A stretch of DNA of 64,000 nt from Candidatus Hermodarchaeota archaeon (GTDB lineage: Archaea > Asgardarchaeota > Hermodarchaeia > Hermodarchaeales > Hermodarchaeaceae): assembly GCA_016839805.1 (NCBI GenBank), contig JAEOTO010000033.1, positions 1-64,000 of the forward strand, written 5' to 3'. The translations under genes and the position numbers were made by a program. How positions within the stretch are numbered: position 1 is the first letter of the stretch; the number at the start of each line of letters is the position of its first letter. A model generated the notes under the pieces. It saw only the letters and a list, made by a program, of their open reading frames with translations, did no database searches and was not told the origin of the DNA. Shown piece after piece: positions 1 to 64,000 of the stretch.

Positions 1-101
1 ACATCACGGAAAAAGGCAATCGCCTCCTCCTGATTCGAGACAAACACCCGAACTGTCCAAACACGGTGAATAAAACTGACTGAACTCTTTTCAGAAGGCA
101 T
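1..101 (-). CDS. VOC/glyoxalase-family protein, N-terminal part (runs off window start)
   Basis: Manual translation from ATG at 101 gives MPSEKSSVSFIHRVWTVRVFVSNQEEAIAFFRD, matching the VOC N-terminal pattern 'V.VSD.E.A..FY.D'. SD-like GGTGG upstream. Absent from the ORF track. Confidence 0.7.
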   Translation of the reverse strand, partial: MPSEKSSVSFIHRVWTVRVFVSNQEEAIAFFRD

Positions 102-258
102 AACAGCCCACCAAATACATCCTCGTTATCCTGAGTCATAACTGTTGCTCCTTTCAAAGAACCGTTGCACTGGAAATTCTTGTTCACCACAAAGCCTTAA
201 TAGGAAGCACGTCGTGAGTGGCGCCAGTTAAAGTTGAACTCCATGAGGAGGCATACAC

Positions 259-1488
259 ATGGATTTTGAATTCAGTCAAGAGGAAGAAATGTTTCGAAAG
301 ACCGTTCGGGATTTTGCCCAGAAGGAGATTCGCCCATATGTGCGAGAAATGGACGAAAAGGGTGAAATGCCAAAGGGTCTTGTGAAGAAAATGGCAGATC
401 TCGGTCTCTTAGGCATTACGATTCCTGAAAAGTACGGTGGACCCGGTGGTAATTTCATGTTAGCCTGTATTGCCGCAGAAGAACTCGCACGGGCTGACCT
501 CAGTATTGCCATACCTGTATTTTACCTTGTCGAAGCCAGCTGGGCCTGTGTTTTTGCGCGCTATGGCACCGAAGAAGCTAAACAAGAAATTCTCCCCAAA
601 GTTGCTTCTGGCGAATATTTCTTTGGAATTGCTACAACAGAGCCCGCTGGAGGCAGTGATATCGTCGGGGCGACGAAAACCACAATCGATGAGAAAGGTG
701 ACAAATACGTTGTAAACGGGGAAAAAGTCTACATTAGTGGTGTCAAAGAATCAACAACCCTGATGAAAGGACGTTACTTTACCACAGCATATATGGACAA
801 AAATGCATCACCACGCCATCGTGGTATCTCAGCGTTTATTTTACCTGTAGAAAAAGATACACCAGGCCTTACCCCAACTCTCTTCGAAGATTGGGGACGT
901 ATGGGGATCAGTACTGGTGGCTTTGCCATGGAAAACGTGGAAATTCCTAAGCATTGGCTCATCGGCGAACCCAACCGTGGCTTCGTCTATTCAATGGAAG
1001 GCTTCTCCGCAGCACGGGTCATCATTGGCGCCACTTGTATTGGTGCGGCGCTTGGTGGACTCGAGATTGGCATGGATTATATCAAACAACGCAAGGCCTT
1101 CGGCAAAGAACTGGGTAAATACGAAGGCATCAGCTTCCCACTCGCCGATTGGTACAGTAAACTCATGGGTGACCGCCTGGTCATGTATCGAGCCGCTTGG
1201 ACCATGGACAAAATGTATGCAGGCAACGAAAAATACAGTCACTTTGACGTCGCCCTCTGGACCGCCATGGCTAAACTCCGCGCTCCAATCGACGCCTTTT
1301 CCATCCTAAATGAGGTCGCTGACTGGCACGGAGCATTTGGCTATACTAAAGAGTGCGAGATCGACCTCGGTATTCGTGGTGTTCGCAGCTACTCAATCGG
1401 TGCTGAAGGTGGCATGAATATCATGCGACTCATCATTGCTCGCGAACTCCTAGGTAAGGAGTTCGTCCCGTATGATCGTCAGAAATAG
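259..1488 (+). CDS. Acyl-CoA dehydrogenase
   Basis: MDFEFSQEEEMFRKTVRDFA start, TEPAGGSD, VNGEKVYIS, RKAFGKEL, HGAFGY and EGGMNIMRLIIAR motifs; SD GAGGAGG. Confidence 0.95.
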   Translation: MDFEFSQEEEMFRKTVRDFAQKEIRPYVREMDEKGEMPKGLVKKMADLGLLGITIPEKYGGPGGNFMLACIAAEELARADLSIAIPVFYLVEASWACVFARYGTEEAKQEILPKVASGEYFFGIATTEPAGGSDIVGATKTTIDEKGDKYVVNGEKVYISGVKESTTLMKGRYFTTAYMDKNASPRHRGISAFILPVEKDTPGLTPTLFEDWGRMGISTGGFAMENVEIPKHWLIGEPNRGFVYSMEGFSAARVIIGATCIGAALGGLEIGMDYIKQRKAFGKELGKYEGISFPLADWYSKLMGDRLVMYRAAWTMDKMYAGNEKYSHFDVALWTAMAKLRAPIDAFSILNEVADWHGAFGYTKECEIDLGIRGVRSYSIGAEGGMNIMRLIIARELLGKEFVPYDRQK

Positions 1489-1616
1489 ATTATCAAACGA
1501 GCATAATTAGGGAAAAAAGAGGAACAGGTTAGCGTAGCGAAGAAAATTAGATTGAGCTTCTTCTTGTTCACTCCCGTAATATAGAGGCGCAAGGTGCCTT
1601 GGCTATTCCTGGTGAG

Positions 1617-1892
1617 TTATTTACCAGGTTGATGCCATTCTCGTGTTTGGTGAATGAATCGTTTTGCCTGAATATATCCTAGTACCAAGAAGAGGAATGC
1701 TACGATCCAAAGTGGCATGGTGATTGATAACAGTGGTGTCGTCAATGGTTGAGGGAATTCAGGGGGGTACCAATATTCCCACATGAGAGCAGGGTAGAGA
1801 AAGGCTGTGGGAATTAGAGTGAATCCGATGCTAAAGAGGAGAATTACTATCAGAAATTTCTGCATCCAACCTGGTGGTAATTCATTATCCAT
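1617..1892 (-). CDS. Small two-TM membrane protein
   Basis: Two hydrophobic helices. SD GGAGG precedes ATG 1892 (the track start at 1910 is probably too long). Confidence 0.75.
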   Translation of the reverse strand: MDNELPPGWMQKFLIVILLFSIGFTLIPTAFLYPALMWEYWYPPEFPQPLTTPLLSITMPLWIVAFLFLVLGYIQAKRFIHQTREWHQPGK

Positions 1893-2061
1893 TTTTAGTC
1901 CTCCAATCATACATTAGCATTGGAACTGTAAACGTATTATTGATACATTCTTTCTTAAAAAATAACAATCCACGGAATTCTTTGTATTAGAACAACTGGC
2001 TGGTTCTCCTAAGTCATATTTCGCTTGCCGAACCAGTTTTATGTCCCAACATAGTAGAGAG

Positions 2062-2106
2062 TTTGGATTCGAACCCTTAAGGTATTATTTAGAGGGTTAA
2101 TCCAAA
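2062..2106. promoter_or_regulatory. Imperfect inverted repeat flanking a TATA-like box, putative operator
   Basis: TTTGGATT(CG)AACCCT ... AGGGTT-AATCCAAA arms overlap or flank CCTTAAGG in the divergent intergenic region upstream of the Lrp-type regulator. Confidence 0.45.
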
Positions 2107-2156
2107 GAAATCCACAGCATTGATCAACAGCGAATAGCTGCCTTGGAACACTTTGT

Positions 2157-3137
2157 GTGGTGACCATGGACCTAATTGATAAGAACATCATGTTTGAACT
2201 CTTAGTCAATTGTCGAGTGTCCTATCAGACGCTAGCCAAAAAAATGAAGCTCTCCGTCAATGGAATTAAAAAACGAATTGAAAAATTAACAGATACAGGA
2301 ATAATACGTGGATATAGTATTCGACCAAGTCTTGCTATGATGGATGCTGAAGGTGTTCTAGCCCTTATCACCACTGAAGACCCAACCAAGAGTGAAACCA
2401 TACAGGATATCATTGGAAACCATCCGATGATTTATGCTGTGTCTCTACAAACTGATGGCAGTATCATTTGTTATGGATTTTATCGGGGTTCACAAGGACT
2501 TGATGAACTGGGTACATTTCTTCGGCAAGTACCTGGAGTAACGAATGTAGAAATCCACACCATAATGGCGGAAAGGGGGAACAAATGCGAATTAAAACAA
2601 GCTCACCTAAAGGTCATTCAATGTCTTCGAGAAGACACGCGAATGCGTATTGGTGAAATTGCGACTCGCAGCAGACTCACGCCGCGACGCGTCCGTAAAA
2701 CCCTCAAAGAACTGACGACGGAAGGTGGTTCAAAGATGATCGGATACCTTCCGGGAAAAGGTCCAAGCGATATACGGACCATGCAAGCTTGTTTTTATCT
2801 CCGTGTGGACTGGGATTTGAACGCAGGCGGTTACACTGCCGTCGTTATTCGCATTGACCATGATGAAGGCACAGAAGAAAGGAGTAACCTCGTAGAATGG
2901 CTTAAAACCCAGTATCCGTTCGCATTCTGGTACGCCTATTCATCCGCACCAAGTCCAACCATTTTTAGTGTCTTTGTCGTGGAACATATCCGTGAGGTAG
3001 GTAAAATTGTCAGTGAAACCACACGTGCTCCTGGTGTTACCTCTGTGAAACCCCTATTAGGGTATCCTACGAAATCTTATCCAGGATTGCGTGAAAGTTA
3101 CTTCGACGAACTAAGACAGAAACTCGAAAGCAAATAG
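2157..3137 (+). CDS. Lrp/AsnC-family regulator with duplicated wHTH-RAM modules
   Basis: MDLIDKNIMFELLVNCRVSYQTLAKKMKLS...IKKRIEKL and a second HTH IQCLREDTRMRIGEIATRSRLTPRRVRKTL. Confidence 0.9.
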   Translation: MVTMDLIDKNIMFELLVNCRVSYQTLAKKMKLSVNGIKKRIEKLTDTGIIRGYSIRPSLAMMDAEGVLALITTEDPTKSETIQDIIGNHPMIYAVSLQTDGSIICYGFYRGSQGLDELGTFLRQVPGVTNVEIHTIMAERGNKCELKQAHLKVIQCLREDTRMRIGEIATRSRLTPRRVRKTLKELTTEGGSKMIGYLPGKGPSDIRTMQACFYLRVDWDLNAGGYTAVVIRIDHDEGTEERSNLVEWLKTQYPFAFWYAYSSAPSPTIFSVFVVEHIREVGKIVSETTRAPGVTSVKPLLGYPTKSYPGLRESYFDELRQKLESK

Positions 3138-3240
3138 AGAACCCAGATTATTCCACAACAAGTGATTCCGCTTGTAAAAGAGCTTATTATCGATTATTGA
3201 ACATTTTTAAGGAGTATCAACTCCTAATATTCGTGGAGGG

Positions 3241-3384
3241 ATGTTTCCTGTGAACTGGCCCCCAGGTGTCTTACCAGAACCGTATTGGTGGACGAGCTGG
3301 GGTGAGATGTTCGTTGGCATCATGGTCTTGATCATACTCATCCTCGTCCTTATCTGGTTCGCTAAAAATTACAAGAAATGGTAG
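3241..3384 (+). CDS. Small single-TM protein (47 aa; GTG 3250 is an alternative start)
   Basis: MFPVNWPPGVLPEPYWWTSWGEMFVGIMVLIILILVLIWFAKNYKKW*, with SD GGAGG upstream and a hairpin/T-tract downstream. Below the ORF-track length cutoff. Confidence 0.75.
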   Translation: MFPVNWPPGVLPEPYWWTSWGEMFVGIMVLIILILVLIWFAKNYKKW

Positions 3385-3403
3385 ATGAACACATAATCTT
3401 GAA

Positions 3404-3447
3404 GGGAGGGTAAACCTAGACCTCCAACCCTCCCCGCTTCTTTATTT
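3404..3447 (+). terminator. Hairpin + T-rich tract
   Basis: GGGAGGGT...ACCCTCCC stem followed by CTTCTTTATTT just after the small ORF. Confidence 0.55.
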
Positions 3448-3547
3448 AAGGAAGTTTGGAATATCAATTGCACTTCACACGTCTAGTATTTGGGGAGCCG
3501 ACAAATATGGTATACAATAGATTATGGATACTTTGGAGGGATGGATT

Positions 3548-6500
3548 ATGGTTGAAAGGAAGACACAAGCCACAATCCTAATGATAGTATTAGTGTTAAT
3601 TTATCCGATTTTCTCACCGTTATTCCTTCAAATTCCTTATTCACGTGGACCGTTAATCCCGTCACCCCAATCCACTCCAAGTATTGCAGCAAATTCCGAC
3701 AGAAAGGTTGAGTCACACAATGTGAGGAAGTATCCTGGTGGGAGTACATGGTTGAATTTCACAGACGATGTAACACGAGGAAAGCCTCCTGACATATTTG
3801 TGAAATCATCTGATCATCAGCGAATCGTTATTGGAGCAAAATTCTTTGGAATGTGGAATTGGACCGAGTATCACAATCTATCGCCCACTAAGACAATCAG
3901 ATTTGACACTTTTGAAATGCCCTTAACTGGACATAGAACGGAAATTGGTGACCCTGAACTTCCAATGGTGACTCGATTCATCGAAGTCCCCAGAGACGTC
4001 GATGTCACTGTTGAGCTTCTGTATAATACGTCTGTAATGCTGCAAAGAAATAATTTTGTATATCCCTATCAGGGGTTTGAAATTCCAATAAATTGGAGTG
4101 GTGCTCCCCCCACCTACGTGAATTTGAGCATTGTCTACAATCCCTTCCATCTTTATTTTTACCCAACTAATCGAGTTCAACTTTCTGGGGGAAATTCTGT
4201 AGATCCGATTATCATTCGTGGACATCGCGTAGTGGCCTTGAATATTTTCCCCGTTACATTTTCAGCCTTCACTAATGATTCTCTCGTATATCCGAATATG
4301 GAAATTGCCCTTAAGTATGATCGTCAAGCCACAATCCAAAGCCCTCCTGCTAATCTGGTCTCACCGATTTTTGATGAACTATTGAAAGCCATAATTTTGA
4401 ATTATGCGTCGTTAGCACAACCATATCCAGATTCTAACCAACCTCGAATGAAATCACAATCCATAGGGGCGGCAGCTGATTACCTCATCATTACTACTGA
4501 TGCCTTCAGAGCAGCGGTAGAACCACTTGCTGCCTGGAAACAGCGAAAAGGTCTCTTAACAAAAATTGTTACCGTTCAAGAAATCACGCAGGAAACTTCG
4601 AGTGATGCTATTCGGACAGCAATTTCTGGTTACATCGAAAATTCTTATTATAACTGGCAGTTAACTCCTACCTATATTCTCTTCGTTGGTGATGTCACAG
4701 ATATCCCAACCCATTATGCATTCCCCTATAATGTCTTACATGGGGAAAATATTAGTTCAGACCTGCCATATTTCACCCTTACTTATGGAAGTTACATTCC
4801 TAACTTCTTCTATGGCCGTCTATCCGTAGATACCGAAGAAAACGTCACCTCAATGGTGAATAAAATCCTAAACTATACGATAGAGCCAACTTCGAATCCA
4901 GATTTCTACAGTAGTATTGCGTCTTGCGCGTGTCTAAACTTCCTTGAACCCCAACTCTTCGCAACTGCAAATTTCGCTGCGGATTTTCTTAGAGGTCAGG
5001 GATACTACGTACACGATGTTGAAGGTTTACTTCCTTATTGGGACTCTGTTCCTTACAGTTTGGAAGATGGTCGAATACTCGCGTATTATTTCGGTCATGG
5101 TAAATCAAAGAATTTCGAAAGAAACCCCCCATTTCATAGGGATGACAGTGATGGCTGGGGCGCCCCTTCTTTTACGGTTGAGGAGGATTTTAAGTTTCTA
5201 AACATTCCTGATCGCATGTATCCACTAGTTCTGAGTATGGCCTGTAATACTGGCTGGTTTGATGGAGAAACAGATCAGGACAATCTGCGTGATCAAGGTC
5301 ATTCTGGATTCTTTGATGAGGATTATGACTGTTTTTGTGAAGAACTAACTCGTCTGGAAGAAAATGGTGCAATCGCGGTCATTGGAGCTACGCGACCCGC
5401 TCCCTTTCAAGCCACTCAATTGGTGTTTTTTGGGATGATTGGTGCGCTTTTTCCCGAATTTATTCCTCGTTATGTAATGGAAGGCCCACTGACTTTAGGT
5501 CAAACGCTTTATTTTGGTCAGATGTGGACTTTTAGTGGTTTTCATTTCTTTTCTGACATGCCGTTACATGGTTTTCTACAATTTCACCTCTTTGGAGATC
5601 CTGAGATGACCATATATACACGTCTACCAACCGAGTTGGCTGTGGAGTTCCCCGAAGCAATTGGATCACAAGGATTGCAATCCTTCGTAGTGAAGGTAAC
5701 GAATGAAAGTTCAGGAGCAGCAGTTCCAAAGGCAATGGTGTGTCTCCAAAACGCAGAGATTCATGAAGTCGCTTATACAAATACACATGGTCATGCTTTC
5801 TTTTTTGTTGAACCTGAGTTTGCTGGTGAATTGAATATCACGGTAACCTTGGATAACTGTAGGCCCTTTTTGGATGTCATTCGTGTGACAGCCTCTGGTG
5901 CTTATGGATTTTTGATTCCTGATCGGGGAGATGCAACCACCGAAATTACGTTTCAGGGCTATGAATTTCGAGCAAGCGAGCTAGTCACAGTAGAGGTTGA
6001 CGGGAAAAGTTTTGGGGAAATGAGAGCTGATGGGCAGAGGTTTGTTGAAATCGTAGCAAATCTGCCTGCTGGAGTAGGTTCAGGTCCCGTGAATTTTATT
6101 GCCTCCCAAGAAAATCCAGAACGGACGGCGGTTGTGTTATTTGGTTTTGATGAACAACCGGATCCTTTCATTTATTGTCAGTGGGATAGTACCACTTGGA
6201 ATATTGACTCAGAGGAAGGCGAGAGTAGTTTCCCGCGATGGGACAATCCCGATATCCAGGTAAGGAGTCTTACTGATTTCAATCCGGTTGGGACTTATAA
6301 TCTGAATGCACTTAACCCTTACGTGATTGATGCCACAATCCATAATGGTGCCCCAGCTGATGCTACTGGCACATGGATCATTTTTGAGTGGGCGGAATGG
6401 GGAATTGGCGCAATTCAATGGACAACTATTTCCGACCATTGGATTCCACTGATTCCCGGATACCAAAGCGTGAACATCACTTCCCTGCCCATTTTCCCGT

Positions 6501-7000
6501 TCCCAGGCAGTCTTCAGCGATGTGTGCGGGTACGAATTGAACATCAATATGATCTAAATCCCCATAACAACATTGGGACGGAGAACCTGGCTTTTATCTA
6601 CGTTGATCCCCACCTTTCTGGTGAGGTGAACATCGATTTCGCTCTTCTTTTCGTTGATGGCATTCAACCTGAATTGAACCTTATTGATAGTCAATCCGGT
6701 GATTTAGATCCGAATTGGCATGCCATTATACAAGCTCCATCTGCCTCGGAAATTACTGCTGAAGCATCTTTAGGGATGGCTAGTGTGACAGTGTCTTTGT
6801 CTTCTGATGTTCAATTATTCGAAGAACGAACGTATCTTATTATAGGTAGAATCGGAGACCAATTAGTTGGGGGCCTTGAGTTATACATCATCAAAGCAGT
6901 ACCTCCTCCCCCGCCTTGGTGGATCCTCCTCCTACTACTCGTCATAATTCTAATCATAATTTGTGTGATAATACTCATTCGGAGAAGACTCAGACCATAA
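3548..7000 (+). CDS. Membrane-anchored C25 (gingipain-like) cysteine peptidase
   Basis: N-terminal signal/TM, C25 propeptide (GDPELPMVTRFIEVP), DYLIIT...LAAWKQRKG, YILFVGD, YGRLSV, catalytic His (FGHG) and Cys (SMACNTGWFD), LFGDP, Ig-like domains, and a C-terminal PPPPP + TM + RRR anchor. Confidence 0.9.
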   Translation: MVERKTQATILMIVLVLIYPIFSPLFLQIPYSRGPLIPSPQSTPSIAANSDRKVESHNVRKYPGGSTWLNFTDDVTRGKPPDIFVKSSDHQRIVIGAKFFGMWNWTEYHNLSPTKTIRFDTFEMPLTGHRTEIGDPELPMVTRFIEVPRDVDVTVELLYNTSVMLQRNNFVYPYQGFEIPINWSGAPPTYVNLSIVYNPFHLYFYPTNRVQLSGGNSVDPIIIRGHRVVALNIFPVTFSAFTNDSLVYPNMEIALKYDRQATIQSPPANLVSPIFDELLKAIILNYASLAQPYPDSNQPRMKSQSIGAAADYLIITTDAFRAAVEPLAAWKQRKGLLTKIVTVQEITQETSSDAIRTAISGYIENSYYNWQLTPTYILFVGDVTDIPTHYAFPYNVLHGENISSDLPYFTLTYGSYIPNFFYGRLSVDTEENVTSMVNKILNYTIEPTSNPDFYSSIASCACLNFLEPQLFATANFAADFLRGQGYYVHDVEGLLPYWDSVPYSLEDGRILAYYFGHGKSKNFERNPPFHRDDSDGWGAPSFTVEEDFKFLNIPDRMYPLVLSMACNTGWFDGETDQDNLRDQGHSGFFDEDYDCFCEELTRLEENGAIAVIGATRPAPFQATQLVFFGMIGALFPEFIPRYVMEGPLTLGQTLYFGQMWTFSGFHFFSDMPLHGFLQFHLFGDPEMTIYTRLPTELAVEFPEAIGSQGLQSFVVKVTNESSGAAVPKAMVCLQNAEIHEVAYTNTHGHAFFFVEPEFAGELNITVTLDNCRPFLDVIRVTASGAYGFLIPDRGDATTEITFQGYEFRASELVTVEVDGKSFGEMRADGQRFVEIVANLPAGVGSGPVNFIASQENPERTAVVLFGFDEQPDPFIYCQWDSTTWNIDSEEGESSFPRWDNPDIQVRSLTDFNPVGTYNLNALNPYVIDATIHNGAPADATGTWIIFEWAEWGIGAIQWTTISDHWIPLIPGYQSVNITSLPIFPFPGSLQRCVRVRIEHQYDLNPHNNIGTENLAFIYVDPHLSGEVNIDFALLFVDGIQPELNLIDSQSGDLDPNWHAIIQAPSASEITAEASLGMASVTVSLSSDVQLFEERTYLIIGRIGDQLVGGLELYIIKAVPPPPPWWILLLLLVIILIIICVIILIRRRLRP

Positions 7001-7148
7001 TAGCCCCTTAAAGAGAAAGATAACACCCTGAATATGAACAACAGAAGGAATGCGAATCAGCTGCATATCAGATGATTCAAGCATTTGAAAATTAGCATTA
7101 TGTTCATGAATAATCTTATACAAACGAATGCGTAGATATTCTACCACT

Positions 7149-7892
7149 TTATTTTCGATTGTATCGGATTAGTATTAATATCGTGACTAAGATTGTTGGA
7201 ATGATTACCAATAGGGAAAAACCCATCAGACTACCAATGAATCTGGCCTGATCTTCAGTAAAGATGCCATAGATGTGCATGTTATGGTCGATGAGTTCAC
7301 GCGTAAATTTGTAGGTATAAATGGCATGCTGCGAGGCCTTGAGTTCACTGGTGTGTTTCAGAAGCACGCCATGGGTATTCTGGAAATACCAGGTTTCTTC
7401 TGTTAGTGCGTAATCATCGTCTAGAGACAGGAACGCAATGGAGTGGACTTGCCAACAAGAGTAGGTTCCTGAGGATAAGCGTAGGTGTTCAGAGGATACG
7501 TAATATTCACCTGGAATTGTAGGGATTTGAACGGTGACTCGATTGAACCATGATTGAGTGTTTATCCAGAGTGGAGGTTGTAATTGGGAGCCTGTCTGGG
7601 AACCGTTTTCGAATAGGGTGTTCCAGGTGTTTATGTCAAGGTAGATTGTTTCATTTAATGTATCTGTCCTGTTTGAATAAAAATCGACAAGTAGAACGTG
7701 CTCACCATGTTCTAGTGCCCATCGCTGAATGGTATACTGTTCATCCCAGTCTTCATAGGCACCATGGGTTACATGATATTCCAACGTTAAGCCAATTGGA
7801 AAAGAATTAGCCAATGAAGTACAATGGAGTAATAAGAAGGTAATTAGGAACAGCAATGAGAGTCCCATGATACATTTTAAGTGGGTCTTCAT
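7149..7892 (-). CDS. Secreted protein with C-terminal membrane anchor, unknown function
   Basis: Signal-like N-terminus, beta-rich core, C-terminal TM followed by RYNRK. Confidence 0.8.
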   Translation of the reverse strand: MKTHLKCIMGLSLLFLITFLLLHCTSLANSFPIGLTLEYHVTHGAYEDWDEQYTIQRWALEHGEHVLLVDFYSNRTDTLNETIYLDINTWNTLFENGSQTGSQLQPPLWINTQSWFNRVTVQIPTIPGEYYVSSEHLRLSSGTYSCWQVHSIAFLSLDDDYALTEETWYFQNTHGVLLKHTSELKASQHAIYTYKFTRELIDHNMHIYGIFTEDQARFIGSLMGFSLLVIIPTILVTILILIRYNRK

Positions 7893-7975
7893 ATTGACTC
7901 CCGCTTTTCCGTTTATTATGACTTGGAAGCTGAAGAATATATCTAGCTAACAGCAATATAGATTGCTCCTCATTG

Positions 7976-8111
7976 AAAAGAAAAAAGGTCACCGGGCCTT
8001 CAGGATTCCCTTCCCCTCCATTCTGGCACTTCCCGGTCCCAACAAATGGGTGGCACTGGACCTTTTAGGACACGGATTAGTGTCCAAGCCGAGTTAACCT
8101 GAAGGCCCGGC
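7976..8111 (-). ncRNA. Candidate ~120-nt structured RNA followed by a U-tract
   Basis: 13-bp perfect closing stem CCGGGCCTTCAGG/CCTGAAGGCCCGG (14 with G.U on the minus strand), internal hairpins GGACAC/GTGTCC and GGTCC/GGACC, followed by TTTTTTCTTTTC on the minus strand. No credible ORF. Confidence 0.45.
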
Positions 8112-8410
8112 TTTGCGAGCAGCGTTTAAAGGTCCTGTCCCTGGAAGTCGGTGGTTCGGTTGTTATGTAATCGTGATTAGCGACGAGAAGTTGTTATGGC
8201 AAAGTTGAATCGATCTCGGGGAGTGCCGCGGGGATTTTTCGCACCAGTTGCAGCACGTTCTGCAACAGGCATTTTCGCGAATTGATTTTTCTTCTGTTTG
8301 GTTTCTTTCTTATCGGTCATTTTTGTTCCACCTCCCTGACGGATCAGGGCAATGGACTATAACCATCAAATCGCATATTATTCGATGGGAGCTTAGCAGT
8401 GCAAGATATG

Positions 8411-8459
8411 GAAAAAAAAGAACGCCAGGTGACCTGTTTTTGCACCAAGTGGTGCAAAA
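8411..8459 (-). terminator. Palindromic hairpin(s) + T8 tract
   Basis: TTTTGCACCA-AG-TGGTGCAAAA (8438-8459), CAGGTGACCTG, then an A-run at 8412-8419 (T-run on minus). Confidence 0.45.
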
Positions 8460-8676
8460 TGTATACCACAAGAATTTTCTCCAAAAATGGATAACGGGTC
8501 TACAGAAACCCCAGATTTATGGATCTGTGGGATTGGGTGACTCTTCGGTTGCTGAATCGCTTCAATACCGATCTACCAACAACAGAGGGTATCCGTACTG
8601 GAGTTTTTGAAGACCCGCTAAGAGCTAGACAGTGATGGGAGCCGGTGAAATTCATGTATTCCACCAAGGTTTTCTC

Positions 8677-8820
8677 TCACACCCGTCGGCATAAGGCGAC
8701 CATCGCAGCATATCGGACACGAGGTTTAGCAACCGGAGATGGGTTACTGCATCCGGCAATGAAGCGCTCGATCGCTGACATTTCAACCAGTTTCCTTTTT
8801 TCAGGTTTGTACTTAGCCAT
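8677..8820 (-). CDS. Putative small basic protein (47 aa)
   Basis: MAKYKPEKRKLVEMSAIERFIAGCSNPSPVAKPRVRYAAMVALCRRV*, with a well-spaced SD GGAGG. No recognised family. Confidence 0.4.
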   Translation of the reverse strand: MAKYKPEKRKLVEMSAIERFIAGCSNPSPVAKPRVRYAAMVALCRRV

Positions 8821-9066
8821 TTTCTGATCCCTCCAATCGTGTTTTCAATCCGGGTCCCGTTCAGGTCCCGCATTGCACATGGATACTGTGTTTCTTATGA
8901 TATGAATCGATGGAAACCGAAGAGTGCAAAAATCTGGAGAACAAGCATCATGTTTGAGAAGGTTTGAACCGGCGGGTGAAAAATCAGTTGAAAACCCTTT
9001 ACGTTTTACTTAAAATGGAACCGAAAGATTATATTTTAAATCGTTTTATGGGTGGTCGGTGACCCC

Positions 9067-9588
9067 ATGAACAAAGTCGAAAAGGAGCCCGTTATGGGGA
9101 TTTTTGCGTTACCCGCGTTTCCCGTGGTACTAGTTACTGTCGAAGAGAACGTGATGACTGCAGCCGCATTTCATTTTTACTCTTTTGACCCGCCACATGT
9201 CATGGTGGGCATTCGTCCTCAAACCCTCACATATCAACTGATATTGAAACAACAAGAGTTTGGTATAAATATACCCACAACTAAACAGCTTGATATTGTC
9301 CGGACTTGTGGGGCAATTTCGGGTCGTGAGGAGAATAAATTTCAAAAAACCGGTTTAACCCCTAAGAAAGGAAAGGTCATTGATAGTGTGATGGTAGAAG
9401 AATGTCCCGTCAGCTTAGAATGCCGTGTGGTCCATGAAGTTCAGTTTGAGGGAAGTCATCGCTGGTTCATAGGTGAAGTAGTAGCTGTACAGGTTGATGA
9501 ACATTATTCACGGGATCAAGCTCTGATGTTTTGGATACGTCAATATCGAGAAGTCGGTAAAGTGCTGCTTGAAGTGGAAAGGAGATAA
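9067..9588 (+). CDS. Flavin reductase-like FMN-binding protein
   Basis: PVVLVT...ENVMT, EFGINIP, CGAISGREENKF, EECPVSLECRV, GSHRWFIGEV. Confidence 0.9.
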   Translation: MNKVEKEPVMGIFALPAFPVVLVTVEENVMTAAAFHFYSFDPPHVMVGIRPQTLTYQLILKQQEFGINIPTTKQLDIVRTCGAISGREENKFQKTGLTPKKGKVIDSVMVEECPVSLECRVVHEVQFEGSHRWFIGEVVAVQVDEHYSRDQALMFWIRQYREVGKVLLEVERR

Positions 9589-9602
9589 TGACTTTGATAC
9601 CA

Positions 9603-10334
9603 TTACTTTATTCTTAACAACTGGTCAATTTGAGGGAGAAGAACCCCCGCTTTCCCTTGTAGGTGCACATTTGCTATGGGAGTTAACGATGTTGTCTCAA
9701 CATTGACTTCGATGACATGCCCACCTTTCTGTTTCACGAGTAGTGGAAAGGATGCACTGGGTTGAACCAGGGCAGAAGTTCCAATTACTATGATGGCATC
9801 AGCGAGTTCAATTTCTTTAAGGACCTGACCCATTACCTGCTGGGGAAGGCTTTCACCAAACCAGACCACGTCAGGTCGGAGTTGTGCTCCACATTCCGGA
9901 CAGGGTGGGATACCTGTGGCAGGGCTAGTTAACTGGCTTTTATACGCACATTCAGTGCATTTGATCATCCAGATATTTCCATGTACCTCTAAAATTTTAG
10001 TTGAACCAGCGGTACGATGAAGGCCATCAACGTTTTGGGTAATTAGTGTCTTGAGGAATCCTTGTTCTTCCCATTTTGCCAGAGTAAGATGAGCTGGATT
10101 AGGTTGACATTTTGAAATAAGGTTTTGCCGCCAAGAGTACCATTCCCAGACAAGTGTTGGATTTTTGTTAAACGCCTGAGGTGTGGCTAGATCCATGGCG
10201 TTATATTGTCGCCACATTCCGTCTTTTCCGCGAAAAGTGGGAACATTGGACTCCTTGGAGATCCCTGCACCGGTTAATGTAATAAGATGGTTAGCTTTCC
10301 GTAGAATTTCAACACTTTGAGATAAGCGGTTCAT
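9603..10334 (-). CDS. cobB: NAD-dependent protein deacylase (sirtuin, class III)
   Basis: TGAGISKES..PTFRG, ITQNVDGLH, EVHG, CxxC/CxxC Zn site, RPDVVWFGE, GTSALV; YxxR motif (WYSWR). Confidence 0.93.
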   Translation of the reverse strand: MNRLSQSVEILRKANHLITLTGAGISKESNVPTFRGKDGMWRQYNAMDLATPQAFNKNPTLVWEWYSWRQNLISKCQPNPAHLTLAKWEEQGFLKTLITQNVDGLHRTAGSTKILEVHGNIWMIKCTECAYKSQLTSPATGIPPCPECGAQLRPDVVWFGESLPQQVMGQVLKEIELADAIIVIGTSALVQPSASFPLLVKQKGGHVIEVNVETTSLTPIANVHLQGKAGVLLPQIDQLLRIK

Positions 10335-10504
10335 GGTTACTGCTTCTCCTAGAATGTAAAAAACTGATTAGTGAATTTCGAATATTTAGGTTACTCTTTC
10401 ATTATCCATGAAAAGGGTACATTTTTTAATAGGAGAAATCACGGAAGGCAGAACTGAAGGTAATTAACCATAAATGAAGTGCTAATACAAACACTTGGTG
10501 ATAA

Positions 10505-11065
10505 ATGATGACAGAAACGTCGCGTCAGGGCTTGAGATTGCGAATCGTAATCGTTTTTCTACCTAATATTCTTTATTTTGTTATTTTGGCGATTGCCATT
10601 ATTCTTACTTGGATGTTTCCTCAGATTCCATGGCAGTTGCTACCCGGAGCAAGTCTGCTCTTTCCTTGGCCTTTACGGTTTATTGAGCTCTTTGGCGGCA
10701 TGATTCTTCTGATTCTGGCTGTCATGTTTATTGTCTGGGGTGTTATCTCACTTGGACTCCAACGTGCTCAAGGCAGTGAACTAGGTTCATCTAAACGTGG
10801 ATCATCCCTCATTACTACAGGTGCCTACGCGTATTGTCGCCACCCACAAACCCTGGGGTTCATCTTTGCTACTCCGGCTTTTGCGCTGATCTTTGACTTC
10901 GTCCCACTTCTTATTCTCGCTCTCCTCTATACTCCCCTCTTACTAGCCTTGCTGGGCTATGAAGAGGTCGAGTTATTACGTCGATTTGGCGATAGCTACG
11001 GAGTGTACCGTGAAACAGTTCCATTCATTATTCCTCGAAGAAAACGGATAGTTCCTCAGAAGTAG
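10505..11065 (+). CDS. Isoprenylcysteine carboxyl methyltransferase / PEMT-family membrane protein
   Basis: LITTGAYAYCRHP and EEVELLRRFGDSYGVYRETVP motifs; multiple TMs. Confidence 0.88.
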   Translation: MMTETSRQGLRLRIVIVFLPNILYFVILAIAIILTWMFPQIPWQLLPGASLLFPWPLRFIELFGGMILLILAVMFIVWGVISLGLQRAQGSELGSSKRGSSLITTGAYAYCRHPQTLGFIFATPAFALIFDFVPLLILALLYTPLLLALLGYEEVELLRRFGDSYGVYRETVPFIIPRRKRIVPQK

Positions 11066-11121
11066 AAATGAACCATCATTAGTCTGAGCCTACTCGATGA
11101 TTAATACACTGAGGATATGGA

Positions 11122-12720
11122 CTATTCAAAACGCCAGCGACGTCGAATTGCAAAAAATAACGTCAACGCGATTATTACAAGAAGACCAAGAACAAGGATT
11201 GTGGGAGCAAGCCAGGGGTTGAAGACTGTTGGCGGAATAAGCGACACTACAGCAGTACCTAAGTTACTCCATGGACCATAGAGACTGGCATTATCGCGAG
11301 CTCGTACGCGAAAATAATATGTGCCGAGTGGAAGGTTCGAAACGAGGACGTTCGTTGAATTGATGATCCAAGTAATATCAGGACGATTGAAACTAGGGGT
11401 TGAATCCATTTGAAGCTCATAATCTTCGATTACACCATCAGGATCATAAGCGGGAGTCCAGGAAGTGATAAAAAATCCGTAGGGATTGATAGGATTTACA
11501 CTAGGCAAGGCAATAGGACCCGGGGCACTGGCACCATCAGAATCAAACTTAACAAGAAACCCATTTGTAGAATTAGTTAACCAGCCACTAGTTGTCCCAG
11601 AAAAATAGAAGTGTTCCAGACCAAGAACCATTTTTGAAGGTCGACAATTACCTGCACCACCCCAATTTCGTTCCCAATTGAGACCACCCGTATCGTTGTA
11701 ATTTAATAGACTGAGACGATAACCGGTACTTGGATCCTCGAATTCCCCTCCGACAAAAATTTGACTTCCCCTCGTTGTGACACTAATTCCTTTATGAGTT
11801 AAACCTGTTTCATCAAACTCAATCCAGAGAAGGGTTCCCGAAGTATTATATTTTTGCAAGAAGAGTACGGGGGTAGTACTAATATTTTCAGAGAGTAAAG
11901 AGCCAGTGACATAAACGGCGCTATTATTCACTGCGATTCCACAAGCTTGATTATAAGTTTCGGAAAATCCGGTCACGTTCCACATCATAACACCAGTAAA
12001 GGAAAATTTTGCCAAAAAAGCATTAGCAGCCATACTTGTGGATTGATCAGTATAATCTCCTACAAGATATACCCCATCTGAACCCAGAGCAATATCCGCT
12101 CCACGATTTACTGGAGCTATTCCCCATGTTTCGTTCCAGATTTCTATACCATTAAAATCATACTTGACGATAAGCGCATCCACATTATCCTCAGAATGTT
12201 CCACCAGTCCACCAACATAGATACCATCGAATCCAACCACGACGCATGTAAACTGTTCAGCCGATTGATCCCCATAAGAGACATTCCATAACTGATTACC
12301 ATTGAAATCTAACTTCACGAGCAGCCCATTTGCTCCATTAATAATTGATTTAGTTATTCCTGCGAGATAAAGTGCATCTATATCTGATGCTAATGCATTT
12401 GCAGATTCATCAAAGTGTGTCTGCCACGTCTGGTTCCATAGATACTCCCCTTCGATAGTATATTTGACAAGAATAACATTCGATGAAGCACTCAAGGAAG
12501 GAGATTGCGTCGATCCTCCAACGAAGACAAATCCAGGAATTGTTATTACCGCGTTAAACGTTTCATTAGGTGGCTGCATCCAAAGGATACCCCACGGATC
12601 ACCTAACGCAAGGTCATCTATAAGCAATTGTCTAGGGTTCGGAAAACAATTGGCAGCAGGGAAAGTAAAACCTAAAACTAGTAGGGAAAGAATCAAGAAC
12701 CATAATCCACGCTGCTTCAT
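11122..12720 (-). CDS. Cell-surface beta-propeller + fibronectin-III-like protein with C-terminal anchor
   Basis: Signal peptide; repeated 'L.K.D..G..LWN.TWG' blades; FN3-like 'SWTP...YELQ...GTYYFRVRARD...GPWS'; C-terminal TM + RRR. Confidence 0.85.
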   Translation of the reverse strand: MKQRGLWFLILSLLVLGFTFPAANCFPNPRQLLIDDLALGDPWGILWMQPPNETFNAVITIPGFVFVGGSTQSPSLSASSNVILVKYTIEGEYLWNQTWQTHFDESANALASDIDALYLAGITKSIINGANGLLVKLDFNGNQLWNVSYGDQSAEQFTCVVVGFDGIYVGGLVEHSEDNVDALIVKYDFNGIEIWNETWGIAPVNRGADIALGSDGVYLVGDYTDQSTSMAANAFLAKFSFTGVMMWNVTGFSETYNQACGIAVNNSAVYVTGSLLSENISTTPVLFLQKYNTSGTLLWIEFDETGLTHKGISVTTRGSQIFVGGEFEDPSTGYRLSLLNYNDTGGLNWERNWGGAGNCRPSKMVLGLEHFYFSGTTSGWLTNSTNGFLVKFDSDGASAPGPIALPSVNPINPYGFFITSWTPAYDPDGVIEDYELQMDSTPSFNRPDITWIINSTNVLVSNLPLGTYYFRVRARDNASLYGPWSNLGTAVVSLIPPTVFNPWLAPTILVLGLLVIIALTLFFAIRRRWRFE

Positions 12721-12803
12721 TGATACGAAAACACCCTATTTGATACAGTGTTTATGACAGTTTTTAGGTATTTGAGGATTCGTTTCGGGGCAGAATTAAT
12801 CGA

Positions 12804-13247
12804 TTACGCTTTCTTAAGGGCATCACGGATTTTCTTAGCCTGTTTTTCTAATTCCTTATTCGGAGGCGTTTGGCCATAATAAGGACCAGCTTCTATACGA
12901 ATACCGTCTCCTGAGAACCGGGGGATGACATGGATGTGAATATGGGGGATCTCTTGAAAAGCAGCTTTACCGTCGGCTAGCCAAACATTAATTCCCTCAC
13001 AACGTATCCCCGATTTGCGTAAAGCTGCCGCAATTTGTCCAGCCACTTGAAAGAGCCGACCCGCAAGTTGAGGATCAAGAGCTTCAAGGTTCGCAGCGTG
13101 AGACTTAGGTATCACCAAAGTATGACCAGGGTTGATAGGACGAATATCAAGAAAGGCAATGATTTCGTGGTTTTCAAAAACAACATGGGCAGGAAATTTT
13201 TTTGTGACGATGTTACAGAAGACACAATCGTGGGATTGTTTACTCAT
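12804..13247 (-). CDS. HIT-family hydrolase
   Basis: DCVFCNI, FLDIRPINPGHTLVIPK, HIHIHVIPR histidine triad. Confidence 0.95.
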   Translation of the reverse strand: MSKQSHDCVFCNIVTKKFPAHVVFENHEIIAFLDIRPINPGHTLVIPKSHAANLEALDPQLAGRLFQVAGQIAAALRKSGIRCEGINVWLADGKAAFQEIPHIHIHVIPRFSGDGIRIEAGPYYGQTPPNKELEKQAKKIRDALKKA

Positions 13248-13305
13248 ACCTTTGACTTACACGTTCTTTCTCATAAATGTCTATGTTCTTCGAATGCTAT
13301 GGCTT

Positions 13306-13540
13306 CTAGGTTTCTGGACGAGCCTTATTGAGAATGGGAAAGATTTGTTCAGAATTTTTAATTTTATCTCCGTCAACTTTGAATTCGGCTGGATGAATGA
13401 GGATGGCGTGGGTTTGGTCTCCGCCAACTCCGCCATGATTTCCAATTAACTCCTCATATGCGGCCACAGAACCATCAGGATAGACTGGGCTAATCAGAAT
13501 CAGAGCTCCACTATCAGGAAATTCTGCAAGTCTTCTTGTG
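13306..13540 (-). pseudogene. Probable C-terminal remnant of an alkaline-phosphatase/nucleotide-pyrophosphatase-family gene
   Basis: RLAEFPDSGALILIS...VAAYEELIGNHGGVGGDQTHAILIHP resembles the C-terminal HGG-x-GG motif of such enzymes. The N-terminal part is non-homologous and overlaps the AOR start. Confidence 0.5.
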
Positions 13541-13602
13541 TATCTGCGAAAGCTATTTGTGGAGAACCTGCTGACTGACAGTAAGATTTTGCGTTTGGTG
13601 GT

Positions 13603-15441
13603 TTGAGTATGAAGGCGTGGACTGGTCAACTGTTACGTGTGAATCTGTCAAGTAAGGAAGCAAGCATTGAGTCTTACCCCAAGGAATTGGCTCTGCAATT
13701 CGTGGGTGGACGCGGGTTTGCCATGAAAATACTTTGGGATGAAGTGCCAAAGGGGACTAATCCTCTCTCACCGGGAAATAAGTTCATTGCCGCTGTGGGA
13801 CCGTTATCGGGGTTAGCAATGCCCAATGTGGGAAAGACCATCGTAGCGGCCAAAAGCCCGTTAACTGGTGGTTACGGAGATGGTAATCTGGGTACCCATT
13901 TTGGTTCACAGCTAAGACGTGCAGGATATGATTTGGTTGTCGTTGAGGGGAAAGCTGATGCCCCTTCCTATATTCTGATCGAAGATGCGGAAGTGAGTAT
14001 TCTTGATGCTGATAACCTATGGGGGATTGGTGCTTATGAAGCGGAGCAAAAACTTGAGGACCTTCATGGAAAGAACATTGGTACGCTGATGATTGGTCAA
14101 GGTGGCGAGAATCTCGTCAAATATGCAACTGTACGTTCTATGATGGGAAGGTCCGGTGGACGTCCAGGTATGGGTACTGTTATGGGATCAAAGAATTTGA
14201 AGGCTCTCGTTGCCAAAGGGTCAAAGTCCCCTGAGATTGCAGATCCTCAAGCATTCCGGCAATTGGGTCGAGATGGGTTCAAGGATATTCGGGATAAACC
14301 CAGTTATGATGAATGGATGTCTCAGGGTACTATGCTCATCCATGCCTGGTGTCAAGAATTCAGCGTACTACCCAGTTATAATTTCCGTGAGGGTCAGTTT
14401 GAGCATGCAGAAGCCCTGAGTGGTGACACAATGGAGAAAATGAAGGAAAAGACGCGGGGTTGTCCTTCATGCACAATGCAGTGTGGTCATTGCATTAAAG
14501 ATTCAGAAGGGAAATCTGCTGAGCTAGATTATGAAAATGTATCACTTCTTGGATCCAATATTGGTATGCGAGATCTTCGGGAAGTCGCTACTCTTAACCG
14601 CCTCGCAGATGAGTATGGATTAGACACTATATCACTGGGTAATACGATAGGTTTTGCAATGGAAGCATCTGAAAAGGGGATTTTAGATGAGAAACTGGAC
14701 TGGGGTGATTTCCATGCCACAAGTCAACTCATCACCGATATTGCCTTTCGAAAAGGTAGTCTTGGATCTGACTTGGCAGAAGGCACTCAGCATTTAGCCA
14801 AAAAGTTAGGAAAAAGTGCCCTTGATTTTGCGATGCAAATTAAAGGATTAGAAATTTCGGGATATGATTGTCATGCTGCACCGGGAATGGCTCTTGCCTT
14901 TGGTGTTTGCTCGATTGGGGCGCATCATAAGGAAAGCTGGGTAATCACCCACGAAGTTGATGTGGGTCGAGATACCTATGATGAAGGCAAAGTCGATAAA
15001 ATCATTGAGTTGCAACGAATTCGCGGTGGGATGTTTGAGCAGCTAGTTGGTTGTCGCTTCCCATGGATTGAACTTGGCTTTAACCTGGAATGGTATCCTA
15101 AATACTTCAATGCAGCAACAGGATTGAAATGGACTCTAAACGACTTTTGGAACCTAGCTGATCGCGTGTATTCTTTGATTCGGTCTTATTGGGTTCGTGA
15201 ATTTAATGGCGAATGGGACCGAACCATGGACTATCCACCTCAACGCTGGTTTAAAGATCCTCTCTCAGTAGGTCCTTTAGCTGGAGCGAAGCTTGACAAA
15301 GAGGGTTATGACAAAATGCTATCATGGTATTACAAGAAACGGGGCTGGGATGAGCGGGGTATTCCAACCAAGACTCAACTCAAGGAACAGCAATTGGAGT
15401 GGGTTATCCCTGAGCTAGCACGAGTCACAGACCTTACGTGA
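13603..15441 (+). CDS. aor: Tungsten-containing aldehyde:ferredoxin oxidoreductase family enzyme
   Basis: GGRG, AKSPLTG, GRSGGRPGMGTVMGSKNLKA, CPSCTMQC, DEYGLDTIS, YYKKRGWDERGIP. Confidence 0.95.
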   Translation: MSMKAWTGQLLRVNLSSKEASIESYPKELALQFVGGRGFAMKILWDEVPKGTNPLSPGNKFIAAVGPLSGLAMPNVGKTIVAAKSPLTGGYGDGNLGTHFGSQLRRAGYDLVVVEGKADAPSYILIEDAEVSILDADNLWGIGAYEAEQKLEDLHGKNIGTLMIGQGGENLVKYATVRSMMGRSGGRPGMGTVMGSKNLKALVAKGSKSPEIADPQAFRQLGRDGFKDIRDKPSYDEWMSQGTMLIHAWCQEFSVLPSYNFREGQFEHAEALSGDTMEKMKEKTRGCPSCTMQCGHCIKDSEGKSAELDYENVSLLGSNIGMRDLREVATLNRLADEYGLDTISLGNTIGFAMEASEKGILDEKLDWGDFHATSQLITDIAFRKGSLGSDLAEGTQHLAKKLGKSALDFAMQIKGLEISGYDCHAAPGMALAFGVCSIGAHHKESWVITHEVDVGRDTYDEGKVDKIIELQRIRGGMFEQLVGCRFPWIELGFNLEWYPKYFNAATGLKWTLNDFWNLADRVYSLIRSYWVREFNGEWDRTMDYPPQRWFKDPLSVGPLAGAKLDKEGYDKMLSWYYKKRGWDERGIPTKTQLKEQQLEWVIPELARVTDLT

Positions 15442-15479
15442 CCTAAAAAAGAAGTAAAAACAAATTTTCTTAGACATAA

Positions 15480-16028
15480 TTACTCAGCAAAGTGGATTCG
15501 AAATTCACACGCTGGATCGCCTTGGATGCGACTTGCTGTTTGTGTAACTCGGGCAGTGTACGGCAGGCTGAGATTATCAATCCAGCTTTGTAGAAGGCCT
15601 TCAAGCATTCCTGAAACAACTTCACAGTATCTTAGGTCAAGAGTAGCCTCGAAGCTGTCCTGTTGGCAGATTGGACAGGATTCCGAGCGAAGTAGAAGAG
15701 TGCGATCATCCGTGAATTCAAGGGAGTCAGGTATTGTTCCAGTTGCTAATTCCCAGTTCTTTGACAAGAACTCGTCTACGCGGTTGAGGAAGAGGTCAGG
15801 AGAATTGGGAAAGTAGTTATCTGGGGGTTTTCCGTAACGACTGACGAGTCCCAAGAGGAGTTGTGTTGCCATGGATTTTCCTAATGCATGGAGGGCGCGT
15901 TCGATGGCTGTTGGATTACCTTGGTACTCCACTGAGAGCGATTCCACTAATCGGAGATAGAAAATGGGTAGCAATGGTCCAGAGAATAGGGGTAATTTAT
16001 CAGTGGGTGCAGGATTTTTGGAAGCCAT
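15480..16028 (-). CDS. V4R-domain protein (HNOX/V4R/TRAPP-Bet3-related fold)
   Basis: ALHALGKSMA helix, SCPIC, YCEVVSGMLEGLL, and C-terminal VTQTASRIQGDPACEFRI. Confidence 0.8.
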   Translation of the reverse strand: MASKNPAPTDKLPLFSGPLLPIFYLRLVESLSVEYQGNPTAIERALHALGKSMATQLLLGLVSRYGKPPDNYFPNSPDLFLNRVDEFLSKNWELATGTIPDSLEFTDDRTLLLRSESCPICQQDSFEATLDLRYCEVVSGMLEGLLQSWIDNLSLPYTARVTQTASRIQGDPACEFRIHFAE

Positions 16029-16070
16029 CTTGTGTGTACCTCGACTTTTGCTTATGAAAAGCTATGCCTT

Positions 16071-17306
16071 TTACTCTTCGTTTGACTTAGTCTCTTCAGT
16101 AGATTTAGATTTGGATACCGTTTCTTTTACAGCAGATTTGACTCGCGCAGCCCGTGAGGCTTTTGCGGGTGCTCGCTCACGGAGCTGACGTTCGGCTTCA
16201 GCAAGTGGTCCTGTAGGAATTGTGGTAGGTAAGGTGGGTGCCTGTCCAGTTAATTGGGCGATTTCAACCGATTTCTCTGCCCACAGAACTTGGGCTGGGT
16301 GGACGCCTGCTACACGCCAGTAAAAGAATCGATCCCAGAGCTTTTCTTCAATAGAAAGAACTCCTGCGGATAATGAAACAAGATTCAATCCTAAACGCTC
16401 AAATGCTGTAGCTACGACCTTACGGACTTCATCGCGGATTTCTGCTTCATCACGTAACGCACTCATGAATTCATGTTCTGAAAATTTGTCACGCATGACA
16501 TTATCAATGAGTGTTTTGAGGTATTCAATGAGTTCCTGCGAGTTCATGGGAATTCGTTGGTCATGTAGCGTCGTGATGAGTTTACGGGAATCTTCGACAA
16601 CAAAGGCAAAGAGTAGCCCATACGGCTCTTGCAGTCGTACAGATCGTTTAAAGTTAGTTTTGCCATCGGCGGTTTGCGTAGGAATGTCATATTCTTCACG
16701 GCGCCAAGACTTTCCAGTCCAGGTTAACCGAGCTAGATCTGATGTTTGGGTGACCCCAGTATTAGCATAGACATGGACCCGACCAGTATAAATGAAAACA
16801 ACATTTGTTTTAAAACCTTGACCTCGCCAACCGGTTTTAATTAACGGTGAAGGGAAGGTTTCAATACTGTATGGAGTTTCACTCGGTTCCCACACTTCAT
16901 ATACTTTGAATTCGCGGTTACCGTTGTTGAATTCCTCGCCATAGGCACAACATAACCAATCTGGAGGAACGTATATTTTGGCATCTTTTTCGATAATTTC
17001 AATTTGCTCCATATCACGTTCCAAGTCGGGGGGATGATAGATAAACTGGGGTAATCGTGCGTCTGATTCAGAAATTTCCGCGCCCGAAGGAAGTGTACGC
17101 GTTACTTTCTGACCCGTTGAGAATCCACCGAATGCAGCGATTCGTGTTAAGCGGCGGATTGATCGAATTGCTTGGGCGCCTCGATCTTTATGTGGAGCTT
17201 GAATCATTTGCGTCCAATAATTTTGTCCACCCAGATCACCGATCGGAATGCTTGGATGCGGTCCTAGTACTGGGTCCGGAGCCATTAAACAGATAGTTTT
17301 TGCCAC
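16071..17306 (-). CDS. Soluble SPFH/Band-7 domain protein (YdjI/Band_7_1-like)
   Basis: IYHPP...IEKDAKIYVP, VVFIY, YGLLFAFVVEDSRKLI, YLKTLIDNVMRD, EIRDEVRKVVATAFERLGLNLVSL; no TM; low-complexity basic tail. Confidence 0.7.
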   Translation of the reverse strand: MAKTICLMAPDPVLGPHPSIPIGDLGGQNYWTQMIQAPHKDRGAQAIRSIRRLTRIAAFGGFSTGQKVTRTLPSGAEISESDARLPQFIYHPPDLERDMEQIEIIEKDAKIYVPPDWLCCAYGEEFNNGNREFKVYEVWEPSETPYSIETFPSPLIKTGWRGQGFKTNVVFIYTGRVHVYANTGVTQTSDLARLTWTGKSWRREEYDIPTQTADGKTNFKRSVRLQEPYGLLFAFVVEDSRKLITTLHDQRIPMNSQELIEYLKTLIDNVMRDKFSEHEFMSALRDEAEIRDEVRKVVATAFERLGLNLVSLSAGVLSIEEKLWDRFFYWRVAGVHPAQVLWAEKSVEIAQLTGQAPTLPTTIPTGPLAEAERQLRERAPAKASRAARVKSAVKETVSKSKSTEETKSNEE

Positions 17307-17368
17307 ATGAAAGCCTCCTTCTTATAACAGCGATTGATTCCAACCTCAAATAACTTCTGGTATTGAGT

Positions 17369-18217
17369 TTAGAAACCGGTTATTTCATATCGGTCTCCTA
17401 GTTTTTCTTTTTTAGCTTCCTCCTCACTTCGCCATTCTTCGATGTACTGTTGAATTTTTTGTTGCAGAACTTCGTTGCTTGATTGAGCTATCCAGTCGAG
17501 GTTAATATGGACATGGTCACCTCGAAGTGCGAGTGTTCGAGCCACTGAGTCAAAGTAGCCGCCTTGTCCTTTCTTCCCTAGAAACCTGATGAAAGTATTG
17601 AAGGTACCTTGTTTCTTATTTTGATAGCTTTCAAGCATACTTTCGGGGACAATTGACATTTGTTTATTGATGAGTTTACCTACTAATTCATAGATGGCTG
17701 TTTCGACCGTAGCTTTATGCTTCACTCCACTTTCTAGAAGTGTATAGAAGTCAATAAGTCCTGTGAAACATTGTTTGAAGAAATCATGGCTTGTTCGCTG
17801 GAAATCAAGAACTTCACCAGTGGCTTTTATGTACACAACATCCTGCACAGCATCTGATCGCTCAACAACCAGATTCATGTGTTTTTTCCATTTCGTGAAA
17901 CTTTGAGGATGCTCTTGAAGTTCAGGGAGATATACTAGAGGGACATTGATGATGATCCTACTGAGTTTAAGGGCTTTTTCAAGATCACCACGATAAGGTT
18001 CCGTAGGGGGTAATCCTTCCATTTCAGCTACGAAGCATGCGCGATAGCTAGTTAAAATGAAATGTCCGTTTTGACCCCGAACCATGAGAGGTTGAGTACC
18101 AGAACGGACTCCTTTAGCAATCTTTCCCTTTGCCACAAGAAGGAGTGTTTCTTCTTCGCGTGGTAAAATACTTTTGACGAGTTTCAGTTTCTCTGTTGGT
18201 TCCAGTTCCCACGTCAT
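17369..18217 (-). CDS. PH-like (bPH/GRAM/GLUE-type) domain protein with helical C-terminus
   Basis: EETLLLVAKG...NGHFILTSYRACFV...INVPL pattern typical of PH-superfamily N-terminal strands. Confidence 0.6.
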   Translation of the reverse strand: MTWELEPTEKLKLVKSILPREEETLLLVAKGKIAKGVRSGTQPLMVRGQNGHFILTSYRACFVAEMEGLPPTEPYRGDLEKALKLSRIIINVPLVYLPELQEHPQSFTKWKKHMNLVVERSDAVQDVVYIKATGEVLDFQRTSHDFFKQCFTGLIDFYTLLESGVKHKATVETAIYELVGKLINKQMSIVPESMLESYQNKKQGTFNTFIRFLGKKGQGGYFDSVARTLALRGDHVHINLDWIAQSSNEVLQQKIQQYIEEWRSEEEAKKEKLGDRYEITGF

Positions 18218-18276
18218 GGCAGTTGACCAGCCTTTGTATGGTTGATTTTTCTACAATATGCTGATTGGATATTAGA

Positions 18277-20436
18277 CTATTGTCCAATGAATCGAGAAGC
18301 GAAAAGGTCAAATTGACTTAGAATTTCATTTGTAATACTGGGTTTTGTATTAGTTAATGCAGTTTTGAAATGAGTCATGGTTACTTGTGATGCTTCCAGA
18401 TTTTGGCGAATCGCGGCTAAGACCGCTTTGCGGCATACATTTTCGATATCCGCACCTGAATATCCACTAGTTTCTGAAGCGAGTTGATCTAAGTTCACAT
18501 CCTTAGCAATCGGCATGCGACGAGTATGAACCGTAAATATTGCGCGTCGAGCTTCTTCATCAGGTGGCGGGGTATAGATGAACATGTCAAATCGCCCTGG
18601 ACGAAGTAGAGCGGTATCAATGATATCAGGACGATTGGTTGCTGCTAAAACGACTACACCTTGAAGTTTTTCCATCCCATCTAATTCAACGAGTAATTGA
18701 TTGACAACCCGTTCACTAACACGGCTATCGAATCCAGAGCCCCGACGAGGAGCAAGATTATCCAATTCATCGATAAAAAGTACAGCAGGAGCTGCTTGTC
18801 GAGCGCGTCGAAAGATTTCAGCGATAATCTTCTCGGATTCACCCACCCATTTGCTCATGACTTCTGCGCCGCGTATAGAAATGAAATTCGCTTGACTTTC
18901 TGTAGCTACTGCTTTGGCAAGAAGGGTTTTCCCGGTTCCCGGAGGTCCAAATAAGAGTACACCTTTTGGTGGATTGACATTGAACCGCGAGAAAATATCA
19001 GGTCGGCTTATGGGCAGCTCCACGGCCTCTCGAATCGCTTGTTTTGCGGTTTCCATTCCACCAACATCATCCCAGTGGACCATTGGAATTTCAATAGCGA
19101 TTTCACGGAGTGCCGAAGGTTCGACGACTTGACGTGCTGTTCTAAAATCTTCAGAGGTTACCACAATTTGATTCATGACTTCAGGAGATACTTGCATTTG
19201 TTGTTCTTCGATTCGTGGGAGTACGCGACGTAAGGCCCCAAGAGCCGCTTCTTTTACGAGGAAAGCTAAATCAGAGCCAACAAATCCATGTGTTCCTTGA
19301 GCAAGTTGCTGTAAATCTACTGATGAATCCATGGGTACCCCACGAGTGTGCACTTGTAATATTTCTAGCCGTCCGCGAGTATCTGGAACGCGAATGTGAA
19401 TCTCACGATCAAAACGTCCAGGTCGGCGAAGAGCGGGATCGAGGGCTTCAAGTCGATTGGTCGCAGCAAGAATATAGACCTGATCGCGATCTTTGAGTCC
19501 GTCCATTAATGTAAGCAGTTGAGCGACAATTCGACTCTCCATTCCACCAGATTCACGGCGTGATGCGATAGCATCAATCTCATCGATGAATATAATTGCA
19601 GGTTTGTTTTTTTCTGCTTCATCGAAGACTTCGCGCAGGAATTTTTCGGATTCGCCATAATATTGGCTTACAATTTCGGGACCGTTGATTACTCGGAAGT
19701 AGGCTTCGCTTTCTGTAGCCACAGTTTTGGCGAGAAGGGTTTTTCCGCAGCCGGGTGGTCCATGTAGAAGAATTCCTTTAGGTGGTTCGATTTTAAGCCT
19801 GGTAAAGAGTTCAGGATGGCGTATCGGGAGTTCTACGATTTCGCGAATTCGATGAATCGCATCATCTAATCCACCGACATCGTCATATGTCACTGTAGCT
19901 ACTGCTTGTATTTCCTCGGGCGCTTCTTTCAGCAATTGAATTTCTGTATTCGCCGTTATGGTGACCGTTCCCGCAGGAACGGTTTTTGCTACATAGAATT
20001 TGGCTTCACCTAATGCAAAAGCTGCTTTTCCTACGGCAATAACTATATCCTTTTTGATAGGTTTGTTGAGTAGGTTGGTTTTCAAGAGCGATGCTGCCAA
20101 TTCTTGGCGATAATGAATCTCCTCACCCTTCAGCGGAGTTAATACAATGCTTCTAGCGGGTTGTGTTTCAGTTCCATGGAGAGTCACCAAATCTCCGATG
20201 CGCACACCAGCGTTAAGCCTGGTGAGACCATCCATTTTGATTACTGAACGATTGTGAAGTTTTTGGTCTCTGTAAGCCATGGCGCATATGCTTTTCTTTC
20301 CTACTATCTCAACTACAGAGCCATCTGGTAGCTGAAGTTGGTCTAAGAAAATAGGGTCAAGACGAACTGTGAAGCGTCCCACATCGACTGCACTGGCTTC
20401 AACAACCCGTAACGATGTCACAGACACTCTGGCCAC
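18277..20436 (-). CDS. cdc48: CDC48/p97/VAT-family AAA+ ATPase
   Basis: N-domain (LRVVEA..VDVGR, RLNAGVRIGD), D1 GPPGCGKT/FIDEID/ALRRPGRFDRE, D2 GPPGTGKT/FIDELD/LLRPGRFD. Confidence 0.96.
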   Translation of the reverse strand: MARVSVTSLRVVEASAVDVGRFTVRLDPIFLDQLQLPDGSVVEIVGKKSICAMAYRDQKLHNRSVIKMDGLTRLNAGVRIGDLVTLHGTETQPARSIVLTPLKGEEIHYRQELAASLLKTNLLNKPIKKDIVIAVGKAAFALGEAKFYVAKTVPAGTVTITANTEIQLLKEAPEEIQAVATVTYDDVGGLDDAIHRIREIVELPIRHPELFTRLKIEPPKGILLHGPPGCGKTLLAKTVATESEAYFRVINGPEIVSQYYGESEKFLREVFDEAEKNKPAIIFIDEIDAIASRRESGGMESRIVAQLLTLMDGLKDRDQVYILAATNRLEALDPALRRPGRFDREIHIRVPDTRGRLEILQVHTRGVPMDSSVDLQQLAQGTHGFVGSDLAFLVKEAALGALRRVLPRIEEQQMQVSPEVMNQIVVTSEDFRTARQVVEPSALREIAIEIPMVHWDDVGGMETAKQAIREAVELPISRPDIFSRFNVNPPKGVLLFGPPGTGKTLLAKAVATESQANFISIRGAEVMSKWVGESEKIIAEIFRRARQAAPAVLFIDELDNLAPRRGSGFDSRVSERVVNQLLVELDGMEKLQGVVVLAATNRPDIIDTALLRPGRFDMFIYTPPPDEEARRAIFTVHTRRMPIAKDVNLDQLASETSGYSGADIENVCRKAVLAAIRQNLEASQVTMTHFKTALTNTKPSITNEILSQFDLFASRFIGQ

Positions 20437-20525
20437 ACACCATTTTCACTACTTGGTATGAAAGGACTTAGTATACCCCTCGCGAGCAGCATATTTAACT
20501 CCGGCGCCTGATAGGAGATTACAAG

Positions 20526-21398
20526 TTGAGAGTTATGTCTACCCCAAAGCCAATTGAGGTTCTTTTTGATACAGGTCATAACGATGAAGTAGCTCCAGAC
20601 GAACCAGAACTTTCCCTGTTAGGAGAACTGCTCAAAAAAAATGCAATTAATTTTAACTTTACTAAGAACCCCCTTACCCCCGATTTATTTGAGAATTGTC
20701 ACGTTTTGGTGCTTGGGAATCCTCTTGACGCAGCATTTACTTCAGATGAAATTTCAGCCATCGTTTCTTTTGTTGAATCGGGAGGAGGACTGTTATTGAT
20801 TAGTGGAGCGACGATATTTGGAAAAGGCGGTGATTCGGCTCGTAGCACTAATCTTAACACAATAACAAAGGAATTCGACTTTGAATTTTCAGATAAGGCA
20901 ATCGCCATTTCGGAGGAACAAATCACAGCCATACCAAGTGCGCAACATCCTGTCGTTAAAGGTATTCGTCAACTTGAGTTTACCACTGGAACAAGTATCA
21001 AACCAGGTGATACTAGCACTCATCTTTTTCGGGCAACAAATATTCCAGGTAGCCCGACAATAGTAATTGCTACAGAGAGTGGAAAGGGACGAATATTAGC
21101 AATCGGTGGTGCTACACCTTTCTTTAATGATCATATTCAGGCTAGCGATCATGACTCATTTATAATTCAAGCTCTTTATTGGCTAGCTGGAGTTTCACCC
21201 ATTCCTTCAGTTACACGGTTAACGACTCCAAGTGAGGAAGTTGATGAAGTCCTAGCCCAGGAGGTAATTGATGACCTTCGGCAACAGCTTGAGCGCTTAG
21301 AACGAGAACTCAATGAGCTTAGAAATACAATCAATACTAGTTTGAAAGAAATGGAAAAAGTCATCCGAGAATTCCAACAAGATGAAGAGTCGACCTAG
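20526..21398 (+). CDS. Cytoplasmic GIFT (GldG/IFT52)-domain protein with C-terminal coiled coil
   Basis: VLFDTGHN, VLVLGNP...FTSDEISAIVSFVESGGGLLL, GKGGD...TNLNTITKEF, GKGRILAIG...WL; heptad tail; no signal peptide. Confidence 0.75.
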   Translation: MRVMSTPKPIEVLFDTGHNDEVAPDEPELSLLGELLKKNAINFNFTKNPLTPDLFENCHVLVLGNPLDAAFTSDEISAIVSFVESGGGLLLISGATIFGKGGDSARSTNLNTITKEFDFEFSDKAIAISEEQITAIPSAQHPVVKGIRQLEFTTGTSIKPGDTSTHLFRATNIPGSPTIVIATESGKGRILAIGGATPFFNDHIQASDHDSFIIQALYWLAGVSPIPSVTRLTTPSEEVDEVLAQEVIDDLRQQLERLERELNELRNTINTSLKEMEKVIREFQQDEEST

Positions 21399-21416
21399 TC
21401 GATATTTTCGAAGTTA

Positions 21417-22082
21417 CTATTTGGATGTATAAACAACTAGTTTTTCGATAGCTATTCGCCGCTCTAATTGGATTGCCCCAAGATTTTGTAAAGCCTGAAA
21501 ATCTACAATAATTTGAAAAAGCGGTCGATTCAGTATGGCGGCTAGTTCTTCTATTGATCGATCATCATTAACAGCTTCTAGTAGTGGATGGAGTTTGGAA
21601 GGAACCTGGCTTTCGGTGACAGTATGAACACGAACTGGAACATACCGTTCAGTGACAGCAAATGGTCGAAAAAGATAATCAATTAACGGCTGAAATTCCC
21701 GGAATGGACTTAAATCACCTAACCAATCTTGTAAGAGTTCTCCTTTTTGAAGTTCAATTCTTTTAATAAGCATACGCATTCGCGTTCGAATGGCAGCGAG
21801 GTCATGGGTTGAAAATGCAGCAACGTAGATATTTTGCCCATATTCAATGAGAATCTTCACATCTTCTCGATCGATGACCCGTAACCGTCCATCTTCCCGC
21901 TCTAATGTTCGTAGTTGTTGACCTTCCTCTGAGATGCGCCCAACAAGATCAGATAAAAACATACTCACAGCTGATAGGAAACCGGTAACGAGATCAGGTT
22001 CCATATTTTCAATCTGGAAGTCTTTTTGCAATAAAGTCCGTCCATCCCGATAGACAACATACAGACTATACAGTTGGGCCAT
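21417..22082 (-). CDS. Longin-domain + winged-helix protein (NPRL2-like architecture)
   Basis: LYVVYRDGRTLL...DLVTGFLSAVSMF longin motif; C-terminal YVPV...LLEAVNDDRSIEELA...LQNLGAI wHTH. Confidence 0.75.
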   Translation of the reverse strand: MAQLYSLYVVYRDGRTLLQKDFQIENMEPDLVTGFLSAVSMFLSDLVGRISEEGQQLRTLEREDGRLRVIDREDVKILIEYGQNIYVAAFSTHDLAAIRTRMRMLIKRIELQKGELLQDWLGDLSPFREFQPLIDYLFRPFAVTERYVPVRVHTVTESQVPSKLHPLLEAVNDDRSIEELAAILNRPLFQIIVDFQALQNLGAIQLERRIAIEKLVVYTSK

Positions 22083-22168
22083 ATCAAAGCACCAAGGTCT
22101 AATTCTCATTGATAGGTATGAAAAGAGATAAGCTTTACTAGAAAATAGTTAACGCAATAATAGCGCTA

Positions 22169-24745
22169 CTATGTTCGGGCTTGTGCGATTCGGTGGATTT
22201 CTCTGATGATTTCAGTGGGAGTTGTGAGTTCGTCTCCAATGTAAGTACGCCCTGAAGTGATATACGCCATATAAAATGCTAGAAATGGCACGAGTTTATC
22301 TTCTTTAATTCCAACCTCAATATAGTTGGCTTTATCAAGTTCATGGGCTCTTTTGTGAGCCCAATCTAAAATGACGTTATGATGGCGTTTGCCCTTAATT
22401 TTGAAGAACTCATGATGCAAATTAATTGTTATTAGCGGAATACGGTCACCTGCTAGGAGGAAACATTGGTGAAGCACGTCTGCGATGGCTTCCGGTAATC
22501 CCAAGTCAGGTGTGTCATTGCTGCTTAATTTGATATTCGGTAGGAAATCACTAAAGACGACGATCAGGGGAAGAGTACCAGGATTACGTCGTCGTTCGCG
22601 TTTAATGGTTTCACGAGCTCGTTTTAACCCGGCAGCAAGTGGGGTGTAACCAGAAAGTCGAAGGGTCATCAGTTTGGCCACTAAACGGGTCCAATTTGTG
22701 GTGGGAGTTTGCACTTCTGCAGCCCCCCAATCTTTCAATGCTATAAGTCCAACCCGATCTTTTGTACCCTCGAGACAGTTCTTAAAGGCAATCAGGGAGA
22801 GTTGGAGTTTTTCGAAATTTTTTACCATAGACACGCTTAGATCGACAACGAAGATAATCGTGAGTGGCGTTCGACTACGAAAACGTTTTTCCCGAATATC
22901 ACTTGCTCGAATCTTGACTCGGGGGGTTCGATTCGCTGCAGGATCTTGAAGAAGAGAAGCGGCCGTAATGGTTGCGGGAATATGAATATTCCGTGGCTTA
23001 CCTGAAGGTAGTCTTGAACCTAATAGGACCCCTCCCTGAGCGGTTCTAGAATGTGCAGATCCAGCACGTCGCCCCACTTGTTGAATAGACCATTTCGGGG
23101 CTCGTTGTCGTCCGAAATAACGGGGTTCTAGTAAATCTTCAAGATGAAAGAGAGGTCTACCTTCCTCAAGTCGGATGAGTGAGGAGGCGGAAAAGGGTTT
23201 AGGGGACCTAGGTTGTTGTTGAATCGAGATTTTTGCAGATGATGGGGTTGACGTGCCAATCGTTGGGGGGCTCGTAGATTCACCTCTATGTCTTGCACGA
23301 TGATATTTTCCTCCCGGATCTGGTGGTCTATCTCCAGAGGCGAGAGAGGGCATCACGGAGTACGCACGTCTATAGCGCCGCATTATCCGTTCTAATAAGA
23401 GTACTAATCCTGCAGCAATAATGCCTCCAATTACGAAATTTACGGGAAAGAGCGGGATTAGTAAACCAATTGCTAAGGCGATGACGATGTAGAAACATAC
23501 AAATCCTAAATACGAGCATCGCCCTGGCGGACCTTTGCTAGGTGGGGTTCCAAAAAAACGCTGATCATCCTGATTGCTATCTAGCGGATAGTATTGACCA
23601 AATTTCCGAGTAAGCTTCTGGTGCTTCTCTTTATCAGAAGGGGATTTATCCTTCGATTGAGGGTCTTTCGTCTTAACTTTCTTTTTTGCTTCCTTCAAGG
23701 TGGAACTAATATCTGCACGAGTGGGAGGTTCTAAGATTCCACGTTGTCGGGTTCGATGGCTAAGGGCTAGTGATGCAACTGTTTCAATGTCTTCAACTGT
23801 CACTTTCGTTCGACCATCAAAGGCTGCAAACGCCATGGCTGTCTTTGCGATTACTATATCTGGACGTGCACCATCTACTTGTAAACGTGAGGTAAGATTT
23901 GCGATAAGTTGCATCACGGCCTCAGGAATTACCACGTCTTTCATGCGTTCACGCGCTGCAGCGATTTCTTTGCTTAATTTCTCTTCTTTAGGGGCCCATT
24001 TTGCATTCATTGTTTTCGGATCACGTTCAAATGCAATATTCAACCGAATAATTTCGACACGTTCTTCTTCCGTAAAGGGGCGATGGATGGCAACATGGAG
24101 GGGAAATCGGTCTAGTAATTGGGGACGAAGTTCGCCTTCTTCTGGATTCATTGAACCAATGAAAATGAAACGGGCAGGATGACTTACTGAAATGCCTTCC
24201 CTTTCAACGACATTAACACCTGTGGCCGCAGCATCAAGAAGTGAATCAACGATGTGATCAGGAAGCAAATTCACTTCATCAACGTAAAGCAGATTCTGAT
24301 TCGCATCAGCTAAAATCCCTGGTTTTAATGCAGCGACGCCATCCCGAATAGCTCGTTCGACATCTAAACTACCAACGACCCGGTCCTCAGTAGCACTTAA
24401 GGGGAGATTTATCACGCGCATTTTACGTGTTTCAGTTTCGAGTTTCTCCTTCGCTTGAAGCTTCGTCAAGCAGGCCTCACAAAGGACAGAGTTATCATCA
24501 GTAGAGCAGCGGAATTGACAACCTTTTACGACTGGTATTTCAGGTAATAGAACTGCCAAGGAGCGAACAATCGTTGTTTTTCCTGTGCCTTTAGGTCCAG
24601 TGATGAGGAGACCTCCAATACGTGGATTGATGGCATTGAGTAGAAGAGCAAGTTTCAATTCATCATGATTGACAATAGCTGTGAAAGGAAGCGTTACCCG
24701 CGTTCCAGCCGTCTCATCTAGGACCAACGTGTGACCCTCAACCAC
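22169..24745 (-). CDS. ChlI/ChlD-like AAA+ ATPase - TM hairpin - vWA fusion
   Basis: [39 protein letters not shown]; two central TM helices; Pro/Ser-rich linker; MIDAS DLSVS, TPLAAGL, FSD. Confidence 0.88.
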
Positions 24746-24861
24746 TCATGCCCTTCTGCCGCTTATAGAATTTTGGGAAGAAGCATCAGTAATTATCTTG
24801 TTGGATATGGAATGGAGGGTTCAAGCAAAAACTTTAGTTCAACAGGCGCAGGGTGTAATCT

Positions 24862-25380
24862 ATGACAACCCAGCCACCAAAGGATTTTCGTAGTGGTCTC
24901 GGAGCAGCTTATGTTGCGACCCGAGATCATCTAAGCTACCTGCTAACTGACTTGACTCCAGAGCAGGCGGCAAAAAAGGCTACTCCAGATTCACGGACTA
25001 TTCTCTATTATCTAACCCATATCGCGAATTCAGAACTCTATTGGCTGGCAGCCACAGGACGAAAAGTTATCGTCTATGCAAAACAGGTTCCCCTTGATAT
25101 CGCAATTGATCTCTTAGACGAAGTCCGTAGTCGTATTCTACGAGAACTAAAAAAGTGTTCAGAGGAAGAACTCAGTTTTCAAGCGCCCACGAAGGGCGAA
25201 AAGCCTAGTCTCGGATGGGTCATATCCCACATTACGCTCCACGCATTATATCATAGTGCAGAGATTATCTTCACACGCTACGCAGTAGGGGGATCAGACT
25301 TACCCAATGATGAAGTGGAAGATTCATGGAGTCGTATGATGAATGCGATGGCGCATCTCATCTTTTTTGTAAAACAGTAA
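24862..25380 (+). CDS. DinB/YfiT-family protein
   Basis: LTHIANSELYW and HITLHALYH His motifs; helical bundle. Confidence 0.8.
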   Translation: MTTQPPKDFRSGLGAAYVATRDHLSYLLTDLTPEQAAKKATPDSRTILYYLTHIANSELYWLAATGRKVIVYAKQVPLDIAIDLLDEVRSRILRELKKCSEEELSFQAPTKGEKPSLGWVISHITLHALYHSAEIIFTRYAVGGSDLPNDEVEDSWSRMMNAMAHLIFFVKQ

Positions 25381-25900
25381 ACTCGTTAAAAGCATCTTGA
25401 AAAATCTTGAATGACGCAGGATCAAATAAACAAAATACAATACGACGCAACGAAGTTTTCACTTGATTGAGATATTCTATCGTGGCTGACAAAATGACCT
25501 TCGCGGCCCGTTCTTTGGGGAAACCAAAGATACCTGTACTGATCGCTGGGAAAGCAATACTTCGCAAACCTTTTGCATCAGCAAGTTTCAAACTATTTTG
25601 CACTGCGCTAGCGAGTTTTTGATCTTCTTCACCTTCACCCCAGCGAGGGCCAACTGCATGAATAACGTAGCGTGCTTTTAAGTTTCCACCAGTGGTGATA
25701 ACTGCTGTACCAACTGGTGTGCCACCAATATCATTGCATTCATGTTGGATAGCAGGACCTCCACGACGACGAATCGCTCCAGCGACTCCCCCACCCAATT
25801 GAAGTGATTCACCTGCCGCGTTCACGATCGCATCTGTTGCTAAATCGGTGATATCACCTTGGAGGAGTTCAACCATGACCTTGTTGATAACCCGCCGCAT
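25358..25900 (-). CDS. Macro domain protein (ADP-ribose/O-acetyl-ADP-ribose hydrolase)
   Basis: QGDIT, DAIVNAA, GGGVAGAI, VIHAVGP, SIAFPAISTGIFGFP. Confidence 0.95.
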   Translation of the reverse strand: MRRVINKVMVELLQGDITDLATDAIVNAAGESLQLGGGVAGAIRRRGGPAIQHECNDIGGTPVGTAVITTGGNLKARYVIHAVGPRWGEGEEDQKLASAVQNSLKLADAKGLRSIAFPAISTGIFGFPKERAAKVILSATIEYLNQVKTSLRRIVFCLFDPASFKIFQDAFNEFTVLQKR

Positions 25901-25995
25901 GCAACAACACCCATTAGATCAACCACTATTTCCACACACGTTTCTATTTCAACTTAAAAATTATCCCTTGAGAGGAATATCTTTCTCTTAGTAGA

Positions 25996-26685
25996 TTAGG
26001 GTGGAGGCGGAGGAAAGACTGGAGAGTATAACAAACCCGTTAATCCAGCAAAGATGATTAATCCCCAGGAGAGCATGATCAGGAAGAGACTGAAAAAGAA
26101 TGCACCTCTTTGCCCCGGTGGATCAACGAGATTCAGTTCTTCATCCAGGTATTGGGCTTTGAAAGCTGCTCGAACATAAAATATTGCGGCTATACCAAGT
26201 GGCACCCATATCAGGTCGACAAAAGTCCAAACCGTGAACGAAATGGCTGCAATCCCAGCAAGAACTCCTCCAAGCATAGTCCAAAGGTAGAAGTCAGCAA
26301 GAACGAAAGCCCCGGTTTCCCAGAGGACACCAGTAACCATTGCAAATGGTTCGCCATAAGGACTTCCCTTGAAGCGCCGCCCGAGGTATCCTACGATATA
26401 TGCTTCAATTCCGCGGACAGCAACAACACCAGGAATGTATACAGCAGGTAAGCCAGAATATGTGATGAGCAGACCTTTGCCAATTAGTTGACCCATCACC
26501 GTAACGATTAAGCCAATTTCGGGACCGTACAAAATGGCAACAGCAAAAATAAGTATCGATGAAGCGTCATAACTGCCAAGAGGGGTAGGTATCACAATAC
26601 TGGCGAATGAAAAAACCGCCATTAAAGAACCCAGAATCCCAAGGGTGGCGACATACATTGATCGCGGGGATTTGAACTCGATCAT
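25996..26685 (-). CDS. ECF transporter S component
   Basis: About 6-7 TMs; AILYGP..G motif; VRGIEAYIVGYL. Confidence 0.75.
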   Translation of the reverse strand: MIEFKSPRSMYVATLGILGSLMAVFSFASIVIPTPLGSYDASSILIFAVAILYGPEIGLIVTVMGQLIGKGLLITYSGLPAVYIPGVVAVRGIEAYIVGYLGRRFKGSPYGEPFAMVTGVLWETGAFVLADFYLWTMLGGVLAGIAAISFTVWTFVDLIWVPLGIAAIFYVRAAFKAQYLDEELNLVDPPGQRGAFFFSLFLIMLSWGLIIFAGLTGLLYSPVFPPPPP

Positions 26686-26808
26686 AAATCCGTCCTCTCG
26701 GGTTGGTGAGTGTGGTCAACCACGCGTTGTTATACGTGTTGTATATAAGCCTTGTGTAAAATGGCGTAGGTTCATAAGGAAGTATTAATCAAGAACAAAG
26801 TCGGTTCA

Positions 26809-27372
26809 ATGCAGCGAGGGATGTTGATGTCAGAACACCCTGACACCCTGAAAAAAAGGCTGGAAACCAGCATTCATTCTCTCACACCAACCCCTGGGTT
26901 TGCACAACTTATACCGGAGGTAGGAAGTAATTTCGTTGCCTGCTTGCCAAAAGCTTCTCAGTTATCTCAGGTTGCAGGTCTGACAGGTCGAATCATCATT
27001 GTAAAGGGTCAGCCCGAAGCCGTTGGTGAAGTGGATTTTGGATGGGCACCCTTTATGGGTCAGGTGATGTTGAAAGCTTACAGTGTGAATAATCAAATTC
27101 GCTCGGCAATATCTTTACGCTATTCAGCGGCGATTGTGGAAGCAGCTCGAAAGGCTGGTTTACAAGTTGTAGGTTTTAGGTTACCTGAAAACCATCCTGT
27201 TCCTGCGTGTATGACACTTCTGGCATTGTCAAGACTCAAGTTTGTTCCTGAAGTCCTTTTTGATTGGGGAGCTCATGGTCTTGAACCACTGGTTATTGTA
27301 TTCGCTTCTAATCCAGAAGAGATAACCCAACGAGTTCAGGGCATTATCAAAGAATTAGTAATCGATGAGTGA
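26809..27372 (+). CDS. Stand-alone ThiN (thiamine-phosphate synthase-like) domain protein
   Basis: LIPEVGSNF, VAGLTGRI, IRSAISLRY, D.G.HGLEP; likely start ATG 26827. Confidence 0.8.
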   Translation: MQRGMLMSEHPDTLKKRLETSIHSLTPTPGFAQLIPEVGSNFVACLPKASQLSQVAGLTGRIIIVKGQPEAVGEVDFGWAPFMGQVMLKAYSVNNQIRSAISLRYSAAIVEAARKAGLQVVGFRLPENHPVPACMTLLALSRLKFVPEVLFDWGAHGLEPLVIVFASNPEEITQRVQGIIKELVIDE

Positions 27373-28126
27373 TGATTTCTTGTTGACTACGCCAACTACG
27401 AACTCCACACATAAACAGGCTGTAAGTACCGCCTTTGGAGCACTTGCTCCATTTTATGACGCATGGTATCAAACTCCCTTAGGCAAATATGTTTGGACAG
27501 TAGAATCTGCAGCCATAAAGGCCCTGCTTCCTGACCAACTGCAAGGTGTAATTTTTGATATTGGCATAGGAACTGGGATGTCACTGACTCTACTTTCATC
27601 AGAATCTGGTCAAATTGTTGGAATTGATATTGCCTGGGAAATGTTGGATGTCGCTTATCAAAAAAGTCACAACATAACTAGAGTGCATCTTGTTCTTGCT
27701 GATTGCGAAAAATTACCTTTCCGAGAAGAGGTTGCTGATTTTGTATTTAGCATGACTGTTCTGGAGTTTGTTTCCAACCCCGATCAATTCCTACAAGAAA
27801 TTTGCAAGTCTCTCAATCCAAATGGGTGGCTGCTTCTTGGAGTTTTATCTTCTACTAATCTCTGGGCGGCAGAACGTCGAATTCGATGCTTCGTTAAACC
27901 CGATGTGTTTCGTTTTGCACGGTTTCCCAGTCCCTGGCAAGTAACGCGTGCACTTTTCCGAAATGGATTTATCCAGATTCAATATCGAGGTGCCGTTTAT
28001 GCCCCTAGCTTCACTCCCTCACGGCTTTTAGCAAGTTGTGCAATAATTGAAAAAAAACTGAGTCACCGGTGGCTATGGCGTGCTCTAGGAGCGTTTCTGG
28101 TGATACGTGCACAAAGAACCAAATAA
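27365..28126 (+). CDS. Class I SAM-dependent methyltransferase
   Basis: YDAWYQTPLG, DIGIGTG, GIDIAWEML, LPF, LEFV; overlaps the upstream gene. Confidence 0.9.
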   Translation: MSDDFLLTTPTTNSTHKQAVSTAFGALAPFYDAWYQTPLGKYVWTVESAAIKALLPDQLQGVIFDIGIGTGMSLTLLSSESGQIVGIDIAWEMLDVAYQKSHNITRVHLVLADCEKLPFREEVADFVFSMTVLEFVSNPDQFLQEICKSLNPNGWLLLGVLSSTNLWAAERRIRCFVKPDVFRFARFPSPWQVTRALFRNGFIQIQYRGAVYAPSFTPSRLLASCAIIEKKLSHRWLWRALGAFLVIRAQRTK

Positions 28127-28128
28127 CC

Positions 28129-29115
28129 TTACGAAATTTTTGATGTAAATCTTTGATATGGATCTGTACCAGGTTCTAATGGCTTTGACTGATCTGGATA
28201 TTCAATTATAATTCGTTTTTTCCGCGTAAATGTTCCAATGATATCTGATTTCCTACCTGATTCCTTAATCTCTTTGATAAGTTCATCTGCAGATTCGGGT
28301 TTGGCAATGATAAGAAAACTTCCGAAGGAAGAACAATAGAGAGGATCCCAATTCAAATAATTAAAGAGTCGAATACCCAACTCATCCCAAGGAACATTCT
28401 CATACTGAAGCGTGATTCCACGCCCCGTGGTCGCGAATAGCTCCATTAGTGCCAATCCAAGTCCTCCTTCCGCTAAATCATGCATCAATAATATTTGCTC
28501 TTGGGGGAGAGATTGTACTATGGGCACCACAGAAAATACGGATAGATCTTTGGCTATCAATTCTCGTTGTGAGCGGGGAAGAATCGAATCGATGTGTGAG
28601 GGTTCAACATTTGCAACAAACCAAAGTGTTTCTCGCCCAATTGGACCAACAGCGATAATAACATCACCTGGCGAAATTTTAGGTAATTGGCGAGGTTCAC
28701 CGGGTAACATACCAAAACACGTAGTGGCTATGAATGGTACTTGCAGGCCATCATAACCTCCGGTGTGTCCACCAATGATTTGTAGATTAAGCTGTTCTGC
28801 TTCTTGACCGAGTTGTTTCAAAGTATCGGTAAGCCAGGTCTCTTCCGTATTTGGCGGATAGTAAATTCCCAAAGCAAGATACTGAGGTGTTGCCCCAGCC
28901 ATAGCCACATCAGTTGCAGAATAGTGTACGGCGAAGAATCCATAGAATTGATGTGGAATACCTATAACTGGGTCAGTAGAAACGACTAAGTTACCATGAA
29001 CCATAGTGGAACCATAGTCTAAGGTTACTGTTCCAGGGTCTTGAACACGAGGTAAAAGAGGAAAAACAAGACGTTTAAGTTCAGCTAAATTGAGTTTTCC
29101 TTTAGGAAGAGACAT
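28129..29115 (-). CDS. AIR-synthase/HypE/ThiL (PurM-like) family protein
   Basis: LPKGKL, VSTDP, ATDVAMAGA, IIGGHT, MHDLAEGGL motifs. Confidence 0.85.
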   Translation of the reverse strand: MSLPKGKLNLAELKRLVFPLLPRVQDPGTVTLDYGSTMVHGNLVVSTDPVIGIPHQFYGFFAVHYSATDVAMAGATPQYLALGIYYPPNTEETWLTDTLKQLGQEAEQLNLQIIGGHTGGYDGLQVPFIATTCFGMLPGEPRQLPKISPGDVIIAVGPIGRETLWFVANVEPSHIDSILPRSQRELIAKDLSVFSVVPIVQSLPQEQILLMHDLAEGGLGLALMELFATTGRGITLQYENVPWDELGIRLFNYLNWDPLYCSSFGSFLIIAKPESADELIKEIKESGRKSDIIGTFTRKKRIIIEYPDQSKPLEPGTDPYQRFTSKIS

Positions 29116-29184
29116 TACAAGGCAACCCCTAGAGGAACAACACGTTTTCTTGTTATAATGCATGCGGTTGCAATGAGTGAGTTG

Positions 29185-30138
29185 CTACAATCCATTTTCC
29201 AGTTTTTTCCGTCTCTGGAGCCGTGGTTCTAGAGCAATCAAAAGTGTTGCTAGGAGAATAAGTCCCGCGCCAATAGCTTGCCAAAAAACAACAGGTTGTG
29301 CCATGAAGAAGATGCCAAATATAACTGCACTAATTGGATCAAGTAAAAGAATGATGGAGGCGGCTGAGGCATCGATTTGTTCAACACCAATATTTGTTAG
29401 CGTATAGGGAATTGCGGTTCCAATTAGTGCAAAACCCAGTAGGAGGAGCCACGCTACCGGATGAATGATGAGTTGAAAGCCAATGATTCTAGGATCAGTA
29501 ATGAAAAAACTTAGAATGACTATGACAGGTCCTATCCATAACATTGCAAAGAAGTACCCCCAAAATGTCGTGACAATCGGTCGATAACCTTCATGACCAC
29601 CCCATTTCCGTCCTAGTACCACATAACAGGCTGCAAAAATTGCATTTGATATTGCCAAGATGATACCTGCTAAAGGAATGGGAGCTAAATAGGGAGTTAG
29701 GGGTAGCGAGACTATCACTGCCCCAGCAATCGATAAAGGGACGGCGACAAGTCGAATTGTCGTAAATTGCTCTTTCAAGAAGATACGACTCAGAATGAGC
29801 GTGATTGCAGGATAGAGGTAAGTAAGCGAAACAGCCACAATGACAGGCGTCCCAATTGCTATTGCTGTGATGTAAACGATGATAGAGAGTGCGATGCCAA
29901 TTAACCCATAAATAATGAAGTGACTAAGGTGCTCTCGTTTTATCATGACTGTCCGATACGAATAAGCTACACCCAGGGCAATGAGGAGGTAAAGTACCGT
30001 AAAGATAGCGCGGAAAAGTGATTGCTGTAATGATGGAACACCCATAAGACTAAGATAAAAAGTAAAGACGGGGATGGTTCCAAAACAGACTGCTGCAATA
30101 ATTAAACTCAAATGATTCAGGACCCGTGATTTACTCAT
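29185..30138 (-). CDS. DMT/EamA-family transporter
   Basis: About 10 TMs in two EamA repeats (LTYLYPA...FLKE; ILLLDPISAV). Confidence 0.9.
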   Translation of the reverse strand: MSKSRVLNHLSLIIAAVCFGTIPVFTFYLSLMGVPSLQQSLFRAIFTVLYLLIALGVAYSYRTVMIKREHLSHFIIYGLIGIALSIIVYITAIAIGTPVIVAVSLTYLYPAITLILSRIFLKEQFTTIRLVAVPLSIAGAVIVSLPLTPYLAPIPLAGIILAISNAIFAACYVVLGRKWGGHEGYRPIVTTFWGYFFAMLWIGPVIVILSFFITDPRIIGFQLIIHPVAWLLLLGFALIGTAIPYTLTNIGVEQIDASAASIILLLDPISAVIFGIFFMAQPVVFWQAIGAGLILLATLLIALEPRLQRRKKLENGL

Positions 30139-30191
30139 CCCAAATCGCCTTTTCGTGCAACTTGTCAGTCAGCATTTTGTTGGTCTTTAGC

Positions 30192-30767
30192 TCAAAACTC
30201 TAGAGGGCTTATGGAGGTAGCACCGCTTTTTAATGCTTGTAAATTCGTTGTCTTGAATCGACGGAGTTTACCATCTTTTGTTACCGTATCCCGAAGCAAC
30301 TTAAGGTCGACGCGGTCGTCAACGGCAGCAAGAGCCCCAAGCGAAGCTATCCCAATATAGCGGACATGACCTAGTTCTTCAGCGATTCTTCGAATCCGAA
30401 CTTGATAGATTTTCATCTTGTTTTGGTCTGGAAGATCTGCTAGCCCCAGTTGAACAGCTGGTTCACCTAGAATATCAGCTTCGAGTATGAGTAGCTCACT
30501 ACTCAAATCTGGACTGATTGCACAACACTTCTTGAAAGCTGGGGTTGATAACGCTATGAGGACATTGGGTTTATGGAAGTTTAATTCATAGATAGGGTCA
30601 GAAGATATGGTAAGATCTGCTGTACAAGCACCTCCACGAGCCGCAGCACCATGTGATTCAGTTTGAAGTACGTGGAACCCTTTCTTTGTAAAACTAAGCC
30701 CTAATATTCTGCTAGCAGTAACTACACCATAGCCTCCATACCCTGCAAAGCGGAGTGTCAAATGCAT
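30192..30767 (-). CDS. 2-oxoacid:ferredoxin oxidoreductase gamma subunit
   Basis: RFAGYGGYGVV, GAAARGG motifs; operon context. Confidence 0.9.
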   Translation of the reverse strand: MHLTLRFAGYGGYGVVTASRILGLSFTKKGFHVLQTESHGAAARGGACTADLTISSDPIYELNFHKPNVLIALSTPAFKKCCAISPDLSSELLILEADILGEPAVQLGLADLPDQNKMKIYQVRIRRIAEELGHVRYIGIASLGALAAVDDRVDLKLLRDTVTKDGKLRRFKTTNLQALKSGATSISPLEF

Positions 30768-31670
30768 TTACGCATCACCTTTGTTATTCCAAAGCTCTTG
30801 AAGGTAATCAATTAGTGTGGGACGCTTTTCTTGTTTGAAGACCCCGAGATCAATGGGTTTTTCCTGCAAGGTTATTTGATATCTTGGATGCCCGTTTGTT
30901 ACTCCAGTTTTTTTCCCTTTCAAAGCCTTCAACATCCATGCACCAGGTTGACGTCGAAATTGTTCCTGTTCTTCGGGAGTAAGACCGGTTTGGAATTCAG
31001 TTAGAAACTGTGCGGCATAGGTTGGACATTGTGAAATAATTTCGATGAAAGAAAAGCCTGGATGGATCATGGCTTCCTTAAGAGTGGCAACAATTTCATT
31101 GACATAATAGGTTGTCCAACGGGCGACATAACTGGCTCCAGCTCCCAGCATTAGTTGTGATAGATCAAAGGGAGTTTCAGGGTGTTTAGGATAGGTTGAA
31201 GTTTGGACATGAAGAGGGGTAGTAGGAGCTGATTGACCACCAGTCATTCCATAATTGAGATTATTTACCAAGATGACAGTCATCGGGATATTACGTCGGG
31301 CCGCGTGGATGAGGTGATTGCCCCCAATGGCTGCCCCATCCCCGTCTCCAGTAAAGACAGTGACCTGCAATTTGGGATTCATGATTTTTGCTCCAGTGGC
31401 AAAAGCAATTGCACGGCCATGTGTAGTATGGAGGGTGTCACCCTTAAAATGCGGACTGGGAATCCATGCTGAACAACCAATCCCTGATACACTGAGTATG
31501 TTTTGGTGTTGTAATTGTTTATCTTTGATGAGGTCATCGACAGCTCTTACAAAACAGTTCAGAATTGTGCCATTCCCACAACCTGCACAAAAGGCAGTCG
31601 GTAAATTCCGCAGATATCGTTCACGATAATACTCCTGAGGTTTTCCTAAGTTGTTTTCAGATTTATTCAA
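30768..31670 (-). CDS. 2-oxoacid:ferredoxin oxidoreductase beta subunit (TPP-binding)
   Basis: FCAGCG, SGIGCS, HTTHGRA, GDGD, NNLNYGMTGGQ, SQCP. Confidence 0.95.
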   Translation of the reverse strand: MNKSENNLGKPQEYYRERYLRNLPTAFCAGCGNGTILNCFVRAVDDLIKDKQLQHQNILSVSGIGCSAWIPSPHFKGDTLHTTHGRAIAFATGAKIMNPKLQVTVFTGDGDGAAIGGNHLIHAARRNIPMTVILVNNLNYGMTGGQSAPTTPLHVQTSTYPKHPETPFDLSQLMLGAGASYVARWTTYYVNEIVATLKEAMIHPGFSFIEIISQCPTYAAQFLTEFQTGLTPEEQEQFRRQPGAWMLKALKGKKTGVTNGHPRYQITLQEKPIDLGVFKQEKRPTLIDYLQELWNNKGDA

Positions 31671-32803
31671 GCTGCATCAGCCTCCATTACTGCTTTCAGG
31701 ATTTCCTTGGCATCGTGTACTTCTCCTGCCACCTTTGGGATACTTATGACATCAGCTTGGCAGGCAATTCGAGCGACCTCATGAACCATCATGCCCATAT
31801 TCATCTCCACAACAAAGATTCGCTGAATATCCTTCAATAACGCTCTTAGATGCGCTTCAGGAAACGGCCACAATGTTTTCAATCGGACAAATCCGACATT
31901 CACACCATTCTTTTGAGCAGTTTGAACCGCATGATAAGCCGGACGAGCAGCAGCCCCAAAGCTTACCACAATTGATTCAGCAGAATCAAGATAACTAACC
32001 TCAAGATCCAATTTTTCTTCATATAGAGCCTGACCTGCCTGTTGGCTCTTTTTAAAAATCCATTCAATCGTTGCACGATGAAAGGTAGGAGTGTAATCAC
32101 GAACGCCATTCGGACGGTGTGCGGATCCCGTAACTAGGAGATTGTGTCCATCGCCAAATCGAGGCATTTCGTACCTCAAGAAGATTTCCTCAGGGCGAGG
32201 ATGAGATTTGGTAAATCGCTTTCGATTAAGAACAGGAAATGCACCGGGTTTTGGAATTGTTAGGGGTTCACGCATGTAACAAATCTCACCATCTGCCATG
32301 ACCAAAGTCGGTGTCCGAAACTTCTCAGCGTAGTTGAAAGCGTGAATTGTGAAATCAAACATCTCTTGAACAGACCACGGGCTGAAAGCAATAGGCGCAA
32401 TATCACCGTGAGTGCCATATCGAGCTTGCATGACATCTTGTTGTCCTGGCATTGTAGCCTGACCTGTGCTTGGTCCAGATCGCTGAGCATCAACTACCAC
32501 AACAGGAGTTTCTGTAAGATACGCATATCCTAGATTTTCTTGCATAAGGCTGAATCCTGGACCTGAAGTGGCAGTCATCGTTTTCCCACCAGACCAAGAT
32601 GCTCCTATGATTGCAGCCATCGATGCGAGTTCATCTTCCATTTGTACAAAATAACCCTTAACCTGTGGAAGCCGTAGCGCCATTTGTTCAACTATACTTG
32701 TTGCGGGTGTAATCGGATATCCAGCAAAAAATCGACAGCCAGCATAGATGGCGCCTTCAGCACAAGCAACCCCTCCGTCAACAAAATATAATCCAGCCTT
32801 CAT
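31667..32803 (-). CDS. 2-oxoacid:ferredoxin oxidoreductase alpha subunit
   Basis: FFAGYPITPAT, QMEDE, TATSGPGFSLMQE, QRSGPSTG, VEMNMG. Confidence 0.95.
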   Translation of the reverse strand: MKAGLYFVDGGVACAEGAIYAGCRFFAGYPITPATSIVEQMALRLPQVKGYFVQMEDELASMAAIIGASWSGGKTMTATSGPGFSLMQENLGYAYLTETPVVVVDAQRSGPSTGQATMPGQQDVMQARYGTHGDIAPIAFSPWSVQEMFDFTIHAFNYAEKFRTPTLVMADGEICYMREPLTIPKPGAFPVLNRKRFTKSHPRPEEIFLRYEMPRFGDGHNLLVTGSAHRPNGVRDYTPTFHRATIEWIFKKSQQAGQALYEEKLDLEVSYLDSAESIVVSFGAAARPAYHAVQTAQKNGVNVGFVRLKTLWPFPEAHLRALLKDIQRIFVVEMNMGMMVHEVARIACQADVISIPKVAGEVHDAKEILKAVMEADAA

Positions 32804-33048
32804 TCATCTTCCACCTCAACCATAATTGCGGCATCCGGACATCGTTTCTCACATAATCGGCACGCCACACCCTTCTTTCCACGAACTAGCATGCATTTCG
32901 TATCGCCACCTTCACAAAGATGTGGACTATGACCTCCCCACGGCGTTGGAGTATCCTCTTCCAACACCTTCGCCGGGCAAAAGAGAATACATATACCACA
33001 GCCTTTGCAAAGGGTTTTGTCAACACTGAGTTTAATGCTCCGTGGAAT
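32800..33048 (-). CDS. 2-oxoacid:ferredoxin oxidoreductase delta subunit (2x[4Fe-4S] ferredoxin), ATT start
   Basis: Manual translation (M)PRSIKLSVDKTLCKGCGICILFCP...CMLVRGKKGVACRLCEKRCPDAAIMVEVEDE*. The stop overlaps the alpha-subunit ATG (ATGA). SD GAGGAGG lies 8 nt before ATT. Missing from the track. Confidence 0.88.
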   Translation of the reverse strand: MPRSIKLSVDKTLCKGCGICILFCPAKVLEEDTPTPWGGHSPHLCEGGDTKCMLVRGKKGVACRLCEKRCPDAAIMVEVEDE

Positions 33049-33145
33049 TCTTCATTCCTCCTCAGTTCACGTAGGTCTGATTCGCGTCGATGAATTTGTA
33101 TGATTACCTAAAGTTTTATGGAAAGACGATACTGACGTTTCTACC

Positions 33146-34501
33146 ATGTCAGAGCCACAATCCCATCGAATACCACGATGGATTACAGCTGTGTTCATGT
33201 TCGCCATTACTATTGTACTCACCACTTTGACATATTTTATTGATATTGTGGGAGCCATCTACTATTATGTTAGTATTCTCCTCGTGCTTATATTCTGGAT
33301 TTATGTTGATCGGCAGCTTCCTGAAGGGTTAGGGTTTCGATTCGAATCACGATGGTGGTTGCAATTACTCCTTGGCATTCTCCTCACTGGAATTGTTCTT
33401 TGGCTCATCATCTGGCTTGAAGTGCTCTTGGGCTGGATCATACTCATCCCAGTTTTTCTCGACCAGACATTATGGCTTATTACTGGAGCTCTTGCCGTGT
33501 ATGCGACAAATCAGGCAATGGTTGCAGTTGGAGAGGAATTGGTGAGCAGAGGATACATCCAACAAAATCTTGCTACCCGCTTGACGATGCCTTTTACAAT
33601 TCTAATTTCAGCGGTCATGTTTGCTATATTTCATGTCCTAAGTATGGTCTATTATTCGCTTCCACTCGTGTTAGCAATCATCATGTTTAGCAATATCATC
33701 TTAGCCGGTATCTTGTTTGGCATAGCGTTTGCTCGGACACGTAATCTCTGGTTACCCATTGGTCTCCATTTTGGATGGAATATGGTGTTATATCATATTG
33801 TAGGCATTAGGGGATATGGACTATTCCAGTATCAAAGTATTAGCCTGGAGATTTTGACTGGGGGGATTATGGGTCCCGAGGCAGGATTGTTAGGGACAGT
33901 TGCCTTTCTGTTCCTTATTGCGATTGTGTGGATTGGTACGAAAGAATCTGGTGGGCTGCTCTTGCGGATTTTTAATCGAAAACCGCTGCTAATGTTTGCC
34001 TTTGGCTTCTTGGTCATTCTAATACCGGTAATATTAGGACTAGTGCTTGCAGGTCTGTGGTTCTTTCTCATAGTGTGGATTATATATGCGATTTTTTTTC
34101 TTCAGGTTTGGGAAAATCGCATCTTATGTAGCCATTGTCCCTATTACGGCTCGGAGGGTCGAACACTACGGTGTCATGCTAACTATGGGTTATTCAAGCT
34201 TTGGAAATATAATCCAGCTCCCATGAGCCGCTCGGAACAGGTTCAAATGGTGATTGGGGTAGCGATTATGATCGGATTCCCCTTTCCTCTCTTATTTTTA
34301 AGTCAACAATGGGTTTTCCTGATTTTCGCCTCATTTGGAGCTATTGTCCTCGGAGCGATTCTTTTTGATTGGTTATGTGTGCGGTGTGTGAACTTTTCTT
34401 GTCCATTTAACCGAGTACCTAAGGATGAAGTCGATGCCTTCCTGAAGGAGCATCCGGAGATGCGGAAGGCTTGGGAAGAAAAAGGTTACCAAGTTGATTG
34501 A
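33146..34501 (+). CDS. CPBP/Abi (CAAX-protease-like) intramembrane metalloprotease fused to a Cys-rich membrane domain
   Basis: EELVSRG, FAIFH, HFGWN, GPEAG; C-terminal CSHCPYY, C-x2-C-x4-CP. Confidence 0.88.
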   Translation: MSEPQSHRIPRWITAVFMFAITIVLTTLTYFIDIVGAIYYYVSILLVLIFWIYVDRQLPEGLGFRFESRWWLQLLLGILLTGIVLWLIIWLEVLLGWIILIPVFLDQTLWLITGALAVYATNQAMVAVGEELVSRGYIQQNLATRLTMPFTILISAVMFAIFHVLSMVYYSLPLVLAIIMFSNIILAGILFGIAFARTRNLWLPIGLHFGWNMVLYHIVGIRGYGLFQYQSISLEILTGGIMGPEAGLLGTVAFLFLIAIVWIGTKESGGLLLRIFNRKPLLMFAFGFLVILIPVILGLVLAGLWFFLIVWIIYAIFFLQVWENRILCSHCPYYGSEGRTLRCHANYGLFKLWKYNPAPMSRSEQVQMVIGVAIMIGFPFPLLFLSQQWVFLIFASFGAIVLGAILFDWLCVRCVNFSCPFNRVPKDEVDAFLKEHPEMRKAWEEKGYQVD

Positions 34502-34508
34502 TAGGGTT

Positions 34509-35132
34509 TCAGTCTTTGTGGAATTTCATTGCAAGGGATGTGACGCGTTCTCCGACCAGTTGACTGTTGCGAATAGCAATTTCATCTTTGGGGGTTCCTC
34601 GCCACGTAAATCCTTCACTTTGGAGACCCGTCATCCCTGCCCAAGCCTCCGTTACAGGGTTACCAATACCACCTGTCACAATCATTCCTTGTGCTAAGGC
34701 GTAATTTATAATGGCTCCCGCGGTGGGTTCCTGACCACCATGGCGAAGACCAGCCGCTACAATTATGCCCACAATTTTATCCCGAAGTCGATGGTCTAAC
34801 ATTTTCCGGGTTCGCGAACGATCAATGAGATTTTTTAGTATTCCAGGTACAGTAGCAAAATAGGAAGGACTAGCGAAGATGATGGCATCCGATTCTTCCA
34901 TTTTATCCAAAATTTTTGGTATGTCATCTTTAGCATCTTCAGGACAGGGTTTTTGGCGAACACAATTATCGCAACCCGTACATGGAAGGAGTTCATAATC
35001 AGCTAAGCGAAGTAGTTCAGTGTCAACACCCGCGAAAGCTTTGGCAGCATCTAGAGCTTTGGTCAATAAAAACTCAGAACTTGATTTTTCCTTTTTAGGA
35101 GAACCAGAAATCCCCAACACTTTAATTCCCAT
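34509..35132 (-). CDS. Iron-sulfur flavoprotein / flavodoxin-family protein
   Basis: GISGSP, CTGCDNC...CP, DAIIFASPSYF, LKNLIDR, GGQE. Confidence 0.92.
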   Translation of the reverse strand: MGIKVLGISGSPKKEKSSSEFLLTKALDAAKAFAGVDTELLRLADYELLPCTGCDNCVRQKPCPEDAKDDIPKILDKMEESDAIIFASPSYFATVPGILKNLIDRSRTRKMLDHRLRDKIVGIIVAAGLRHGGQEPTAGAIINYALAQGMIVTGGIGNPVTEAWAGMTGLQSEGFTWRGTPKDEIAIRNSQLVGERVTSLAMKFHKD

Positions 35133-35229
35133 AATATCGACCTCAGCGATTAGATACTAACTGTTAAGGAGTTCCCCAAATAGGTTTCCGGTTCCACACC
35201 GAATCTAAAAAGATCGGAGACAGACAGCT

Positions 35230-35853
35230 CTAGGTTTTCTTTCGAAGAATTTGTTCAATTCGTCGCAAATCAGCGAGAGTATTCACGTTGGTAAATGTTT
35301 GAAGTTTTTTGTCAAACCGTTGTAAAGCATTAGTGGAAAGGTATATGACACGTCCAACATCATCAATCAGACACTGCATTCGAGGATGGTCAGTTCTTAA
35401 ACATTCAGCTGCCACTTCTTTTGCTGCATCGGTCTCAAAGACAGAGTGCAAAGGTTCAACCCAACCATTAGGCCACCGAGGCACAGCCGCATTATGATTT
35501 TCAACCATACTCCACAGTATCTCGAAATACATTGGATGTATAAGAGGAGAATCGCAGGGTAGAAGTTGTGTGTAAGGATGCCGTGCATGTTGAAACGCTG
35601 TTAATGCACCAACCAAGGAACAACGATACTCAGATTTTATATCTGTAAAGATTTGATTTTCAGGGAAATATTTTGCGAATTCATCGCGATCGGATTTCGA
35701 ATGGACTACTACAAGAATTTGATTCGCATAGGCTTCGCAGGCATCGATGACGTGTAAGAAGAGAGGTTTACCAGCTACAAGTGAGAGTGCCTTAGGCTGT
35801 CGAAATCGGCTACTTTGTCCACCGGCAAGAATTGCAACTGTCACTGGTTGCAC
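35230..35853 (-). CDS. mobA: Molybdenum/tungsten cofactor guanylyltransferase (MobA-like)
   Basis: AILAGGQSSRF..PKAL, LPCDSP, EPLHSV, FTNVNT. Confidence 0.85.
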   Translation of the reverse strand: MQPVTVAILAGGQSSRFRQPKALSLVAGKPLFLHVIDACEAYANQILVVVHSKSDRDEFAKYFPENQIFTDIKSEYRCSLVGALTAFQHARHPYTQLLPCDSPLIHPMYFEILWSMVENHNAAVPRWPNGWVEPLHSVFETDAAKEVAAECLRTDHPRMQCLIDDVGRVIYLSTNALQRFDKKLQTFTNVNTLADLRRIEQILRKKT

Positions 35854-36019
35854 TATTATTCCTCTCAGAAAGGTACAATATTCAATTAACGCCGCTTCAA
35901 TCCGTTCTCAAACTTAAAGGTACTGATGAGATGAATTATCCGAATGAATAAGAAAGATAATGTATATTGGTGTTGTATATTCACTACGAATTTTATTTTG
36001 ACTTAGAAAAGATATTTAG

Positions 36020-36060
36020 AAAAAAAATGATTGGAGAAGGAGATGGTCTCCCCTCCAAGT
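36020..36060 (-). terminator. Orphan hairpin + T8 tract
   Basis: Minus strand TTGGAG-GGGAGA-CCA-TCTCCT-T-CTCCAA then TCATTTTTTTT. No annotated gene upstream on this strand. Confidence 0.5.
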
Positions 36061-36333
36061 CTATCTCAATATCCTCACATACACCTTTAAGACACGAAAA
36101 TAAGGACTTTAACAGTTTTAAAACAGATTTCAAAGATTAAATGACAATATTTCGAGAATAAAACTGTGAAGATTACCCAAATGACGGAAAAAAGGCAAAA
36201 TAGGCTAACTAAGGCTGTTTTTATCTACAGAAATCTAGAAAATATTAGATTAAAATAGCTCTTCTTGGCATAAAAGTCGCTATAGGCTCAATTGGATTTC
36301 CAGAAGTCGACAGGTGCAATTTACTCATGAGGT

Positions 36334-37731
36334 TTGACCATGGAATCTGATGAATCGTTAGTAGCTATCGAACAACGGATTTTATCACGGTTAACGGCTC
36401 AAGATCAGAACCAATTGTCTAATTTACTTCGAAACATCATTCTATTCATCAGAGCAGTAAAGGGTGAACCTCTAATCGCGGAGGAGAAAAGCTATCCAGC
36501 TCATCCGTTGTTTGACCATTCAAAGCATTTTGGAGGTCGGGAAGCCGCAGAAACACTCCAGTATCGGTTAAGTCTTATTGACCGCTATGAGGTTACAAGT
36601 GCGCAATACATTGAAAAAATTTTGACCCTTGACTACCCAGCAGCCTATACAAAGAAATTGACAAAGCGTACTGCATTGATTCTTCGAGAGCTTCATGAAG
36701 ACCCATCAATTCCGAAATATAAATTAGCAAAAAAGGTGGGGACCACTTCTCGTGTAATTACTACGGAATTAAAGAAATTACAGCATGAGTTTGCTTTTCA
36801 GATCATTACATCCACAGACCCGCAGAAATTCCGATTAGTGAGTCAAGGTATTTTTTTCCGTTCTAAATCCACCCAGCATTCTGAGCAATTAGAAGATTAT
36901 TGTCGTAATCAACAGGGCTTTCACCGATTGTTTCAGTTAGATCGAGATATGATTAGAGGTGGCATAGCATTTCGATACCCAGATCAGCCTGAATGCCACA
37001 GAATGTTTGAAGAAAAGGTTCGCTGGCTGAGAGACGAATTTCTTGACGAATATTATCTTATTCGAACCAACGGTTTTTACTATTCTTTATCATTTAGTAT
37101 GTATGACCCAGAAACTAACTCATTTTCTTTTGACCCAGAAATCATTTCTGAAGCACTCACTTCGTACATTAAACAACAGCGAGTCACATTACCCGAGATG
37201 AAAGGAATCGACTATTCAAAACCGATTAGATTTGATCGCGCTGATTTTTTACTCGCTCACTCTTTGTATTCCACTGGTATCTTAGCACAGTCTGATTTCA
37301 AACAAAACCTCTTAAGACAACATGGCATTGATTTTTCAAAAAAAACCATTTGGAAACGTGAACAGCGGTTACGCAAAAAGAACGCTGCATATCCCATTAT
37401 TGAGATGCAAATTCCAGGATTTGATGAACACGTCTCTTTTATTGTTACTTGTTCACCTTTGGTTTGCACAACGATTCGCGATTTTGCCTCCTTCCTCCCA
37501 TATGTGATTTTTTTCAAAACTGATTCTGGTTGTATCTTTAACATTCAACGTCCAGCTCACAATCCAACATTATCCAGTCAACTTCTACATTCTATTCATA
37601 ATGAACCTGGTGTTTTAGATGTCAAATTACTCCGATATCAATGGCGCATCCTTTCAACCCGACATATTGACATCGTGGATTACTGGGATGAAGAAGAGCA
37701 GCGATGGAATATTGAAGAAGGCGCGATTTGA
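36334..37731 (+). CDS. Large double wHTH/RAM transcriptional regulator (paralog 1)
   Basis: LTKRTALILRELHEDPSIPKYKLAKKVGTTSRVITTELKKL wHTH; second HTH FSKKTIWKREQRL; homologous to the genes at 37757, 42863 and 49281. Confidence 0.82.
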   Translation: MTMESDESLVAIEQRILSRLTAQDQNQLSNLLRNIILFIRAVKGEPLIAEEKSYPAHPLFDHSKHFGGREAAETLQYRLSLIDRYEVTSAQYIEKILTLDYPAAYTKKLTKRTALILRELHEDPSIPKYKLAKKVGTTSRVITTELKKLQHEFAFQIITSTDPQKFRLVSQGIFFRSKSTQHSEQLEDYCRNQQGFHRLFQLDRDMIRGGIAFRYPDQPECHRMFEEKVRWLRDEFLDEYYLIRTNGFYYSLSFSMYDPETNSFSFDPEIISEALTSYIKQQRVTLPEMKGIDYSKPIRFDRADFLLAHSLYSTGILAQSDFKQNLLRQHGIDFSKKTIWKREQRLRKKNAAYPIIEMQIPGFDEHVSFIVTCSPLVCTTIRDFASFLPYVIFFKTDSGCIFNIQRPAHNPTLSSQLLHSIHNEPGVLDVKLLRYQWRILSTRHIDIVDYWDEEEQRWNIEEGAI

Positions 37732-37756
37732 AGCATCAGGAAGGTGAAACCGTAGC

Positions 37757-39199
37757 ATGTGCCCCAACCGTCAACCGGATCTAAAGGACCTGAAACCAAG
37801 GCAAGACGAATTCACAATTTTGAAGCAACTAGTAGATACTATTCTGAGAAGAGCACAACCCAAAGAAGACAAAAATGATCTCAAATTATTTCTCACAAAT
37901 GTCCTTCTTTTTATTCAACGAGTGGAGGGATTAACGCTTTCAGAAAAAGAAAAGCAATATCCACCACATTCCCAGTTTTCTCATGCTACTTTTACTAGGG
38001 GCCATCAAACTGCGCAAGGATTGAAGAATCGATTAATGATTATCGACAGATATCGAATCAAGAATGCTCAACGTATAATCAGCATCGTTGCTTCTACAGC
38101 ATTAGCGACACCAAAAGCAAGACTAACTCAACGACAAATCAACATTATCCTTGAACTTTACCAAGAGCCCTTATTACGGCAATATGAATTAGCCCGGAAA
38201 CTATCAACAACTCCACAAATAATCAAACGCGAATTGGATGTTCTACGTCAACATTTTTCTTTAGCAGTGATTCATGATATTGACTATCATAAATTCAAAC
38301 TTGGATTTTTTGAAATTCAGTTTCGAACTAGATCCATTGATGCCTCCAAACGTCTAGAACAGTTCTATCGTAGAACCCCGCCCCTCTTTTTACACCAAAT
38401 TAGATTTGATCAAGACTATCGAATTGGATTTATTACATATATGATACCGGACCAGCCACGTGGAATTCGCCTTCTTGAAGATCGTGTTCAATGGTTGAAG
38501 GATGAGTTTCTTGAAGAATATACCCATTTCCGGTTAACTGGCGAAGCTGTCTCGATCTCCTTTGATAGTTATGACTCGTCTAACGGTGTATGGATGTTAG
38601 GAGCAAGAACCCTTGCTGAAACGATGCTGCAACATGTTCAAAATCGAGCTCAACCATTTAGACAACCACGGGGGTTTTTTTATTCCGAACCAATGCCGTT
38701 CGATCAAGTCGACTATATTCTGGCTCAGACTCCCTATATTTTTGGTAGAAAGAAACGAATTGAAGTGCGGGAAAAAGTCCTTGAACGTCATGGATATTCT
38801 CTATCGAAGGCGGCTATATGGAATCGCGAACAGAAATTATGGAAAGCGGGTGTCTATCATCCCACCATTTGGTTTAATATTCCTGAGTTAGAAGAGCTGG
38901 TCCAATTCAGTATCCAGGGTAGTCCTGAAGCTTGTGAACGAATCCTTCGAATTACATCCATTCTTCCTTATACTTACAGTGTAAGAACGGAGATTGGTGT
39001 GGTCTTTATTTTTCAACGACCAAGTCGCTGTTCTTCAATAACTGGATTATTAACGCGTTTGATTAGTCATGAAGAAGGAGTTTCCAAGGTAACCCTGTTC
39101 CGATTCGAACCCTCCTTTAGTCCACAAATGCTGACTCATACTGCCGATAGATGGGATAGTAGTCGACAACGCTGGATTCTCAGAAAAGACGATATCTAA
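37757..39199 (+). CDS. Large double wHTH/RAM transcriptional regulator (paralog 2)
   Basis: LTQRQINIILELYQEPLLRQYELARKL; LSKAAIWNREQKL; tandem with paralog 1. Confidence 0.82.
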   Translation: MCPNRQPDLKDLKPRQDEFTILKQLVDTILRRAQPKEDKNDLKLFLTNVLLFIQRVEGLTLSEKEKQYPPHSQFSHATFTRGHQTAQGLKNRLMIIDRYRIKNAQRIISIVASTALATPKARLTQRQINIILELYQEPLLRQYELARKLSTTPQIIKRELDVLRQHFSLAVIHDIDYHKFKLGFFEIQFRTRSIDASKRLEQFYRRTPPLFLHQIRFDQDYRIGFITYMIPDQPRGIRLLEDRVQWLKDEFLEEYTHFRLTGEAVSISFDSYDSSNGVWMLGARTLAETMLQHVQNRAQPFRQPRGFFYSEPMPFDQVDYILAQTPYIFGRKKRIEVREKVLERHGYSLSKAAIWNREQKLWKAGVYHPTIWFNIPELEELVQFSIQGSPEACERILRITSILPYTYSVRTEIGVVFIFQRPSRCSSITGLLTRLISHEEGVSKVTLFRFEPSFSPQMLTHTADRWDSSRQRWILRKDDI

Positions 39200-39203
39200 G
39201 ATT

Positions 39204-40109
39204 TCAGCGATAAGAAGATCCACGAATAATAACTTCAAAGAACCGATCAACAAGCCGTTTAACGATATCAACCTTTGTTACCTTCTGAAGTCCCTGCCAC
39301 CCGCTACTACTATTTACCTCTGTCACAACTAATCCCTGGTTGGTTTCGAGGATATCAACTCCTGTGTATTCCAAACCGATAGCCTTTGTGCATCGAATTG
39401 CTAGTTCAGCTAATTCTGAGGTTAGTTTACAGGATTTAGGTTGGGCACCCTGACGGATTGTAGTTTTCCAATCCGAGCCAATACGATACATCGCGGCGAA
39501 AGCTTCTTCTCCGATTACAAAGACACGAATATCCCGGTTTCCATGTTCGAGAAATTCTTGGACATACATCACATACCGATTCGCTTCATGTGCTCGGAAA
39601 ACTCGGCGGGCTATCTCGTGATCTGAGACCCGGGTCATTCCTACGCCCCCGGATCCAAATAGAGGTTTTACCACAACATCTTTGTAGCGTCGGAAGGCTC
39701 GTAATGCGTCTCGGGCGTATTGAGTGACTGTAGTTCGTGGAACTGGAATTCCTGCTTGTTCAAGTAAGCGGAGCGTGTAATATTTGTCTACAGCTTTTTC
39801 GATGGCATGAGGGCGGTTCATGAATGGGATGCCAAGACGTTCAAGGCAATGAAGAGTATCCATTCGTAGAATGACCTGCTCTAATGATCCCCCAGGCACG
39901 GCACGTGTAAAAACTCCTTCAAGTGTGGTCAGATCCTCTTTCTTGTATTGAATCCGAGGTTGTGTACCACCCACTCGAACCACTGTTTCGGCTACATCAA
40001 AGACCACACATTCAGCATTTCGTTTTCGGATATCTGCAACGATACGGCTAGTTTCCCAACCCTCAGGCTCAGCGGAGGCCACTCCCACACGTTGTATTGG
40101 TTTTCCCAT
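39204..40109 (-). CDS. RimK-family ATP-grasp alpha-L-glutamate ligase (MptN/CofF-like)
   Basis: DKYYT, VVVKPLFGSGGVG, YVQEF, DIRVFVIG, GVDIL, EVNSS; adjacent to cofE. Confidence 0.9.
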   Translation of the reverse strand: MGKPIQRVGVASAEPEGWETSRIVADIRKRNAECVVFDVAETVVRVGGTQPRIQYKKEDLTTLEGVFTRAVPGGSLEQVILRMDTLHCLERLGIPFMNRPHAIEKAVDKYYTLRLLEQAGIPVPRTTVTQYARDALRAFRRYKDVVVKPLFGSGGVGMTRVSDHEIARRVFRAHEANRYVMYVQEFLEHGNRDIRVFVIGEEAFAAMYRIGSDWKTTIRQGAQPKSCKLTSELAELAIRCTKAIGLEYTGVDILETNQGLVVTEVNSSSGWQGLQKVTKVDIVKRLVDRFFEVIIRGSSYR

Positions 40110-40115
40110 AATCCT

Positions 40116-40895
40116 TCACCTGCGAAAGATATCACGTTCTGCATCACGTAGAAGCATCTGTGCTGACCCCTTACCCCATTCATACGAATAGCCACGAATT
40201 ACAATGACAGCGTTTCCTTCATCCGCTTCGCCCATGAGTAGTCCAGCCGCCGATGCTAGTTCATCCGCTACTGCAACTTTTGTTGTTCGTAATTCGTATC
40301 CAAAAAGGTCCTTGAGACCAATATAATTCTTTAGTGGGAGTAAACCTGCAGTGCCAATAGCTAAATTGATTGCCCCTTCACGGAAAGGGCGACCATGAGT
40401 ATCCGAAATTATAACCGCAACCTCAACCCCACACATTTCATGAATGGTCTTACATAATTGGCTAGCTGAATGGTCTGGATCTTCCGGGAGTAATGTAACT
40501 GAATCCGCATCAGGAACGTTTGATGAATCAACTCCTGCATTAGCACAGATGAAGCCATGTGGCGTTTCGACAATTAAGTGACCTTGTTCTGCACGAACAA
40601 CACGCTTAGAGGCTTGTAGAATTACTTCGATTAACTCTGCACGTTTCTTTAAAACCCGAGCTAAATCCTTGGCAGCATCGGAAGGTGTAACTGTCGATAG
40701 CTTCACAGTTCGTCCTTCAGCACGAGAGATAATCGTCTGGGCAACCACAAGGATGTCACCATCTTCTAAAGGGAATTGATTCTCTTTGCTGGCTTGGCAA
40801 ATCAGTTTCCCTACATCATCACCTTCTTTGATGATAGGTAAACCTGGTAAGGTTTGAACAGTAAACAATGAAGAAGTTGGCTTCGTCACTGGCAT
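40116..40895 (-). CDS. cofE: Coenzyme F420-0:L-glutamate ligase
   Basis: GLPIIKEGDD, IISRAEGR, ANAGVDSSN, LLPEDPD.SA, ISDTHGRPFR, ADELASAA.LLMGE. Confidence 0.95.
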   Translation of the reverse strand: MPVTKPTSSLFTVQTLPGLPIIKEGDDVGKLICQASKENQFPLEDGDILVVAQTIISRAEGRTVKLSTVTPSDAAKDLARVLKKRAELIEVILQASKRVVRAEQGHLIVETPHGFICANAGVDSSNVPDADSVTLLPEDPDHSASQLCKTIHEMCGVEVAVIISDTHGRPFREGAINLAIGTAGLLPLKNYIGLKDLFGYELRTTKVAVADELASAAGLLMGEADEGNAVIVIRGYSYEWGKGSAQMLLRDAERDIFRR

Positions 40896-41059
40896 TGTTG
40901 AGGTCCTTCGGCTCTCCGTTATTCCAACTTAAGAGTGTGCCGCCTTAGAAATCAATAACGAGAGGAAAGTTATAAAGACGAGAACAACTGCAGCAGTCAT
41001 AGCACCCGTGAAATTAAATCCCAATATCTCTTCACGGCTCTGCATAAAACCACGAGTGC

Positions 41060-41677
41060 GTGGATTCAATGAAACACAAATTCATAAAGTACCACATCCA
41101 AAAGGATCAGCTCGTCCGTGTACCCAAAGACTACCTCAACGAATTTGGAACTGGCGACGTCTACCTTTTGGATACAGGACCCAAAATCTACCTATGGGTC
41201 GGAAAAAAATCTACACCGGACGAAAAATTCATTGGCGCAATTACCTCAGTTTGGAAAGATCAAGATCGAAAAGGTGCCGCCAAACTCATAACAGTGAACG
41301 AAGGCGAAGAACCTAAAGAGTTCCTTAACTTGTTAAATGGAAAAATCAGAGTTACGGATCAGGATACCGAAGGAATTCTAAAACGCGTTGCCCTTAAGCA
41401 ACACGAATTCAAACTCTTTCGCATCCACATTGAAGGTGACCTCAACCTCTATTACGAAGTTAAACGCTCCAAAGATTCCCTCGATACCGGTGACGTTTTC
41501 CTTTTAGACACCTATAATAAAATGTACATTTGGCGAGGCCAGAAATCCAGCGCCTTTGAACGCTGGGAAGCCATGACTATTGCTGAGGGCTATGATGACG
41601 AACGAGCTGGACATCAGGAAATAATTATCGTTGAAGAAGACGAAGAGCCGGAAGACTTCCTCCAAAGCCTAAAGTAA
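41060..41677 (+). CDS. Two-domain gelsolin-family actin-binding protein
   Basis: Two repeats of 'GDV(Y/F)LLDT...(I/M)Y(L/I)W.G.KS', each ending EGEEPKEFL / EDEEPEDFL. Confidence 0.92.
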   Translation: MDSMKHKFIKYHIQKDQLVRVPKDYLNEFGTGDVYLLDTGPKIYLWVGKKSTPDEKFIGAITSVWKDQDRKGAAKLITVNEGEEPKEFLNLLNGKIRVTDQDTEGILKRVALKQHEFKLFRIHIEGDLNLYYEVKRSKDSLDTGDVFLLDTYNKMYIWRGQKSSAFERWEAMTIAEGYDDERAGHQEIIIVEEDEEPEDFLQSLK

Positions 41678-41819
41678 TTAATCAGTTTTGAAAAGATGTA
41701 GGAAGCCAAGTAGGGGCTAAGAAACCCAGGCTTGAAAAGAAATGCTAGTAAACCCAAAGCCCCTCTTAACTTATTTCCCCGCTGGATACTGTTCCACACC
41801 CGTCCAGAATCCACCATTC

Positions 41820-41884
41820 TAACCCAGTCGAACTCTGCTCCAGTGCAGGCGAGTAACCACTAGAGCAGAGTGAATGACTGGTTA
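41820..41884 (-). other. Long RNA hairpin starting at a stop codon
   Basis: Minus: TAACCAGTC-ATTC-ACTCTGCTCTAGTG-loop12-CACTGGAGCAGAGT-TC-GACTGGGTTA. The 14-bp upper stem contains a G.U pair that favours the minus strand. Confidence 0.65.
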
Positions 41885-42229
41885 AGTGGCTTCATTGAGG
41901 ACAAGACTGAGGAACTGTCCTAATCGACCTGTGTGTTGAATAGCCTTGATGAGCCGAGCCTCGTGCGACGCCTTTTTCACGAGAAGATGATTCTCGCGGA
42001 CGACGGCGAGCTCCGTAAGAAGGTCGTAAAGACGACGAAGTTCCATTCGATCTACTTGCTGAGAGAGGCGTTCCAGGAGGCGAAACACATCGTCGAGTGC
42101 AACCTTCTCAAGTTGATCTACATTGTCCGCGACTTTTTGCGACCGTAAATAGGAGCGAGCCAAGCGTAATATTTGGTCGCTTGTATCATTTGTCCCTGTG
42201 GTCACGGCAATTCCCCTCAGGGTCGCCAT
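41882..42229 (-). CDS. Hypothetical all-helical protein (115 aa)
   Basis: ATG 42229 lies 1 nt after the upstream stop (TAA-A-ATG); Leu-rich amphipathic helices. Confidence 0.75.
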   Translation of the reverse strand: MATLRGIAVTTGTNDTSDQILRLARSYLRSQKVADNVDQLEKVALDDVFRLLERLSQQVDRMELRRLYDLLTELAVVRENHLLVKKASHEARLIKAIQHTGRLGQFLSLVLNEAT

Positions 42230-42230
42230 T

Positions 42231-42494
42231 TTACGCACCCCCAATGCTGGCGACGTTTGAGACTTTTTGACCATTCGGCTCAATACGGACTCGGACACCA
42301 CTAGGAGTTGCCTCCACGGTAATCCGACCGTTCAGGCCGTAGGTATCCTTCACTAACTCTATTAGCAAGGATCCGATTGCTCCGATTTCTCGGAGATCTT
42401 CATCACCTGTCTTAGGGGTAATGTCTATGTCGATAGGATAGGCATCAACAATGCCAATAATTCGCTGGGTTTCTTCCATCAGTTCTGTAGCCAC
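42231..42494 (-). CDS. Hypothetical protein (87 aa), possible KH-like fold
   Basis: GTG after SD AGGTGG; beta-alpha-GxxG(GAIG)-alpha-beta-beta pattern. Confidence 0.7.
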   Translation of the reverse strand: MATELMEETQRIIGIVDAYPIDIDITPKTGDEDLREIGAIGSLLIELVKDTYGLNGRITVEATPSGVRVRIEPNGQKVSNVASIGGA

Positions 42495-42862
42495 GTTTTT
42501 CTCCACCTTTCTTAACACAACTGGGAAAAAACAGAAGAACGTGAAACCGGTGCTGAGGAGTTCATTAGAGTAACTGAGCAAGCCATACTCAGTCTAGTCA
42601 AAGGTCAGAACGGGAATGGGTTCGTTCCTGGGCACATTTTTCGGTTTTCACATCCGCATTTGCTTTTCCCTTGGCGAGTGTGTTTGCTGGAATCCAAGTA
42701 GACAATGTGCAACAGCCTTTATATGGGGGTCCTTCACTCCTATAACGGAGCTGACAAAAAACCGAATTAAAACAATAGAACCATCCAAAGCTTAGTTTGA
42801 ACCTTAAACGCGATTACCTCTAAGCTTTCTGATAATCGGGATTTGAGTCCTGTTCTACATTT

Positions 42863-44356
42863 TTGCTGTTTCGTCAAAAGGAAACTTTTTATGGGAGTTT
42901 CTTTCTTTCTGACGATGGTGTGGCGCGCGTGCAATCTGTGGTCGAAGTGGCAGATTTACTCTCCACCTTGAAGCACAACATCCATGAAGTAACCCTCCCA
43001 AGTGAAGAACTTTTCGAAGTTGACCTTCTGCTTGATAATCTTCGGCTATACGCTAAACGGGTTAAGGGTATTCCGTTTGACGAGGATGACTACAAAATTA
43101 AGCCACACCCATATTTTGACGGAATGGTTCTTCCGCCCCGTGAGAGAATGTACAATTCTTTGCTACGACGGCTTAAAGTCATTCTTCGGTTTAACATTAC
43201 CTCATATGAAAAAGTGACGAGGGATTTATTACGTGGTCTAGTATCCGATGAAGTTGATCGGATTACAGGAAGAGAAATTCGCTTACTCACTTTGTTATAT
43301 CAGCGACCCAATACTCCTCAAGCTCAAATGGCTAAAGAGTTGAATATCAGCCTCCCAACTATGCGAAAGGATATCCGGGCTCTTGAGGAAAAAATTGGTT
43401 TGCGGTTTGCCAACCTGATTGACTGGGGCCGGTTCAAATTACGCCATTATGGAATATTCTTCATGACTGCGGATGTTAAAATTTCTCGTCGTCTTCAGAA
43501 TATCTTCAATAAAGAAATGTCAACATATTTGACCAGAGCAGTTTTTGATACAACTTTTCGACGAGGATTTGTTGGTTTTAGGCTTCCTGATCAAGGAAAG
43601 CCGTTGCAACTCTTTCAAGAACAACTCGAATTTCTCAAAGAATATCTGTTTGCGGACTGTCAGGTTCATGAAATTAAGCAATATTTCCAATCAACATGTT
43701 TTGATCACTTTGACTACGATACTAGTACATGGTTAATTGAAAGTGATGTTTCTACCTTAGGATTGTTGAATTTTGTGCGTGAGAACTGGGCGATTCTTCC
43801 TAAACCAAGAGGTTTGTCTAATACAATAGCACGTGCATTCGATCAACTGGACTATTATTTGGCTTCATTTCTCGTTGGTGATGGAAATGCACCAATGAAA
43901 AAGATTTTAGACAGATTGAGTAGCATTGGGGTTGAAGCTCCCCGCACAACAGTTTCTACACGGAAAACTCGCCTTTTGAAAGAACGCACGATGGAGCCAT
44001 ATTTTTGGTTCACTACCCCACAACTACCGTTCTTTATTTCATTCGCCGTTAAATGTGAACCTTATATTGCGGAGCAGATAGCGGTGGCGGTAGCTCAAAT
44101 GCCATTGGCTTTCGCCACAGTCTCTAATATTGGATGCGTAGTAAATGTGAGTGTGCCTGCGCGAAGCCTTGGAACCATATTGAATCTTCTTTCACTTACG
44201 ATTGAAGATGAGGGTGTGGAAGAGGTTTGGCAGATGCAGCAATTTAAGAACGTTGGATCTCCTGATCCAGCTCAAATTGCGCCTAAATGGAATGGTTCGT
44301 ATTGGAATTGGTCTGAAGAAGAATTCGAGATTCCTTCTCTTGGTTTAAAGTATTAG
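42863..44356 (+). CDS. Large double wHTH/RAM transcriptional regulator (paralog 3; true start probably near 42940)
   Basis: ITGREIRLLTLLYQRPNTPQAQMAKELNISLPTMRKDIRAL; shared N-terminal 'L.N..L....V.G.P......HP.F' motif. Confidence 0.82.
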   Translation: MLFRQKETFYGSFFLSDDGVARVQSVVEVADLLSTLKHNIHEVTLPSEELFEVDLLLDNLRLYAKRVKGIPFDEDDYKIKPHPYFDGMVLPPRERMYNSLLRRLKVILRFNITSYEKVTRDLLRGLVSDEVDRITGREIRLLTLLYQRPNTPQAQMAKELNISLPTMRKDIRALEEKIGLRFANLIDWGRFKLRHYGIFFMTADVKISRRLQNIFNKEMSTYLTRAVFDTTFRRGFVGFRLPDQGKPLQLFQEQLEFLKEYLFADCQVHEIKQYFQSTCFDHFDYDTSTWLIESDVSTLGLLNFVRENWAILPKPRGLSNTIARAFDQLDYYLASFLVGDGNAPMKKILDRLSSIGVEAPRTTVSTRKTRLLKERTMEPYFWFTTPQLPFFISFAVKCEPYIAEQIAVAVAQMPLAFATVSNIGCVVNVSVPARSLGTILNLLSLTIEDEGVEEVWQMQQFKNVGSPDPAQIAPKWNGSYWNWSEEEFEIPSLGLKY

Positions 44357-44417
44357 ATGCGTTCGGGCGAAAGGATTTTGTTTGTCTGAGTCCAAGCTAT
44401 GGGTCCTTTGATACGTC

Positions 44418-45470
44418 ATGGTGGTGGTGGATGTTATCCAAATTAAAGAATCGATTCGTGAAGGAGATTTCATTGAAACCCAAGAAGGACTCATATTCGA
44501 TGTAAAGGGATTAGTGCACCCACCTAACCGGGTTATTGCTTTTCTTCGTTATTATCCATCGCCAGAGGGTAAGAGAAAACGTGACGGAATCACCTATGCT
44601 AAAGTCTATCATTTAGCTGAACGATTTGACATCCTACGAAACCGGTATCCTCAATATCTGTATCAAGATCCGGTGTTTGGTCGGGAGGTTCAAGGGGTTC
44701 CCAATGAGAACGTAAATCGAGTTTATCGTCCCACTCAGGTGTTAGAGCACTTAAATAATTTAGAGCATCGTGATACCCTGCAACAAGATGTAGTAACCTT
44801 TGCGAACATAATCTGTGAATCTGCTCGGGTTAAGCTATCCGCCTTAGGAATCTCTGGGAGTATCCAAGTGAATTTACATGGACCTAGTTCAGATATCGAC
44901 CTCATTGTGTATGGAAGACGAGCAAGTCGGGCAGTTCAACTAGCCTTACGTCGATCACACCTTGCCCCTGAACAGGGAATTACTGGATACCATTTGGATA
45001 ATTATCGACAAGTGTACAATCTGAGATGGAGTGGAACTGGGATTCCGATTGAGACTATGTTGTTAGTGGATGAATTGAAGTCCATGCACGGAATATTTGG
45101 TGGTTACCACTATTTTATACGAGCAGTCTTGGATCGTGCGGAGGCAAAGGAGAAGTATGGAGACCGTACATATCACCAACTTGGTCAGGCACGGGTACAG
45201 TGTCTGATAACAAATGATCGTGACAGCCTCTTTACCCCCTGCCGGTATGAGATAGATGAAGTGGAATTTATTGAGGGAGAGCAAGTTCAGAATATTCGTG
45301 AGATTGTGAGTTTTCGTGGACGCTTTGCAGAACAGGTAAAACGGGATGAAAAGGTAATCGTGCAAGGGATGTTGGAAAGGGTCGAAGTAGGTAAGAAGTC
45401 ATGGGTACGATTCATACTGGGTGATAGACCAACGGATATCTTAATACCAAGTAGTTTGCTTGGAGTATAG
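44418..45470 (+). CDS. Predicted nucleotidyltransferase (archaeal COG1665-like)
   Basis: DFIETQEGLIFDVKG..HP, GISGS...SDIDLIVYG (pol-beta-type GS/DxD), SFRGRFAEQ. Confidence 0.85.
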   Translation: MVVVDVIQIKESIREGDFIETQEGLIFDVKGLVHPPNRVIAFLRYYPSPEGKRKRDGITYAKVYHLAERFDILRNRYPQYLYQDPVFGREVQGVPNENVNRVYRPTQVLEHLNNLEHRDTLQQDVVTFANIICESARVKLSALGISGSIQVNLHGPSSDIDLIVYGRRASRAVQLALRRSHLAPEQGITGYHLDNYRQVYNLRWSGTGIPIETMLLVDELKSMHGIFGGYHYFIRAVLDRAEAKEKYGDRTYHQLGQARVQCLITNDRDSLFTPCRYEIDEVEFIEGEQVQNIREIVSFRGRFAEQVKRDEKVIVQGMLERVEVGKKSWVRFILGDRPTDILIPSSLLGV

Positions 45471-45488
45471 TGTGGGTGGGATTATAGG

Positions 45489-46535
45489 GTGTCGCGTCAC
45501 CCAAAAGATAAGGATTTTGTGGAAACCACAGAAGGTTTGCTATTCACAGTAGTTGGATATCTGCATCCTCCAGATGCATATACGGCTTATTTGAAGTACC
45601 GTCCAGATGCTGAAGGGAAATGGGAAAGGCAAGGCATCCATTATCGTAGAATGATGCAAGTTTATAGTGCTGCCGAAGTTCAGTCGAGTATTAATTGGCT
45701 CCAGGAAAACCATCCTGAATATGTCTCACTTGATAGGGTTCGGGGCTTTGAATTAACGTTAGTACCCTGGAAGAATATTATTGCTTACTATTTGCCTGAA
45801 GTTCGACTTGTAGAGATAATAGGAGACCCGCAGGATCCATTAGAATCAAAGACCAGCGCCCTCGTCTCATTACTTTCTGAGGCTAGTGGAGTGCCCACGA
45901 ACCGGTTTGGCATTACAGGTTCATTACTATTAGGGCTTCATAATCCAATGTTCTCTGATATCGACTTACTGGTTTATGGCCGGGAAAATGCTGAACAAGT
46001 CCGTGATTCTATGGATCAAATGTTTGGTGAGAATAAGGTCAAGCCATATTCACCAGACGAGATTAGAGGATGGCAGTATCGCCAAGTGCAAACATTGGGT
46101 ATTCCAGACGAATTTGAAGAGCAGATAGCCTGGTCTTACTGGCAGCGAGGTCGTTTCAACCAAACAGCGTTTTCTATTAATCCTGTATGTACTGATGCGG
46201 AGATAATGGTTGAATATGGACAGGAAACCTATTCTTCGGTTGGTCCAGTTGAATTCACAGCGACAATCATGGAGGATCAAGGAAGCCTTTTCATTCCTGC
46301 TCGATACTTGGTAGGTGATATTACGATGGAATTAGGTGATATTGAACTCCCCGCGTTGACCGATGTCTTGTCATTTGAGGGCATATTTTCAGCGGTCTTT
46401 AATAAAGGCGACCAGGTTCGCATTCGAGGGACAGCTGAAGCGGTTCGAGATAAGGAAGGTAATATCATCCGGAACCAAGTAGTTGTGGGATCGTTATCTA
46501 CTCAAGGATGGATTATTCGTCTCCCATCATCCTGA
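45489..46535 (+). CDS. Predicted nucleotidyltransferase (COG1665-like), tandem paralog
   Basis: DFVETTEGLLF.V.G..HP, GITGS...SDIDLLVYG. Confidence 0.85.
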   Translation: MSRHPKDKDFVETTEGLLFTVVGYLHPPDAYTAYLKYRPDAEGKWERQGIHYRRMMQVYSAAEVQSSINWLQENHPEYVSLDRVRGFELTLVPWKNIIAYYLPEVRLVEIIGDPQDPLESKTSALVSLLSEASGVPTNRFGITGSLLLGLHNPMFSDIDLLVYGRENAEQVRDSMDQMFGENKVKPYSPDEIRGWQYRQVQTLGIPDEFEEQIAWSYWQRGRFNQTAFSINPVCTDAEIMVEYGQETYSSVGPVEFTATIMEDQGSLFIPARYLVGDITMELGDIELPALTDVLSFEGIFSAVFNKGDQVRIRGTAEAVRDKEGNIIRNQVVVGSLSTQGWIIRLPSS

Positions 46536-46633
46536 TGTTTCGCGTTTTTTTATGACCGTATCAGTTTTGAGTAAGAATTTTATTAGTGGACAGAGTCTAA
46601 CGGTTGCAACCGATAGTGGAGTGATGAATTCTT

Positions 46634-47032
46634 ATGCCTAGCTTGGAAGTCGTATTGTTAACAGGTCGAACTCGACGACAGGGTGTAGGTCTTGAAGTAG
46701 GAAAATTGAGTGAGATATACTTTGAAGCAACAACGCAGATTCGTCTTGATCCTAAGGACCTTGAAAAGCTGAAAATCGAACCTGGTGATATCGTCGAAGT
46801 AACGACGGACCATGGCACCGTTGTGCTTCGAGCTGAGCAGGCACCCCGAGCTAGTGAAGGAATGGGCTTCATACCTTATGGACCATGGGCTAACTGTGTC
46901 ATCGGCGGAGATACAGATAGCACAGGTATGCCCACAATGAAAGGATTGAAGGCAACTGTTACTCCAGCGCCCGATAAACAGGTGTTAAGCCTTCAGGAAT
47001 TATTTGCAGAGATGCGCAGCGCTGCTAAATAG
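46634..47032 (+). CDS. fwdD: Formylmethanofuran dehydrogenase subunit D
   Basis: LLTGRTRRQG, GFIPYGPWAN, TDSTGMPTMKG. Confidence 0.9.
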   Translation: MPSLEVVLLTGRTRRQGVGLEVGKLSEIYFEATTQIRLDPKDLEKLKIEPGDIVEVTTDHGTVVLRAEQAPRASEGMGFIPYGPWANCVIGGDTDSTGMPTMKGLKATVTPAPDKQVLSLQELFAEMRSAAK

Positions 47033-47065
47033 GTTGGTTTGGTTCAATTCAGATAGGGTAATTTC

Positions 47066-49249
47066 ATGATAACGATAATCATACTAGGTGTGGCGATATT
47101 CGCTGGGTTGCTCGCAATTCTAGTGGCGTTCATTTTCTTTCGATTAGTGATGCGAAGTGATGAAGGTAATGAACGTATGCGCGAAGTCAGTCAGCTGATT
47201 GAGGAGGGAGCACATTCCTTTCTCAGTATTCAATACCGTGTGCTCGCAGGCTTTGTCGTTGTGATGGCGATAATCATTACTCTTGCTGAGTTCTTTTTTA
47301 GTGGAACGGGGCTAGCCTCCGTTGCACTGGCAGTTGCCATTTCGTTTGTGATTGGTGCATTTGCTAGTATGACAGCTGGTTACGTAGGAATGGCGGTGGC
47401 AACCAAGGCCAATCGTCGGACTGCAGCTGCTGCCGCTGCTGGGGGATTAAATCCGGCTTTTCGTGTAGCCTTCCGTGCTGGTTCGGTAATGGGATTAATC
47501 ATTAGTGGTATCGCCTTGATTGGAATTGGAGGGTTGTTTCTTACTTGGAATGTCATTTTCCCCTATTTCGGTCCCGTTGCCTTATGGGAGATTATCGCTG
47601 GTTTTTCCTTTGGTGCAAGTAGCATCGCTCTCTTCGCTCGAGCGGGTGGTGGTATTTACACTAAAACTGCTGATGTAGCAGCTGATATTGTGGGAAAAAT
47701 CGAACAAAACATTCCTGAAGACGACCCGCGTAATCCTGCTGCAATAGCAGATGCAGTCGGAGACAATGTCGGCGACGTTGCTGGAACGGGAGCTGATATC
47801 TTTGATAGCAATATCGCTGCGATTCTTGCGGCAGCCATTCTTGGGGCTTCCATTGATCTCGTTTTGATCTTAAATGGTATCATTACGCCGATTCCTTACG
47901 GTTTAATTCCGCTGATCATAGCAGCTCTCGGGGCGTTAGCGTCAGTGGCAGGTGTTTTTGCTGTTCGGACACATGATTATTGTGAACCTGATTGTTCACT
48001 GAACCGTGGAACCTACTTTGCTACTATTCTCTTTGCTATTCTTGTTGTAATCGTTCTATTCTTACTCCAGATACCCATCGTGATTGCCATTTCCGGCGTA
48101 CTGGGGCTTTTAACCGGAGTACTCATTGGTTTTGTGTCAGCTGTGTTTACCAGCGATTATGGAGCGGGACGATTCCAACCGGTTCAGAGCATGGTCCGAT
48201 CATCGGAAACCAGTCCTGCCACTCTTGTGTTATCCGGTTATTCCTATGGCTTGCTCAGTACGATTCCATCTGTTGTTGGGATTGTTATTGCGCTGGTTGC
48301 ATCGTTTGTCCTTGGAGCTCTGATTCCTGTTCCGGGTAATATTGGGTTCTGGCAAGCGGGAGTATTTTCTGTGGCTATTGCGGCTGTTGGCTTGCTTGCA
48401 ACCAATGGTCTTGTAGTGAGTTCTGATGCTTATGGGCCAATTGTTGACAACGCCCGTGGGATTATCGAACAATCAGGAGCCCCGGAGGAAGCTATTGAAG
48501 CATGTGATAAGCTTGATGCTTTAGGGAATACGACGAAGGCGATAACGAAGGGTTTTGCCATTGGAGCGACAGGATTCACGGTAATTGCACTTTTTGCCGC
48601 GTATATTCAACTTGCCTCTAATATGACTGGAGGGATTATCTTCATTGATTTGCTAAATCCCGTCGTACTTGCGGGAGCCTTGATCGGTGGAATTTTGCCA
48701 GCGGGTTTCTCTGCTGCATTGATTCTTGGTGTCCAAAAAAATGCAGATAAACTCATCCGGGAGATTCGACGTCAATTCCGAGAAGACCCAGGTATACTCG
48801 AAGGCACAGCAACCCCTGATTACGATCGTGGCATCAAAATTGCGACAGCAGGTGCGCTTCGGGAACTTCTTCCAGCAACCATTGCCGCGATTGTCGTCAC
48901 TATTATTACGGGCGTCGTGTTGGGATTAGAAGCCTTGGCCGCGTATCTAGCAGGAGCGGTGATTACTGGATTGATCCTCGCGCTGTTCATGGATAATGCT
49001 GGGGGAGCTTGGGATAATACAAAGAAATTCATCGAATCGCCAGAATACAATCATGACCGAGAAGATTATCACATCGTTCATTCCGCTGCGATAACGGGTG
49101 ACACTATTGGTGATCCCTTCAAGGACACGGCAGGCCCATCAATCAATACGTTGTTGACTGTAATCTCACTTACAGCAACCCTCTTCCTACCACTAATTTT
49201 TGCTGGTCATCTTTGGATTCAAAGCCTTATCCTCATTCTAATCCCATGA
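47066..49249 (+). CDS. hppA: Membrane-bound H+-translocating pyrophosphatase, K+-independent type
   Basis: GGGIYTKTADVAAD, IPEDDPRN, GDNVGD, DAYGPIVDNA, GNTTKA (Lys at the K+-dependence position), GGAWDN, GDPFKDTAGP. Confidence 0.95.
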   Translation: MITIIILGVAIFAGLLAILVAFIFFRLVMRSDEGNERMREVSQLIEEGAHSFLSIQYRVLAGFVVVMAIIITLAEFFFSGTGLASVALAVAISFVIGAFASMTAGYVGMAVATKANRRTAAAAAAGGLNPAFRVAFRAGSVMGLIISGIALIGIGGLFLTWNVIFPYFGPVALWEIIAGFSFGASSIALFARAGGGIYTKTADVAADIVGKIEQNIPEDDPRNPAAIADAVGDNVGDVAGTGADIFDSNIAAILAAAILGASIDLVLILNGIITPIPYGLIPLIIAALGALASVAGVFAVRTHDYCEPDCSLNRGTYFATILFAILVVIVLFLLQIPIVIAISGVLGLLTGVLIGFVSAVFTSDYGAGRFQPVQSMVRSSETSPATLVLSGYSYGLLSTIPSVVGIVIALVASFVLGALIPVPGNIGFWQAGVFSVAIAAVGLLATNGLVVSSDAYGPIVDNARGIIEQSGAPEEAIEACDKLDALGNTTKAITKGFAIGATGFTVIALFAAYIQLASNMTGGIIFIDLLNPVVLAGALIGGILPAGFSAALILGVQKNADKLIREIRRQFREDPGILEGTATPDYDRGIKIATAGALRELLPATIAAIVVTIITGVVLGLEALAAYLAGAVITGLILALFMDNAGGAWDNTKKFIESPEYNHDREDYHIVHSAAITGDTIGDPFKDTAGPSINTLLTVISLTATLFLPLIFAGHLWIQSLILILIP

Positions 49250-49280
49250 ATCTATAATAAACTAAATGCTCATTTCAATG

Positions 49281-50696
49281 TTAGATATCGCCCTCTTTGA
49301 TGAGCCATCGTTGACGGCTTTCATCCCATCGAGTATAGGTGTCAACTGCCGAGGGTGTGCCGATGTTATCTCCCCGGCGAACAGCTACTACGTCCGTCAC
49401 ACCAGAGTAATTGCTCAAAGCCTGTACAAGCTGACCGGTGATTGCTCCACAGCGACTGGGTTGATGGAAGGAGATGAAGACTCCGGAATCAAGAATGGAA
49501 ATAAAGGAATATGGCAAAAGGGAGGGTAAAAGAGCAACTTGATCACGGATTTCGTTGTTGCATTGAACAAGTAGTGTAACAAAGGATTCGAAAAACGGCG
49601 CTTCGTAATAGACCATAGGCGCGTGGATTTCTTCGTTGCGAAATCGGAGAAGTTTTGCCCAGATAGTTTTTTTGGACAGTTCGAATCCGCGTTTATCTAG
49701 TTCCTTCTTGATGAACTCGATGTTTAATGGTCGTACATGGTTGCGTGCTAGTTGTCCAAGCAGAAAATCTAGTTGGCTAAAATGCATAGGTTCAGAATAT
49801 TTCAATCCATGGGGTTTGGGGATAGAATAACTATGAGATTGGATAAATTGCAGCATGGCTTCTGAGACGAGTGGAGAATCGCATATCCATGAATTAGATT
49901 TAGTATCATAGGCATCAAATGACATAGTATAGGCGGCGTCGAGAGTCCTCGCGATTGTCAAATCTTGAAAAAACGCATTCTGAAGCCAGGTTAATCTTTG
50001 ATTAAACAACTGGTGTCCTTTGGGTTGATCTGGAATTGTGAAAGTCATGAACCCAATACGATAGTCTTCATCAAAGGTGAAAGCTCTTAGAAACAGAGGT
50101 CGTTCGCGCTGGATAAATTGCACTAATTCCTTTGAGTGGTCAAGTGATTTTGTGCGAAAGATTATGAGCATATGCGCGAGTTTGAATTTATGATAATCAA
50201 GAAAATTTGCGACGGTAAAACCAAAGTAACGGCGAAGATCCTCTAACTCTTTTCGAATGGTGCGAGGAGTTGAATTAACTTTTCTCGCTAATTGGCTACT
50301 AGGAATAACAGGGTCATCATAGAGGTGAAGTAGAAGTCGAACTTTTCGTGGAGACAACCTGAGTTCTAGTGGATAGGGAGGTAAGTAGGAGAAGGCTGTC
50401 ATGATGTCGATGATTCGGTGAACATCAGTTATTTCGTACCGTTCGATTAGATCAAGTCGTTGTTCAAAGAAATCAGCTAACTCAGGGCTAGAATCTAGGT
50501 GCGCAGCAAAGGAAATGCGAGGATGTGGAGGAGGAAACTTTTCAGAATCAGGAATCGGTTCGCCTCGAGCCTTTTTGATGAATAAGAGAGCATTTGCTAA
50601 AAAGAGTTCAAGACTTTTCCTATCTCCTTTAGGCTGAGCCTTCCGAATAATGCGATTCGTTCGTTCTTCCAGTGACGTCTCTGAAACAAGCTTCAT
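49281..50696 (-). CDS. Large double wHTH/RAM transcriptional regulator (paralog 4)
   Basis: LSPRKVRLLLHLYDDPVIPSSQLARKV; DYHKFKL and IPDQP shared with paralog 2; C-terminal RWDESRQRWLIKEGDI. Confidence 0.82.
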   Translation of the reverse strand: MKLVSETSLEERTNRIIRKAQPKGDRKSLELFLANALLFIKKARGEPIPDSEKFPPPHPRISFAAHLDSSPELADFFEQRLDLIERYEITDVHRIIDIMTAFSYLPPYPLELRLSPRKVRLLLHLYDDPVIPSSQLARKVNSTPRTIRKELEDLRRYFGFTVANFLDYHKFKLAHMLIIFRTKSLDHSKELVQFIQRERPLFLRAFTFDEDYRIGFMTFTIPDQPKGHQLFNQRLTWLQNAFFQDLTIARTLDAAYTMSFDAYDTKSNSWICDSPLVSEAMLQFIQSHSYSIPKPHGLKYSEPMHFSQLDFLLGQLARNHVRPLNIEFIKKELDKRGFELSKKTIWAKLLRFRNEEIHAPMVYYEAPFFESFVTLLVQCNNEIRDQVALLPSLLPYSFISILDSGVFISFHQPSRCGAITGQLVQALSNYSGVTDVVAVRRGDNIGTPSAVDTYTRWDESRQRWLIKEGDI

Positions 50697-51180
50697 TAAA
50701 GAAATTCAAGGAATTTTCCTTGTTAAAAAGGTCATTAAACTGGCAAGAGAAACAAGCTGAAATTACTATGCGAAAGCCTAAACCTCTACAGAGAGTGGCG
50801 TAGATTACTAGAAAACGGAGATTAATGCGGATTAAATTAATAAAAAACCGCTGTTTAGTCATATTTTCTCAAAAAATAGTTATTAAACCACTCAATCGCG
50901 AATTCAATACCTATTGGGAGTCTATTACCCGATTTTTATACTCTTCCAGGATTAATTCGTATTAGTCCTAATGTTTGGAACTACTGTTGGACAACGCGTA
51001 CAAAACAGAAGTCAGGATCTATGGCGGAATAGGTTGGGTTACTACCAGCCAATCGGAAGGGAATTTCAAAGCCATTAGTGAATTTACCTATTCTAAATTA
51101 ACAGTCTAAGATTTTTTAGAAAGAGGGAAAAAGTACCCGTGATAAATTTTGGACACAAGTAACTTATGAAGTGAATAACT

Positions 51181-51465
51181 ATGTCATTATCAAACCAATC
51201 TCAATATAACATTTCACCCTATGTCAATCAACTCCAACTGTCCTCTAATACACAAAAACGCGCTGAAGCCATTCTCTTTGACGTGGACCGAGCAGGTCTA
51301 ACATCTAGGAAAACTCCTGAAAGCCTCATTGCAGCGGCACTCTATATTGCATGTATCTTAGAAGATGAACGGCGGACTCAGAAGAAGATTGGTCAGGTAA
51401 CAGGGGTTTCACCACAGACGATTCAAACACGCTACAGGCAACTCGTCCATGAACTTGAAATTTGA
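51181..51465 (+). CDS. Stand-alone TFB/TFIIB cyclin-repeat protein
   Basis: SRKTPESLIAAALYIAC...RRTQKKIGQVTGVSPQTIQTRY matches the TFB C-terminal repeat; no Zn ribbon. Confidence 0.85.
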   Translation: MSLSNQSQYNISPYVNQLQLSSNTQKRAEAILFDVDRAGLTSRKTPESLIAAALYIACILEDERRTQKKIGQVTGVSPQTIQTRYRQLVHELEI

Positions 51466-51572
51466 TCGGGCTAGCCTCTTATTTAATGTGTTCTGAGAAG
51501 TAAGTGGTCATGTGACCTAGAAATCCAAGCCCTTATAAGCAGCGTGAAGCGAACTTTTTCTGAGGTTTATCA

Positions 51573-51869
51573 ATTATACCTCAAATTTCTCAGACTCATC
51601 TCGATATTTCTGATTATAGTAATCGACTTGATTTTTCTCCCTCAACACAGTCACAAGCAGAAGATATCCTCTTGAAGATCCGGGAATCGCAAATTAATTT
51701 AAAAAAATCCCCTAACACCCTTATTGCAGTAGCCCTCTATATTGCGGGTATCTTAGAAAACGAGCCCCGAACAATGGCTCAAATCAGTCAGGTCACTGGT
51801 GTGTCCCAAGGTACGATTCAAAAACGGAAGACCGAGATTGTTCGTGAGCTTGGAATTCGAAGAGAATAA
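51573..51869 (+). CDS. Stand-alone TFB/TFIIB cyclin-repeat protein, ATT/ATA start
   Basis: Homology to 51181 extends upstream of the track TTG (IPQISQTHLDISDYSNRLDFSPSTQSQAEDIL). In-frame TGA at 51561; SD GAGGT precedes ATT 51573/ATA 51576. Confidence 0.8.
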   Translation: MIPQISQTHLDISDYSNRLDFSPSTQSQAEDILLKIRESQINLKKSPNTLIAVALYIAGILENEPRTMAQISQVTGVSQGTIQKRKTEIVRELGIRRE

Positions 51870-52011
51870 CTAGGTCAGGATTATATTCCGAGTTGGAAAA
51901 CTTGGAACCCCCTCTTTTTCTTATTGACACTTGGTCAGGGCGAACCGCTTAAATGACAGAACCACAATGTACATTTACACCGGAGCTAAGGTGCTAATTG
52001 AGGTTCAAGGT

Positions 52012-53409
52012 ATGACTACGAAAGACACTGATGCAATTCTAGCAACCCCTCGGACTCGCATCACTAAGCATGTAATATGCCCATTTTGTGGTTGTCTCTG
52101 TGACGACATTGAAGTTGCGGTAACCATGACCGGACCCCTCCCACGAGTTCCTGAAGGCACCATTGTTGAAGCCTTGAATGCGTGTCGAATCGGACATACT
52201 AAGTTCTTGAAGGTTCGAGATGAGTATCGTATTTACAAACCAGAGCTACGGTCCGGTTCGGATAAATCCGAGGTAAAACATGTGTCCATTGAAGAGGCTG
52301 TACAGGCAGCAGCAAAGATACTTGCGAATGCTAAACGCCCTGTGATCTATGGCTTGGCGAGTACCTCTAATGAAGCAAATGTCAAAGCCTTAGAACTGGC
52401 TGAAGTATCAGGCGCTATTGTAGATAATACCTCATCTGTGTGTCATGGTCCAGGGATTGAAGCGGTCCAACGTGTAGGGATTGGCACCGCTACCTTAGGT
52501 AAAATCAAGAACTATTCAGATTTGATTATTTATTGGGGTTGCAATCCAATTGCCGCCCATCCACGTCATACACGACGGTATTCGCAATTCATTGAAGGTC
52601 TCTTCCGACAGGTCGAAGATCGTAAGATCTATCACATCGATGTTCGCCCTACACGGTTCTCTGATCAAGTCACTAATTTCATTCAAGTTGAACCTAACAA
52701 AGATTATGAGTTATTACAAGCGGTACGATCTTTGCTTCGTGGACATGAATTACAGGCTTCAGAAGTTGCAGGAGTTCCCATGCGACAGGTTCGTGAGTTA
52801 ACAGCGGATTTAAAAAACGCCCAATTTACCACGATATTCTTTGGATTAGGACTAACACAGAGCCACGGAAAAGACCATAACATCTCAGTTGCCATCGACC
52901 TGACAGCCGATTTGAATCATTATACTAAAGCAGTAATTATGCCCTTGCGTGGACATTTCAACGTCACTGGATCTAACCATGTATCAACATGGACCTATGG
53001 GTATCCTTTTTCAGTTAGTCTTGAACATGGTGCTCCATATTACATGCCCGGTGAAACCAGTGCAGTGGATGTATTAGTCCGGGGAGAAGCAGATGCATTC
53101 TTTGCAATCGCGGCAGATCCTGCAGCCTCATTTCCCGCATCCGCGGTCAAGCAAATGCTCAACATTCCTGTGATTGTCCTTGATCCGAAGCGGTGTGTTA
53201 CAACAGAAATCGCTGATGTCGTCTTGCCTTCGGCGTACGTAGGGATTGAGGCTGATGGTGTTCAAACAGCATACCGAATGGATGGCATTCCCTTGCAACT
53301 GAGTAAAATTGTTGATGCTCCTGCAGGCATCAAAAGTGACGATCAAATCCTTGATATGCTAGTCCGCGAGGTCTGCAAGCTAAAGGGCATAAAACGCTAT
53401 CCCTATTAA
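52012..53409 (+). CDS. fwdB: Formylmethanofuran dehydrogenase subunit B (Cys form)
   Basis: CPFCGCLCDDI, DNTSSVCHGP, YWGCNP..AHPRH..RYS, RGHFNVTG, GETSAVD, AYRMDGIP. Confidence 0.93.
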   Translation: MTTKDTDAILATPRTRITKHVICPFCGCLCDDIEVAVTMTGPLPRVPEGTIVEALNACRIGHTKFLKVRDEYRIYKPELRSGSDKSEVKHVSIEEAVQAAAKILANAKRPVIYGLASTSNEANVKALELAEVSGAIVDNTSSVCHGPGIEAVQRVGIGTATLGKIKNYSDLIIYWGCNPIAAHPRHTRRYSQFIEGLFRQVEDRKIYHIDVRPTRFSDQVTNFIQVEPNKDYELLQAVRSLLRGHELQASEVAGVPMRQVRELTADLKNAQFTTIFFGLGLTQSHGKDHNISVAIDLTADLNHYTKAVIMPLRGHFNVTGSNHVSTWTYGYPFSVSLEHGAPYYMPGETSAVDVLVRGEADAFFAIAADPAASFPASAVKQMLNIPVIVLDPKRCVTTEIADVVLPSAYVGIEADGVQTAYRMDGIPLQLSKIVDAPAGIKSDDQILDMLVREVCKLKGIKRYPY

Positions 53410-54077
53410 ACTTCCAACTTTTCAAGGATTTTAGTAATTGTCCAACTTTCAAAATTTGAGATAATGAAATCAGCTTCTGAAAGGTCATTTGACGGATTAG
53501 TAGTTGTCAGGGCAACACATCGCATCTTCGCAGCTTTGGCAGCGGCTACACCAATCGGTGAGTCTTCAAAAACAAGACATCGCGAAGGTCTAACCCCTAA
53601 TGTTTGAGCGCCAAGAAGATAGGCTTCAGGATCTGGTTTCAATCGAGTGACTTGAATTCCATCAACAATAGGATGGTTTCCTTCCAAACCTTGACTTTTC
53701 AGAGCCGCAGCAATATTTTGAGGGTGACCCGTGCTTACAAAGGCGATAAGCAATTTGGCATCTACAACCGAGTGATAGAATGCAAGAAATCCTGGAACCG
53801 AGTTTAGGTCACCGGATGCCACATGTTCACGGTAAAGGGCACGGCGTTTATCAACCCAAAGCTTGTAATCTTCAGTGATTCCATGTTCTTTGAATAGAGT
53901 GGTCATGATTGAGACTGAACCCACTCCGAGAAACCGTGATTTCCATTCCTTCTCGGTAATATGTATATCTAGAGAGGCTAATAACTCATTGAAGGTCGCT
54001 AGGTGAAGAAGTTCACTTTCAACCACAACTCCGTCAACATCAAACAAAACAGCTTCAATTTGTTGTCTAGTGAACAT
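53406..54077 (-). CDS. HAD-family phosphatase (beta-PGM-like)
   Basis: FDVDGV, KPDPEAY, FEDSPIG. Confidence 0.92.
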   Translation of the reverse strand: MFTRQQIEAVLFDVDGVVVESELLHLATFNELLASLDIHITEKEWKSRFLGVGSVSIMTTLFKEHGITEDYKLWVDKRRALYREHVASGDLNSVPGFLAFYHSVVDAKLLIAFVSTGHPQNIAAALKSQGLEGNHPIVDGIQVTRLKPDPEAYLLGAQTLGVRPSRCLVFEDSPIGVAAAKAAKMRCVALTTTNPSNDLSEADFIISNFESWTITKILEKLEV

Positions 54078-54085
54078 GGATTAAA

Positions 54086-54868
54086 CTATCTCCGTTCATG
54101 ATTGAAAAGAAAGTGTTCGAGGTCCTCCAAGGTTCCCGAACCATCGATTCGATATTGAAAGCGTTTAGCTTCTTTTTTAGCAGAATTGCCAATCTCTTTG
54201 GATAGAATACCTAGCCGTCCCTTTTCTTGATCAAGATCCACAAGGAAAGTTGTCATACTCAAAGCCGAGGCAGACATATCGCTGATGGAATCATTGCCTG
54301 CCATGAGGCATTCCTTGGGTTTTCGATTGATAAGGTCTAAGATGGTTTGATAGTATTCTGGACGGGGTTTACAGTAAGACATGTTTTCAGCGTGTGTCAT
54401 AAGGGTGATCTTCAAATCCGCAATATTTGCCCATCCAAGTCTGGTGCGAGATGCTAGTTCAGGGAAGATAGGATTGGTGGCAATCACCACTTGAATTCCA
54501 GCGTCTAATACTCTTTTGAGCAATTCCCGCCCATAAGGAACCACAATTACAGTATCTCCCAGTTCATGAAATTTCTCTTCATAGAATTGCTTAAATCGGT
54601 TATTACATTCTTCGTAGCCAAGGGACAGCGTGTCTGCAATGAAATTATTGGTGAAAGCTTCAACGTTAGTTTGGCTACCATCATTTTGAATCATCTGCAG
54701 CGTGGATTTGAGAAGTTTTTGAAAGAAGGTGGCTTCATCAAAAAATTCCGAAAGGTAAGGATAAGCGAGTTTGGCATAGGCAACGAGGAACTGGTCCTCA
54801 TTGAAAAGCACAAGGGTGTTGTCGAAATCGATTAGTAGAGCCTTGATTGTCAAATGATGGTGCCCCAT
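54086..54868 (-). CDS. HAD-family hydrolase
   Basis: IDFDNTL, ATNPIFP, CKPRPEYY, MAGND...D. Confidence 0.9.
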   Translation of the reverse strand: MGHHHLTIKALLIDFDNTLVLFNEDQFLVAYAKLAYPYLSEFFDEATFFQKLLKSTLQMIQNDGSQTNVEAFTNNFIADTLSLGYEECNNRFKQFYEEKFHELGDTVIVVPYGRELLKRVLDAGIQVVIATNPIFPELASRTRLGWANIADLKITLMTHAENMSYCKPRPEYYQTILDLINRKPKECLMAGNDSISDMSASALSMTTFLVDLDQEKGRLGILSKEIGNSAKKEAKRFQYRIDGSGTLEDLEHFLFNHERR

Positions 54869-54912
54869 TGTTAGCGATTATTCATAAAAGGAGGCAAGGG
54901 TGTTTTTTATTT

Positions 54913-55341
54913 TCAGGATTCACTAACACCTTTGACCTCGATGTTTAATTTTGATGCGATATTTTGAATAAAGAATGTAATAGCAAAAGGAAGCGCGTTA
55001 TATTCTTCTTGAAACCCTTCAAAGCTAAGCGAGTGAACCCCTTCATGGCCAATCACACCAACTCCCCCATCCGATGAGACGAAATATTTTACTTCAGCTA
55101 ATTGTCCATTTGCTTCAAGAAGCGCCTTATACAGTTTGAGTTTATCCACTGATTTTACTGCATCAGCATCAACGATAGTAACGAAGAACCGCACCCATTT
55201 ATCACCACGGTCAATAATTAAGAAGAATCGTCGTTCTTCGATTTGGTATGGGAGTATAATACGATCCTCAGTTGAAATTACGCGGTAGGTTAGATTCATT
55301 TCTTTAAGATAGCCTTCAATTTTTTCCATTGTTGTCGTCAT
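54913..55341 (-). CDS. YbjN/CesT-like domain protein
   Basis: IEGYLKEMNLTY...LYKALLEANGQLAEVKYFV; paralog of the next gene. Confidence 0.65.
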   Translation of the reverse strand: MTTTMEKIEGYLKEMNLTYRVISTEDRIILPYQIEERRFFLIIDRGDKWVRFFVTIVDADAVKSVDKLKLYKALLEANGQLAEVKYFVSSDGGVGVIGHEGVHSLSFEGFQEEYNALPFAITFFIQNIASKLNIEVKGVSES

Positions 55342-55425
55342 GAAATTAACCTCAGTAGAAAGAACCATTCATGTCCAGCGTTAGAAAAACGTTTCTTCTC
55401 ATAAGCGGTTAACGGGGCTCTGGAA

Positions 55426-55890
55426 TCATGAGTAAATGGATAAATCATCATGGGAAGGTGGTTTGAGAGAAAGATTCAGGTTCTTCGCAATAGTGGTTAT
55501 GAAGTAGACAACTCCATAGGGAATGGCTCCAAATTCTTCGCGAAATCCATCAATGGTCAATATCTTTACACCTTCATGTCCTACGATTCCTACATCGCCC
55601 TTTTCGGTAATGAAATATTTCACTTCAGCTAATTGTTCATTCGCTTCCAAAAGTTTGCGATACAACGTGACCTGCTTTTTCTTGCTCTGTATCAGGTCAT
55701 GTCGCATAACGAGAGTCCAGAAGCGGACGAAATGCTTTGAAACATCAATTATTACGTCATACTTCAGCTTCTCTTCAGGCACTGAATAGGGAACTATTAT
55801 CCGCTGGATTTTCCCTTCAACGGGTTTGATCTCATAGGAGAGCTTCATTGATTTGAGGTAAGTGGTCACGATATCAAGGATTTCTGACAT
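55426..55890 (-). CDS. YbjN/CesT-like domain protein (tandem paralog)
   Basis: LYRKLLEANEQLAEVKYFI...VG..GHEGV shared with 54913. Confidence 0.65.
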   Translation of the reverse strand: MSEILDIVTTYLKSMKLSYEIKPVEGKIQRIIVPYSVPEEKLKYDVIIDVSKHFVRFWTLVMRHDLIQSKKKQVTLYRKLLEANEQLAEVKYFITEKGDVGIVGHEGVKILTIDGFREEFGAIPYGVVYFITTIAKNLNLSLKPPSHDDLSIYS

Positions 55891-55971
55891 TGAAGCTTCT
55901 CCATGAGTTAACGAATAGTCAACAGAACTTAAACGGGTTAAAAAATGCTATCTAAGAATCATCAGATCAGT

Positions 55972-56003
55972 AAAAAATTAGAGAGAGGTGCAATACTGCA
56001 CCT
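55972..56003 (-). terminator. Hairpin + T-tract after the MFS gene
   Basis: AGGTGCA-N4-TGCACCT stem followed on the minus strand by TTTTTT. Confidence 0.5.
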
Positions 56004-56011
56004 TGAGAAAG

Positions 56012-57346
56012 TTATTCTTGAACAGCTAGCTTTTCCTCTTCACCAGCTTCCCCACTTTTCACTCCTAACATTAGTAGAAAAGCGATGATAAGGACAACGA
56101 CGCTAAATGGCCACATTAGAACGTAGTTACCAAGTGGTTGTCCAATCAGGACTCCACCATACCAAATGATTGCTCCGCAAAGCACTGGACCCACCATAGC
56201 AGCTAGCGATGCAAAGAGATAGTAAATTCCGGTAAAGGAACCCATTCGACGTTTCCCAATCTCCCATACTAGTACGATGGATTGGACGTTAATCATCGCC
56301 CAGAATATACCAGCAATTAGGAGAAGTGCCATTGTAAAAATGTAGATCATAGTCGGAGCGAGAATTGGTACAAATGGAATTATCCCGATGCAGATAGCAA
56401 AACCAACGATGCCTATCATAATCGCTTTTTTCCGGCTAATCACATTGGCTATGAAACCAGCTGGGATGGCAAAGAGAACGAAGGTGAGTGCAAAGGCAGT
56501 GAGCATGAATCCAGCACTGGCACGATCGATTAGCAAGACGTTTTCACCATATAAGGTGAAGAAAGCCTCCAGAGCCTGATAAGCCAGAAACCAGGAGAAG
56601 ATAGCAAATAGAATGTAAATACCTGTTCGATCTTTACTTCGAAAGACTTCTTTGACGGCAGGCGCGATACCAAGGTCTTTTCGCTCTTCAACATCCTCTG
56701 GTACTGGGGGTTCCTTGAGACGCCACATTATAATGAGGAGACTAAGTACCATGATTAGTGATGCAAAACTGAAAGAGATGAGCGGTCCAATGGGAATCCA
56801 ACCGATATAACCTGGAAGTCTATAGAGAGTTGTACCCACAGCGAATGCAATGATTGACCCAATTCCACCCATGAGATTAATGACACCGTTCGCTTTAGTT
56901 CGGTGTTCGGAAGGCGTGAAATCCGGCATTAATGCAACGGTTGGTGCGCGATAGATAGCCATGGACACATTAAAGATAGCAATTATTGCAATAAGTACCC
57001 AGAAGCCCCAAGTATAGGGAATAGCTCCTGCGATGGGAATGAAGATGAAGAAGACGGAAGCCAGGGGAATACCCACCAAGAGATAGGGCATTCGTCGACC
57101 CCATCGTGTTCGAGTTTTATCTGATCTACCCCCGATAATAGGCTGCAAAATAAACGCGGTAATATTATCGAGAACCATTACCAGACCAATAATCAAAGGA
57201 ACAGGGATTAAGAAAGCGAACACACCAATGAAATCCTGAATATAGGGTCCCAGGAATGTGTTGTAAAGTGACCAAGAAAGAGCAGTCGTGAAAAAGCCCA
57301 GTCCAATGATGAATGTAAGACTCCAACTGAATTTTTGTTCAGCCAT
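56012..57346 (-). CDS. MFS transporter (GPH/SLC45-like sugar porter)
   Basis: 12 TMs; SDKTRTRWGRRMPY, RAPTVALMPD, ANGVINLMGGIG. Confidence 0.9.
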   Translation of the reverse strand: MAEQKFSWSLTFIIGLGFFTTALSWSLYNTFLGPYIQDFIGVFAFLIPVPLIIGLVMVLDNITAFILQPIIGGRSDKTRTRWGRRMPYLLVGIPLASVFFIFIPIAGAIPYTWGFWVLIAIIAIFNVSMAIYRAPTVALMPDFTPSEHRTKANGVINLMGGIGSIIAFAVGTTLYRLPGYIGWIPIGPLISFSFASLIMVLSLLIIMWRLKEPPVPEDVEERKDLGIAPAVKEVFRSKDRTGIYILFAIFSWFLAYQALEAFFTLYGENVLLIDRASAGFMLTAFALTFVLFAIPAGFIANVISRKKAIMIGIVGFAICIGIIPFVPILAPTMIYIFTMALLLIAGIFWAMINVQSIVLVWEIGKRRMGSFTGIYYLFASLAAMVGPVLCGAIIWYGGVLIGQPLGNYVLMWPFSVVVLIIAFLLMLGVKSGEAGEEEKLAVQE

Positions 57347-57454
57347 TGCTTCACACCATCATCTTAACATAAGCTCCTCTTAGCATGTAGAGAAGCGTAA
57401 CCAGCAATCTAGAAGGTTCTCCACTTAAGTGTAACACCATAGTGGACAAAAAAA

Positions 57455-57643
57455 TTAGGCTGAAAGAGGGATTGATCGCCCGCAGTTGCGACATCGGGCG
57501 TGTTTCTCTTTGGTGAGTAGCCAGTTGTATAGTTTGCGGTGGATTAGGTTGATATGGCCGCAGACAGGGCAAGTGATGGGTTTTGTGACAGCGCGTTGTT
57601 TGGAAGAAGTCACGCTGGACTCCATCACAGTTATTTTCATCAC
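57455..57643 (-). CDS. Small zinc-ribbon protein
   Basis: CPVCG ... CRNCG pairs in 62 aa. Confidence 0.6.
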   Translation of the reverse strand: MMKITVMESSVTSSKQRAVTKPITCPVCGHINLIHRKLYNWLLTKEKHARCRNCGRSIPLSA

Positions 57644-57943
57644 GTCCCTTTTTTTTCACTCAATCTAATCGCTTTCGGGCGGATATTTAAACCCTTGCTT
57701 TTCGGTATACGGCGACATTATCCCCTGATTCCCGTAAAATAGACTTATCCTGTGTTTTTTCGTGTTTTGAAGGATTTAAGCCGACTAAGAGGCGTATTCG
57801 GGATTTAAGGAATTCTAAAAGCATTATTTTTATACTCAGTAATACCCGGAACACTTCATACACACCACACTGACAACCGACGAGCTATTATAGGTAGCTG
57901 TCAGAAAAGAATCGCCCCCACTAGTTTTGGATGAGGAGCAGAA

Positions 57944-58342
57944 ATGTCACTAAGCAATGAAGATCTAATCGTACGAGCTCGACACGCCCAACAAAATGCT
58001 TATGCACCATATTCTCAGTTCAAAGTTGGTGCTGCCATAGTTACCGAGGATGGACAGGTCTTCACCGGTTGTAATGTGGAAAACTCGACATTCGGAGCGA
58101 CAAGTTGTGCGGAGCGAAATGCTGTGTATTGTGCGATTTGTGCTGGTGCTCAAGTCTTTACTAAGATCGTAATAGTGACTGATTCCGAAGAACCAGTGAT
58201 GCCCTGTGGAATTTGTCGACAGGTATTGTACGAATTCAACCCCGATATAGAAATCATAGCTGTTAATGCGTCTGGGAAAAAAGATCGTGTACGCCTTTCG
58301 GAGATTTTGCCTAAAGGCTTTGAATTGGAAAAAAAGAGGTAA
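57944..58342 (+). CDS. cdd: Cytidine deaminase (homotetrameric type)
   Basis: AYAPYSQFKVGAA, GCNVEN, CAERNA, PCGICRQ. Confidence 0.96.
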   Translation: MSLSNEDLIVRARHAQQNAYAPYSQFKVGAAIVTEDGQVFTGCNVENSTFGATSCAERNAVYCAICAGAQVFTKIVIVTDSEEPVMPCGICRQVLYEFNPDIEIIAVNASGKKDRVRLSEILPKGFELEKKR

Positions 58343-58343
58343 A

Positions 58344-58709
58344 CTAAGCGTTTCGCGTCATTGTGGTGCGAATGTACTTGAAAACTAGCACAAGCAATTC
58401 TATGTCCATCACGGGTCCGAAGGCGATGCGTTGGGTATCGTTGGGTTCGGCGTAAAGGAAAACATTGGCGTTCTTCTTCACGATGACACTAGCTTGGTTG
58501 GCTTCAGCGTAGACATCCATGCCTTGAAAGAATTGTTTAACGTATTCGATATCAAGAGGCCGGCTGAGTTGGATGTTAGCATAGCCGGATTCAGTACAGT
58601 GAATTTTCATTTTCCCTAGAAAGAGCGCGTCATCAGCGACGGCGGGTTCAGCCTCCTGTAAAAGGGAGAGGAGGGTTTGTTTAACCAAGTCTTTCCTCGC
58701 CATTATCAT
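58344..58709 (-). CDS. Hypothetical protein
   Basis: 121-aa ORF with protein-like composition filling the gap; no recognised motif. Confidence 0.6.
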   Translation of the reverse strand: MIMARKDLVKQTLLSLLQEAEPAVADDALFLGKMKIHCTESGYANIQLSRPLDIEYVKQFFQGMDVYAEANQASVIVKKNANVFLYAEPNDTQRIAFGPVMDIELLVLVFKYIRTTMTRNA

Positions 58710-58883
58710 CCCGCCAGCTATAGTGTTGGTTCTCCATTATTTCAACGATGTCATGCTATGCCTAGTTTTGCGTCCAATTAAGTTTTCTCGTAGCGCATCA
58801 GTCGGGTTTTAATACGACAGGTAAACGCAGGAGAATCCGTTATTGTATTGCTATATAAGTATTCAATACCCGGTGATAAAACG

Positions 58884-59225
58884 ATGATTGCTGACCGTTA
58901 TGATGAACGTCCGGAAGAAACTGTCACAATGTATGGTGCGACGGGCACCACGATTCGATGGTTAATCAATAAGGATAATGGGGCCAGGACCTTTGCGATG
59001 CGCCGGTTTGAAGTACAACCGGGTGGAGAAATCCCCTTGCACGATCATGATGCAGACCATGAGATTTACATTCTCTCAGGAGAAGGGATTGCGTTTACCG
59101 AGGAACAGGAAATTACTATTAAACCAGATATGTTTGTATACGTTCCACCAAATGAGGCACATGGCTATCGGAATACAGGTGATAGCCCCTTGATCTTTTT
59201 GTGTGTGATTCCGCTCTTAGAGTAA
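58884..59225 (+). CDS. Cupin-domain protein
   Basis: FAMRRFEVQPGG..PLHDH..DHEIYILSG, VPPNEAHGYRN. Confidence 0.92.
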   Translation: MIADRYDERPEETVTMYGATGTTIRWLINKDNGARTFAMRRFEVQPGGEIPLHDHDADHEIYILSGEGIAFTEEQEITIKPDMFVYVPPNEAHGYRNTGDSPLIFLCVIPLLE

Positions 59226-59245
59226 TAGCATGGAAAACGCGATTA

Positions 59246-60106
59246 CTAAGTCAGTTTTCGCCGTAATCGTCGTCCCGTAGGCGTGTTAGCTAGTCCACCA
59301 AGAGCAGTTTCACGTAGACTCTCAGGCAAGGCTTGACCGACTTCTCGCATTGCTCCGATTACTTCATCAACAGGAATACGGCTTTTTATGCCTGTTAAGG
59401 CTAAATCAGCAGCAAGGAAAGCCTGCATGAGAGCTCCTGCGTTTCGAAGGATGCAGGGTACTTCAACTAGACCCGCTACGGGATCACAGACTAAACCTAA
59501 CATGTTAATTAACGTAAGAGCCACAGCGTGTCCGACCATAGTGGCGCTTCCTCCGGATAGTTCTGTCAATGCCCCTGCCGCCATAGCAGCGGCGACACCG
59601 CATTCGGCTTGACATCCGCCTTCAGCCCCCGATATAGATGCATTCATCGAGCATACTATTCCAATACCTGCCGCTGTGAACAGGGCAGTGATAATCGTTT
59701 CTTCATCGATTTGTAGTCGTTCTTTAGCAAATAGTAAAGCCGCTGGAACGATTCCACAACTTCCCGCAGTGGGACAGGCTACGATCTTCCCCATGGCAGC
59801 GTTGACTTCAGCCACCCCTAAAGCTCTAGCAACTGCTTTGCCAACATCTGGGTTAAGGAATTTAGGTGTCCGAGCGAAGAACAGTTTGGCATCCCCTCCA
59901 CTTAGACCACTGACAGAGCGAATGTTGTCAGTGACTCCACGGTCGAGTGCTTGTTTCATAACTTCCCATGAGATCACCATTTGTCCACGAATAGTACTTG
60001 GTGATTCATTTTCCTGTTCAGCTTCGATAGCCAGAACGATTTCACCGATAGGTTTTTTCTGGCGTCCAGCTAATCTGATGAGTTGTTTTATCGTCTCATA
60101 ATACAT
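59246..60106 (-). CDS. sdaAA: L-serine dehydratase, Fe-S-dependent, alpha subunit
   Basis: IVACPTAGSCG, SGAEGGCQAE, LGLVCDPVAGLVEVPC, LRETALGGLA. Confidence 0.95.
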   Translation of the reverse strand: MYYETIKQLIRLAGRQKKPIGEIVLAIEAEQENESPSTIRGQMVISWEVMKQALDRGVTDNIRSVSGLSGGDAKLFFARTPKFLNPDVGKAVARALGVAEVNAAMGKIVACPTAGSCGIVPAALLFAKERLQIDEETIITALFTAAGIGIVCSMNASISGAEGGCQAECGVAAAMAAGALTELSGGSATMVGHAVALTLINMLGLVCDPVAGLVEVPCILRNAGALMQAFLAADLALTGIKSRIPVDEVIGAMREVGQALPESLRETALGGLANTPTGRRLRRKLT

Positions 60107-60117
60107 CTTAAAGCACC

Positions 60118-60789
60118 TCAATAAATGGGAGGAATAATTCGGACGATTTGCGCTTTTTCCTCTAATTCCTTAATCGCCTCGGGTGGAAGAGGTTGGTCCA
60201 TTTCGATAGCCATAGCGGCAAGACCACCTCGACGTTGCCGGCTGAGATTCATGGTGGAAATATTGACTTTGTGCTGAGAGATGATAGAAGTAGCTTTAGC
60301 TACTATGCCGGGTCGATCACTATGGATAGTGATGAGGGTATGGTATTCACCTGAGAGTTGAATAGGCAAACCATTGAACTCTACAATACTGATGTTCCCT
60401 CCTCCAACAGAGATAGCTGTGATTTCAAAATGCATTCCACTGACACCAGCAATGAGAAGTCGAACAGTGTTGGGGTGATAGTCATCACCTAAGTCGACTT
60501 TTTGAAAATCTAATTTCATGTTCTGTTGTTTCGCAATTGCGAGGGAATCCTTAATTCGTTCATCAGCAGCATCAAAGCCTAGCAGCCCAGCCACAATTGC
60601 TTTGTCAGACCCATGACCCTTTCCGGTAAGCGCATAAGATCCATGGAACTGAATAATAGCCTCGTTAACGGGTTCTCCGAGGATGGCTAAGCTGATTTGT
60701 CCGATCCGCACAGCCGCAGCCGTGTGTGAACTCGATGGACCGATCATGATTGGCCCAATAATTTCGAAAACACTGTCAGCTTTGCCCAT
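60118..60789 (-). CDS. sdaAB: L-serine dehydratase beta subunit (with ACT domain)
   Basis: IIGPIMIGPSSSHTA, TGKGHGSD, HPNT, SVGGG, DRPGIV. Confidence 0.95.
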   Translation of the reverse strand: MGKADSVFEIIGPIMIGPSSSHTAAAVRIGQISLAILGEPVNEAIIQFHGSYALTGKGHGSDKAIVAGLLGFDAADERIKDSLAIAKQQNMKLDFQKVDLGDDYHPNTVRLLIAGVSGMHFEITAISVGGGNISIVEFNGLPIQLSGEYHTLITIHSDRPGIVAKATSIISQHKVNISTMNLSRQRRGGLAAMAIEMDQPLPPEAIKELEEKAQIVRIIPPIY

Positions 60790-60863
60790 TATATCCACCA
60801 CCTATTGCTGGGTAAAATTTGTTCTTAAACGATTCGTCACTTCTTTGAAAGAAACCACCACTC

Positions 60864-61217
60864 TCACAAGGTTGCACAGAATCCCCGTTGACAATCTTCG
60901 AAGATTTCGATGAAGACGTGGTGAAAATACTGACAGGCTTTGACTAGACCCGTTCGACCGGATTCCGTGAGTTGATATTGAATCTCCCTTCCAGATCGAT
61001 GCCCTTGGATCAACTTCTTGCTTTCAAGGTCCTTGAGGGCAGGATAAAGGGTTCCAGGAGTAGGTTTGGTTCCGCGACGGGCTTTAAGTTCTCGTGCAAG
61101 TTGTTGCCCATTCATTGGTCTTTTACTAAGCAACCATAGGAGCTGAAATGACAGAAAACCGCGCATGTCGCAGCAGTCTGGAGGGCAACATTGTTGGTCC
61201 TTGGTTTGGGAGGTCAT
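60864..61217 (-). CDS. PadR-family regulator with Cys-rich termini
   Basis: CCPPDCCDMRGFL, PTPGTLYPALKDL, YQLTESG. Confidence 0.9.
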   Translation of the reverse strand: MTSQTKDQQCCPPDCCDMRGFLSFQLLWLLSKRPMNGQQLARELKARRGTKPTPGTLYPALKDLESKKLIQGHRSGREIQYQLTESGRTGLVKACQYFHHVFIEIFEDCQRGFCATL

Positions 61218-61290
61218 AGGACATATTGGACGCCCAATACATTTAAATATTCTGATACGTTATCGGTCAAACAAGAGTTGGCGACTACGT

Positions 61291-62064
61291 ATGACTCAAG
61301 ATAAGCCTGTTAGCAAAATGAACGATGAAGAACTCAAAGAAGAAGTCAAACGAGCTTACGCAGAGCTGGCGAAGGCTTCGAAAGGCTGTTGCACTGATAA
61401 GAGCTGCTGTGATAGTGGAAGTTCATGGTCACCTAGACAGAACAGGGCTCGACTCTTTGGATATCCGGTCGATGAACTCCCTAAATCATTAACTGAATCC
61501 TATGCCGGTTGTGGAAACCCAGTAGCTTTGGCTAGTTTGAAGGAAGGAGAGGTCGTATTAGATCTTGGATCCGGAGCAGGACTCGACGCCTTCATGGCAG
61601 CTGAGACTGTTGGGGAGACTGGTAAAGTAATTGGCGTCGACATGACCCCAGAAATGGTCCAGAAAGCCGAAGAAAATGCAGAAACCATTGGAGTGAAAAA
61701 TACCGAGTTTAGGCTGGGTGAAATTGAGAAGCTTCCTGTTGAAGATGAAATGGTTGATGTAATCATCAGTAACTGCGTAATAAATCTCGCTCCGAATAAG
61801 GCGAAAGTGTTTCAAGAAGCGTTTCGCGTTCTACGCCCAGGAGGGAGACTCATGGTCTCCGACATGGTTATTATCAAGCCACTCCCCGAGGATGTCCGTG
61901 AATCCATAAATTCATACACTGGATGTGTCGCAGGTGCGGTTTCAGAAACCGAGTATCTTGCTATAATTCGAGATGCTGGATTTGAACGGGTTAAAATTGT
62001 TGAGAAATCTGGAGCAGGATATGTAGCGAGCGCTAAAGTGGAAGCGTTTAAACCTCAAAATTAA
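61291..62064 (+). CDS. arsM: Arsenite methyltransferase
   Basis: N-terminal CC..CC, GCGNP, VLDLGSGAGLD, GVDMTPEM, IISNCVINL, GCVAGA. The true start is MTQDK at 61291, not 61165. Confidence 0.92.
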   Translation: MTQDKPVSKMNDEELKEEVKRAYAELAKASKGCCTDKSCCDSGSSWSPRQNRARLFGYPVDELPKSLTESYAGCGNPVALASLKEGEVVLDLGSGAGLDAFMAAETVGETGKVIGVDMTPEMVQKAEENAETIGVKNTEFRLGEIEKLPVEDEMVDVIISNCVINLAPNKAKVFQEAFRVLRPGGRLMVSDMVIIKPLPEDVRESINSYTGCVAGAVSETEYLAIIRDAGFERVKIVEKSGAGYVASAKVEAFKPQN

Positions 62065-62129
62065 TCGGGTAATTCTTTTTGATGGTCCATTGTCGTCTAA
62101 AAGTTAGTTCCCTGTGAATAATACTGCCT

Positions 62130-62960
62130 TTATCCAATGATGTGGGGTAATGGGGCGACGAAGAGAAAATACCAGAGAAGGAGGCTAGTCAAGAAGATAC
62201 TTACGCAGACGATAAGCCAATCTTTGATGACAAAATTGGGGAAGATGAGATAAGTTCGGGTTGGCGCATAACCAAAACCTCGTCCATCCATAGCTAACGT
62301 AAGCGCGTCGATGCGTCCTAGTGCGGAGAAGAGCAGGGGCATAAATGTAAATCTAACTCGTCGAAGGAATCCCCGAATAATTCCCTGATCAACTGGGATG
62401 CCTCGTGCTCGTTGAGCGGCCTGGACGGTGTTCGATTCTTTATCGAAAAGTGGAACTAAACGAAGGGCAAGAACAAGCGTATATCCATATCGATAAGGGA
62501 TTCGGAGTGATGTTAAGGCTGCAACGAAGCGGCTAGGATCTGTGATGGCCACGAATAGTGCACTTGCTAAGACGATGTTGATGAGCCGAAAGGCGAGATT
62601 GATCGCATTTGCGATGCCTGTGATTGTAATTGGGAAAAAGGGACCAAATCCTGGGGCAAGGGGCGGAATGAGATAGAAGAGGATGATGCCATAGGATGTG
62701 AAGAGGAGTTGTACCATGGCAATGAGGAGGATGAAGGCGATGAGGCGACGGAGTCGCCCAAATGCATATCTGAGATTGATACCAGCACCAATATAACCGA
62801 GGAGGAGAAACACGAAGATGGATAGGGATACGATATCAGAGACTAATGTGACTGTGAGGATTACAAGAAGGATAAGTACAGCGAATTTTGTCAGGGGGTT
62901 CAGCCGATGGATAAACGAATTCCGTTGAAGGTAGCCAAAGGAGGATGTGCGCATTTTCAT
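62130..62960 (-). CDS. ecfT: ECF transporter T component
   Basis: HRLNPLTK, ALRLVP, AQRARG, AMDGRGF. Confidence 0.92.
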   Translation of the reverse strand: MKMRTSSFGYLQRNSFIHRLNPLTKFAVLILLVILTVTLVSDIVSLSIFVFLLLGYIGAGINLRYAFGRLRRLIAFILLIAMVQLLFTSYGIILFYLIPPLAPGFGPFFPITITGIANAINLAFRLINIVLASALFVAITDPSRFVAALTSLRIPYRYGYTLVLALRLVPLFDKESNTVQAAQRARGIPVDQGIIRGFLRRVRFTFMPLLFSALGRIDALTLAMDGRGFGYAPTRTYLIFPNFVIKDWLIVCVSIFLTSLLLWYFLFVAPLPHIIG

Positions 62961-64000
62961 TATTCGGATTCGACCTCCAATAGCTTTGGTTCGTGACCGT
63001 AGGCTGTTTGTTCGAACATGGTTAGGTATTCGAGTCCTTGTTTGACGGGGGCATCGATGAGCAGGCGACCATCGTAGAGGAAAAGGAGTCGAGTACAGTA
63101 TGTTTCAGTAATTGCGGCGTCATGGGTAGCCAACAAGATAGCTGACCCTTGTGATGCTTCCTCATGAACAATGGTCATGAGGCGATGAACGTTGTGATAA
63201 TCTTGACCGATGAAAGGTTCATCTAGTAAGAGGACTTGCGGTTTGTGTAATAAGATGGATGCAATTGTAAGACGCCGTTGTTCACCCAAACTCAAAGTGT
63301 AGGGCGATTGATCTTGGTAGGGGAGGAGTCCGAATGCATCCAGTACTTTTTCGGCTTGAAGTTCAGCTTCGTTGGGTTCTGGAATCCCAAGATGTTTTGA
63401 AGCGAGCAGCACTTCTTCTTTCACAGTGGAAGCGAATAGTTGGTGGAGTGGATTCTGAAAAATTAGCCCAATACTGCGGGCTAGCTGAGAAACTGGTTGT
63501 TCATGGATATTCTGCTGATTAAGATGTATTGTTCCAGAATCAGGTGTAAGCAATCCCATGAGTTGGAGTAACAATGTCGATTTTCCTGATCCATTGGCTC
63601 CCATTAACGCGACAATTTCTCCCGGATGCAATGAAAAGGTCAGATTCTGCAGTGCTGGTCGTGGTGTTGATTGTTCCTCGATTCTTGGATAAGTAAAAGT
63701 GAGGTTCCGAATTTTTAATAAATCCTGTTCATGGGGAGCTCCGGAGGGAACTACCTCTGAATATGATAATGGGTGAAGGGCAACCCCCAAGTTTAATAAA
63801 GTCGTAGGCAAGGCAGAAAGCTGGTCGGGTCTTCCATCGTAACTGATGCGTCCTTCATTCATGAGTAGGATACGAGAAGCCAGAGCTAGAAAAGGTTTGA
63901 TTCGGTGTTCAATTACCAGAATCGTTCTACCCTGTTTGTGCAGATCTTGAAGAGTGGTGATAACTTCGTTTGTAGTCTGAGGATCGAGTCTTGCCGTGGG
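62960..64000 (-). CDS. ECF transporter duplicated ATPase (partial; 5' part outside the window)
   Basis: The frame is open to the window edge (PTARLDPQ...IEH ends the first ABC domain); second domain has GANGSGKST, FQNP, LSLGEQRR, LLDEP. Confidence 0.92.
   Translation of the reverse strand, partial: PTARLDPQTTNEVITTLQDLHKQGRTILVIEHRIKPFLALASRILLMNEGRISYDGRPDQLSALPTTLLNLGVALHPLSYSEVVPSGAPHEQDLLKIRNLTFTYPRIEEQSTPRPALQNLTFSLHPGEIVALMGANGSGKSTLLLQLMGLLTPDSGTIHLNQQNIHEQPVSQLARSIGLIFQNPLHQLFASTVKEEVLLASKHLGIPEPNEAELQAEKVLDAFGLLPYQDQSPYTLSLGEQRRLTIASILLHKPQVLLLDEPFIGQDYHNVHRLMTIVHEEASQGSAILLATHDAAITETYCTRLLFLYDGRLLIDAPVKQGLEYLTMFEQTAYGHEPKLLEVESE

Follow-up and report, generated by a model that had tools for sequence, protein, structure and literature searches.

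The window analysed here, a stretch of 64,000 nucleotides of Hermodarchaeota DNA, raises the question of whether the genes grouped around a CDC48 ATPase gene form one system and, if so, which of them belong to it. An earlier note on this DNA had read seven genes as a proto-eukaryotic membrane-trafficking machine. All seven ORFs were found where that note had placed them, on the strands and with the spacing it had given, the gaps being 42 bp (V4R-SPFH), 62 bp (SPFH-'PH'), 59 bp ('PH'-CDC48) and 89 bp (CDC48-GIFT). Six of its seven domain labels also held, in the forms listed in Table 1; the seventh, 'PH-like', is a weak lead, as the protein has no Pfam match even across 13 orthologues.

Table 1. 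Features of the CDC48 locus, in coordinates of the window
Feature	Coordinates	Strand	Basis
T-rich stretch after the V4R-like gene, with T5 and T6 runs on the sense strand	15442..15479	-	read from sequence
TRAPPC3/V4R-like protein, 182 aa	15480..16028	-	phmmer match to Thorarchaeota TRAPPC3
Soluble YdjI/Band_7_1-type SPFH protein, 411 aa; N-terminal extension, basic tail	16071..17306	-	Pfam, tblastn, Atlas features
Conserved intergenic element 5' of the SPFH gene: TATA-like TTATTTGA box and GAAGGAGG Shine-Dalgarno site	17307..17368	-	four genus loci and L076
'PH' orphan protein, 282 aa; invariant C-terminal tail	17369..18217	-	conserved in all block-bearing contigs
Third CDC48/VAT paralogue, 719 aa; N domain and two AAA domains	18277..20436	-	TIGR01243, Pfam domains, tree
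GIFT-domain protein, cytoplasmic, 290 aa; C-terminal coiled coil; divergent from CDC48	20526..21398	+	IFT52_GIFT, DUF4350
Longin + winged-helix (longin-wH) protein	21417..22109	-	AF2 model, Foldseek
ChlI/ChlD-like AAA+ protein with TM hairpin and vWA (AAA/TM/vWA); backbone neighbour, outside the block	22169..24745	-	TIGR02442

Comparison of gene order across related genomes defined the unit as a six-gene block of 6.6 kb (15480-22109). Within the genus, all 14 genomes carry the block at a single locus, and its order is the same in every related contig long enough to show it; the metabolic flanks are just as collinear, however, and synteny at this level is therefore uninformative. In the sister genus the order runs g532-HIT-AFOR and then CHEL-Macro-ECF-ThiN, the distance from AFOR to the chelatase-like gene CHEL being 66 bp. 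The 'PH' gene, the long SPFH gene, the GIFT gene and the third CDC48 were not found in its four genomes, and the V4R-like gene gave one weak match only. All six genes were kept in order on contigs L075 and L076, which represent metagenomic lineages. Judged by CHEL (58-60% identity to the window, against 62% for the sister genus) and AFOR (67%, against 68%), both lie about as far from the window as does the sister genus, and in L075 an ABC/FtsX gene replaces AFOR on one flank. Three genus-level lineages thus carry the block with its order unchanged, and the history of the six genes in the Hermodarchaeum family is that of one unit, inherited and lost together. The partner genes, each either an orphan or far diverged, are all under purifying selection. 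Of the idea that the genes form one functional system, the part that stands is that six of them are one evolutionary unit, by their fixed order and joint absence from the sister genus; the seventh belongs to the backbone.

The CDC48 of the block falls within the CDC48/VAT family: its TIGR01243 score of 929 bits exceeds the cut-off of 803, and CDC48_N, CDC48_2 and both AAA domains, each with its lid, were detected. Its motifs, read by eye, are VAT-like: both Walker B motifs are intact and aromatic pore loops are present in D1 (..SQYYGESE) and D2 (..SKWVGESE). The block copies form a clade of their own in the tree (100/100, stem 0.97) whose sister is the canonical clade (95/91), a placement that marks the gene as a fast-evolving third paralogue on a long branch. 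The HbYX motif, defined as a C-terminal [LVIMGAPFYW][FY]x (PMC3493965), was not found at the C terminus of the six orthologues checked, among which the tail varies (..FIGQ, ..FLGQ, ..LLRK, ..LVSG, ..GEGS); the two other CDC48 paralogues of the same genome carry it (C4, ..PYA; C46, ..PFA). Archaeal CDC48 lacking HbYX failed to activate the 20S proteasome in published work (PMC3493965).

The SPFH gene is the best conserved of the block, with 72-97% identity in the family. Its product scored 23.7 against a gathering cut-off of 23.6 for Band_7 (PF01145), over residues 231-313 only, and 15.3 against a cut-off of 24 for Band_7_1 (PF13421). By tblastn it matched true Band_7_1 proteins (76-85 bits on Band_7_1) at 1e-8 to ~1e-12, and Atlas features gave the SPFH assignment a score of 0.92. 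Stomatin, prohibitin and HflK/C are membrane-anchored through an N-terminal TM segment or hairpin. In the block protein no 19-residue window had a Kyte-Doolittle mean above 1.6, and a protein without a TM segment fits the soluble YdjI-like subgroup. Relatives of the SPFH gene elsewhere adjoin Eco57I-like methyltransferases.

Residues 12-177 of the V4R-like protein matched the solved Thorarchaeota TRAPPC3 (7yh3/7yh2, residues 3-155) over its full length by phmmer (E 2e-4), while the Pfam models TRAPP (E 0.0056) and V4R (E 0.14) remained below threshold. Four cysteines (C118, C121, C135 and C174) were read from the translation, and in the solved structure four cysteines bind Zn (PMC10933270). 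The whole-domain match together with the Cys4 set places the protein, as judged from its sequence, in the TRAPPC3/Bet3-V4R family.

For the 'PH' protein, a search of 1.84 billion representatives returned its own cluster as the sole true relative; a second match, to an ankyrin protein, was rejected as a repeat artefact. The gene is present in all block-bearing contigs at 59-96% identity. No PDB profile match was found, and the AF2 model had a pLDDT of 38. Among the matches by Atlas features, the best with a Pfam family all belonged to the PH clan (up to 0.88), and hhalign against 11 Asgard bPH_3 domains gave E 0.028, with a FILTSYRxxF motif in register. The orphan may begin with a PH/GRAM-like domain and be helical in its C-terminal half; we keep the PH label as a lead only.

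The GIFT protein exceeded the cut-offs of IFT52_GIFT (PF23355; 32.9 against 27.2) and DUF4350 (30.7 against 30.4), which assigns it to the GIFT domain, although the match to the IFT52 model spans just positions 18-107 of its 246. Its gene is the fastest-evolving of the block (family identity 40-87%). Translation of the longin-wH gene probably starts at the ATG at 22082, giving 221 aa, because its orthologues begin at M10. The AF2 model (pLDDT 76.7) has the topology bb-a-bbb-a-a, with a wHTH after it, and Foldseek placed NPRL2/3, AP sigma/mu, zeta-COP, TRAPPC1 and Sec22b at the top; there were 29 PDB matches at E <= 1e-3, those listed being nearly all longin proteins, and the best whole-length matches were NPRL2/3 (E ~2e-5). 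The model and its structural matches assign a longin domain to the protein. The GP motif that precedes strand 2, beside the arginine finger, in GAP-type longins of the NPRL2/FLCN/SMCR8 class (PMC12290439) was not found; every orthologue has RDGRT in this loop, with an invariant G and no P after it. The longin-wH family is a large Asgard expansion, and is also found fused into proteins of ~750 and ~1350 aa.

The T-rich stretch downstream of the V4R-like gene is likely to mark the end of a transcription unit running from CDC48 through the 'PH' and SPFH genes, and no comparable oligo-T run was found in the three internal gaps of this co-directional set. We infer that the CDC48, 'PH', SPFH and TRAPPC3-like genes form one transcription unit. 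The element 5' of the SPFH gene is a candidate internal promoter, its TATA-like box allowing separate transcription; in L075 the GGAGG site alone remains of it. The GIFT and longin-wH genes lie on transcription units of their own.

Taken together, we read 15480-22109 as a lineage-specific block around a third CDC48, which would act as a proteasome-independent module with co-inherited partners, and we place about as much trust as doubt in this reading. The block CDC48 would serve as a dedicated unfoldase or segregase working without the 20S proteasome, and the partners inherited with it would supply its targets or its location. An SPFH oligomer could form the scaffold. The 'PH' orphan and the Zn- or ligand-binding TRAPPC3-like protein could act as adaptors or sensors, and accessory or regulatory roles could fall to the GIFT and longin-wH proteins. 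This proposal draws its analogy from known pairings of SPFH proteins with AAA+ ATPases (HflK/C-FtsH, prohibitin-m-AAA and erlin-p97) and on that of an archaeal Vps4-like ATPase with an SPFH protein.

The strongest rival, which we consider rather unlikely, holds that descent alone keeps the six genes together: they would be unrelated in function, drawn from families abundant in Asgard archaea, and would have shared a segment deleted or inserted once. A single deletion or insertion moves neighbours whether or not they cooperate, and the indel thus speaks for common descent, not for function, as does the equal collinearity of the flanking metabolic genes within the genus. The earlier expectation that the neighbourhood is conserved across Asgard genomes failed: the gene order is absent outside one family, and at 28 other Asgard loci, carrying relatives of the SPFH (12 genomes) or GIFT (16 genomes) protein, neither CDC48 nor any other block gene was found within ~10 kb, leaving no partner family linked to CDC48 in the other Asgard lineages examined. 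Some adjacency is also expected from copy number, the genome holding further copies of longin (four), GIFT (five) and CDC48 (two), and Asgard trafficking-type genes generally lie outside operons (PMC10933270). Against this, the 'PH', SPFH and V4R-like genes are single-copy, lineage-specific and found only beside the block CDC48 paralogue; four co-directional genes follow one another at 42-62 bp without internal T-run terminators; and the order has persisted in lineages that match the sister genus in distance, one of them with a rearranged flank. CDC48 and its partners have, moreover, all diverged far from their families, which is what co-evolution would predict. Functional coupling of the six genes is plausible.

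A stronger form of the module, which we think improbable, is a self-contained, proteasome-independent CDC48 machine in which a soluble SPFH cage or ring, a 'PH' membrane or ligand adaptor, the Zn-binding TRAPPC3-like protein and a longin-wH regulator would assemble with the CDC48 segregase or direct it. If true, it would mean that trafficking-type platform folds serve as cofactors of a p97-type ATPase in archaea, and that this is a rare Asgard locus whose partners can be read from gene order.

Less probable still, to the point of being hard to maintain, is a seven-gene proto-eukaryotic membrane-trafficking or ERAD-like machine with the AAA/TM/vWA protein as its membrane anchor. No TM segment was predicted in any of the six block proteins, all of which are predicted to be soluble, and the idea of a membrane-trafficking machine was not borne out; the AAA/TM/vWA gene is the only neighbour encoding TM helices (a hydrophobic hairpin at about residues 408-457). 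It is co-directional with the longin gene, 59 bp upstream of it, and adjoins the block in every block-bearing contig. A Mg/Co chelatase of the ChlI-ChlD type (TIGR02442, TIGR02030/02031) was considered for it and rejected: TIGR02442 gave 556 bits against a cut-off of 779, and no CobN/ChlH partner was found. CobN (PF02514) had no match in the 87%-complete genome, in which controls were matched, and a metabolic chelatase role is not required. The sister genus, however, keeps a 62% identical orthologue directly beside AFOR, at the same locus and without the six genes, and Asgard families without the block also have full-length relatives. The gene is part of the conserved backbone, and its adjacency follows from the position of the block. 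Nor is any eukaryote-like linkage of these families conserved across Asgard archaea, and 'proto-eukaryotic' is a doubtful term for a block that is limited to a narrow derived clade and whose members are orphans or strongly diverged.

Least credible of all is that the block is what remains of an integrated virus or mobile element with accessory genes, for although the clean presence or absence of orphan or strongly diverged genes, the long CDC48 branch and the methyltransferase neighbours of SPFH relatives would suit it, no integrase, tRNA or flanking repeat was found, the GC content is in line with that of the surroundings, the 'PH' and SPFH proteins have no relatives in IMG/VR, PADLOC returned generic AAA matches only, and the block occupies one fixed locus in all 14 genus genomes and two further lineages.

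To our knowledge, archaeal CDC48 has no dedicated cofactors other than the 20S proteasome. The module that we favour ties a CDC48 without HbYX to SPFH, TRAPPC3-like and orphan adaptor-like proteins, which suggests a dedicated protein-remodelling module and provides a concrete set of six proteins for reconstitution. Asgard longin, TRAPP-like, GIFT and SPFH genes are many, and their partners can almost never be read from gene order (PMC10933270). Being limited to one small family, the block bears on lineage-specific innovation and not on the ancestry of eukaryotic trafficking or ERAD.

Among known systems, the archaeal CDC48/VAT unfoldases of the proteasomal AAA network (Forouzan et al. 2012, PMC3493965) share with the block CDC48 the full architecture of a double-psi barrel and beta-clam N domain, D1 and D2; the block protein differs in lacking HbYX, in its variable tail and long stem, and in being a third paralogue limited to one family. 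The V4R-like protein resembles Thorarchaeota TRAPPC3 (7yh2/7yh3; Tran et al. 2024, PMC10933270) in its full-length match and in four cysteines like those of the Zn site, but has no close relatives outside the family and neither a TRAPP-like partner set nor a small GTPase nearby. The modelled longin topology is that of AP sigma/mu, zeta-COP, TRAPPC1, Sec22b and NPRL2/3. [quoted passage not shown]

In the pspA-ydjGHI operon of Bacillus subtilis, as cited in PMC11188069, PspA is held at the membrane by YdjI, an SPFH protein. There a small operon likewise combines an SPFH protein, apparently of the same subfamily (Band_7_1), with a factor for membrane stress or remodelling; in our block no PspA/ESCRT-III homologue was recognised, and the partner is CDC48. 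Archaeal 'Meth_adaptin' loci pair a Vps4-like ATPase with a YdjI-kind SPFH protein bearing a coiled coil and a Zn ribbon (PMC11188069). Compared with the known SPFH/AAA+ loci, the block has no ESCRT-III/PspA, adaptin-appendage or protease gene, and its SPFH protein has neither a TM segment nor a Zn ribbon. Unlike in the FtsH and Vps4 pairings, the ATPase is a two-ring CDC48, and the pairing of the two genes is limited to one family. What the block shares with these pairings, the 'Meth_adaptin' loci included, is the gene for a classical-clade AAA+ ATPase adjoining an SPFH gene, and with the 'Meth_adaptin' loci it shares in addition an SPFH protein apparently of the YdjI/Band_7_1 kind (PMC11188069).

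The seven open reading frames that an earlier note had joined in a single functional system around CDC48 were all found to be real, with coordinates, strands and gaps exactly as it had given them. They are collinear across the genus, and equally so are ThiN, ECF-S, Macro, DinB, AFOR, HIT and a gene for a 532-aa protein in the flanks. Since these metabolic flanks are just as collinear, genus-level synteny is uninformative on function and was discarded as evidence of it; the main rival explanation, which we hold to be less likely than not, is that shared descent alone keeps the genes side by side. The locus in the sister genus, represented by four genomes, was used to delimit the unit. Its backbone is that of the window and runs g532-HIT-AFOR followed by CHEL-Macro-ECF-ThiN, where CHEL is the ChlI/ChlD-like AAA/TM/vWA gene (62% identical to that of the window), with AFOR and CHEL spaced just 66 bp apart. 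Thus, the six genes from V4R-like to longin-winged helix (longin-wH) constitute one presence/absence unit, here termed the block, and the AAA/TM/vWA gene belongs to the backbone. The earlier interpretation is thus half borne out: a discrete co-inherited unit exists, of six genes and not seven. The sister genus carries two CDC48 paralogues, both of the non-block type and with block genes beside neither, and no GIFT relative of block type was detected there.

Features with their coordinates in the window, in related loci or in the proteins
Feature	Source	Position	Strand
Six-gene block (V4R-like, SPFH, PH-like orphan, CDC48, GIFT, longin-wH)	window	15480-22109	
PH-like orphan	window	17369-18217	
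Glycine-rich motif FLGKKGQGGYF	PH-like orphan	residues 212-222	
Extreme C terminus LGDRYEITGF	PH-like orphan	residues 273-282	
Part of SPFH matching the 290-aa proteins	block SPFH	residues 131-357	
N domain used in complex prediction	block CDC48	residues 1-190	
Excess 5' end of longin ORF	window	22083-22109	
Start Met of longin ORF	window	22082	
ChlI/ChlD-like gene (CHEL)	window	22169-24745	-
TM hairpin	ChlI/ChlD-like protein	~residues 408-457	
HIT gene	window	12804-13247	
Peptidase C25 protein	window	3524-7000	
Intein-bearing CDC48 paralogue (C46)	G000, contig C46	32058-35525	
Band_7_1 SPFH neighbourhood	L052	7529-13058	
Band_7_1 SPFH neighbourhood	L062	7723-12000	
GIFT-HIT pair	L082-L084, L095, L096	each near 9000-11000	
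HIT gene match	L081	10503-10916	

The PH-like and long SPFH genes were each present in 14/14 genomes of the genus and the V4R-like gene in 13/13, and all three were absent from the four sister-genus genomes (at E <= 1e-5 for V4R-like). Elsewhere, no PH-like or V4R-like relative was found among those searched, and SPFH gave remote matches to its C-terminal half only. Genome and metagenome scans yielded close relatives only (67-96% identity), with no block-bearing lineage at a greater distance. All six genes, with their order kept, were found in both L075 and L076, two metagenomic contigs whose distance from the window is comparable to that of the sister genus (CHEL 58-60% versus 62%, AFOR 67% versus 68%); at one flank of L075, ABC/FtsX replaces AFOR. 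The CHEL tree left the four backbone lineages unresolved, and forcing the block-bearing lineages into one clade cost 6.5 log-likelihood units (p-AU 0.04, for this single gene). This result leans weakly towards a block that was ancestral and was lost by the sister genus. The block is restricted to one small family and nothing connects it to eukaryotic ancestry; its earlier description as proto-eukaryotic is doubtful.

No CDC48 or other block gene was found within ~10 kb at 12 loci holding the closest relatives of SPFH or at 16 holding those of GIFT, which together span many Asgard families. In the window genome, V4R-like, SPFH and PH-like are single-copy genes, there are five further GIFT, four further longin and two further CDC48 copies, and no second cluster of block genes was found. 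At five of six loci of one other Asgard family (f6), the closest GIFT relative has a HIT-family gene as its divergent neighbour; the sixth gave a tblastn match to the HIT gene only. In the window, 7 kb of the same backbone separate a HIT gene from GIFT, an arrangement that may be a remnant of an earlier linkage between GIFT and HIT.

The block CDC48 scored 929 bits against TIGR01243 (cut-off 803) and displays an N domain, two AAA domains and their lids, which identify it as a bona fide CDC48/VAT. It is one of three paralogues in the genome. A tree of 24 sequences grouped the block copies with 100/100 support on a stem of great length (0.97), sister (95/91) to a canonical clade that comprises C4 (one of the other two paralogues), the orthologues of C4 in the sister genus, and CDC48 from three further Asgard families. 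The HbYX pattern fits the C termini of C4 (..PYA) and of the intein-bearing third paralogue, C46 (..PFA); it was not found in the block copies, which end in ..FIGQ, ..FLGQ, ..LLRK, ..LVSG and ..GEGS. In Methanosarcina mazei, stimulation of the 20S proteasome was not seen with HbYX-less CDC48 proteins (PMC3493965). The block CDC48 appears to have intact pore loops and Walker motifs, and the simplest reading would be an active unfoldase without proteasome docking. In C46, an insertion of ~460 aa in D2, directly after GPEVL and with Cys as its first residue, looks like an intein; this paralogue retains an intact, HbYX-like C terminus (..TTPFA).

The fold labels proposed earlier for the seven proteins were mostly borne out; the PH-like call is tentative. 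The GIFT protein exceeded its Pfam cut-offs (IFT52_GIFT 32.9 versus 27.2; DUF4350 30.7 versus 30.4), and the 'PH' and 'longin' proteins had no match in the Pfam profile search. SPFH lay barely at the Band_7 cut-off, and by tblastn part of it matches 290-aa proteins of another Asgard family that score 76-85 bits with Band_7_1 and carry a C-terminal zinc ribbon. Atlas features (0.92) agree with the assignment, and by these comparisons the block protein is a soluble YdjI-type SPFH that lacks a zinc ribbon and has an additional region at its N terminus. At L052 and L062, from two genomes of another Asgard family, a Band_7_1 SPFH with zinc ribbon adjoins genes for an N6 methyltransferase like Eco57I and for a protein of metallo-beta-lactamase fold, a neighbourhood that may be of defence type. 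The V4R-like protein gave a sub-threshold TRAPP/V4R profile match, and phmmer against the PDB aligned it over its full length with two solved Thorarchaeota TRAPPC3 structures (E 2e-4). It has four cysteines, and the Zn site reported for those structures is likewise Cys4 (PMC10933270).

The longin-wH model (AF2, 30-sequence alignment) reached pLDDT 76.7 with the topology bb-a-bbb-a-a followed by a winged helix, and its top Foldseek matches were GATOR1 NPRL2/3, AP sigma/mu, zeta-COP, TRAPPC1, Sec22b and VAMP7. In contrast to GAP-type longins, of which the GP motif is a mark (PMC12290439), no GP motif was found in longin-wH, where the loop reads RDGRT. The N-terminal domain of longin-wH is found in multiple copies across Asgard, and proteins of ~750 aa and ~1350 aa contain it too. 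The ORF as listed begins 27 nt too early; orthologues begin at the equivalent of the downstream Met, and in several of them a TGA occurs in the stretch upstream of it.

The PH-like protein was an orphan among 1.84 billion representatives in an exhaustive search, the second match of which (P0009) was rejected as a repeat artefact, being an ankyrin-repeat protein in which one short motif matched nine times. An AF2 model from 13 orthologues failed (pLDDT 38). Atlas features placed the orphan at 0.88 to BBS5, Vps36-GLUE, GRAM and bPH_3, and hhalign with 11 Asgard bPH_3 domains gave E 0.028 with the expected motif in register; these two results are the whole of the support for a PH-like fold, which is a tentative assignment. 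Complex prediction with the CDC48 N domain scored 0.00, the partner's own fold being uncertain, and this score has no bearing on binding in either direction. The glycine-rich motif and the extreme C terminus are invariant in the 13 orthologues; the former bears what we take to be a loose resemblance to the SHP box of p97 cofactors, which we do not put forward as a claim.

Of the seven proteins, the ChlI/ChlD-like one alone showed TM-like windows in a hydrophobicity scan; its hairpin lies between the AAA+ and vWA domains. The six block proteins are thus predicted to be soluble, and nothing connects the unit to membranes as had been proposed. The ChlI/ChlD-like protein scored 556 bits with TIGR02442, under the cut-off of 779, and has full-length relatives of 840-900 aa in other Asgard families. 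No CobN/ChlH partner was found in the 87%-complete genome, and therefore it is probably no classical chelatase. The remainder of the window holds ordinary metabolism genes; the GC content is uniform, and neither tRNAs, Rfam matches nor convincing direct or inverted repeats at the block ends were found. A defence system (PADLOC matched generic AAA only) and a viral origin (IMG/VR held no relatives of SPFH or PH) were both rejected. Elsewhere in the window, a 1158-aa protein carries a peptidase C25 (gingipain-like) domain and a propeptide.

Expression signals were read from sequence only. Oligo-T runs are absent from the three gaps of 59, 62 and 42 bp within CDC48-PH-SPFH-V4R, and T5/T6 runs are found downstream of the last gene. 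Conservation across the genus extends to the region before CDC48 (GGAGTTAAATAT). An internal promoter ahead of SPFH is possible because the gap before this gene contains a strong Shine-Dalgarno site together with a TATA-like box, and the divergent locus L076 has kept both. The pattern CYTTTCATAMS precedes the V4R-like, CDC48 and longin genes, its only three occurrences in the window; it was rejected as a shared upstream motif, having been derived from the same sites and being absent at orthologous positions in six related loci.

The reading we favour, and to which we would give about an even chance, is a dedicated CDC48 module in which the ATPase would remodel its substrates without the proteasome, SPFH would provide the scaffold and adaptor-like partners would accompany it. 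Among the papers searched, none treated Hermodarchaeota together with Cdc48, or Asgard together with GIFT/IFT52. The nearest precedent is provided by archaeal loci in which a Vps4-like ATPase is paired with an SPFH protein that has both a zinc ribbon and a coiled coil, and a related one by Vps4-like ATPases whose N domain is of VAT type (PMC11188069).

Follow-up and report, generated by a model that had tools for sequence, protein, structure and literature searches.

A longin and winged-helix protein of a Hermodarchaeota archaeon whose winged helix resembles that of NPRL2

A stretch of 64,000 nucleotides from Candidatus Hermodarchaeota archaeon (contig JAEOTO010000033.1, positions 1 to 64,000; hereafter the window) carries a gene for a small protein whose sequence raises the question of whether part of a eukaryotic GTPase-regulating complex has a counterpart in the Asgard archaea. 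The initial annotation proposed that this protein consists of a longin domain followed by a winged helix in the manner of NPRL2, that it is a minimal precursor of the GATOR1 subunit architecture and that it may regulate a small GTPase. The gene is as follows.

21417..22082, minus strand: whole coding sequence, 221 amino acids plus stop, longin and winged-helix protein (P0001; from the list of open reading frames and their translation)

The 221-residue protein begins MAQLYS and its stop codon lies within these coordinates. A second in-frame ATG at 22109, 27 nt upstream, would lengthen it by 9 residues; the Met at 22082 is the start in all aligned orthologues. In a collection of 5.8 billion proteins 51 homologues were found at E <= 7e-68, from Asgard metagenome-assembled genomes (MAGs) and nearly all of them 218-224 aa in length. 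Mean column identity is 71% over 22 aligned members, and comparison with three orthologous loci gave a dN/dS of 0.09-0.12. This is a genuine gene under purifying selection. The two sequence motifs from which the initial annotation had started were both located in the translation, the longin motif YVVYRDGRTLL...DLVTGFLSAV within residues 8-39 and the second, YVPV...LLEAVNDDRSIEELAAILN..LFQIIVDFQALQNLGAI, within residues 147-204. The database label of the homologues is still 'hypothetical'. Searches with the single sequence against Pfam, NCBIfam and the PDB yielded no significant match, the best in Pfam being HVO_A0114 (E 0.002, below the curated cut-off) and the rest noise, and searches of protein atlases returned unnamed Asgard clusters with no protein names.

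Orthologues (68-91% identity) were found in all 14 genomes of the archaeon's own GTDB genus, g1, and in none of the four genomes of the sister genus, g2. The next best matches are proteins of 314-330 aa from other families of the phylum at 28-30% identity. Named records are mostly from Hermodarchaeota or unclassified Promethearchaeota MAGs, the closest being 92% identical, and a few metagenomic orthologues show 52-59% identity. As all the orthologues among the searched GTDB genomes belong to one genus, the reading of very high conservation as strong constraint has to be tempered, and the protein is therefore best regarded as belonging to a large family of Asgard paralogues, within which it is lineage-specific.

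The extent of that family became apparent when 1.84 billion representatives were searched exhaustively with phmmer and 211 relatives were obtained. The module that recurs in them, in many architectures, corresponds to residues 1-140. It forms the C-terminal domain of relatives of about 710-760 aa, occurs in tandem copies in some and is fused to V4R or CARDB domains in others. Both domains of the protein are common to about 17 representative clusters, and relatives of 279-424 aa carry one or two extra winged helices or a helical tail. Weak Pfam matches to Sybindin, Fuz_longin_1 and Intu_longin_1 were seen among the relatives. Three profiles were built from this material: A2 (60 sequences, both domains), A3 (30 sequences, the winged helix alone) and A4 (16 distant relatives with no orthologues among them). 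An AlphaFold2 model made with the 60-sequence alignment A2 has a mean pLDDT of 85. An earlier model from a shallow alignment of 22 sequences had a mean pLDDT of 73, with residues 24-73 disordered, and the improvement is due to the replacement of this alignment by the larger one. Two features of the N-terminal part can be delimited.

21657..22082, minus strand: longin domain, residues 1-142 (AlphaFold2 model)
21879..21941, minus strand: orthologue-specific insertion after α1, residues 48-68, GRISEEGQQLRTLEREDGRLR (alignment A2, AlphaFold2 model)

In the model this domain consists of β1 (4-11), β2 (16-21), α1 (29-52), β3 (69-72), β4 (75-81), β5 (85-91), α2 (96-118) and α3 (125-142), which is to say a five-stranded antiparallel sheet in the order β-β-α-β-β-β-α-α with two C-terminal helices and no N-terminal helix. 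As modelled, this is a canonical longin fold. When Foldseek matches were re-ranked with VIA-align the nearest structures to the domain were TRAPP, Fuzzy and SNARE longins, ahead of NPRL2. NPRL2 was not among the top 50 for the model; the entries of this list are matches to the longin domain alone, and it is hardly a test of the winged helix. Profile A2, searched against all PDB sequences, gave no match to the longin domain of NPRL2. The roadblock/LC7 fold (MglB-like) was considered as well. Its order, α-β-β-α-β-β-β, has an N-terminal helix, in contrast to the present model, which opens with a strand at residue 4. Roadblock structures aligned only over residues 1-119 and with a lower Z of 10.2-10.7. 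The starting strand and the two C-terminal helices do not fit a roadblock/LC7 assignment. The insertion of 17-21 residues is found in orthologues only; in alignment A2 no relative outside the orthologue group has it. It abounds in invariant Arg, Glu and Asp, and its mean column identity among orthologues is 81%. It is modelled with low confidence, with pLDDT below 50 at residues 58-63.

Prediction with two copies of the protein gave a score of 0.56 as opposed to 0.00 for the best of three controls. Of 30 proteins solved as one-chain pairs, 20 reach that mark; of 23 solved as single chains, one does. Contact agreement between runs is at least 85% and the pLDDT of the partner is 76. The predicted interface is formed by α1 (32-54) and β3 (64-75), with residue 70 facing residue 70, and the insertion is located there (residues 49-54 and 64-75). 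The prediction is thus of a homodimer in which helix 1 and strand 3 make the contact. Longin and roadblock dimers classically pair in this way, and for that reason the result of the two-copy prediction may reflect likeness to solved dimers. Dimers of longin and roadblock proteins have been described as platforms for small GTPases (PMC3747258).

A search of the genome with the family profile gave 18 matches, and about 22 Ras-superfamily small GTPases are encoded in it. When these GTPase genes were located none was found on the contig of the present gene. The genes for two paralogues of this genome, 282 and 290 aa long, share 4 nt with the Ras/Rab-like GTPase genes downstream of them, and the gene for a third is 1.6 kb away from a GTPase gene, where roughly 0.65 paralogue-GTPase adjacencies within 2 kb would be expected by chance according to our estimate. 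The sequence identity of these GTPase-linked paralogues to the protein discussed here is only about 21-24%, and their C-terminal parts are different. No CAAX boxes were found on the GTPases that adjoin the paralogues (C-termini LDNMGV and IENMG); a Rce1-like gene follows one of them. Elsewhere, a relative from Baldrarchaeia with a longin, a winged helix and an HTH_47 domain is encoded in a co-directional cluster with an Arf/Ras GTPase, and Arf/Ras domains are present in 47% of the members of one neighbour cluster in the ESM Atlas. The link to GTPases is one of the family and not of this gene's own neighbourhood.

These observations are consistent with a role as a two-domain adaptor, a dimeric platform that binds and regulates a small GTPase and whose winged helix recruits a protein partner, and we put the chances of this reading at close to even. 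The protein would be soluble, a conserved E-x-Y-x-P junction connecting its canonical longin with the one winged helix. Two copies would pair through α1 and the edge strand β3 to give the continuous sheet typical of longin/roadblock dimers, and the dimer would serve as a platform on which one of the roughly 22 Ras-superfamily GTPases is bound and regulated.

The gene's own neighbourhood suggests a different role, and its two nearest members are the following.

22169..24745, minus strand: AAA+ and VWA gene, ChlI/ChlD-like, 858 aa, upstream and co-directional with an 86-nt gap (Pfam, NCBIfam)
20526..21398, plus strand: GIFT/DUF4350-like gene, 290 aa, convergent with 18 nt between the stop codons (Pfam IFT52_GIFT, E 4.4e-8)

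The protein might be an adaptor or regulatory subunit of machinery encoded by the run of AAA+/VWA, GIFT and CDC48 genes and the three genes downstream, its longin and winged helix acting as protein-protein interaction modules in membrane-associated remodelling or quality control, with no GTPase role. In every orthologous locus that was examined the order is Macro, AAA+/VWA (about 855 aa), the present gene, GIFT (convergent), CDC48, a 282-aa protein, a Band7-like protein and a 185-aa protein, and this order persists down to 54% identity; the genomes are, however, all close relatives and the order may be plain inheritance. That the gene follows the AAA+/VWA gene in the same orientation after 86 nt would fit such a role, but genus g2 has an orthologue of the AAA+/VWA gene (62% identity) with no longin and winged-helix gene beside it, and the AAA+/VWA protein is therefore not an obligate partner. 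The GIFT-like protein, which ends in a coiled-coil-like tail, has orthologues in 13 of the 14 g1 genomes and in none of the four of g2, a pattern like that of the present protein; this co-occurrence amounts to a single event among close relatives and is weak evidence, and the GIFT gene, being convergent, is outside the operon. It is conceivable that the acidic insertion at residues 48-68 acts as a ligand of the MIDAS site in the VWA domain, which occupies about residues 615-858 of the upstream protein. Around the more distant two-domain relatives, on the other hand, the neighbours are unrelated to those found here. We consider a role in this machinery to be unlikely.

The second domain of the protein was delimited from the model and from the matches of profile A3 to PDB sequences.

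21444..21656, minus strand: winged helix with a leading strand and circularly permuted order (AlphaFold2 model; profile A3 against PDB sequences)

Its elements in the model are a strand at 144-151 (ERYVPVRV), helices at 162-170, 177-184 and 188-200 and a strand at 204-211. The order is thus β-α-α-α-β, and the first and last strands together make up the wing. Against all PDB sequences the top match of profile A2 was human NPRL2 (E 3.5e-4, profile 129-204 to NPRL2 168-245), with yeast Npr2 at E 0.018; profile A3 matched NPRL2 171-245 at E 1.7e-5 and yeast Npr2 at E 2.1e-4, and profile A4 matched NPRL2 170-242 at E 9.4e-5, these NPRL2 values being significant only for a database of PDB size. Yeast Npr2 thus falls between E 2.1e-4 and 1.8e-2 with the family profiles. 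The next natural proteins in the PDB with A3 were MJ223 (E 1.3e-3) and a MarR regulator (E 6.6e-3), and with the three profiles the E-values of NPRL2 were 18- to 76-fold better than those of the best natural MarR/ArsR-type HTH. The alignments cover the entire winged helix, including the junction motif (ERYVPVRV here, QEYDVPVF in NPRL2) and the helix 'IDG-x-R...I'. Pro149, the sole invariant column of A3, aligns with the Pro of 'DVPVF' in NPRL2. In Foldseek searches with both models, chains of NPRL2/Npr2 were among the top matches (9o5a_H, 5.5e-5; 8adl_S, 1.9e-4; 9v0j_A, 2.3e-4) and gave the longest alignments, of about 255 columns. The TM-scores to NPRL2 chains are only 0.23-0.30, with an rmsd of 11-16 A, and the arrangement of the two domains therefore does not superpose globally.

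The first proposal of the initial annotation, a longin followed by an NPRL2-like winged helix, is borne out by these results, in that the longin fold was recovered and all three profiles found NPRL2 168-245 first among natural PDB proteins. The outcome that it had named as telling against the proposal, a better match to MarR/ArsR domains than to NPR2 together with loss of the longin fold, is the reverse of what was observed. We regard it as likely that the protein has a longin plus winged-helix architecture in which the winged helix is homologous to that of NPRL2. The competing explanation is that a generic longin and a generic winged helix were fused independently and that the matches reflect features common to winged helix-turn-helix (wHTH) domains, the likeness being convergent or trivial. 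The E-values are indeed modest (1.7e-5 at best), the longin domain gives no specific NPRL2 signal, Asgard archaea shuffle longins into many architectures and a designed repeat protein, the only entry to do so, outscored NPRL2 with A3 by summing five sub-threshold repeats. Against this, human and yeast NPR2 both score with three different profiles and well ahead of the best natural MarR/ArsR-type match, the alignment extends over the full domain and an E-Y-x-V/I-P junction follows longin α3 in both the Asgard family and NPRL2. Convergence thus appears decidedly unlikely.

As to what the winged helix binds, its net charge ranges from -6 to +1 across orthologues, and helix 3, the presumed recognition helix (PLFQIIVDFQALQNL), is largely hydrophobic and has no Lys or Arg in this protein. 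The Pfam family HTH_47 is matched by 11 of the 60 family members (best E 9.8e-7) and its topology fits that of the protein, which did not itself reach a match to HTH_47 in the single-sequence Pfam search. HTH_47 is a circularly permuted wHTH that was put forward by those who described it as a peptide-recognition module (PMC4000134). In NPRL2 it is the TINI domain that touches the SABA domain of DEPDC5 (PMC8534245), and the matched segment 168-245 may merely overlap the TINI region. On these grounds the domain is more likely to bind protein than DNA, and the acidic winged helix of the proposed adaptor, a homologue of the one that follows the longin in eukaryotic NPRL2/Npr2 and lacking a basic recognition helix, would then recruit a protein partner. 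That the protein is instead a one-component transcription regulator, in which the winged helix binds DNA and the longin senses a ligand or partner protein, is very improbable: most archaeal wHTH domains do bind DNA, weak matches to MarR, AsnC and ArsR regulators (E 1.3e-3 to 0.1) and the HVO_A0114 match noted above were obtained and NPRL2-like longins are known in fusions with two-component signalling domains (Liu et al., bioRxiv 10.1101/2020.10.19.343400), but the charge and the recognition helix are not those expected of a MarR/ArsR-type DNA-binding domain, an assignment that the sequence does not support, the regulator matches are weaker by the factor given above than those to NPRL2, the equivalent domain of NPRL2/Npr2 makes protein contacts, and the closest Pfam relative is the one proposed for peptide recognition.

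The further proposal of the initial annotation, a precursor of GATOR1, is not supported. True orthologues are limited to one genus, there is only one winged helix and the Pfam families NPR2, NPR3 and IML1 are unmatched. At E <= 1 there was no match to NPR2 (PF06218) for the protein or in the whole genome, and among the 60 family members one matched, at E 0.0029. Pfam NPR3 and IML1 (DEPDC5) likewise gave no matches at E <= 1 in this MAG, which is 86.7% complete, and absence from an incomplete MAG is not proof. The protein terminates 8-10 residues past the winged helix with no added C-terminal domain. Membership of GATOR1 is not supported.

GAP activity is not supported either. A GP motif at the end of the β1-β2 loop or the start of β2 is reported to be specific to the longin GAPs NPRL2, FLCN, SMCR8 and C9orf72 (PMC12290439). 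The β1-β2 region of the protein is YVVYRDGRTLLQKDF; there is no Pro in residues 10-20 and none there in any orthologue. Gly14 is invariant in all 60 aligned sequences and the residue after it is Arg or another, never Pro. The β4-β5 loop, YG(Q/K/R)N, which is presumed to be the equivalent of the Arg78 loop of NPRL2, has no conserved Arg, the position being occupied by Gln83 here and by Lys, Arg or Gln among the orthologues. Reviews place the Arg78 finger of NPRL2 on 'a loop of the longin domain'. Other arginines (R15, R49, R62, R68 and R72) are invariant. With the GP motif absent and no conserved Arg in the presumed finger loop, this protein is unlikely to work by a classic arginine-finger mechanism of the NPRL2 type. 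A bolder version of the homology can be formulated, according to which the Asgard family of longins with a permuted winged helix would be a true homologue of the half of NPRL2/NPRL3 that comprises the longin and first winged helix, a homodimer in the pre-duplication state that acts, with no arginine finger, on Rag- or Arf-like GTPases, and hence a living model of the GATOR1 core before DEPDC5, the GP/Arg motifs and the extra C-terminal domains were acquired. As matters stand we find this doubtful.

The idea is already published at the level of the family, since NPRL2-like longin proteins were reported in Asgard archaea by Liu et al., and the present protein is a narrowly distributed addition to that known family. 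What is added here is sequence evidence for the winged helix, a negative result for the catalytic motifs, a predicted homodimer and data on gene context. If the homology is true, the core of a eukaryotic nutrient-signalling GAP subunit, a longin plus a protein-binding winged helix, was already present in Asgard archaea. It would also throw light on the changes of longin platforms between GEF and GAP functions in the course of eukaryogenesis, and a small, probably homodimeric protein would be available that could be expressed directly for assays of GTPase binding, GAP/GEF activity and partner choice.

The system to which the protein is most readily compared is NPRL2/Npr2 of GATOR1/SEACIT, which likewise has an N-terminal longin and then a winged helix that opens with an E-Y-x-V-P strand and contains the 'IDG-x-R...I(A/S)' helix. 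NPRL2 dimerises through its longin with NPRL3 (PMC8534245), whereas the archaeal protein is predicted to pair with itself. NPRL2 has at least 380 aa and a further C-terminal domain that pairs with that of NPRL3; the archaeal protein, at 221 aa, lacks such a domain and, unlike NPRL2, is without a Pfam NPR2 match, a GP motif or a conserved Arg in the presumed Arg78 loop. It differs from GATOR1 as a whole in that no NPR3 or Iml1/DEPDC5 was found in its 86.7%-complete genome. Within the Asgard archaea, proteins with an NPRL2-like longin and a C-terminal domain have been reported from Thor and a few Loki MAGs (Liu et al., bioRxiv 10.1101/2020.10.19.343400; Nature 2021), and Asgard NPRL2-like longin modules were described as a large family with many different fusion partners (Liu et al., bioRxiv 10.1101/2020.10.19.343400), in agreement with the 211 representative relatives and many architectures of our search. 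Where those authors name Thor and Loki MAGs, the orthologue group described here comes from Hermodarchaeota-labelled MAGs of a single GTDB genus and is marked by the insertion of 17-21 residues. Asgard longins of FLCN/SMCR8 type with GP and Arg motifs have been reported in a 2025 paper in Traffic, and these are a class different from the present protein.

TRAPPC1/C4 (Bet5/Trs23, sybindin) and the first longins of Fuzzy and Mon1 form dimeric platforms of Rab GEFs. None of them has an NPRL2-type winged helix, and they operate in multi-subunit TRAPP or tri-longin complexes. The HTH_47 domain (PF16221) of CA_C2195 has the same β-α-α-α-β order as the archaeal winged helix; CA_C2195 itself is a bacterial metallopeptidase-like protein with no longin. 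A last comparison is with the actinobacterial conservon, in which each component has its own gene and the fold is that of roadblock, whereas here a longin is fused to the winged helix with no adjacent GTPase or kinase. A relationship to DUF742, the GEF of the conservon, was looked for and rejected as not significant (4 of 60 family members, best E 0.041). The analogy is instead a functional one. In the conservon a protein of the roadblock/longin superfamily (MfpD/CvnB) and a small HTH protein (DUF742, MfpC/CvnC) both regulate a Ras-like GTPase (MfpB/CvnD), MfpC being reported as a GEF (PMC11343762) and MfpD being named in the title of a further paper as the GAP of MfpB (PMC9769811).

Three features of the window flank the gene for the 221-residue longin and winged-helix protein.

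Window 15480-20436, minus strand: CDC48 gene run
Window 20526-21398, plus strand: GIFT/DUF4350 protein gene (IFT52_GIFT, E 4.4e-8)
Window 22169-24745, minus strand: AAA+/VWA protein gene (858 aa)

The CDC48 run, in which CDC48 is followed by a 282-aa protein, a 411-aa Band7/SPFH-like protein and a 182-aa protein, was kept in all of the orthologous loci examined. The upstream gene encodes a single protein that combines a ChlI/ChlD-like AAA+ domain with a VWA domain, the two being joined by a long linker in which residues 421-460 give a weak DUF7322 match, and its orthologues are found at 62-93% identity in both of the family's genera (the target's own GTDB genus and a sister genus). Orthologues of the convergently transcribed GIFT protein were confined to the target's genus and this protein evolves faster than the target, with orthologue identities of 48-58% as against 71-75%. 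Distant GIFT paralogues are common across the phylum (188/251 genomes). The GIFT protein itself is cytoplasmic-looking with a coiled-coil-like tail.

A family of longer proteins (about 710-760 aa) that is widespread among Asgard archaea, comprising P0057, P0066 and about 40 similar representatives, also has the target's longin module, at its extreme C-terminus; Pfam recognised no domain in the roughly 600 N-terminal residues of these proteins.

Longin and GTPase genes are paired elsewhere in the same genome (G000).

G000:C26:7479-8878 (L010:3480-4879): first longin-GTPase pair
G000:C37:3656-6357 (L011): second longin-GTPase pair

These pairs are paralogous. In both, the gene for a longin protein of Fuzzy/Mon1-like type (282 or 290 aa) shares 4 nt with the beginning of the gene for a Ras/Rab-like GTPase (184 or 182 aa). 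Both GTPases lack a CAAX box, their C-termini being LDNMGV and IENMG. An Rce1-like CAAX protease gene (406 aa) follows the C37 pair.

A co-directional cluster was found in Baldrarchaeia.

L007:2926-7870 (ENA ERZ584659): Baldrarchaeia co-directional cluster

It begins with a TrmB-like protein (352 aa), an Arf/Ras GTPase (275 aa) and proteins of 164 and 217 aa, and continues with a 279-aa longin, winged-helix and HTH_47 protein, whose gene start overlaps the preceding gene by 8 nt; two further proteins, of 171 and 102 aa, complete it. This cluster is a candidate GTPase-regulator operon of the two-domain longin and winged-helix family.
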